This document shows, in pieces, positions 1-33,836 of a DNA stretch of 33,836 nt; position 1 is the first letter of the stretch; each line of letters opens with the position of its first letter. Location: positions 1 through 33,836 of the forward strand of contig CAZGJX010000040.1 in NCBI GenBank assembly GCA_964525635.1, given 5' to 3'. The notes under the pieces were generated by a model. That model saw only the letters and a list, made by a program, of their open reading frames with translations, did no database searches and was not told the DNA's origin. The stretch comes from an uncultured archaeon. Lineage in GTDB: Archaea; Asgardarchaeota; Lokiarchaeia; Sigyniarchaeales; SOKP01. Made by a program: the position numbers and the translations under genes.

Positions 1-363
1 GATTTAGAAATTCAAGTGTATATAAGTCATATTACATATGCAGAGATTTGGGTAGGAGTATTAGCAAGTAATAATCCTAAAGAAGATGAAATTAGAGTAA
101 ATAAAACTCTATATGAACTTTTTGGAGTAAAAGTTACTGATTTAAATATTACTATAGCACGCACTGCTGCGATGGCTTTTTTAAATTATAAAAAACTTAA
201 AGGCACAAGAGAATTATTGATACCCGATTTCTTAATTGGTGCACATGCTCAATACTATACGAAATCTATCCTTACAACAAATCCTCGTGATTTTCTGAAA
301 TTTATCCCTGAATTAAATGTTCTAACACCTTCTCAATTTATTAAACATGGATCTTCAAATTAG
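1..363 (+). CDS. PIN-domain ribonuclease (VapC-like), 5'-truncated by the window edge
   Basis: Frame is open from base 1 (DLEIQVYISHITYAE...). PIN motifs: S-x-I-T-x-A-E, IPDFLIGAHA and ILTTNPRDF. Confidence 0.85.
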   Translation, partial: DLEIQVYISHITYAEIWVGVLASNNPKEDEIRVNKTLYELFGVKVTDLNITIARTAAMAFLNYKKLKGTRELLIPDFLIGAHAQYYTKSILTTNPRDFLKFIPELNVLTPSQFIKHGSSN

Positions 364-885
364 GCTCACTATTTTATTAATATAGTTCCTCTTTTTGGAA
401 GAACTTACTAACCTTTTAATAGTAAAAAAGTTATCAGCAGAAATTCTTTTAAAAATAGAATATTTTTCATGGAAAATTAACATAATTTAATGGAATTTAT
501 AATTGAAATTGGGTTATTACTAAACTAACATTAATAAATGGTAATTGTTATCTTATTAAATTATGAGATAGATTATTTATGTAAAATGGAAGTTCAATAA
601 GAAATCCTAAACGTTAAACAATAAATAAAAGATCTAAAATCAATCTAGTCTTATTTTTAAAAATTATGATTTTTCTTTATTTGTAATCAATATTTACAAG
701 ATAGAAACAATCTAATTATAGAATTGATATATTTAATGATAATAAAAATAAAGAATTTGCAATTATGTATATCTATAAAATTCTATTTATTAATAAAAGT
801 AAATAGTTTGAAAAGTGCAGGTCAAACCTCTATAAAGAATATTAATATTTTTTTAATATGATAATTTTTTTGGAGAACCTTAAGA

Positions 886-3075
886 ATGCATTTAAAACAA
901 AAATTAAGATATAAAATGATAAATAAAAAAAGTATAAAAATATTGATTTTTTCTTTTCTTATAATTACAAATATAACTGGAATAATATCAAACTCAATAT
1001 TAGGGATTAATTTAGATAGTAATTCTTCTCTATATATCATTCCACAACAAGTATCAGAACAGATGACACAATCTATTGAATGGGTTACTATGAGGGATGG
1101 AGTTCGTTTATATACAGAGGTATTTTTACCGAATGATCTTAGTGAGAGTGAAATACTCCCTGCAATACTTATGAGATCCCTTTATCCCACAGATTGGGGA
1201 TGGATTAATGCATTTCAAGAACATTCTTGTTCATTTAGATGGGCAATTATCCTTCAAAATACAAGAGGATCTTATAATTCTGAGGGAGAATTTAGTTTAT
1301 TTTTAAATGAAACGACAGATACCTATGATACAATTCAATGGATAATAAATCAAGATTGGAGCAATGGAAATGTTGGTATGCATGGTATATCTGCTCTTGG
1401 AGTTCCAGAACTACTTGTCCATAGAGATCAACCAGATCCCTTAAAAGCAGAATATATAAGTTTTACTAGTAGTGATATATATCAAGATTTGATATATCCT
1501 GGAGGGGCTCTAAATAAAGGTTTTCTTGAACAATGGTTCGGTTTATTAGGACAGGAAGTTTTATTTGAGGATATTTATGAACATGAGAATTTTTCTTCAT
1601 ATTGGGAAGAATTAAGTTTAAAAAACAAGTATAATCTTGTCAGTTCTCCATCTATTTTTGTAGGAGGTTGGTATGATGGTTTTCTTCGTGGAACAATAGC
1701 TGATTTTATGGGTTATCAATACGAAACTAATTCTTCTATTAGAGGTAAATCAAAGTTGATAATAGGCCCATGGGGACATTTCTTTCCAGAAGATAACTCT
1801 CGATTAGGAGATATAACATTTCCTGATAATTATTATATATCATTAGAACCATTTTGGAATGAACTTTTTTTAGAATATTTAAAAGAAGAAGAAAATAATT
1901 TAAATCAAATTCCTACAGTTATCTATTATTGTATGGGTCCAACTTATAATGGAGCAACTGGAAATTTTTGGCGTACTACGGATTTATGGCCAATTCCTGT
2001 TAATTATACAAAATATTATTTACATGAAAATAATCTACTTACATTAGATCTCCCTTTATTTGATGAGGGATCTGATGATATTTTATATAATCCAATAAAT
2101 CCTGTTCCAACTGTTGGTGGGAATATACTTTTTGATTCAGAATATGGTGGTTCGGGTCCAAGAGATCAACTCTGTATAGAATCAAGGGATGATATTATTC
2201 TTTTCACTTCTAACAATCTAACTACTAATCTTGAAATAACAGGAAATATCACAGCAAAATTATGGATATCATCGAATTGTAGTGATACAGATTTTACAGT
2301 AAAATTAACAGATATATATCCAAATGGAACTTCAATGCTTATTCAAGATGATATTAAACGGGCTAAATATCGTGTCTCCCAAGATACCCCTATTTTATTA
2401 AATTCGGGAGAAATTGTACCTATTGAAATCGATTTATGGAGTACTTCTTATATTTTTAACATAAATCATAAAATCCGAATTGCAGTTTCAAGTTCTAATT
2501 ATCCTCGTTATAATGCTAATCCAAACACAGGAGATCCAATAAATAAAAATACAACATATTACATCGCAAATAATTCAATATATCATAATTCAGACTACCC
2601 TTCCCATATAATTTTACCTATTAATATTAATAGTATCTCCACTGAAAATTATACATGGCCTCCATCATTTCCTATTACTGAACCCCCCCCAGGAATTCCT
2701 AAAGGACTCATCGCAACAGTAATTGATTCCAGTAGAATTGATTTGAATTGGTATAATAATCAAGAACTTAATATAGACCATTATAATATTTATAGAAGTT
2801 TATCAATTGATGGAGATTATCAATATATCGATCAAACTAGTTCTAATTTCTATTCAGATATCAATTTAGAACTAGATACTTTATATTTTTATAAGATAAG
2901 TGCTCTAAATACTTACGGCAAAGAAAGTTTAAAATCTGTTTTTTCAAGTGCAAGGACAGGAACACCATCATCTCCTAATAAAATTCCAGGATTTATAATG
3001 TTATTACCTGTAGCAATATCTTCTTTTATTGTTATTTTGAGAAAAATTAAAAAAAAAAATAAACTCTTTTTATAA
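886..3075 (+). CDS. Secreted CocE/NonD-family (peptidase S15-like) alpha/beta hydrolase with FN3 domain and Loki-CTERM-type anchor
   Basis: VTMRDGVRLYTEVFLP, RGSYNSEG, nucleophile GISALG, GGWYD, IGPWGH, and C-terminal DTDFTVKL...SSSNYPRY. FN3 segment IPKGLIATVIDSSRIDLNW...YFYKISALN. Ends IPGF + hydrophobic stretch + RKIKKK. True start may be ATG 916. Confidence 0.9.
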   Translation: MHLKQKLRYKMINKKSIKILIFSFLIITNITGIISNSILGINLDSNSSLYIIPQQVSEQMTQSIEWVTMRDGVRLYTEVFLPNDLSESEILPAILMRSLYPTDWGWINAFQEHSCSFRWAIILQNTRGSYNSEGEFSLFLNETTDTYDTIQWIINQDWSNGNVGMHGISALGVPELLVHRDQPDPLKAEYISFTSSDIYQDLIYPGGALNKGFLEQWFGLLGQEVLFEDIYEHENFSSYWEELSLKNKYNLVSSPSIFVGGWYDGFLRGTIADFMGYQYETNSSIRGKSKLIIGPWGHFFPEDNSRLGDITFPDNYYISLEPFWNELFLEYLKEEENNLNQIPTVIYYCMGPTYNGATGNFWRTTDLWPIPVNYTKYYLHENNLLTLDLPLFDEGSDDILYNPINPVPTVGGNILFDSEYGGSGPRDQLCIESRDDIILFTSNNLTTNLEITGNITAKLWISSNCSDTDFTVKLTDIYPNGTSMLIQDDIKRAKYRVSQDTPILLNSGEIVPIEIDLWSTSYIFNINHKIRIAVSSSNYPRYNANPNTGDPINKNTTYYIANNSIYHNSDYPSHIILPININSISTENYTWPPSFPITEPPPGIPKGLIATVIDSSRIDLNWYNNQELNIDHYNIYRSLSIDGDYQYIDQTSSNFYSDINLELDTLYFYKISALNTYGKESLKSVFSSARTGTPSSPNKIPGFIMLLPVAISSFIVILRKIKKKNKLFL

Positions 3076-3310
3076 AAATTATACTTTTACCTATAAATAG
3101 TTTAACAAGTTAAGAAAAATATAATAACAACATAAAATTATCCAAAACCGTATTATTCTCTAAATTTAATATCTCTATGTTTTTTCAGTAAATCCCTTTT
3201 TCAAAACATGATAATATTATATTGAAAAACATTTAACTAAAAATAAAAAGAAAAACAACTAAAAGATTAATTCAATTAAAATTTATATAAAAAATCTTTT
3301 AAAATTGCCT

Positions 3311-4726
3311 CTACTTTCTAACTAATTTACTTCTTTTTTTTATGATAACTAAACTTACTGTAGATATATAAATTATACCAATTAGAAATTGTAAATCAAA
3401 TCCGGGTATTTCTTCCTCATAGGGAAAGAAATTATAATCAGGATCATACTTTAATAAAAATAAATTACCAAGATTTTCACCAGGTTTATAATCTGTAAGT
3501 CCTGTAATATAAATATTATCTTGACCATCTATTGCTATCGCGAATCCAAAATTGGCAGATTCATCTCCCATAATGGCTCTCCATAATAAATCACCAGTAG
3601 AATTATATTTTAATAAAACCAAATCTACACTACCAGAACCATAACTCTCTGTTGAACCAATAATGTAAATATCATCAAGACTATCTAATGCTATACCATT
3701 GCATATTTCACCGCTTTTTCCGCCCCAGGTGGTATTCCATTGTAAAACTCCTAAGGAATTAAATTTCACTAAACATATATCATATTCTTCTTTTGTTCCT
3801 GGTTTAGAACTAAATCCTGCTACATAAAGATTATTTGAATTATCCATTGTTATGTCAATTCCTCCATCTTCTCTTGAAAAACCCCATGCATTATACCATT
3901 GTATTTCTGCTGAGGAATTATATTTTAATATAAATAAATCAGGATCATCCAACGTTCCACTTGGTTGAGTAGAACCTGTAATATATATATTTGTAGCATT
4001 ATCGATAAAAAGATCTCCTCCTAGATCTACTCCTGGTTTATTCCATGTCTCATTCCATTGCATAACTCCATTAGAATTATATTTTAATAAAAAGATTTCA
4101 GATTCATCTACTGTATATTCTGTATAACCTTCAACATATACATCTCCTAAATTATCTACAGCAATTCCAGTTGCATAATTCACATAAAAAGAATCCCCCC
4201 ATGTAACATTCCATTGGCGAACTCCATTAGAATTATATCTTAAAATACAGACTGTTTCATTATTATTAGAATCTTTTGTATTTGCAGCAATGTATAAATT
4301 ATTTGTATTGTCAATTGCCATATCACTTGCCATTGTTTGGTCTAATAAACTCCATGATTCTTCCCATAACAAAGTTCCATTTGTATCATATTTTAAAAGA
4401 ATAACTGAAGTTAAACCTGAATTGTAATTGGTCTGGGATCCAACTATATAAATATTATCCAAATCATCAATAGCAATATCATATCCTGTTTCACCGACTT
4501 TTGTACTCCTGCTACCCCATTTTTCTATCCATACAGATATATCATCAGCGGCAATTTGAATATTGTTTTTATTTTCAATATTATTTTCTCCTTCATAAAT
4601 TAAATCATTCATAACATTATTTTTAACTTGTAGACTAGTGAAGGATATTAATAAAAATACATTTATAATTAAAATTAAAATTATTTTTTTTATTTTTTTA
4701 TTTAAAATCATTTTACATACCTTCAT
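3311..4726 (-). CDS. Seven-bladed beta-propeller (SBBP-repeat) surface protein with Loki-CTERM-type anchor
   Basis: Seven ~51-aa repeats of IAID-x2-[DN]NIY[IV]xG...LLKY[DN]SNGxxxWxxTW. N-terminal signal/TM. C-terminal IPGFDLQFLIGIIYISTVSLVIIKKRSK. Confidence 0.9.
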   Translation of the reverse strand: MKVCKMILNKKIKKIILILIINVFLLISFTSLQVKNNVMNDLIYEGENNIENKNNIQIAADDISVWIEKWGSRSTKVGETGYDIAIDDLDNIYIVGSQTNYNSGLTSVILLKYDTNGTLLWEESWSLLDQTMASDMAIDNTNNLYIAANTKDSNNNETVCILRYNSNGVRQWNVTWGDSFYVNYATGIAVDNLGDVYVEGYTEYTVDESEIFLLKYNSNGVMQWNETWNKPGVDLGGDLFIDNATNIYITGSTQPSGTLDDPDLFILKYNSSAEIQWYNAWGFSREDGGIDITMDNSNNLYVAGFSSKPGTKEEYDICLVKFNSLGVLQWNTTWGGKSGEICNGIALDSLDDIYIIGSTESYGSGSVDLVLLKYNSTGDLLWRAIMGDESANFGFAIAIDGQDNIYITGLTDYKPGENLGNLFLLKYDPDYNFFPYEEEIPGFDLQFLIGIIYISTVSLVIIKKRSKLVRK

Positions 4727-4822
4727 AGATATATTGTTTAGAATAATTCTAATAACACTATTTTTCTTATATAAGAAGGAATTACGAATATCTAAATAAA
4801 TTATTTATTTTTTCTGAAACCT

Positions 4823-5623
4823 TTACAATTTATATAAATCAAACCTACAATCATCTAATATTGATAATTGACTTTTTATTTCTATTAAATCATGCAAATT
4901 TATTTCAATTATCTTTATTTCTTGATTAGAACCTAGGATATGATGAGAATTACCATTTGTAATTATTGAATTACCAAAAAAATGATTTGAATCACCTTTA
5001 CCTACCCGATTAATACCAACAATAAATAATTGATTTTCTATTGCTCTAGCCATGATTAAAGTTCTCCATATATCATTTTTTGGTGATGGGAATTCAGAAG
5101 GAATAAAAATAATTTGTGCTCCCTCTAATGCCATTTTTCTAAACAATCCTGGAAATCTTATATCATAACAAATTGCTAATCCTAATTTCATATTATTTAA
5201 TTCAGGTATATTAAATATTTGAATTAATTCACCTGGAGTCAAATATTGTTTTTCTAACATCGGTGCAAAAAGATGAATCTTTCTATATTTGCCTAATATA
5301 TCACCATTTTTACCTATAATGAATGCTGTATTGTAAAATTTTTGTTTTTCATTCTCTAATATAGAACCAATCACAAGAAAATTATTTTTAGAAATTTTAC
5401 TTATTCTATTAAAAGATTCTCCAGAGAATTCTTCAGCATAATTATTTATATTCTTTAAATCAAAACCTGTAGTGAATAATTCAGGAAAACATACTATATC
5501 AGGCTTTTTTTCCTCTTTTGTTAAAGATTCCAATATTGATAATGCATTAGTAATATTTTCTTCTTTTTTTCCATCCTTTATTTCCATCTGAATAATCGCT
5601 ATTTTTAAATTCATATTAAGCAA
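4823..5623 (-). CDS. Carbon-nitrogen hydrolase (nitrilase superfamily; omega-amidase/Nit-like)
   Basis: Glu-Lys-Cys triad in FPELF, YRKIHLF and ICYDIRFP; also ARAIENQ. Confidence 0.92.
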   Translation of the reverse strand: MLNMNLKIAIIQMEIKDGKKEENITNALSILESLTKEEKKPDIVCFPELFTTGFDLKNINNYAEEFSGESFNRISKISKNNFLVIGSILENEKQKFYNTAFIIGKNGDILGKYRKIHLFAPMLEKQYLTPGELIQIFNIPELNNMKLGLAICYDIRFPGLFRKMALEGAQIIFIPSEFPSPKNDIWRTLIMARAIENQLFIVGINRVGKGDSNHFFGNSIITNGNSHHILGSNQEIKIIEINLHDLIEIKSQLSILDDCRFDLYKL

Positions 5624-5732
5624 ATTATTTTTTTTTCATTATTTCCATATTTTATAATTCAATAGTTTTTATTTTATATATTCCTTATCAATATAAAACT
5701 AAATTACTCCTCCTAAACAATATTATTTAGTT

Positions 5733-6365
5733 ATGATTTTAGAAAAACTTATAGTAGGGCCTCTAGGTACAAATTGTTATATTTTTGGATCTGATGATAC
5801 AAAAGAAGTAATTATAATTGATCCTGGAGGAGAAGCAAAATATATAATAGAAAGTATTGAAAAAAAAAAAGCAATACCTATTGCTCTATTACTTACACAT
5901 GGGCATTTTGATCATACTTTCAAAGTAGGAAAAATAAAAAGATATTTTAAATGTCCATTGATGTATTGCAGGAAGGAATACAATTCTGGAATATATAATC
6001 AAAAAGAAGCAGATAGATGGTTGGAAGAGGGAGATATTATTGAAATTGGAAATATAAATCTCAATGTTTTAGAAACCCCGGGACATTCCCCAGGTTCATT
6101 ATCATATTATTCCAATGATATAAAGATATATGATAATAAAGAAATTGATGGTATCATTTTCACTGGGGATTTATTATTCAGAAGGAGTATTGGTAGATCA
6201 GATATTAATGGTGGAAATCAAAGTCAATTATTTTCAAGTATACGAAATAAACTAATTAATAATCCTGAAATTACAAATAACTTTATTATTTTTCCTGGTC
6301 ATATGGATATTACAACTATAGATGAAGAAAAACGATTTAATCTATTTAAAAAATACTTTCTATAG
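5733..6365 (+). CDS. Metallo-beta-lactamase-fold hydrolase (glyoxalase II/YcbL-like)
   Basis: VGPLGTNCY, IDPG, THGHFDH, TPGHSPG, FTGDLLF, PGH. Confidence 0.92.
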   Translation: MILEKLIVGPLGTNCYIFGSDDTKEVIIIDPGGEAKYIIESIEKKKAIPIALLLTHGHFDHTFKVGKIKRYFKCPLMYCRKEYNSGIYNQKEADRWLEEGDIIEIGNINLNVLETPGHSPGSLSYYSNDIKIYDNKEIDGIIFTGDLLFRRSIGRSDINGGNQSQLFSSIRNKLINNPEITNNFIIFPGHMDITTIDEEKRFNLFKKYFL

Positions 6366-6522
6366 AAATTTCTAATTATTAAAAATCAAATTTAGGAACA
6401 ATCTTTTTAACGTATTTTGGTTATTTTTTTCCCATAAGAATAACATTCTATTAATAGCAATAATTTTTAAAGAGTGAATTTATTATTATTATTAAATAAA
6501 AACATTATCGAGAGAAAATAAA

Positions 6523-6807
6523 TTGATTGATGTTAATGAAGTAAAGGCTATTATTAGAAGATTTGAAGATAAAGAGGGAGTACGAGGAGTTATTATTTGT
6601 GATTCAAGTGGACTTCCTATTAAATCAAATCTTGACATAGATCTTAGTGAGGAAATTTCTGCATTTGTTACATCTTTAATAGGTAAAGGAAAACAAGTAG
6701 TTGAGGCTTTAAAGGAAGGATCATTGAAATTTATCCGTTTAGAAACAGGAAAAGGAGAAATAATGATTGCTTTAGAAGCTAATTTGATTCTTATTATTTT
6801 AAAATAA
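6523..6807 (+). CDS. Roadblock/LC7 protein, dynein light chain roadblock-like
   Basis: 94 aa. GVRGVIICDSSGLPIKS...LKFIRLETGKGEIMIA aligns by eye with eukaryotic DYNLRB (GVQGIIVVNTEGIPIKS...LTFLRIRSKKNEIMVA). TTG start. Confidence 0.88.
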   Translation: MIDVNEVKAIIRRFEDKEGVRGVIICDSSGLPIKSNLDIDLSEEISAFVTSLIGKGKQVVEALKEGSLKFIRLETGKGEIMIALEANLILIILK

Positions 6808-7130
6808 TTTTCTCTTTAAACTTTCAAAAATCATCTTATTATTATATATATGATAAAATGTTTTTTTAGTTATTTTTATAATTATATATTTTAAATTCTA
6901 TTTCTCTACAAATTTTTAGACAATAAATTCATTTAAATAAGATTAGGAGAATAATTTTTATTAATAATAAAAAAAAAATTTGGAAGATAATAAATTAAAT
7001 ATATGATTTTTAAATTTATTTTATAACAAGATTTAATAATTTTAATATTTTTTATGATGATATAGATATTTAAGATATAATTATTACTTATTTTTCATTT
7101 TAAATTATTAAAAGAGGACTATTAACAAAG

Positions 7131-7481
7131 ATGAGTAAACAAGATATTGAGCGTAAATTAGCGGAATTAATGGATATTGTTCCAGAATGTGAAGGATTAA
7201 TTGCTGCTGATCTTAGTGGAAAAGTGATTGTTGGACAAACAATTACAGAAATGAATCATTCAAAAATAGCTAAAGCTTGTACACAGATTCTTAATGATTC
7301 TAATACCCTAGGAAAAGATATTGGTAAAGGATCAGTTAAAAATACAACTATCGAGTTAGAAAAAGGTTATGCTGTATTAGTTGGTTCTAAAAAAGTTGTG
7401 TTAATTGCTCTTGCTGGAATAGATGGTAGAGCATCATTAGGACTACTTAAAAGAAATTTAATTTCAATTTCGAATTTATAA
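7131..7481 (+). CDS. Roadblock/LC7 (MglB/LAMTOR-like) protein
   Basis: 116 aa. N-terminal helix, VPECEGLIAADLSGKVI, central helix, TTIELEKGYAVLV, C-terminal SLGLL helix. SD-like AGAGGA upstream. Confidence 0.85.
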   Translation: MSKQDIERKLAELMDIVPECEGLIAADLSGKVIVGQTITEMNHSKIAKACTQILNDSNTLGKDIGKGSVKNTTIELEKGYAVLVGSKKVVLIALAGIDGRASLGLLKRNLISISNL

Positions 7482-7530
7482 TTTTTATTTTTCTCTTTTT
7501 TAAAAAATAATAAAATAATAAAAATAAAAG
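7482..7530. terminator. Probable bidirectional oligo-T terminator region between convergent genes
   Basis: T-tracts on the + strand directly after the roadblock stop, followed by A-tracts (T-tracts on the - strand) after the stop of the 1363-aa gene. Confidence 0.4.
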
Positions 7531-7551
7531 ATTATGATTAGAAAATCAGAT

Positions 7552-10500
7552 CTAATCTTCTAATCCTTCTTCTTCTAATAATGAATCTAAATCAGTTGTC
7601 TTTTTCTTTTCTGGGACTTTTTCTTCTTCTTCTGGTTGAGGTATTTCTGAAACTTTGACATATCTACCTTTTCGCGGTCGTTTTTTCTCTGGTTTTTCAA
7701 TTGGGCGTTCAATTCTTTTCTTTAAGCGATATGAATAATAAAGACTTGCTACCCAGATTAAAGCTATAATAGAAATAATCAATATCATTATTTGATTTTT
7801 GATATCTTCAATAATAGATCTATCTAATACATCAGCTTTAATATTAATACTTATACTATAATTTACCTCAGTTTCAATATTTTTTCCTTCGACAGTAATA
7901 TTAAAGGTCAATGTATTTGTAGGTATATCTTTAAATTTTATTTCAAGTATTAATCTAGTAGTTTGACCTGATTTTAAATTTTCTAATACCAAAATATCTT
8001 GTGCAACTATTTGGTATTTTGGATTAATACCTGTAAATATAAGGGATATGTCTGATATATTTAGATTACTTGTACCCGTATTAGTTAATCTAACTTGTAG
8101 ATAGGAATCCTTATTTCTATATATAACTGAATCAAGTATTACTGCATTAACAGTAATTTCATCAACTAATGAGAAAAAATCTATAGTTATTTCTTCAGTA
8201 TTTTTCAAGTAAATACTTGATCCATTCCAGATTAATTTAAGTGTTATTTTATCTTCCTCAATGCCCAATACACTTGTATCTATTTCAAATAGAGAATATC
8301 CTTTGGAATCTGTTATTTGGGGTGAATCTGAAATATCTACCCATATTCCACTATCATTATATTGACAAGTAACAGATTCACCTGGTAAAACTTTATCAAA
8401 TTCAGTAGTCAATAGTGAACTTATATTAAATTCATTACCATTCATAAATGATTCTGGCGTAATTGCTATATTTTGGAAAATACCTTTTGCTTTTAGTTGA
8501 TATGATGATAAAAATGGTGAATAACTACTAATATAGTGAGTATCTACTATATTCGCTATAAATGTTGTATTATCAGGAAGGTATGTACAATCTTCTCTTT
8601 GAAAAACCTTATGCATTGCTTTAGCTGAGGATAATATAGAACTTTTTAATGAAATGATATATCCTTCAAATTCACTCTCTGTTTGATCAACAAGTAATGC
8701 ATTGTCTGGACAATCATATGTACCTATTGCCTCATCTTCAATATAGATTGTAACAATAGCCTTAGCTCCACCTAATCTTATTGGAGCATTAACACCTGGC
8801 CAAAATCCGTTAGCTTCTAATGTAGGTATATCTAATTCTACTGTAAAGTCCTTGATATAATCTCCATTTGGATCTCCTGCTTGTGATAATTGTTTAACTT
8901 CAGATATATCACTTGCTATGATCCATTCTTCATTCATCAAAGATACTAGATCAACAGACACTTTCATATCGAGATCTATATATGGATCTTTATTTTCTAA
9001 AGTTATATTAAAACTTATCTGCTCCTCTGGATTGATAATTGTCTCATTTTGGAGGAAATTTCTGAGTTCTACATTTAAATCATAACCAGAAACTTCATAT
9101 GTATATTCAATATTTATATTTGAATTATTGATTGCATAAAAATTAGAAGGAAAATCCATTGTTTTATTAATAGAGCCAATATATAGATTATAATATTGAG
9201 ATTCTATAGGTTCGGCCTCTTTCGCAATTTTCGACACAGATAGTAGATTTTGGTCATCCTCTCGATCATATTCTAATATTCCAAATGATACATCATATTG
9301 ATCTATGTAAATAGGTAATGTTCTACAACCTATTGAAGAACCATTATTCCAAAAGATTCCTAACTTATATGTCCCATATACTGGTATAGTTTCATCGATA
9401 TTTAACAGAATTTGATCATCAAATTCATAATAAAGTTGTTTAAAATTATCACTTAGAGTTCCTGAAAAATCTTCAATATTAAGATATACTGATTCATCAG
9501 GATAATATAAAGTCGCATTTGCATACCCATCATGAGGCCCTAAATAGTCTGGACCACCTATATCTACACCTATAGACATATTATCTCCATGCATAAATCC
9601 TTGACTTTCCCATATATTATCATTATAATTAAGATAACTGTAGATTTTATTGACTGCGTTGAAACTTCTAGCCTTAAGAATATAATCTCCATTTTGTTCC
9701 TCAGTCATATTATATGATAAAATTAATTTATCATAGTTATTATTTAATGGTTCTTCTCCATTAGTCTCGCTTATAACATTATCAGGGGTTGATAATGGTG
9801 TAATCAAATGGCTACTGTCAAAATAATATGGGTAGATAAACCACAGTTCAGTAAAATTCCATAAAGCAATCTCAAATATCACGTTAAAAGTAATTGTCCA
9901 TAGTGGTAATTCATCATAATTTACACTATAGGTGACGGAAGTATCATATCTTTCATAAGCTTTTACATAATAGGAGACATTAAAATAGAAGTCATTAGTA
10001 ATAGTGGTATTCCAAATCAAATCAATTTGAAAGTCAGGATTTAAACCATTTGAAAATGGATCTATTATTGAATTATTCCAAAGACCAACACCCCATTGAT
10101 TCATATAATGATTAGTACTAAATCTGTATTTAAAATTTTTATCAGAAGTGTCTTCTAATGGTATACCTTTAATAACAAGGGTCTCATTACCATTTATTTT
10201 AAAATCTGATGGCATATATCCTCTAGTGACATTTAACTTAAATGAACTTGCATCTAAACTACCTGAACCTACGGGACCATTACCTATTGATTGGATTTCC
10301 GCAAGTTGCCATGCACTATCTCCAAAATCATATCTTTTTAGAAGATGATCATATTCGTTATCTCCATAATCAGTTCTTCTGTCAATTGTGATTAATCTAT
10401 ATACATCTGAATTATTTGCTTCTATGATAATGAAGTAATTATAATAGTCAAGTGTTTCTATGGTATTAAATTCAAAATAATTGACTCCATCTTTATTATA

Positions 10501-11643
10501 ATTTAATAATACCGTTGAATATGCTAATTCCGCAGTTTCAGGAATAGCCTCATCAAAATTAGGAATGTTGCCTCTATTTTCTATAATAATATCTGATTTA
10601 TATATTGATATTTTTAATTCTGTAGTTGCTGCTAAAGGAATATCAATAGTTCTTATCCAAGCATAAAATCCGTTTACTATAGTATTATTTCCTCTAATAT
10701 CAAATTCTAATGCTATTGGTTCATTAATATCAATAGGAATTTCAAAAGCATAAGTTGCATTGAATGTAAACTCGTATAATTCAATTTCGTAATCAGATGT
10801 CCCACTATTGAGATAAAAATTAATATAAGTACAATCATTCGTATCATTTACAAGATTAAGATTTTCATTTATTATTCTCTTTGATAATCGAGTTCTTTCT
10901 TTTGAAGCTCCTGAACTTAAGGTTATTGGTCCATGAATATTTTTCCATGAATTATCACGTCTTAAAATTGAAATTGTCAAATCAGCATCAGCTGTTAGAT
11001 TATAAGTAAAATCCATTAAGAAGCCAAGTATCTTTTCTATTTGAAAATTAACTCTTCCATATTCATTACTTGGTGCTCGGAAGAATGTTCCAGAAAAATT
11101 GGCCTTTATTGTAAAGTTAATTATTCCATCACTTGTTGTAATCCTCATTTTTGTATCATTATTATAACCGTAAAATTGATTCTCAAATGTTCCGTATGAA
11201 ATTCCATGGTCTACATTCAACTCCGAACCATCTTCAGTACAACTAAAATATATTAATTTATCTGGATTAATTGATAGAGCATTATCATCTTCTATTGTAT
11301 GATTAGCTACATAATTTTCTTCAAATTCAAAAAACATATCTCCATAATTCAAATACGTATTTTGTTTTGGAGCAGTAATGTTAAACTCTCCATTATTATT
11401 ATTTAGGGAGACAGATCGATTTTCATAATATAATCTTCCCTCTTGATCATCTCCAACTCCTGAAAAAGGAATATCAATATCAGAACTAGTATTTAATAGG
11501 TTAGTTCCATTATTTTCTTCATTAATATTATTCTTAATGTTAGCTCCTTGAAAATTAAATATTGAGAAGCTACTTATTAAAAATACAGCAATAACTATGC
11601 AAGCGAATAGTTTGTTTTTAAATTGTTTTTTATGATGAAGCAA
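7552..11643 (-). CDS. Large single-pass surface glycoprotein (1363 aa) with Ig/CARDB-like segments and charged cytoplasmic tail
   Basis: N-terminal signal peptide (KNKLFACIVIAVFLISSF). Acidic, beta-rich ectodomain with many N-x-S/T sequons. Ig-like motifs QISFNITLEN and LQVRLTNTG. C-terminal TM IMILIISIIALIWVASLYY, then a basic-to-acidic tail. Confidence 0.75.
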   Translation of the reverse strand: MLHHKKQFKNKLFACIVIAVFLISSFSIFNFQGANIKNNINEENNGTNLLNTSSDIDIPFSGVGDDQEGRLYYENRSVSLNNNNGEFNITAPKQNTYLNYGDMFFEFEENYVANHTIEDDNALSINPDKLIYFSCTEDGSELNVDHGISYGTFENQFYGYNNDTKMRITTSDGIINFTIKANFSGTFFRAPSNEYGRVNFQIEKILGFLMDFTYNLTADADLTISILRRDNSWKNIHGPITLSSGASKERTRLSKRIINENLNLVNDTNDCTYINFYLNSGTSDYEIELYEFTFNATYAFEIPIDINEPIALEFDIRGNNTIVNGFYAWIRTIDIPLAATTELKISIYKSDIIIENRGNIPNFDEAIPETAELAYSTVLLNYNKDGVNYFEFNTIETLDYYNYFIIIEANNSDVYRLITIDRRTDYGDNEYDHLLKRYDFGDSAWQLAEIQSIGNGPVGSGSLDASSFKLNVTRGYMPSDFKINGNETLVIKGIPLEDTSDKNFKYRFSTNHYMNQWGVGLWNNSIIDPFSNGLNPDFQIDLIWNTTITNDFYFNVSYYVKAYERYDTSVTYSVNYDELPLWTITFNVIFEIALWNFTELWFIYPYYFDSSHLITPLSTPDNVISETNGEEPLNNNYDKLILSYNMTEEQNGDYILKARSFNAVNKIYSYLNYNDNIWESQGFMHGDNMSIGVDIGGPDYLGPHDGYANATLYYPDESVYLNIEDFSGTLSDNFKQLYYEFDDQILLNIDETIPVYGTYKLGIFWNNGSSIGCRTLPIYIDQYDVSFGILEYDREDDQNLLSVSKIAKEAEPIESQYYNLYIGSINKTMDFPSNFYAINNSNINIEYTYEVSGYDLNVELRNFLQNETIINPEEQISFNITLENKDPYIDLDMKVSVDLVSLMNEEWIIASDISEVKQLSQAGDPNGDYIKDFTVELDIPTLEANGFWPGVNAPIRLGGAKAIVTIYIEDEAIGTYDCPDNALLVDQTESEFEGYIISLKSSILSSAKAMHKVFQREDCTYLPDNTTFIANIVDTHYISSYSPFLSSYQLKAKGIFQNIAITPESFMNGNEFNISSLLTTEFDKVLPGESVTCQYNDSGIWVDISDSPQITDSKGYSLFEIDTSVLGIEEDKITLKLIWNGSSIYLKNTEEITIDFFSLVDEITVNAVILDSVIYRNKDSYLQVRLTNTGTSNLNISDISLIFTGINPKYQIVAQDILVLENLKSGQTTRLILEIKFKDIPTNTLTFNITVEGKNIETEVNYSISINIKADVLDRSIIEDIKNQIMILIISIIALIWVASLYYSYRLKKRIERPIEKPEKKRPRKGRYVKVSEIPQPEEEEKVPEKKKTTDLDSLLEEEGLED

Positions 11644-11810
11644 TCAAATAACCGTTTGTAGCTTATTTTATTATTAATTAAATTATTTAATAATATTAAA
11701 ATTTCCTAAATTTTTTAAATTTATTAAAAATATCTCATCCTAAAGGAATTTTTATATCTAATAGAATTATATTTATTAAAAAGAATAACATTTATAGGGA
11801 TTCATATAAA

Positions 11811-13160
11811 ATGTCTGAAGAATTAATAATTAATTATATAGAAAATAATCGAGAATATTTTATTGAATTTTTAAGGTCTTTAATTCAAATAGATTCCTAT
11901 AATCCTCCAGGTAATGAATTAAATATAGCAATTAAAATAAAAGATTTTTTCGATAAAGAAAATATAAATTCTGAAATCTTTAAGTTTGGTGTTAACAGAG
12001 CTAATTTACTAGCTTGTTTAAATGATAATTTTAAGTCTAAGAATCTTATTTTAAATGGGCATATGGATGTTGTACCATCAGGAGATATTAATGAATGGAA
12101 ATATCCACCTCTATCTGCTTATATAAAAAGAAATAAATATATTTATGGTCGAGGTTCTGCTGATATGAAAGGAGGATTAGCAGCAATGATATTAACATTA
12201 AAAATTTTAAAGGATTTAAATTTAAAAATAAATGGCAATATAATTTTAAATGCAGTAGCAGATGAAGAAACGGCTGGAGATCAAGGTACGGAATGGATGA
12301 TAAAAAATAAAGTTAATTCATTCAACTGTGATTTTGCAATTATAGGAGAACCAACAAATTTTAATCCACTTCCAAAATCTATCATTTTAGGTGAAAGGGG
12401 ACATTTACAAGTAAAAATTATAGCTAATGGGATTTCTTGTCATTCATCTATCCCGTCTATGGGGAAAAATGCAATTTATATGATAAATGATATTATTAAT
12501 AATTTGGATGAGATAGATAATATAATTCCTAAATCAAAACCTCCTATTAGCTTAGAGGAACTAAAGGAATTGGTATCTAAAACATTTCCAAATAAAAATG
12601 CATTTGAGAAGTTTTATAATGAACAAAAATTGATGCAAAATTTTATAAATGCTTTAACAACTTTTACTAAAAGTGTAACAATAATAAAAGGCGGTATAAA
12701 GGATAATGTAATTCCTGATAAATGTGAAATGGTTATTGATTTTAGATTACTTCCATCACAAAAAACAGAAAATATCTTAAACGCTATAAAGAAACTGGTT
12801 AATAAATTAGGTTATAAAATGAAAGATCAATCAGAAGGTTTTGAAGATATATTTATCGATTATGAAATACTTCTTAATAAAGAAGCATCTTATTGGGAAA
12901 ATTGGAAAAATTCTGAAATATTAAAGAAATTTTACAATATTGTTAAGGAAGTATATAAACATGAACCTTTTTATTTCCTTTATCCAGCATGTTCAGATGC
13001 ATTATATCTTAGAAATTCTGGATATTGTAAAGAAACAATTTTATTTGGACCGGGAAATGCAGCTTCAGCACATTCAACTAATGAATTTATTGAAATTAAA
13101 GACTTTTTAAACTCAATAAAAGTATATAGTTTATTTGCTTATAATTTTTTAAAAAGTTAA
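11811..13160 (+). CDS. M20 family metallopeptidase/deacylase (ArgE/DapE-like)
   Basis: LNGHMDVVP, IYGRGSADMKGG, ADEE, IGEPT, SCHSS, GGIKDNVIPD, FGPG...AHSTNE. Confidence 0.92.
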   Translation: MSEELIINYIENNREYFIEFLRSLIQIDSYNPPGNELNIAIKIKDFFDKENINSEIFKFGVNRANLLACLNDNFKSKNLILNGHMDVVPSGDINEWKYPPLSAYIKRNKYIYGRGSADMKGGLAAMILTLKILKDLNLKINGNIILNAVADEETAGDQGTEWMIKNKVNSFNCDFAIIGEPTNFNPLPKSIILGERGHLQVKIIANGISCHSSIPSMGKNAIYMINDIINNLDEIDNIIPKSKPPISLEELKELVSKTFPNKNAFEKFYNEQKLMQNFINALTTFTKSVTIIKGGIKDNVIPDKCEMVIDFRLLPSQKTENILNAIKKLVNKLGYKMKDQSEGFEDIFIDYEILLNKEASYWENWKNSEILKKFYNIVKEVYKHEPFYFLYPACSDALYLRNSGYCKETILFGPGNAASAHSTNEFIEIKDFLNSIKVYSLFAYNFLKS

Positions 13161-13256
13161 TATTTAAATATGGTAATATATTTGAGCCTAAAAGATTTTA
13201 ATATATTTAGGTTATCTTCCTCTTACGATTCAAAAAATTCTGAGGCATGAAAAAAA

Positions 13257-14438
13257 TTGGAAGACATAAAAATAGAAGATACTGTATTATTAATTGATGC
13301 TTCACGATCTATGTTAAGAAGTGATTTTAAGCCAAATCGAATTACAATTGCTCTAAAAATGGCTTCAAATTTTATTCAAAGTAAATTTCAAATAGATCCA
13401 AAAGATAGAATCTCAATATTAAGTTTTGGAAAGACACCTCAAAAATTATGTAATTTTCTAAATGATGAAGAATCATTAATTAATACACTAAAAAAGATCA
13501 ATGTTTCAGGTAAAGGTATTTTAAAAGATGCTATAGCTTTTGCTTTGCAGATTTTAGTTGAAGAAATGCGTAAAATAGGAGGAAAAAATCCTAGAATCAT
13601 TATAATAAGTGATAATAAATTTGAAACATCTGAAAAGGTAAATAAGATTATTAATTTAGCAAAAGGTTTAGGAATAATTATAGATACCTGCCAAATAGGG
13701 CTGTCAGATAATTATAAAGATAATACATTAAAACGGATTTCGCAAATAACTGGGGGAGAATTTGGATTTTTTAATAATACAAAAGCAATAATCAACGCAG
13801 GAAAAACTTTTGCTTCAAAAAAAAGTTTGAAAAAAACGTCAGATTATTTTTCACCATACAAAAAAAAAGAAATTCCACCCCTTCTCAATGAAATTTCTCT
13901 ACCTTTAAGACGTCCCACAATTATGGAAATTCGGATGATGATGAGTAATCAAGGTATAGGTCAAGAAAAATGTCAGATTTGCCATTCTGTAAAGGCTGCT
14001 TTAACTAGTGCTGACTTCTTTTCTGAAGGAAGATATTGCCCTTCTTGTGATCGTCCAATGCATTTATCGTGTGCTGCATTATGGGCTAGAAAAACAGAAT
14101 ATAAAAATAATGTATTTCGTTGTCCTTTTTGCTATTTTTTATTGAGAGTACCACAAACTATTGTTAAGATTGTTGATGAAATTGAAAAAGACTCACAAAA
14201 GATTAAAATAATAAATGATGCCAGCTCACATTCAACTAAAATGATACTCATAAATAAAGAAATGGTCAATCAAGTCAATGCTTCTTGTTCTTATTGTCAC
14301 AGTATCTTTTTGGGCGATTATGAAGTATTTCAATGTGAAAAATGTGAGTCATATTATCATAAACCTTGTCTTGAAAAGATGTATAAAGAAATAAAAGCTT
14401 GTAGATATTGTGGAAGTCAAATTGTCTTTGAGCAATAA
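13257..14438 (+). CDS. vWA domain protein (Ssl1/p44- and Rpn10-like) with two C4HC3 RING-type zinc fingers
   Basis: vWA: VLLIDASRSMLRSDFKPNR...IIIISD...ISQITGGEF. Finger 1: CQIC-x18-CPSC-x4-HLSC-x16-CPFC (13971-14132). Finger 2: CSYC-x12-CEKC-x4-HKPC-x10-CRYC (14286-14411). Confidence 0.85.
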   Translation: MEDIKIEDTVLLIDASRSMLRSDFKPNRITIALKMASNFIQSKFQIDPKDRISILSFGKTPQKLCNFLNDEESLINTLKKINVSGKGILKDAIAFALQILVEEMRKIGGKNPRIIIISDNKFETSEKVNKIINLAKGLGIIIDTCQIGLSDNYKDNTLKRISQITGGEFGFFNNTKAIINAGKTFASKKSLKKTSDYFSPYKKKEIPPLLNEISLPLRRPTIMEIRMMMSNQGIGQEKCQICHSVKAALTSADFFSEGRYCPSCDRPMHLSCAALWARKTEYKNNVFRCPFCYFLLRVPQTIVKIVDEIEKDSQKIKIINDASSHSTKMILINKEMVNQVNASCSYCHSIFLGDYEVFQCEKCESYYHKPCLEKMYKEIKACRYCGSQIVFEQ

Positions 14439-14585
14439 ATTTTAAGGAGTTTTTCATACTTCTATGCTAAAAATTATTATTTTCATATATAGAGATGGTA
14501 AAATTAATTAAATACCTTTCTTTCTTAAAAAAAATATATAGATTATTTCAAATGTGGAAATTTGAATTATATTGAATATCTATCT

Positions 14586-14592
14586 GAGGTGA
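14586..14592 (+). promoter_or_regulatory. Shine-Dalgarno-like element upstream of metG
   Basis: GAGGTGA matches the archaeal anti-SD complement and lies 6 nt before the in-frame TTA at 14599. Confidence 0.6.
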
Positions 14593-14598
14593 AAAACT

Positions 14599-16650
14599 TT
14601 AAAAGAAAAACAAAAATGGATTATAACATCAGCTTGGCCTTATGTAAATGCAACACCGCATTTAGGCAACCTAATCGGAAGTGTCTTATCAGCAGATATA
14701 TTTGCTAGATTCCTTAGATTAAGAAATGAAGAAGTTGTGTTTGTTTCAGGATCCGATATGCATGGAACTCCTGTAGCTGTAGCTGCAAAACGAAAGAATA
14801 TGAGCCCAGAGAAATTAGCTATGGACAATCATAATATTATTAAGGAATTATTTAAAAAATGGAAGATTTCTTATGATAATTATACTCAAACACATAATTC
14901 AGTGCATATAGATTTTGTTCAAAAATTTTATCTTCATATTCAACAAAATGGATATATTTTCGAGAAAAAGATAAAATCGTTATATTGTTTTAATGACAAT
15001 TTGTTCCTTCCCGATAGATTTGTAGAAGGGATATGTCCTAATTGTAGTTTTGAAAATGCAAGAGGAGATCAATGTGATAAATGTCAAAAACTTTTAACTC
15101 CACTAGAATTAAAAGAACCACGTTGTGCTATATGTAATAAATCACCAAAGATAGTAAAAACAAAACATTGGTACATGAACTTTCCCAAATTACAATCGAA
15201 ATTAGCAAATTTAATTGAGAATAATGATATTATACCTCAAAATGCAAGACAAGTATGTCTTAATAGTATTAAAGAAGGTATACCTGAAAGATCAATAACT
15301 AGAGATTTAGAATGGGGCATTTCTGCACCATTTAAAGGAGCGGAGTCTAAAAGTATATATGTCTGGTTTGAAGCCGTATTAGGTTATATATCTGCAGTTA
15401 AAGAATGGGCTGAAAATATTATAAATGATCCAAGGAGATTTAATTATTTTTGGAATGATGAAAATACCAAAACAGTATATTTTATTGGGAAAGATAATAT
15501 AATTTTTCATTTAATTGTATTTCCTGGATTATTGATGGCATATAATGAAAAAGAAAAAGTGAATGATAAATTTATCTTACCATATAATGTCTCATCTACA
15601 GAATTTTTAATGTTTGAAAATGAAAAATTTTCAAAATCTCATGGTGTTGGAATATGGATTGATGAAGCTTTAGAAATAGCACCATTAGATTATTGGAGAT
15701 TTAATTTAATACTTAATAGACCTGAAAAAAGTGATACATCATTCTTATGGTCTGAATTTGAGAATAATATGAATACTTTAAATGATGTCATCGGTAATTT
15801 TATTCATAGAACTCTGACTTTTATTAATGATCAATTTGATAGTAAAATACCAGAGAAAATTGAATTAGATGAGAAGGATAAAGAGTTTGTTAATAAATTA
15901 GATAATATCTCTGAAAAGATAGGAAATTATTTAATTAATTTTAATTTAAGAAAAGCAATAAGAAAAATTGTTGAATTTGCCAGAGAAGGCAATATATATT
16001 TAAATAATAAAGCCCCTTGGCATCTTATTAAGGAAAATAAAAAAGCAGCGGGGCATGTTTTTAATTTATGTTCCCAATTTGTATATGCTTTAGCTATTTT
16101 ATTAGGGCCATTCATTCCAGATACATCTCAAAAAATTTTAGATTATTTAAATATAAATAAGAGTTTAAATGAACTTGGTTGGCACAGTATTAATGATAAT
16201 TATATGGAAGTAGGAAAAATTGTAAAACAATCAAAACCACTATTCAAAAAAATGGATATTGAAGAGATAAAAGAAAACCTTAATAAAATAAAAAAAAGAA
16301 AAGAAAAAGGAGATAAAAAGGCAATTGAAATGATTTCATATGAAGATTTTAGGAAATTGGATATAAGAGTAGCTGAAATAGAAAATGTCGAGAATATTCC
16401 TAAAGCTAATAAGCTATATAAACTTTCAATTAAATTTGATGATGAAAAAAAAACTGTAGTTGCTGGTATAGCTGAAAGTTATAAACCAGAAGAATTGATC
16501 GGAAAGAAAATAATTGTATTAACTAATTTGGAACCCAAGAAAATACGAGGGATCTTAAGTGAAGGAATGTTATTAGTTGCTACTGAAGGCGATAATCTTT
16601 CTATTTTAACAATTGATAAAGAGATTAAATCGGGATCTAAAATAGAATAA
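14599..16650 (+). CDS. metG: Methionine--tRNA ligase (archaeal type, two Zn knuckles, C-terminal Trbp111-like tRNA-binding domain); start codon uncertain
   Basis: The frame upstream of the ORF-track start (14737) reads LKEKQKWIITSAWPYVNATPHLGN (HIGH motif). Also SGSDMHG, ARGDQC, SITRDLEWG, YVWFEA, FIGKDNIIFH, KFSKS (KMSKS) and C-terminal LDIRVA...SEGMLL. Confidence 0.97.
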   Translation, partial: LKEKQKWIITSAWPYVNATPHLGNLIGSVLSADIFARFLRLRNEEVVFVSGSDMHGTPVAVAAKRKNMSPEKLAMDNHNIIKELFKKWKISYDNYTQTHNSVHIDFVQKFYLHIQQNGYIFEKKIKSLYCFNDNLFLPDRFVEGICPNCSFENARGDQCDKCQKLLTPLELKEPRCAICNKSPKIVKTKHWYMNFPKLQSKLANLIENNDIIPQNARQVCLNSIKEGIPERSITRDLEWGISAPFKGAESKSIYVWFEAVLGYISAVKEWAENIINDPRRFNYFWNDENTKTVYFIGKDNIIFHLIVFPGLLMAYNEKEKVNDKFILPYNVSSTEFLMFENEKFSKSHGVGIWIDEALEIAPLDYWRFNLILNRPEKSDTSFLWSEFENNMNTLNDVIGNFIHRTLTFINDQFDSKIPEKIELDEKDKEFVNKLDNISEKIGNYLINFNLRKAIRKIVEFAREGNIYLNNKAPWHLIKENKKAAGHVFNLCSQFVYALAILLGPFIPDTSQKILDYLNINKSLNELGWHSINDNYMEVGKIVKQSKPLFKKMDIEEIKENLNKIKKRKEKGDKKAIEMISYEDFRKLDIRVAEIENVENIPKANKLYKLSIKFDDEKKTVVAGIAESYKPEELIGKKIIVLTNLEPKKIRGILSEGMLLVATEGDNLSILTIDKEIKSGSKIE

Positions 16651-16699
16651 ATATTCGTAGTAAAACAAATTTATTACTTGTTTTTTTTTACTTTTTTAA

Positions 16700-17923
16700 T
16701 TATAATTTTAAACTAAAGATAGGATTTAATCTTGCTATAATTCCACCCAAATCTAATTGAAGTGTTTTAAGTATAATATCTCTACCACGGTATTCAAATT
16801 GTACGTTTGTTGGTTCTCTTATAATCTTTTTTGTTTTATGATTACACGCAAGGACAAAGTAGCGTTGATCCTTATATTCTAATACTTCCATTACATTTTT
16901 AATATCCGGAAATCTATATCCAGCACCATGTGGTAAAATGTTCGCATTTTGTAATTTTTCTAAAACTTCAAATTTTTCTGCTCTTTCTATGAAATTTTGA
17001 TTTTTTATAGTCGTTATTGATAGATTTTTTTTCCCTTCAAAAAGGTATGCGGGTAAATCAGATCTTAACGCAATAGGAAAAATATTAGACTCAATCATAT
17101 TACTGTTTATATTCGTACAATTACTTCCCAAATAAATACTATTTGGATTTTCTAGAAACTGGTGATGTTGATCACAAATTTTTTTAAAATTATTTTCAAA
17201 TAAATATTTAGCAATAATTTCTCTTTTATTTTTTGAAAAATTTAATACTTTATTATTTAATTCCATATATGTGTTTACATTAGAATCTAATAAAATATAT
17301 TGATTTCCGAAAGGAGTGTTCTCCTTTATCGCTATATTTTTTAAATTATCAGATTTATCGATATATATTCCTATACCATATTTATCCCCACGTAGTTCAG
17401 GTGCGGAACCATGAATAAGAAAAATATATGGAGGAAATTCAATATCAGAGAGATATTTTGTTTCAAATAAGCTGATAAAATGATTACTTATACCGAAATC
17501 CCAATTTAATAATATATTTTGATGATAAATTTCTTTTTGTTTTATCTCATCTATTTTTTTTATTATGTCAAAAGGGTCTATTTGCTCTGACAATCCACCT
17601 ACAAATATCCCACATTGATTAGGTTTTGTATTTAAAAACAAGATTTCATCATTTCCAGAACCCCAAACAATCTTACCGCCATATCCAAAACCAGAATTCC
17701 ATCGAAATTTATTTCTTGAAATTGTTTCATCAGGAGATGAAATAAACATTGCTGTGGGATCAAATCCATATTTTTCTTGAATCAAGTGCATTTGTGCTAG
17801 CCCATACTTCATATTTTGTTTGCAAAGTTCGGATGTGCCATCATTTATTCCAGTGGAGTATATAAATTGGTTAGCTCTTTCAAGAATTTCTGATTTTGAT
17901 AGAGAAGATATTTGTTTACCCAT
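16700..17923 (-). CDS. Divergent RtcB-fold protein (RNA 3'-phosphate ligase/guanylyltransferase-like)
   Basis: Motifs occur in RtcB order: SPD...GFGYGG, NQCG, FGISNHF, LIHGS, DQHHQ, LPHGAG, EYR, and C-terminal ARLNPIFSLK. Confidence 0.7.
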   Translation of the reverse strand: MGKQISSLSKSEILERANQFIYSTGINDGTSELCKQNMKYGLAQMHLIQEKYGFDPTAMFISSPDETISRNKFRWNSGFGYGGKIVWGSGNDEILFLNTKPNQCGIFVGGLSEQIDPFDIIKKIDEIKQKEIYHQNILLNWDFGISNHFISLFETKYLSDIEFPPYIFLIHGSAPELRGDKYGIGIYIDKSDNLKNIAIKENTPFGNQYILLDSNVNTYMELNNKVLNFSKNKREIIAKYLFENNFKKICDQHHQFLENPNSIYLGSNCTNINSNMIESNIFPIALRSDLPAYLFEGKKNLSITTIKNQNFIERAEKFEVLEKLQNANILPHGAGYRFPDIKNVMEVLEYKDQRYFVLACNHKTKKIIREPTNVQFEYRGRDIILKTLQLDLGGIIARLNPIFSLKL

Positions 17924-18058
17924 AATTATATTTGAAATATAATGAACTAAAAATATATTTTATAATCTATTATATCAAATTATAATATAAAATATTAATG
18001 TGAGAAAGCTAGAGATTTATTTTATTAAATAAAAAAATATTGAAATAAAAATTATGAT

Positions 18059-18685
18059 ATGACCCTTAATAAGAAATATATTATCTTTGACTCTATAAAG
18101 AGCATTAAAACTTATGGAAAGTTTAATGGTTCTATTATAGTTAAGTGTAAAAATGAAAATATCATTCTAACTGATTCAATTAATTTAAAGGATGATAGTC
18201 TTGAAATTACAAAAGGTCTTATGGTAGGATTTGAATCTATTTTACCAGGAAAAGAAGAGGCATTTTCCATGAGCTCAAATTATTCATATAATTTAAGAGA
18301 TGACTCAATAGATTACGCTATCTTAATTCCTGAGGATTTAGTAGAAAAATTTGACAAGGAGAGATTTTCAGATGCTTTTCCATATACTATTAATTTACTA
18401 CATTCAGCAGGATTATTATTAAATGAAAATCAAATAAAAATAAATCATTTAGATTTTTTTAAGGGTGAAATTCTTAAAAATCCAATAGCTCTAATTCACA
18501 ATGGGATTTGTATTGCGGATAGAGTGGTCGTAGATCAATCTGGAAACCCTATCTTTTACGGAACATTAATAATAGGAAGAAATAAAAAAGGGAATCTCTC
18601 TATTAGTTATGAATCAATTGTTAATGTTGCTGATAAACTCATTAAATATATAATTATTATAGGTATTGAAGCAATAAAAGAATGA
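18059..18685 (+). CDS. Hypothetical protein (208 aa)
   Basis: Long ORF in an AT-rich background with protein-like composition. No family recognised. Confidence 0.7.
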   Translation: MTLNKKYIIFDSIKSIKTYGKFNGSIIVKCKNENIILTDSINLKDDSLEITKGLMVGFESILPGKEEAFSMSSNYSYNLRDDSIDYAILIPEDLVEKFDKERFSDAFPYTINLLHSAGLLLNENQIKINHLDFFKGEILKNPIALIHNGICIADRVVVDQSGNPIFYGTLIIGRNKKGNLSISYESIVNVADKLIKYIIIIGIEAIKE

Positions 18686-18695
18686 GATGATTTAA

Positions 18696-19895
18696 TTGCT
18701 TTTATGGGAGAATTTAAAATTAAAATTTCTAAAATTGTTAAAAGTTAAAATAAATCCTTTTAATAATTTTGTAGCTACAGGCGAAATTGAAGAAATTTTA
18801 GATGTTGTTAAGTCAAGACATAATTTATTAGAATCTTTAATATCCATTATTAAAGGTAATGAAAATTTCCTTTTACCTATAGTTGGTGATATTGGTGTTG
18901 GTAAGACACATATCTTTTGGTCTCTAAAACATCATCTGAAGGAAAAATTTAATGTCATTTACATATCTTTAGATAATATTTACAAGAAATTCTTTTATAA
19001 TCTTTATTCCGAATTTATTGAGGAATTAGGAGTTTTAAATCTAAGAAAAATAACTCAAGAATTATGCAATAGATGGAGTGGACTAGAGAAAAAATATGGC
19101 TTTTTTCCCATCCCTGACATTGAAAAAGCACGGATAAATGCATTTAATGAATGGAAGGATATCTTTGATGAATCCTCATTGAAAGATATTATAAATGTAA
19201 TAACCTCTCACCAATTAGATCCTTATAACAGGATTGATGCTGAAGATTATCTGTTAGGAGAATTGATGAATGTTAGGGAATTATCTATGTTGGATGTAAA
19301 TAACGACCTAAGGGAAAAATCCAATGCTTTTACAATGTTAAAAGTGTTAATTGAAAATTCAAAATTAGGTACGATAATTTTTATTGATGATTTTGATAAA
19401 ATAATAACATTGTTGAGAGAAGAAGAAGAAATTGAAATCTTCTTTGATTCTAGTTGGTATTATGGGTCTGATGAACCCTCCGATAGCATCAATGCTAAAA
19501 ACATTTTGAAAAAAATTGTGAAATTACAGGAAATCAAAAATTTAAGAAAAATAATCACTTTAAATTCAGTTAAGAAGCTTGAAGAAATAAAAAAACTTTT
19601 TAAAACAGAAGCTAACGAACTTTTAACCAATTTTAAAGAACCATTATATTTAATGGAATTTGAAGAAGAAGATATTTATAGCTTTTATAAAAAAAGTATA
19701 AAAACATTCCTAAAATCTATAAATCAATCAGATTTTTTAGTTAATTTAAAAAATCCTTATTATCCACTAAATAAAAATATTTTAAAAAAAATATATAATA
19801 AATATGATGGGAATCCAAGAGACATTATAAAAATTCTCATAAGAATTTTTAATGATATTATATATCACAATAAAATAATTGATGATTTGAATTAA
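18696..19895 (+). CDS. P-loop ATPase (AAA+/BrxD- or Cdc6-like fold)
   Basis: Walker A IVGDIGVGKT, Walker B IIFIDDFD, late YPL...GNPRDIIK helix. N-terminus is ambiguous. Confidence 0.8.
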   Translation: MLLWENLKLKFLKLLKVKINPFNNFVATGEIEEILDVVKSRHNLLESLISIIKGNENFLLPIVGDIGVGKTHIFWSLKHHLKEKFNVIYISLDNIYKKFFYNLYSEFIEELGVLNLRKITQELCNRWSGLEKKYGFFPIPDIEKARINAFNEWKDIFDESSLKDIINVITSHQLDPYNRIDAEDYLLGELMNVRELSMLDVNNDLREKSNAFTMLKVLIENSKLGTIIFIDDFDKIITLLREEEEIEIFFDSSWYYGSDEPSDSINAKNILKKIVKLQEIKNLRKIITLNSVKKLEEIKKLFKTEANELLTNFKEPLYLMEFEEEDIYSFYKKSIKTFLKSINQSDFLVNLKNPYYPLNKNILKKIYNKYDGNPRDIIKILIRIFNDIIYHNKIIDDLN

Positions 19896-19917
19896 GAATC
19901 TAAATAGAATAAATATA

Positions 19918-20649
19918 CTAAAACACTTTTAATAAGATTTTTTGAAATGTATTTATTTCTTTTAAAAAAGATTCTTTAATATTCACTTCCCAAGATGAAT
20001 TTTCTATTATGCTTTTGAAAGACTCTAAATCTAAAATAGAATTAAAAAAAGAGACTATAATCTGTCTAAACATTCTATTATTTATTATTTTATAATAATT
20101 TTCTTCATTCAAAATTTCAAATAATTGTATTTCATTTTTTATGTTTTTTTTTAGAATTTTTTTACATAATATTGAAATTGTGTGATCTCCTATATTTAAA
20201 AGTTGTAATATATTTTTCATTAAAGCTTGTTCTATATTATCAAAGTTTAAAAATATATCTAATACATTACTTACAATAGGCAAATAACTTTCATTTAAAG
20301 AATTCAATAAAAGTGTTTTTATATTATCATTTAAATTTTGATTTTGAGAAATAAATTTTAAAGCAATAATAATTTCATTTCTAACCCAACGATCAGATAT
20401 AGCATGTTGTTCTAATAAGAAATTAATGTATTTATCTTTTATTTTTACATTAGAGGCGATTTTACCTAAAAGATATATTAAATTAATCTTTATTTTATTT
20501 AAATATTCATTAGATAATTCATCAATAAAATAATCTATAATCTTTAAAGATTCTATCTTTGGATTTTTAGACAATTGAATTATAAATTCATTAATCTCGT
20601 CTATTGATTTTAATTTTAAATTACTTTTAAATTCATTATTTGTTGACAT
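19918..20649 (-). CDS. HEAT-repeat-like helical protein
   Basis: HEAT-like units IKINLIYLLGKI, DRWVRNEIIIALKFI and LLNSLNESYLPIVSNVLDIF. Confidence 0.6.
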   Translation of the reverse strand: MSTNNEFKSNLKLKSIDEINEFIIQLSKNPKIESLKIIDYFIDELSNEYLNKIKINLIYLLGKIASNVKIKDKYINFLLEQHAISDRWVRNEIIIALKFISQNQNLNDNIKTLLLNSLNESYLPIVSNVLDIFLNFDNIEQALMKNILQLLNIGDHTISILCKKILKKNIKNEIQLFEILNEENYYKIINNRMFRQIIVSFFNSILDLESFKSIIENSSWEVNIKESFLKEINTFQKILLKVF

Positions 20650-20697
20650 ATCGTTTTATTCTTAAATTATTTAAAATTTAATCTAATCTATTCAATT

Positions 20698-21273
20698 TTA
20701 TTCTGGATAACCTATAGGGATTATATAAATGGGTGTAAGATTTTCTGGTAATTTTAATAATTTTTTTACTTCTATATCTCTAAATGCACCAATAGGAACA
20801 GAACCTAATCCTAAAGCCACAGCTTCTAAATGAATATTTTGTGCACAATGACCAACTTCAATATATACATATCTTATTCCTCTATCTCCATATCTATCAC
20901 ATGTTCTTGAATAATCTGCACAAATAATAATATTTATAGCTGCTTGATTTATAAACATCTGATTTAAGGCGGCTATAGCCAATTTATAACTTAAATCTAG
21001 TCCAATAATTTGTTCTATTTTATTTTCCTTAGAATTAAAATAGAATAATCCCTTTTTTTTATACACTAGAAAGATTTCCAAGGGATATGTTGCTCCTGCA
21101 GAAGGGACTGTTCTATTATTTAATTTAATACCTTGGGCCGCCCACAAGATTTTGGAAATCATATCTATCTCAATTTCTTTATCTTTAAACCGTCTAATAC
21201 TTTTACGATTTGTTATACATTCTTCAAGATTTATCTTACCTTTAGAATTTGGTTCGCAAAGTTTTATATCCAT
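20698..21273 (-). CDS. SagB/ThcOx-family FMN-dependent dehydrogenase (nitroreductase fold)
   Basis: RKSIRRF, ILWAAQG, RTVPSAGATYPLE, RYGDRGIRY, EVGHCAQN, LGLGSVPIGAF. Confidence 0.92.
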   Translation of the reverse strand: MDIKLCEPNSKGKINLEECITNRKSIRRFKDKEIEIDMISKILWAAQGIKLNNRTVPSAGATYPLEIFLVYKKKGLFYFNSKENKIEQIIGLDLSYKLAIAALNQMFINQAAINIIICADYSRTCDRYGDRGIRYVYIEVGHCAQNIHLEAVALGLGSVPIGAFRDIEVKKLLKLPENLTPIYIIPIGYPE

Positions 21274-21411
21274 AAAAAAACCTTAATATATATTTAAACT
21301 ATTTAAAATATGTCTACCTGATATTTATTAATTTCTTTCAATTTAATTCAAATAAAAATTATTTGGAATATAATAGATAATTTTAATTCTAAAGAGATCA
21401 TAAAAATAATC

Positions 21412-21771
21412 ATGTCAATAAATAGAGATATAAAAGAATTATTTAAGGATTGGAATGATTTAAATAATCAGGTTGGGCAATCATTTCAGGAATTTGATTT
21501 TTCTACTTTAAGAGAATTTAGAGATAAACAGAGAGAAATCGAAGATTCTATTTACTTAATTTTATTAAATTCAGCACCTCCAGAATTAAAAAAAATATTA
21601 CCTGATGAATGTGGTTCAATGGAAATAGGTTTTGATACAAAAAAAAGTATCTTTTATTTTTTAATGGAGGACCCTGAAACAATAGAGAATGAAGAGCTTC
21701 AGATTTTAGCAATTACGATTGATTCTGATAAAAATATTGAAGTTATTAAAGACTTTAAAAATGAATCATAA
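21412..21771 (+). CDS. Hypothetical acidic protein (119 aa)
   Basis: ATG-started ORF with a helical N-half and beta-rich C-half. No family recognised. Confidence 0.7.
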   Translation: MSINRDIKELFKDWNDLNNQVGQSFQEFDFSTLREFRDKQREIEDSIYLILLNSAPPELKKILPDECGSMEIGFDTKKSIFYFLMEDPETIENEELQILAITIDSDKNIEVIKDFKNES

Positions 21772-21895
21772 TAACTCTAAAATGTTTTTTAATAAATAGT
21801 ATTTTAAATAGACATTAAATAAATTCTAATTCATATTCTTCTACTTCTTTTTAATTCTTTTATACTAATAAGATTTAATTGTTTTCCTTCTTATA

Positions 21896-23563
21896 ATGCA
21901 TATACTTTGGATTTATTCTATTTATAATAATATAATAGTGATTTTTATTTCTATACCATCATCAATTAGAGAAGGTCCAAGAACCACAAATACTCTTGTG
22001 AAGAAGCGATATTTAATCATATACCTGTTAATTATGACTTTGGGAGCTCAACCCGCCATTTATTGGTTTTGGTATTATTGGGATTCATTTGATTATAAAG
22101 TTAATATTATATTTTATGTATTATTTCCTGTTGCCTTTATTATTAATATAATAATTCTATTCTTCAGTTCACTAATTTTTGCAAAATTATTTCTTATCTT
22201 TGCGAATTTCTTGCATGAACCACGAGAAGGAATATTTGATAGAGTTAAACAAGATAAAGATTATTGTTTTTGGAATATTCGGGCTGTTATTAAGAAATGG
22301 CCAATTTGGATAGCAAGACAATTATCAATTCCATACCTTGAAACCCTTACTTTAAAATTTTTCGGAGCCAAGATAAATGGAAAAGTTTCTCTACATGAGG
22401 GATGGGTAGATACGGAATTTATTGAAATTGGTAAAAATGTTAAACTAGGTCAGGGAAGTTTAATTGTATCATGTTTTATTATCCAAAATAAATTAATTAT
22501 TAAAAAAGTGGTCATTGAAGATAACGTAATTATAGGTACTCATTCTGTTGTTTTACCAGGAACAAGAATAAAATCTAATTCAGTCTTAGATGCAAATTCA
22601 ACGACAAAATTTAATCAAATTTTAAAATCAAATAGCGTATATAGAGGAGTACCTTCAATAAAAATTAGTGAAAAACCAATAATCAAAAATATCAACCAAT
22701 TTAAGAAATTAATTTTTAATGATTGTTATGAAATTGAAGATACTTCAGAGAATTTACAAGAGGAAGTTAAGCAATTAACTGTCCCTTTTTATACTTATAT
22801 TACCTCAGGATGGATAATTACGGGATTTTCGTTTCTCATTCCTGGTTTTTTATTTTTTATATATTTTTATGGAATTCTAAAACCATATTTATTAATCAAT
22901 CCCTTTATAATAAAATCAATTTTAAATATTGACATAATTTTAATTTCTATTTCTTTACCACTAGTATTAATCTCATTATACCTTATCCATCTGTTTTTTG
23001 TTGCCTTCATTACAAATATATTTTATAAATATGCAAATAGAAAAGGCTCTTATCAAGGGATTTTTGATAGAAATTTAGATATAAATGCAAAAATATTATT
23101 TTATTATCATTTTAAATCCTTTCTTTTTAAATATCCTATATTTTCTTTTATACGTTCACCATTTCCTTGGTTAATTAATTGGGAATTAAGGTTTCTTGGT
23201 TCAAATAAATTAGGTAAGGGAACTACAATTGAAGAATCATTCCTGCATAGCAATATAAATTTGGGAGATAATTGCTATTTAGGCACGTTTACTCATTTAA
23301 CAAATCATGTAGTTGATGGGGTTTATGGAAAAGATAATTTAACTATTTTTGGATGTTCTGTTGGAGACAATGTATCATTTGAAACTATTACCGGAATCTT
23401 ACCTGGATCAAAAGTTGGTAGTAATTCAGCTTTTCTACCAATAGCTTGTACTATAAAATTTGATGAATTAAAAGGCGATGGGATATATTCTGGTCTTCCA
23501 ATTAGAAGATTAAATCAAAAAGAAATAGAAGAAATATTAGGAGAAGATTTTAATGGAAAATAA
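21896..23563 (+). CDS. Membrane protein with two [TM hairpin + left-handed beta-helix acyltransferase-like] units (Pls/PosA terminal-domain-like)
   Basis: Unit 1: two TMs, EPREGIF, YCFW, LKFFGAKI, hexapeptide repeats IEIGKNVKLGQGS and VIEDNVIIGTHSVVLPG, YRGVP. Unit 2: two TMs, YQGIF, LRFLGSNKLGKGT, NLGDNCYLG, YSGLP. Confidence 0.8.
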   Translation: MHILWIYSIYNNIIVIFISIPSSIREGPRTTNTLVKKRYLIIYLLIMTLGAQPAIYWFWYYWDSFDYKVNIIFYVLFPVAFIINIIILFFSSLIFAKLFLIFANFLHEPREGIFDRVKQDKDYCFWNIRAVIKKWPIWIARQLSIPYLETLTLKFFGAKINGKVSLHEGWVDTEFIEIGKNVKLGQGSLIVSCFIIQNKLIIKKVVIEDNVIIGTHSVVLPGTRIKSNSVLDANSTTKFNQILKSNSVYRGVPSIKISEKPIIKNINQFKKLIFNDCYEIEDTSENLQEEVKQLTVPFYTYITSGWIITGFSFLIPGFLFFIYFYGILKPYLLINPFIIKSILNIDIILISISLPLVLISLYLIHLFFVAFITNIFYKYANRKGSYQGIFDRNLDINAKILFYYHFKSFLFKYPIFSFIRSPFPWLINWELRFLGSNKLGKGTTIEESFLHSNINLGDNCYLGTFTHLTNHVVDGVYGKDNLTIFGCSVGDNVSFETITGILPGSKVGSNSAFLPIACTIKFDELKGDGIYSGLPIRRLNQKEIEEILGEDFNGK

Positions 23564-24419
23564 TAAAATTAATATCTCAAAGAATGAAAATTTAAATTTA
23601 AATAATATTTCCAATTATCCAATTACTACCGGAGCTATAATTTATCCTAAATTAGCAACTCTAATATTACTTATTTTACATTCAGTATCTTTAATGCTCC
23701 CTTCAGTATTGATTATGACTTATTTTAACTTTTCTCTCTATAAAGATTTTTTTCATTGGAGAATGTTATTGTTATTTGTAGATATTTTAGCTTGGTGGAG
23801 TCTTTATTTAGTATCAAGTCTAATCTTTGGAAAGCTTTTACTTATTATTTTTAAATTAATTCATAAACCAAAAGAGGGCATTTTTAAAGTAGATTTTAAG
23901 GATAATGACTATTATTTTTATTGTTTAAGAATATCAATAAAAAAATTTATTTTTTGGATTTGGAATAATTTTTGTTTTCCATGGGTCGCTAATTTTGCTT
24001 TTAAAATATGCGATGTACGTGCTGATTTCAAGTCCACTCTTTTTGATGGATGGTCTGATGTTGAATTTATTGAATATGGTAAAAATATAATGCTTGGTCA
24101 AGCTGCTGTTGTATCCTCAAGTATTATTATTGATGATTATCTCTTAATTAAAAAAGTAAAAATTGGAGATCATGTTGTTATAGGAGGAAATTGCATTATT
24201 GCTCCTGGGACAGTTATTGGTAAAAGTTGTACCCTTGGAGCTTGTACAATAACCCATATTAATCAATATTTAGAACCAAATTGGATTTATATAGGACGAC
24301 CAGCAAAAAAATATGAGCAAATAAAGAAAATGAATTCAAATAGAAAAAAAATAACGACTAGAAGACTTGTCGATACAAAAGAAAAAATCTCTTACGATAT
24401 TAATCAAGTTAAAAAATAA
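23553..24419 (+). CDS. Membrane protein with one [TM hairpin + left-handed beta-helix] unit; paralog of the preceding gene
   Basis: Two TMs, KPKEGIF, YYFY, GWSDVEFIEYGKNIMLGQ, KIGDHVVIGGNCIIAPGTVIG, YIGRPA. Overlaps the upstream gene by 11 nt. Confidence 0.8.
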   Translation: MENNKINISKNENLNLNNISNYPITTGAIIYPKLATLILLILHSVSLMLPSVLIMTYFNFSLYKDFFHWRMLLLFVDILAWWSLYLVSSLIFGKLLLIIFKLIHKPKEGIFKVDFKDNDYYFYCLRISIKKFIFWIWNNFCFPWVANFAFKICDVRADFKSTLFDGWSDVEFIEYGKNIMLGQAAVVSSSIIIDDYLLIKKVKIGDHVVIGGNCIIAPGTVIGKSCTLGACTITHINQYLEPNWIYIGRPAKKYEQIKKMNSNRKKITTRRLVDTKEKISYDINQVKK

Positions 24420-24777
24420 TTTTAATAAAAGCTAAAAACGGGACATTATAAAAAAAATTTAAAACAAAATTGATAAATTATAATCTAAAATGTTTTGTTT
24501 TTTGCCAAAATTTTTATTATAGGTGTATTTAATTCTTTTTAAAGAAATATATATTTATAATCTAAAATATATAGAATCTGAGAATTTGAGAGAAAAACAA
24601 ATTCAAATATTAGAATTATTCCCACTTATGAAAGATTATAAAAAATTCTTATATTTTGATAATACACTTAATAATTTTATCTTAATATTATAATTTAAAA
24701 GGAAACAATATATTCAAATTATGGTATATAAAAAAGAATTTTATAAGGGATAATTAATATTTAAATAGTGAACGAAA

Positions 24778-25419
24778 ATGGCTAAGACAGAAATTAAAAA
24801 TAATGATGATTTGGACGAAGATCAAGAATATGAAATAGATTATAAGATTGAAAACGTTGTAGCAACAGTAATTGTCGAGATACAAGAGAAAATTGATCTA
24901 ACTAAGATTGCTCGTAAGCATATTGATGTAGAGTATAATCCTGAAAGATTTCCCGGCTTAGTGATGAGAATTGAAAAACCAAGAGCAACAATTCTTATCT
25001 TCTCTACAGGGAAAATGGTTGTCACTGGAATGAGAAGAGCATCTGAAGCAGATGCTGTTGTAGATAAAGCTATTAAAAAGATTAAGAAGGCGGGTATAGA
25101 AGTCGGAGAACCTGAAATAACGATACAAAATATTGTCGCTAGTGGTGACTTACATACTCATGTTGATTTAAACATGGGCGCAATTGTTATGGAATATGCA
25201 ATGTATGAACCAGAAGTATTTCCTGGATTAATTTATAGAATGCAAAATCCAAAAACTGTGTTCCTTATTTTCAGTACAGGAAAAATAGTCTGTACTGGGA
25301 CAAAAAACAAAGAAGATGTAAGAAATGCTGTTATTAAACTGAATAAAGAAGTGAGAGAACTAGATATAGCTAAAGATAAACAAAGTCAATCTGAATATCA
25401 AGATATAACTTTTATTTAA
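24778..25419 (+). CDS. tbp: TATA-box-binding protein
   Basis: Two direct repeats: IENVVAT...EYNPERFPGLVMRI...LIFSTGKMVVTG and IQNIVAS...YEPEVFPGLIYRM...LIFSTGKIVCTG. Acidic N-terminal extension. Confidence 0.98.
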   Translation: MAKTEIKNNDDLDEDQEYEIDYKIENVVATVIVEIQEKIDLTKIARKHIDVEYNPERFPGLVMRIEKPRATILIFSTGKMVVTGMRRASEADAVVDKAIKKIKKAGIEVGEPEITIQNIVASGDLHTHVDLNMGAIVMEYAMYEPEVFPGLIYRMQNPKTVFLIFSTGKIVCTGTKNKEDVRNAVIKLNKEVRELDIAKDKQSQSEYQDITFI

Positions 25420-25751
25420 TATTAAAGTTATCATATTGGTATATATGAATTAAAAAAAATTAAAATAAAAATCTTAAAATTTTTCTATTCATTAATCTCC
25501 TATTTTTTTCTTATTTTTTTTTTATTAATAAACTATTTATATTGCCATAAGTAATTTCTCATAACTATAACATGCTTGAATTTCCATAGATTTTCTTTTA
25601 AATTTACTAACAAATTTTGTAATGATCCTCTGGAATTTTTAAATAATTTATTACTTGAGAAAAAACCTATGTCATTATAAATAATAAAATTTAATATTTT
25701 TTTTATCAACTTTAATAAAGTAATAAGATAAAATCTATAATTATAATATGT

Positions 25752-26339
25752 TTGGTGTTTAAAATTTATAAATTAAATGAACTTACCATTCCATATATTA
25801 AGAAATTAGCAAAAGAATGTAATATTGAATTAAAAAAAGGAAAGAAGGCATATTTAATAAAACAAATAAACAATTTTAAAATTCCAGAGGAAAAACTCAG
25901 TAAATTAATTGAAAAATTAATAAAAGAAAAAAAAACCACATTAAAACCAAATTCGGCTATTTTATCATTTGAAACAAGAATTAAAAATCTAGAAGACCAA
26001 ATGGCTCAAATAATTATTATAATAAATAATATGAATGAAAATCATTGGATTAATAATTCAACATCTGAAAAACCTTTTTTTAAAGATATTTTTATCGAAA
26101 ATAAAAAAGAAATCAATTCCATTGAGGATATTAAAAATTTTATACAAATTATTTTAAAAATAGGTGATTCAATAACAATTGATAAACTAATTAAGGTTAA
26201 AGAATTGCAAAATGTATCTCTAAGTTTATTAAAAGATTCTATTAAAGAATTAATCGAAAATAAAGTTTTAGAAGCTTTTGATGGTGTATCGACTCAGAAA
26301 ATTAATGGATATATTGGAAAATTAATAAGAAAAAAATAA
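25752..26339 (+). CDS. Putative nucleic-acid-binding protein: HeH (Rho-N/SAP/LEM-like) domain, coiled coil, C-terminal winged-helix-like domain
   Basis: LNELTIPYIKKLAKECNI...KKAYLIKQI; FETRIKNLEDQM; GDSITIDKL...LKDSIKELIENKVL. Confidence 0.55.
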   Translation: MVFKIYKLNELTIPYIKKLAKECNIELKKGKKAYLIKQINNFKIPEEKLSKLIEKLIKEKKTTLKPNSAILSFETRIKNLEDQMAQIIIIINNMNENHWINNSTSEKPFFKDIFIENKKEINSIEDIKNFIQIILKIGDSITIDKLIKVKELQNVSLSLLKDSIKELIENKVLEAFDGVSTQKINGYIGKLIRKK

Positions 26340-26422
26340 AAATCATTTTTAATTTTTAATAATTTGACTTAAAGTTATAATTAATTAATTCTATAATTAA
26401 GACTTCAATAATATGAGTAAAA

Positions 26423-27157
26423 TTGATTTTTAAAATAATATCCTTTGATTTATTTAATACACTTGTATATCTTAATGGCGGTGAAACAAGTAGAAAAAAA
26501 ATATTATATTCTGCTTACAAATCATTTAATAAATATTATCCTCAGACAAAATTTCTCAACTTTTATAAAGTATACATGGAAGCATGGAAAGATCATTTGA
26601 AAATAAAACCACCTTATTTAGAAAAAAAACATGTAAAATTAATGGCTTGTGTTCTAAAAAAAATTATTATCGGTATAAAATCAGAAGATCTAAATTTAAT
26701 GGCTAAAAAAGCAACAAAAAAATATTTCTATGAAATAATCAATTATATAAAATTATATCCTTATGTAAAAGATATCTTGTCCGATTTATCAAATAAATAT
26801 CCGTTAGTTTTAATTTCTGATCATTCTTATGCTAAAAATGGATACGATGTTTTGAAAAAATTTGAATTAAATAGATTTTTTGATAAAATTATCTTTTCTG
26901 AAGAAATTGGCTATAGAAAACCATCAAAAATAATCTTTAATGAAGCCTTTCAAGGTTATTCATTATTAGATAAAAGACATATATTACACATAGGAGATAT
27001 GTATCAAAATGATGTTATAGGAATTACGGAGTTTGGAGGAAATGCAGTTTGGATACAACATAAGAAAAATATTGATGAAAATATTAAACCTTATGATAAA
27101 AAAAAGATTTTTGGCATTATTAATAAATTAGAAGATATCTATCATTATATTAATTAA
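26423..27157 (+). CDS. HAD-superfamily hydrolase, subfamily IA
   Basis: ISFDLFNTL, LISD, YRKPSKIIF, HIGDMYQNDVIG. Confidence 0.92.
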   Translation: MIFKIISFDLFNTLVYLNGGETSRKKILYSAYKSFNKYYPQTKFLNFYKVYMEAWKDHLKIKPPYLEKKHVKLMACVLKKIIIGIKSEDLNLMAKKATKKYFYEIINYIKLYPYVKDILSDLSNKYPLVLISDHSYAKNGYDVLKKFELNRFFDKIIFSEEIGYRKPSKIIFNEAFQGYSLLDKRHILHIGDMYQNDVIGITEFGGNAVWIQHKKNIDENIKPYDKKKIFGIINKLEDIYHYIN

Positions 27158-27572
27158 TAATAATTTTTTATTTTTAAGATGAATAAAATATTACTTTTTT
27201 TTATTAACCATATTTAATTAATCTCATATATTAAGAATTATGAATGAATTCTTTTTGGGATAATAAGCATACTTGTTTTGATTCTACTTTTATTTATCTC
27301 TGCTCCTTATGGGAAGTTCAAATTATCATCATTAATATAAAAGTAATCTTACTAACAATAATATATCTCTTTATCCTATAAGATACTTATATAAATATGA
27401 TTATAATATTATTAAAATAAGAATTTTAAAATAAAATTAGATTCAGTAATTTATATTTATTTTTAAAAATAATTATATATATAATGCTAAAAGGATAATT
27501 ATCTATCTTTTCTCTAATATTAAATATCTTATAGGGAAGGTTTTCATTACAAATAATCAGGAATAATCAAAT

Positions 27573-29999
27573 TTGAATAATATAAAATTAACAATAGGTT
27601 GTATTTTAGGTCAAGTTGATGAGGATTATCAACAAAAACTAAGCAAAGGTATTTCTGAATATTGTAGACAAAAAAATATTAGTTTAATCTATTACTCTGG
27701 GAGACCATTAAATATACCGAATAAATTTCAAGCTCAATGTAATATTATATTCGATTTAATAAATCCAGATATTGTTGATGGATTGATTATTTTTACGTGT
27801 GCTATTGGTAATTATGTTAGTAGTGAAGAACTTCATAAATTTTTATCTAGATATAGAGAATTACCATGCGTTAGTATATCTATGAAAATAGATAAAATGC
27901 ATAGTATAATTGCAGATAATAAGAAAGGGATGTATGATGCTGTAATCCATATTATTGAAAAACATGATACGAAGCGAATTGCGTTCATTAGAGGACCTGA
28001 AAGTAATTTTGAGGCTCAAGAACGTTTTTCAGCATATAAAAGTGCTTTAAAAGAAAAAAATATCCCTTATGATCCCGATCTAATAATTTCAGGAACATTT
28101 CTTGAGCATGATGGAATTGAAGCAGTAAAAACATTGCTAGATGAGAGAAATGTTGTCTTTGAAGCACTTGTAGCATCGAATGATGAAATGGCGCTAGGAG
28201 CGCTATTAGAATTACAGAAAAGAGGCTATATTATCCCAGATGATATTATTATTATAGGATTTGATGATTTACTAAAAAGTGATATTTCAAATCCTCCATT
28301 AACAACCATACAACAACCTTTTCATCAATTAGGTAGAAAGGCAAGTGATATAATATTTAAATTAATTAATAAAGAAGAAGTTCCAAAATTAGAAATTCTT
28401 CCAACAAAACTTATTATTCGTAGATCTTGTGGATGTTTTCAAACAAGTATTAGTCAAGCATCAGTAGATGAAGTATTAAATTCTACTCCATTTGAAGACG
28501 AATTAATGGAATTAGAATATGAAGTTTTAATAAAAATTCAAAAGACTATTAAATCTAAAAATACTACAACAGAAATTAAAAATATAAAAGAATTAAATCA
28601 TACTTTTCTAAAGGAAATTAAAAACAATCAAGAAAATCTTTTTCTGGAGCAATTTGATAAAATATTAAGTGAATCAGCATTAACTGAGAGTGATCTAAAT
28701 AAATGGAACGATATTATATCAGAGTTTCGACGTCATTATCTTCCTTATATTATTTCAAATAAAGAATTATTAATTCGATCAGAAAATATATGGCACAAAT
28801 CAAGAATAGTTATTGGAGAAGCAATAAAACGGATACAATCATTTAAACACTATTTAAATGATAAAAGATTATGGTTTTTTTTATCAGCAATAGAATCCTT
28901 TATGGTAGCTCATGAAACTTCAAATTTAATGAAAACAATTGTTCAAGAAATTCCAATGTTAGGGATAAAAACTTGTTATTTATCCCTGTATGAAAAAACA
29001 GATAAAACAATTTCAAAATGGTCTAGAATGATTCTACATTTTAATGATGAAATGCTTTATGAAGTAAATATGAAACCATTAAAAAACCGCTTTTTATCAA
29101 ATAAACTTGTTCCTCCTGATTTGATGCCAAAAACACGGCGCTATGAGTGGGTGGTTGAAGCATTAAGATCTAAGGACGAAAAACAATATGGATTTATCGT
29201 TCTTGAACCTAAAGAAAATATGATTGTTCATTTCAGTAATATTAGTTTATATATAAGTGCGGCTCTAGAAGAAGCTTTCCGTTTTGAAGAACGTGAAAAT
29301 CTTATGGAAAATTTAGCTAATTCTAATGCGGAATTAGAAAAATTCGCTTATATTGTATCTCATGACTTAAAATCCCCATTACATACTATTGCTGGATTTT
29401 TAGAGTTATTAAAGCACAAATTTACATCAAATCTAGACCCAGAAGCCATAGAGATAATAGATTTATGTATAAAAAGTGGAAAAAAAATGACAAATTTTAT
29501 TATGTCTCTACTTAAATATGCTAGCTTATCAACCGAAGTTGGACCTTTTAAAAAAATAGACTCTAATCAAATAATCAAGGATGTTTTAGTAAATCTAAAA
29601 TTATCTATAGATAAAACTAAAGCAATGATTACTTATGTTCAATTACCGATTGTATTAGGAGATGAAACCCAATTAACTCAATTATTTCAAAATCTTATCG
29701 ATAATGCCATTAAATTTCATGGTATTAATCCACCTAAAATTCATATAAATATTGAAGAAAATGATAAGGAATGGATTTTTTCGGTAACAGATAATGGTAT
29801 TGGAATTGATCCAAAAGATTATAAAATTATCTTTAAAATATTTCAGAGATTACACTCAGAAAAAGAATATCCTGGTACAGGTATTGGATTAGCATTTTGT
29901 AAAAAAATATTGGAACACCATAATGGACGGATTTGGATTGAATCAAAACTTAAGATTGGATCAACCTTTTATTTTTCTTTACCTAAAAATAAGTTTTAG
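27573..29999 (+). CDS. Soluble sensor histidine kinase with N-terminal LacI-type ligand-binding domain
   Basis: LacI/PBP type 1 motifs: DNKKG, IAFIRGP, ERFSAY, SNDEMALG, IPDDIIIIGFDD, PPLTTIQQP, RRSCGC. Kinase boxes: H SHDLKSPL, N NLIDNAIKF, G1 DNGIGI, F IFQRLH, G2 GTGIGLA. No TM segment or HTH. Confidence 0.93.
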   Translation: MNNIKLTIGCILGQVDEDYQQKLSKGISEYCRQKNISLIYYSGRPLNIPNKFQAQCNIIFDLINPDIVDGLIIFTCAIGNYVSSEELHKFLSRYRELPCVSISMKIDKMHSIIADNKKGMYDAVIHIIEKHDTKRIAFIRGPESNFEAQERFSAYKSALKEKNIPYDPDLIISGTFLEHDGIEAVKTLLDERNVVFEALVASNDEMALGALLELQKRGYIIPDDIIIIGFDDLLKSDISNPPLTTIQQPFHQLGRKASDIIFKLINKEEVPKLEILPTKLIIRRSCGCFQTSISQASVDEVLNSTPFEDELMELEYEVLIKIQKTIKSKNTTTEIKNIKELNHTFLKEIKNNQENLFLEQFDKILSESALTESDLNKWNDIISEFRRHYLPYIISNKELLIRSENIWHKSRIVIGEAIKRIQSFKHYLNDKRLWFFLSAIESFMVAHETSNLMKTIVQEIPMLGIKTCYLSLYEKTDKTISKWSRMILHFNDEMLYEVNMKPLKNRFLSNKLVPPDLMPKTRRYEWVVEALRSKDEKQYGFIVLEPKENMIVHFSNISLYISAALEEAFRFEERENLMENLANSNAELEKFAYIVSHDLKSPLHTIAGFLELLKHKFTSNLDPEAIEIIDLCIKSGKKMTNFIMSLLKYASLSTEVGPFKKIDSNQIIKDVLVNLKLSIDKTKAMITYVQLPIVLGDETQLTQLFQNLIDNAIKFHGINPPKIHINIEENDKEWIFSVTDNGIGIDPKDYKIIFKIFQRLHSEKEYPGTGIGLAFCKKILEHHNGRIWIESKLKIGSTFYFSLPKNKF

Positions 30000-30023
30000 T
30001 AATTTAAATATAGCTATTTACTT

Positions 30024-30776
30024 TTAAATATCTTGTATTAATCTAAATAATTTATCTTGAATTTTATTTTTAATTTCTCTTACTAAATTTGTTAAAATAT
30101 CATCAGGTAGATTTTCTAAATATTCCTTTATTTCATTTTCAATTATGTTTTCTAATTGGACTATTATATTCTCAAGTACTTGATGTTTTTTTATATATAT
30201 TTTACTGCGTTTTTTTAAATAGTCTCTATTCACTTTCTTTAACCAAGAATATCCTTTCAGCTTTATTGTTTGAATTACTCTTCTTGATTTTTCTTCATTA
30301 AAATGTGTTAGTTCATAATTAAAATTATTAATCAAAATTTCAAAATATTCTATTAAATTCGCTTCCTCATGTGAATCGAGATATGTATTTGAATTTAAAA
30401 AATAAATTATCATAAAATCATTAAACTTGAAATAAATTTGAGCTTTTATATTAGAACCCCGTATTTCAAGAAGAGAAAGATTTTTAATATTAGTTTGACT
30501 AGCAAATGTTTTAAATGAACTAAAATACATAGAAATTAAATCAATTTCTAATAAATTAACATCATCCCCACTTAAATAAGATTTTATTTTACCATATTTA
30601 TCATTATTTTCTGAATTATATTCAAAAACTAAAATTGTATTTCCAAACTGATCTGCTAATATGACTCCAATTATGGGGGGTATTTCATGGAAATTATTTG
30701 AATAATTTTCAATTTTAATTAATTTCTTTTCAATCATATTATTTGTCATAATCATTTTTTTGTCGGATTCTGTCAT
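30024..30776 (-). CDS. Longin/roadblock-like N-terminal domain plus helical C-terminal domain
   Basis: IIGVILADQFGNTIL; helix DLISMYFSSFKTFASQ; strands LSLLEIRGSNIKAQIY and FMIIYFLN. This is the beta-beta-alpha-beta-beta-beta-alpha pattern of longin/roadblock folds. Confidence 0.6.
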   Translation of the reverse strand: MTESDKKMIMTNNMIEKKLIKIENYSNNFHEIPPIIGVILADQFGNTILVFEYNSENNDKYGKIKSYLSGDDVNLLEIDLISMYFSSFKTFASQTNIKNLSLLEIRGSNIKAQIYFKFNDFMIIYFLNSNTYLDSHEEANLIEYFEILINNFNYELTHFNEEKSRRVIQTIKLKGYSWLKKVNRDYLKKRSKIYIKKHQVLENIIVQLENIIENEIKEYLENLPDDILTNLVREIKNKIQDKLFRLIQDI

Positions 30777-30953
30777 TAATTCTTAAATATATTTCAATTT
30801 TTATTCTATATCATCCCCTTTAAAGCTTATATATAAATTGAACACTTGATGTTATATTTCTTAGGTATAATTCTGTATAATAACAATAATTATAAAAATA
30901 AGAGAGGGTGTTAATTTATAAAAAAAAAAATAAAATAAAAATATATAAATATC

Positions 30954-31196
30954 TTAGATTTTAGGTAATTCTAATTTATCAATGATTTTTAAAGCCTCCT
31001 CCCTTAAAATTCTTTTATATGCTCTCTTTCTATTCTGAAATTTTGTACTCTCATCTCCATTATATATATCTTTCTTGAATTTCGGTTTAAAAAAAATATG
31101 ATATGGAATTGATAATCTATGATAATTAATATTAAGGCTATAATCATCATTCTTTAGAGGTTTATATTTAGGTTTATTAAGATCTATCTTTAACAT
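30954..31196 (-). CDS. Small basic hypothetical protein (80 aa)
   Basis: ATG start preceded by SD-like AAGGTG. Lies 12 nt downstream of the RHH gene, so likely co-transcribed. Confidence 0.6.
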   Translation of the reverse strand: MLKIDLNKPKYKPLKNDDYSLNINYHRLSIPYHIFFKPKFKKDIYNGDESTKFQNRKRAYKRILREEALKIIDKLELPKI

Positions 31197-31208
31197 TTAA
31201 GCACCTTT

Positions 31209-31667
31209 TTAGATTAATTTTTTGTTTATTAATTTCCCATCTTGATAAACTATATCTAATCCTGCTTCCTTTAATTTAGAATTATGGAAAAAGACAATTT
31301 TCTTTATTGATTCTATATGCACTTTCAAGAATTTTGCTGCATCCTCTATATCTATACTAGAAATACCCTCAAACATTTTTGGCATTTGTTCCATTAATTC
31401 ATGTTCGAGAGTTAATAAATCTTTATCAACATCAATACCCTTATATGTAGTTTGTGCCACCTTTCTTAGTCCAATTAAATCGATATTCCATATATTCATA
31501 ATTTTATCGGCATTTTGCTCAACCCAATCTTCAATAATATTATTTATCACTTTTGACTTAGAGGTGCCTTTTATGCCTTCAAGATTCTTGACGAGTTTTT
31601 CATTAACCACATCTAAACTGATGGTTATTCTCTTAAACTTGTCAGAGGAAGTATCATTTGAAGACAT
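31209..31667 (-). CDS. Ribbon-helix-helix protein with C-terminal winged-helix (PCI-like) domain
   Basis: KRITISLD...LVKNL...TSKSKVINNIIEDW fits the RHH pattern. C-terminal ISSIDIEDAAKFLKV...IVYQDGKLI is wHTH-like. Confidence 0.65.
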   Translation of the reverse strand: MSSNDTSSDKFKRITISLDVVNEKLVKNLEGIKGTSKSKVINNIIEDWVEQNADKIMNIWNIDLIGLRKVAQTTYKGIDVDKDLLTLEHELMEQMPKMFEGISSIDIEDAAKFLKVHIESIKKIVFFHNSKLKEAGLDIVYQDGKLINKKLI

Positions 31668-31711
31668 TTTAATAAATCACTTTTTGTATATATATAATTT
31701 TTATGAATACA

Positions 31712-31730
31712 TTTATAAAAAGTTATGCCG
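31712..31730 (-). promoter_or_regulatory. Putative BRE-TATA promoter of the RHH operon
   Basis: Minus strand reads CGGCATAAC-TTTTTATAAA about 45 nt upstream of ATG 31667. The AT-rich background lowers certainty. Confidence 0.45.
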
Positions 31731-31863
31731 ATGATCATAAATTGTGATTACTTATATTTAAATATTGCATAAAAAGTGCACACTTAAATAGGATGTGTAT
31801 TATATATATAATATTGTTGTAATATTCAGAAATTACATCAAAAAATAAATTAAAAAGGATTGT

Positions 31864-32514
31864 GTGTATAAAATGATTGAACTAATTTCCTATAATCATG
31901 AATTATTTAATACGAAAACTAGAATAACCCTTGATTTAATTAAAGATGGTGAAGATTTCTTAAAAAAATATGAAATTAATCAAGAATTATTGATAGATAC
32001 AATTTCGATTATTTATAAATTTTTAAAAGCAATGGATAAAATTCCTCATAATTTATTTAAATTCTTTATAGCAGCATATTATATAACTTCAAGACATCCA
32101 ATGGCATTTCCTGTTCATGAATCAAAAAAAGAATTTTGTCAGAAATTTGGTTTAAAACAAAATTCTCTTGATTATTGTGTTGAGAAAATAACATTTATCT
32201 TAGAATATATAAAAATTTTAGATGATATGAATTATCCCTATTTTATTGATCCAGAGAGAGATATAGGGTTTAAATTACTCAAAAGTATTATAAATTCTGA
32301 AGTAGATAAAGCATCTATGAATTTTTTAATTTATAATCAACCTATAAATTCACAAATCTTAAGTGAAAGATTAGTTAGCAAAATTAGCAATGAAATCAAA
32401 CTTTTTCCCGAAGAACTACTTCGTCAATATTTCGAAATCATTAGTCAACTTGTTGAAAAAAAACTTGATGATTATTATCAATATGTAAGTTTACAAAAAG
32501 AATTTTTTATTTAA
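31864..32514 (+). CDS. Helical protein with TFB/TFIIB-like cyclin-fold repeat
   Basis: FLKKYEINQELLIDTISIIYKF...FFIAAYYITSR...SKKEFCQKFGLKQNSLDYCVEKI follows the helix spacing of a TFB repeat (AAxxYxACR...TLxEIA). No Zn ribbon. Confidence 0.5.
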   Translation: MYKMIELISYNHELFNTKTRITLDLIKDGEDFLKKYEINQELLIDTISIIYKFLKAMDKIPHNLFKFFIAAYYITSRHPMAFPVHESKKEFCQKFGLKQNSLDYCVEKITFILEYIKILDDMNYPYFIDPERDIGFKLLKSIINSEVDKASMNFLIYNQPINSQILSERLVSKISNEIKLFPEELLRQYFEIISQLVEKKLDDYYQYVSLQKEFFI

Positions 32515-32883
32515 TTTATTTTAATATAAATTTATTATTTCTTTTTTTTTAAAAGATCCTATTAAGTCTTTTACGGCAAAATACTATTGCAATTATATTT
32601 AATTTATATAAATCTTAATTTTTATGAATTTACCCAACCCTGTTATTAAAAAAAAAGATTATTACCAAAATATTCAAATTTTGGTAATAAATTATTTTAA
32701 TGTTATAAAAAAAATAGATATTTTATTATAAAAATGTTTGTATAATATCTTCTAAAAATAAATTAATCTAAAATTCTTCTTTTATTTCTTAATATATAAA
32801 AAGAAATCCTAATTATCTTATAAAATCTTAATTAATTATCTTAATGGAAAGAACTGTTTTGATATAATAGAAATAAAAAAGAG

Positions 32884-33750
32884 CTATTTTGGATTTTTAG
32901 CTTTGTTGTATAAGTTTAATTCCTTAAGAATAGAATATGTCTTTGAAAATAGTCCCAATATGAGACTTACTTCTTTTTTAGACATCATAGCTCTTTCAAA
33001 AATATTTTTAAATGCAACAATTACCTTTTTTTTTTTATATTTTCTAATTCTTAATTTTTTTATTATCTTTCTTACTAATTGATAGAGAATTATTTTGTCT
33101 TCTTTATCTGCTAATAGAACTGGTTTTTTCCCTCTACCAATATTAATTATATTTAAATTTTTAAATATCTCATACATTATAATTCCACATGCATGTGAAA
33201 GATTTAAAGTTGGATAAACTTTGCTGGCTGGAATTCTTAAAACAATATCAGTTAATTGGATTTCTTCATTTGTTAATCCTCGTGATTCTCTTCCATATAA
33301 TATTGCTATTTTCAATGGTTTTATAGAAATCGGAATCTGAAAATCTTGGGGAAATATGGCTAATCGATCTAAGTTTGAATAATTGCTACCTTTTGCTGTT
33401 GTACCTAATATTAAATCAAATTTTTTAAGATATTCTTTTAATTGATTAATATATTCGTTCTGATTCTTTACTCTAATAATCTCTGAATCTAAAAGTATAT
33501 CCTTAGCATGCATTGCATAACCTTGTGTTTCATAACTATAAATATTTTCAATAGTTTCAATTGGATTAAATATAACCAATTGTTTGAAATCAAAATTCTT
33601 CATTATTCTACAAATTGAACCTATATTTCCAGCATTTTCTGATTGAACAAGAATAATTGTAAAGGATATATTTTGATATTTATTATTTATGTGAGTTTCC
33701 TCAAAGGCATTTAAATCACGTAATTGTTTTTTTTTATCCAATTTTATCAC
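32884..33750 (-). CDS. trmJ: tRNA 2'-O-methyltransferase, TrmJ family (SPOUT)
   Basis: ILVQSENAGNIGSICRIMKNF, AMHAKDIL, GTTAK, YGRESRGLTNEE, IPASKVYPTLNLSHACGIIMYE. Confidence 0.9.
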   Translation of the reverse strand: MIKLDKKKQLRDLNAFEETHINNKYQNISFTIILVQSENAGNIGSICRIMKNFDFKQLVIFNPIETIENIYSYETQGYAMHAKDILLDSEIIRVKNQNEYINQLKEYLKKFDLILGTTAKGSNYSNLDRLAIFPQDFQIPISIKPLKIAILYGRESRGLTNEEIQLTDIVLRIPASKVYPTLNLSHACGIIMYEIFKNLNIINIGRGKKPVLLADKEDKIILYQLVRKIIKKLRIRKYKKKKVIVAFKNIFERAMMSKKEVSLILGLFSKTYSILKELNLYNKAKNPK

Positions 33751-33836
33751 TTTTTTTATTTTTCATTAAGAACTTTAATTGATTGCTATTAATCATTAAA
33801 TTAAGACTATTATTAAATTAAATTTTATTTTTATGC

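What the first reader, a model, noticed from the sequence alone, without database searches (positions are those of the whole stretch)
13257..14438. Archaeal vWA + double RING-finger protein bridging TFIIH p44/Ssl1 and proteasome Rpn10
Seen: a vWA domain starting IEDTVLLIDASRSMLRSDFKPNR, followed by two C4HC3 fingers. Recalled knowledge: p44/Ssl1 begins xxDxSxxMxxxD[LF]xPNR, has LARETGG near the vWA end, a GYFCPQC zinc motif, and a terminal RING-like finger C-x2-C-x11-C-x2-C-x4-C-x2-C-x10-C-x2-C. Rpn10/PSMD4 begins LE[AS]Txxx[IV]DNSEYxRNGDFxxTR. This protein has ISQITGG, GRYCPSC and a terminal finger C-x2-C-x12-C-x2-C-x4-H-x2-C-x10-C-x2-C, almost the p44 spacing, while its extreme N-terminus (EDTVLLID...RSDF...SK...P) is Rpn10-like. 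Inference: a descendant of the common ancestor of these eukaryotic subunits, possibly an XPD-helicase partner and/or E3 ligase in an archaeon with a ubiquitin system. It keeps DxSxS and the late Asp of MIDAS but apparently not the Thr.
Basis: partly seen in the sequence, partly recalled or inferred. Interest (0 to 1): 0.8.

Follow-up and report, generated by a model that had tools for sequence, protein, structure and literature searches.

The report
Lokiarchaeal p44-like vWA double-RING protein
This Asgard-archaeal gene joins a protein-docking vWA domain to two RING-type zinc fingers in the same order as the eukaryotic TFIIH subunit p44; it most likely works as a ubiquitin-ligase-type adaptor, and descent shared with p44 or Rpn10 is possible but not shown.

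Summary

The scan has met this family several times on other genomes. Those follow-ups reached the same broad verdict.

New here:
- **Sequence and structure against solved proteins.** A family vWA profile ranks Rpn10 (80.8 bits) and p44 (65.9) above the solved bacterial vWA domains (at most 53.7). Separate structural searches put p44 first for the whole model, the vWA domain and the C-terminal finger.
- **Sequence against all proteins.** Among 1.84 billion representatives, at least 150 score above Rpn10 and p44 (89 bits or more). About 90 of them are outside the family, and many are BatA-type or small soluble vWA proteins. Sequence therefore does not single out the eukaryotic proteins.
- **Distribution.** The family was found in every genome of one Lokiarchaeial order (41/41) and in none of 157 other Asgard genomes sampled.
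- **Two old clades.** Clade A (this gene) lies next to metG. Clade B lies divergently next to a Gtr1/RagA-like GTPase.
- **Finger 1.** It keeps the Ile/Trp/Pro positions that RING E3s use to bind E2, and E2 genes occur in 61/61 genomes of the order.

Best reading: a RING E3-type adaptor built like p44. No link to XPD, p34 or the proteasome was found.

The parts
13257..14438 (+). Whole gene: 393-aa vWA + RING + RING protein (clade A of the family), TTG start
   Evidence: ORF list. 100% to 60% identical homologues of the same length. Present in 41/41 genomes of the order.
13272..13820 (+). Compact vWA domain (residues 6-188), starting at the very N-terminus as in Rpn10
   Evidence: Pfam VWA_2, VWA and Ssl1. 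Family profile against PDB: Rpn10 80.8 bits, p44 65.9, bacterial 4rck 53.7. Model pLDDT mostly above 90. VIA Z: 24.9 for p44, 22.8 for Rpn10, 22.4-21.3 for bacterial vWA.
13296..13310 (+). MIDAS motif D14-x-S16-x-S18; with D119 (13611-13613) it forms an incomplete metal site that lacks the Thr
   Evidence: Column counts in 44 members: D 44/44, S 41/44, S 42/44, D119 42/44. The Thr position is K/N/R.
13323..13340 (+). D-F-K-P-N-R motif after the MIDAS loop. It is shared with p44 and Rpn10, and also with BatA-type and small soluble prokaryotic vWA proteins
   Evidence: D23 43/44, P26 43/44, R28 44/44. The same motif appears in the consensus of the BatA-like and small soluble sets.
13869..13952 (+). 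Conserved linker (residues 205-232) with two short helices and the L-P-L-R-R-P motif; L217 is invariant
   Evidence: Alignment A2. Helices 210-213 and 222-229 in the model.
13971..14132 (+). Finger 1 (residues 239-292): a C4HC3 cross-brace RING-type finger with Ile241, Trp276 and Pro290 at the usual E2-contact positions
   Evidence: All eight ligands are invariant; I241 43/44, W276 43/44, P290 40/44. Best fold matches are the FANCL RING (Z 6.4, rmsd 1.9, 62 residues), Listerin and Nse1. Weak sequence hits to a KMT2D PHD finger, FANCL, EL5 and Nse1.
14226..14417 (+). Finger 2 module (residues 324-387): a beta-hairpin plus a C4HC3 finger (ligands 344-385)
   Evidence: Sequence profile: Arkadia/RNF165/RNF24 RING-H2, E 3.7e-6. 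Fold: the p44/Ssl1 C-terminal RING takes the top 4 of 48,161 representatives (Z 7.6-6.7) and the top 14 in the second look (Z 8.1-6.7). The next RINGs score 6.6 or less.
11811..13160 (+). Conserved upstream neighbour: M20-family peptidase (context only)
   Evidence: Pfam Peptidase_M20 120 bits. Adjacent in all 9 relatives' loci of family f1 and in G018 and G011.
14599..16650 (+). Conserved downstream neighbour: methionyl-tRNA synthetase (context only; its start codon is unclear)
   Evidence: Pfam tRNA-synt_1g 471 bits. Next to clade-A genes in families f1, f2 and f4 of the order.

Best explanation
The gene encodes a cytosolic RING-type ubiquitin (or ubiquitin-like) ligase adaptor that is laid out like TFIIH p44.

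**Shown.**
- A compact vWA domain of the Rpn10/p44 size class sits at the N-terminus, with an incomplete metal site.
- A conserved linker follows.
- Finger 1 is a binuclear C4HC3 finger that keeps the hydrophobic Ile/Trp/Pro positions.
- A helix follows, then finger 2, a second C4HC3 finger whose predicted fold is most like the p44 C-terminal RING.

**Inferred.**
- The vWA domain docks a specific client or partner protein.
- Finger 1 recruits one of the organism's E2~Ub conjugates through those hydrophobic positions.
- Finger 2 makes a protein-protein contact. In p44 the matching RING binds the vWA domain of p34, so a partner or a paralogue is a candidate.

The family has split into old clades that keep different neighbours: this clade metG, clade B a Rag-like GTPase. 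That pattern suggests each clade serves its own client.
For: - Domain anatomy and conservation.
- Finger 1: I241 43/44, W276 43/44, P290 40/44, all eight ligands invariant. Its fold is nearest to the active E3 FANCL RING in its complex with an E2 (4ccg, Z 6.4, rmsd 1.9).
- Finger 2 profile hits active RING-H2 E3s: Arkadia and RNF165, E 3.7e-6.
- The own genome has two E2 genes and two ubiquitin-like genes. E2 is present in 61/61 genomes of the order and the family in 41/41.
- p44/Ssl1 is described as having ubiquitin-ligase activity, and its RING resembles the RNF38 and Ark2C E3 RINGs (PMC5737387). 'p44-like' and 'E3-like' therefore do not conflict.
- There are no transmembrane segments, no BatA domain and no MoxR neighbour.
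Against: - No ligase activity was measured.
- No gene-neighbourhood link to E1, E2, Ub or JAB genes. These lie on other contigs.
- The C4HC3 spacing is also that of PHD fingers, which read peptides and do not ligate (PHD 22 bits, below cut-off).
- No Arg or Lys follows the last Cys of finger 1; that position is Tyr/Phe.
- Finger 2 lacks the Trp and Pro.
- In some clade-A orthologues the DxSxS serines are lost (G032, G038, G025), so metal-dependent docking cannot be universal.
Confidence: 0.5

Rival explanations
1. It is a true p44/Ssl1 counterpart: a scaffold that binds and regulates the archaeal XPD helicase through its vWA domain and holds partner subunits through its C-terminal RING, as in the TFIIH core.
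For: - Foldseek ranks 1-23 are all p44/Ssl1, aligned over about 390 columns (E 2e-18).
- The vWA domain's best Z is to p44 (24.9, rmsd 1.9, 181 residues).
- Finger 2's best matches out of 48,161 chains are p44 RINGs.
- Ssl1 Pfam passes its cut-off in 42/44 members. In the own genome only clades A and B pass, and none pass in 14 control genomes.
- Two XPD-like genes are in the genome.
- Length is 393 aa, against 395 for human p44.
Against: - No Tfb4/p34 homologue (best E 0.14).
- Paralogue C shows no p34 signal.
- The fingers have no sequence similarity to p44's fingers, and no C1_4 hit.
- The XPD genes are on other contigs.
- XPD is widespread in archaea that lack this family (own knowledge; compare the control genomes).
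- The family was found in only one order of the phylum.
- Rpn10 scores higher than p44 by sequence.
- The Z margins over other vWA and RING domains are only 1-2.5 units.
Confidence: 0.15
2. It is an Rpn10-like receptor that docks through its vWA domain on the proteasome-activating ATPase or another degradation machine, with the fingers replacing the UIM motifs as the substrate or ubiquitin-binding part.
For: - Rpn10 is the best sequence match among solved proteins: 80.8 bits with the family profile, an almost gap-free alignment from residue 2.
- In both proteins the vWA domain starts at the extreme N-terminus.
- VIA Z 22.8, rmsd 2.1 over 183 residues.
Against: - No UIM was reported by Pfam at E <= 1.
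- There are no proteasome, PAN or JAB neighbours in the ORFs flanking the gene that were read.
- About 90 proteins outside the family score higher than Rpn10 with the same profile.
Confidence: 0.07
3. It is a non-ubiquitin adaptor or regulator: the fingers act as PHD/C1-like peptide or ligand readers, the vWA domain as a docking module, and the client is encoded nearby (MetRS or the M20 peptidase).
For: - Adjacency to metG is kept across families f1, f2 and f4 of the order, and adjacency to the M20 peptidase within f1.
- C4HC3 spacing is typical of PHD fingers, and there are weak PHD and C1_1 hits.
- The sister clade B keeps a different fixed neighbour, a RagA-like GTPase.
Against: - metG probably has its own promoter: the gap is 160 nt and AT-rich.
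- Synteny of housekeeping genes can persist without a functional link.
- Finger 1 keeps the E2-contact-type residues.
- The best sequence hits of finger 2 are catalytic RING-H2 domains.
Confidence: 0.15

Closest known systems
TFIIH core subunit p44 / GTF2H2 / yeast Ssl1 (Pfam Ssl1 PF04056 + C1_4 PF07975)
   Same: - Same order of parts: vWA, a central zinc module, a C-terminal binuclear RING.
- Almost the same length.
- The vWA domain passes the Ssl1 Pfam cut-off.
- p44 is the best structural match for the whole model, for the vWA domain and for finger 2.
- Finger 2 has nearly the p44 spacing.
- p44/Ssl1 is itself reported as an E3 (PMC5737387).
   Different: - The central module here is a full binuclear C4HC3 RING, not p44's smaller zinc finger.
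- Ligand 5 is His, not Cys, in both fingers.
- There is no C1_4 hit and no sequence similarity in the fingers.
- p44's roughly 50-residue N-terminal extension is absent.
- No p34/Tfb4 partner is in the genome.
- No link to XPD was found.
26S proteasome subunit Rpn10 / PSMD4
   Same: It is the best sequence match of the vWA domain among solved proteins (80.8 bits). The vWA domain starts at residue 2 in both, and the alignment is almost gap-free.
   Different: Rpn10 has UIM motifs after the vWA domain and no zinc fingers, and it lacks the DxSxS serines (alignment). No proteasome context is seen here.
RING E3 ligases with C4HC3 or RING-H2 fingers (FANCL, Listerin, Nse1, Arkadia/RNF165, RNF38)
   Same: Cross-brace fold, eight conserved ligands, and Ile/Trp/Pro at the E2-contact positions of finger 1.
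   Different: None of these carries an N-terminal vWA domain or this double-finger arrangement. Activity is untested here.
Prokaryotic BatA/BatB-type and small soluble vWA proteins
   Same: They share the DxSxSM...D..P.R motif. Their best representatives score 90-112 bits against the family's vWA profile, higher than Rpn10 or p44.
   Different: - They have transmembrane segments and a BatA domain, or no further domain at all, and never the fingers.
- Their vWA domain is 20-30 residues longer than the aligned core.
- A BatA-type profile scores Rpn10 at only 38 bits and p44 at 26.
- The Ssl1 model matches 5/17 of them, against 42/44 here.
Plant RGLG1/2 (copine-type vWA + RING E3) and yeast Ste5/Far1 (RING + PH + vWA)
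   Same: These are eukaryotic proteins that combine a vWA domain with a RING (own knowledge for RGLG; PMC3023161 abstract for Ste5/Far1).
   Different: The domain order, the number of fingers and the vWA subtype differ. They were not among the sequence or fold matches here.

Membership tests
TFIIH p44/Ssl1 | Ssl1-type vWA domain (Pfam PF04056 above its cut-off) | tested here: met
   41.6 bits against a cut-off of 27. 42/44 family members match. The model is not exclusive: 5/17 BatA-like and 8/19 small soluble vWA proteins also match at E <= 0.001.
TFIIH p44/Ssl1 | C-terminal C4C4 RING (Pfam C1_4 PF07975) | tested here: inconclusive
   No C1_4 hit at E <= 1 and no sequence hit to the p44 RING. 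Ligand 5 is His. The predicted fold of residues 320-386 nevertheless matches p44 RINGs best (Z 8.1-6.7, against 6.6 or less for other RINGs).
TFIIH p44/Ssl1 | Central zinc finger between the vWA domain and the RING | tested here: inconclusive
It is a full binuclear C4HC3 finger whose nearest folds are FANCL, Listerin and Nse1 RINGs.
TFIIH p44/Ssl1 | Partner subunit p34/Tfb4 encoded in the genome | tested here: not met
   PF03850 best E 0.14, 12.7 bits, and that hit falls on paralogue B itself. Paralogue C gives no p34 hit in PDB.
TFIIH p44/Ssl1 | Binds XPD and stimulates its helicase activity | not testable with these tools
   XPD-like genes exist (C42, C84) but lie on other contigs. No complex prediction tool was available.
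TFIIH p44/Ssl1 | vWA domain groups with p44 in a phylogeny | not tested
   No tool returned eukaryotic p44, p34 or Rpn10 sequences. By bit score, at least 150 representatives, about 90 of them outside the family, lie above p44.
Proteasome Rpn10 | N-terminal vWA domain of the Rpn10 type | tested here: met
   Family profile: 80.8 bits to S. pombe Rpn10, 75.5 to human, aligned from residue 2.
Proteasome Rpn10 | C-terminal ubiquitin-interacting motifs (UIM) | tested here: not met
   Pfam reports no UIM at E <= 1. The C-terminal half is two zinc fingers.
RING-type E3 ligase | Cross-brace binuclear finger with eight conserved ligands | tested here: met
   Both fingers: ligands invariant in 44 members, except C371 at 43/44. 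RING fold matches.
RING-type E3 ligase | Hydrophobic E2-contact residues (Ile after Cys1, Trp after ligand 6, Pro after Cys7) | tested here: met
   Finger 1: I241 43/44, W276 43/44, P290 40/44. Finger 2 lacks the Trp and Pro. Assigning these positions to E2 contact rests on general knowledge of RING E3s.
RING-type E3 ligase | E2 and ubiquitin-like protein present in the organism | tested here: met
   UQ_con at 95 and 94 bits, two ubiquitin-family hits. E2 in 61/61 genomes of the order.
RING-type E3 ligase | Catalyses Ub/Ubl transfer | not testable with these tools
   Needs an in vitro assay.
BatA/MoxR-associated prokaryotic vWA proteins | N-terminal BatA/transmembrane segments, or a MoxR AAA+ neighbour | tested here: not met
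   No BatA hit. The direct neighbours are an M20 peptidase and MetRS. BatA-type hits have 2-3 hydrophobic segments that this family's members lack.

The most novel reading that the evidence does not exclude
The eukaryotic TFIIH subunit p44/Ssl1 descends from an Asgard vWA-RING-RING ligase family of this kind. Under this reading the vWA domain and the C-terminal RING were kept, and the first RING decayed into p44's central zinc finger. An archaeal E3-type adaptor would then have been recruited as a structural and regulatory core subunit of the transcription/repair factor. The related compact vWA domain of Rpn10 may share that root.
Probability: 0.3. Interest if true: 0.85.

Novelty: new variant of a known kind. 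Interest (0 to 1): 0.6.

Why it matters
The non-helicase core subunits of TFIIH have no accepted prokaryotic relatives (own knowledge).

Here is an archaeal protein whose three parts lie in the p44 order. Its two terminal domains each find p44 as their best structural match. That gives a concrete, testable candidate for the origin of a TFIIH core subunit, and for how RING ligases were wired to docking domains before eukaryotes arose.

Even if the likeness is convergent, the family is a strongly conserved, multi-paralogue set of probable E3 adaptors in Lokiarchaeia. Asgard ubiquitin systems still lack known substrates (own knowledge). The fixed pairing of clade B with a Rag-like GTPase points to a first candidate client.

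Tried and rejected
- **vWA phylogeny with p44, p34 and Rpn10: not possible.** The single search of 1.84 billion representatives listed only its best 150, all above the Rpn10 and p44 scores. A second word-indexed search with the vWA profile returned only fragments of the family. Sequences seen only in PDB alignments were not typed in.
- **Literature.** Six full-text searches found no paper describing an Asgard vWA-RING protein. The Burroughs et al. 2011 paper on prokaryotic RINGs is not held.
- **p34-like partner.** Tfb4 Pfam gave nothing. Paralogue C against PDB gave only weak RING or PHD hits.
- **Sequence similarity of the fingers to p44.** None with finger profiles or with the full-length profile.
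- **C-terminal half by Foldseek.** No match at E <= 0.001. Only the VIA searches ranked p44 first.
- **Linkage to the ubiquitin system.** E2 and Ub-like genes are on other contigs. One E2 lies 4 kb from a clade-C/D paralogue in G007, but this is not a general pattern.
- **RBR reading.** Rejected by reading: there is no Cys-rich IBR between the fingers, only about 50 residues of helix and loop.
- **Terminator scan.** None found.
- **NCBI labels.** 'Thor-', 'Odin-' and 'Hodarchaeota' labels on 60-63% identical hits do not fit the genome survey, which found nothing outside one order. I treat those labels as unreliable.
Full report
**Observation.** The window is AT-rich, 21-29% G+C. It lies on contig C40 of a 4.45-Mb, 100%-complete Asgard genome. 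ORF 13257-14438 (+) encodes 393 aa. In an alignment of 44 family members, all sixteen zinc ligands are invariant except C371 (43/44). D14, S16, S18 and D119 of the MIDAS site are kept in 41-44 of 44 members. The Thr position is K/N/R, and T in only 2/44. Pfam finds VWA_2, VWA and, above its curated cut-off, Ssl1. The fingers get sub-threshold PHD, C1_1, Prok-RING_1 and zf-RING_2 hits.

**Who has it.**
- More than 400 clusters of about 393 aa at 60-81% identity exist in public data, annotated only as 'VWA domain-containing protein'.
- In whole genomes the protein is present in 41 of 41 relatives of the same order.
- In a sample of 201 genomes of the phylum it occurs in 43 of 43 genomes of families f1 and f2. 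It occurs in none of 157 genomes from 27 other families at E <= 1e-20.
- With a full-length profile, the best hit outside the order is E 3.6e-12, which amounts to a lone vWA or RING domain.
- The family is therefore specific to one Lokiarchaeial order among the genomes searched. The 'Thor/Odin/Hod' labels are probably mislabelled bins.

**Paralogues and clades.**
- The own genome carries paralogue B (C18:43906-45105, 34% identical, same architecture).
- It also carries shorter paralogues with a MIDAS-less vWA domain and one RING, on C22, C76 and C24.
- A maximum-likelihood tree of 30 full-length members gives two clades with 100/100 support. Each spans families f1, f2 and f3/f4, so the duplication is older than the order.
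- Clade A, which holds this gene, lies upstream of metG in f1, f2 and f4, and downstream of an M20 peptidase in f1.
- Clade B lies divergently next to a Gtr1/RagA-like GTPase in 10 of 12 loci, usually with a TPR/alpha-SNAP-like gene nearby.

**How close is the vWA domain to p44 and Rpn10?**

Among solved structures:

| Measure | p44 / Ssl1 | Rpn10 | Bacterial vWA |
|---|---|---|---|
| Family profile, 29 sequences of clades A and B, bits | 65.9 human; 45-48 fungal Ssl1 | 80.8 S. pombe; 75.5 human; 67.5-62.4 other species | 53.7 (4rck); 46.6 (BatB) |
| VIA-align Z on the vWA domain | 24.9-23.1, rmsd 1.8-2.2 over 179-183 residues | 22.8-21.1 | 22.4-21.3, covering 172-174 of 201-426 residues |

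- In the predicted structure (pLDDT 82.6), Foldseek ranks 1-23 are all p44/Ssl1, aligned over about 390 columns at E 2e-18.
- The Ssl1 Pfam model passes its cut-off only for clades A and B in this genome, and in none of 14 control genomes.
- That model matches 42/44 members, against 5/17 BatA-like and 8/19 small soluble vWA proteins.
- A BatA-type profile scores Rpn10 at only 38 bits and p44 at 26.
- So the domain belongs to the same compact, cytosolic vWA type as Rpn10 and p44.

Among all sequences the picture changes:
- The same profile, searched against 1.84 billion representatives, gives 27,672 hits at E <= 1e-3.
- Its best 150 end at 89.4 bits, above Rpn10 and p44.
- After about 60 family members, those ranks hold BatA-type membrane vWA proteins (for example P0203, 98 bits), small soluble vWA proteins of 200-260 aa (P0177 at 112 bits, P0195 at 101), and multi-vWA giants whose scores sum several domains.
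- By interpolating the reported counts, Rpn10 would rank in the low hundreds and p44 near a thousand. This is my estimate, not a tool result.
- Sequence therefore does not single out the eukaryotic proteins.
- A tree could not be built, because no eukaryotic sequences could be obtained.

**The fingers.**
- At the sequence level neither finger matches p44's zinc modules.
- Finger 2 matches catalytic RING-H2 domains: Arkadia, RNF165 and RNF24, best E 3.7e-6. Finger 1 weakly matches a KMT2D PHD finger, FANCL, EL5 and Nse1.
- I folded residues 204-393 alone (pLDDT 81.8). Foldseek found nothing at E <= 0.001.
- An exhaustive VIA-align search of 48,161 representative chains placed p44/Ssl1 C-terminal RINGs at ranks 1-4: Z 7.6, 7.5, 7.3 and 6.7, rmsd 2.6-3.2 over 61-66 residues. 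These were ahead of ZNRF1, HRD1, RNF12 and FANCL at 6.6-6.4.
- In the second look at Foldseek's candidates, the top 14 rows are all p44/Ssl1 (Z 8.1-6.7), aligning protein residues 320-386 with human p44 322-386.
- The margin is about 1-1.5 Z units on a small domain, so it is suggestive and no more.
- Finger 1 is nearest to the FANCL RING in its E2 complex (Z 6.4, rmsd 1.9), Listerin and Nse1.
- Finger 1 keeps I241 (43/44), W276 (43/44) and P290 (40/44). By general knowledge of RING E3s, these positions form the E2-binding surface. Finger 2 lacks the Trp and Pro.
- The paper on the p34-p44 complex states that the p44 RING resembles the RNF38 and Ark2C RINGs, binds p34 in an E3-E2-like fashion, and that Ssl1/p44 was described as a ubiquitin ligase (PMC5737387).

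**Context for function.**
- The genome has two E2 genes, two ubiquitin-family genes and two XPD-like genes, all on other contigs.
- E2 occurs in 61/61 genomes of the order.
- No Tfb4/p34 homologue was found, and paralogue C shows no p34 signal.
- No MoxR, BatA, proteasome or JAB gene lies among the ORFs flanking the gene that were read.
- The gap to metG is 160 nt and AT-rich, so co-transcription is not implied.

**Reading.**
- The best-supported explanation is a RING-type E3 adaptor. The vWA domain docks a client, finger 1 recruits E2~Ub, and finger 2 makes a protein contact as the p44 RING does. Confidence is about 0.5.
- Shown: the anatomy, its conservation, the presence of an E2/Ub system, and the structural ranking.
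- Inferred: E2 binding, ligase activity and the identity of the client.
- Rivals: a true p44-like XPD scaffold (0.15), an Rpn10-like receptor (0.07), and a non-ubiquitin adaptor tied to MetRS or the M20 peptidase (0.15).
- The most novel reading not excluded is that p44 descends from such an Asgard vWA-RING-RING protein. I put this at about 0.3.
  - For: three separate structural searches (whole model, vWA domain, C-terminal finger) rank p44 first, the parts are collinear, and the length is the same.
  - Against: the restricted distribution, the missing partners, the lack of finger sequence similarity, and the non-exclusive vWA similarity.

**Relation to earlier notes of this scan.**
- The same family was reported on at least six other genomes.
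- The follow-ups concluded 'ubiquitin-ligase-like adaptor, p44 descent unproven'. My results agree.
- One note said the domains are no closer to p44 than ordinary prokaryotic vWA and RING domains. That holds for sequence. It does not fully hold for predicted structure, where p44 leads for both terminal domains.

Noticed in passing
G000:C18:42397-47285 (locus L038), and loci L041-L052: Paralogue clade B of the vWA-RING-RING family sits divergently next to a Gtr1/RagA-like small GTPase (Pfam 91 bits). The pairing holds in 10 of 12 loci across families f1, f2 and f3 of the order, usually with an MtrH-like gene and a TPR/alpha-SNAP-like gene downstream. This may be a conserved pair of a Rag-type GTPase and a RING adaptor.
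   Followed up: partly
window 14439-14740: The MetRS frame is open from about 14593 and matches tRNA-synt_1g from its first residues when read from 14599. The first ATG/GTG/TTG in that frame is at 14737, downstream of the catalytic N-terminus. An ATG at 14616 is in another frame.
   Followed up: partly
window 16700-17923 (-): A 407-aa ORF conserved in relatives (57-81% identity) has no Pfam hit at E <= 0.001. An earlier first-reader note calls it a divergent RtcB-like enzyme.
   Followed up: no
window 13257 and loci L002-L009: The TTG start codon of the gene is kept in most close orthologues (L002-L009), while L010 uses ATG. This may point to deliberately low translation initiation.
   Followed up: no
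loci L022, L023, L026 (G032, G038, G025): The metG-adjacent clade-A orthologues of family f2 sit on very long branches and have lost the DxSxS serines (D-C-T-E/K-N/S-M). The metal site is therefore dispensable in part of the clade.
   Followed up: partly
proteins P0143, P0157, P0158: Forms of 619-686 aa, of which P0143 and P0157 are labelled Helarchaeota, carry the same vWA domain and first RING, then a long extra C-terminal region. In P0143 that region ends in several CxxC pairs.
   Followed up: no
window 7552-11643 (-): A 1363-aa protein has an N-terminal hydrophobic segment, many N-x-S/T sites, and a C-terminal membrane anchor followed by a Lys/Glu-rich tail. It is conserved at 33-35% identity next to the M20 peptidase gene in G018 and G011.
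   Followed up: no
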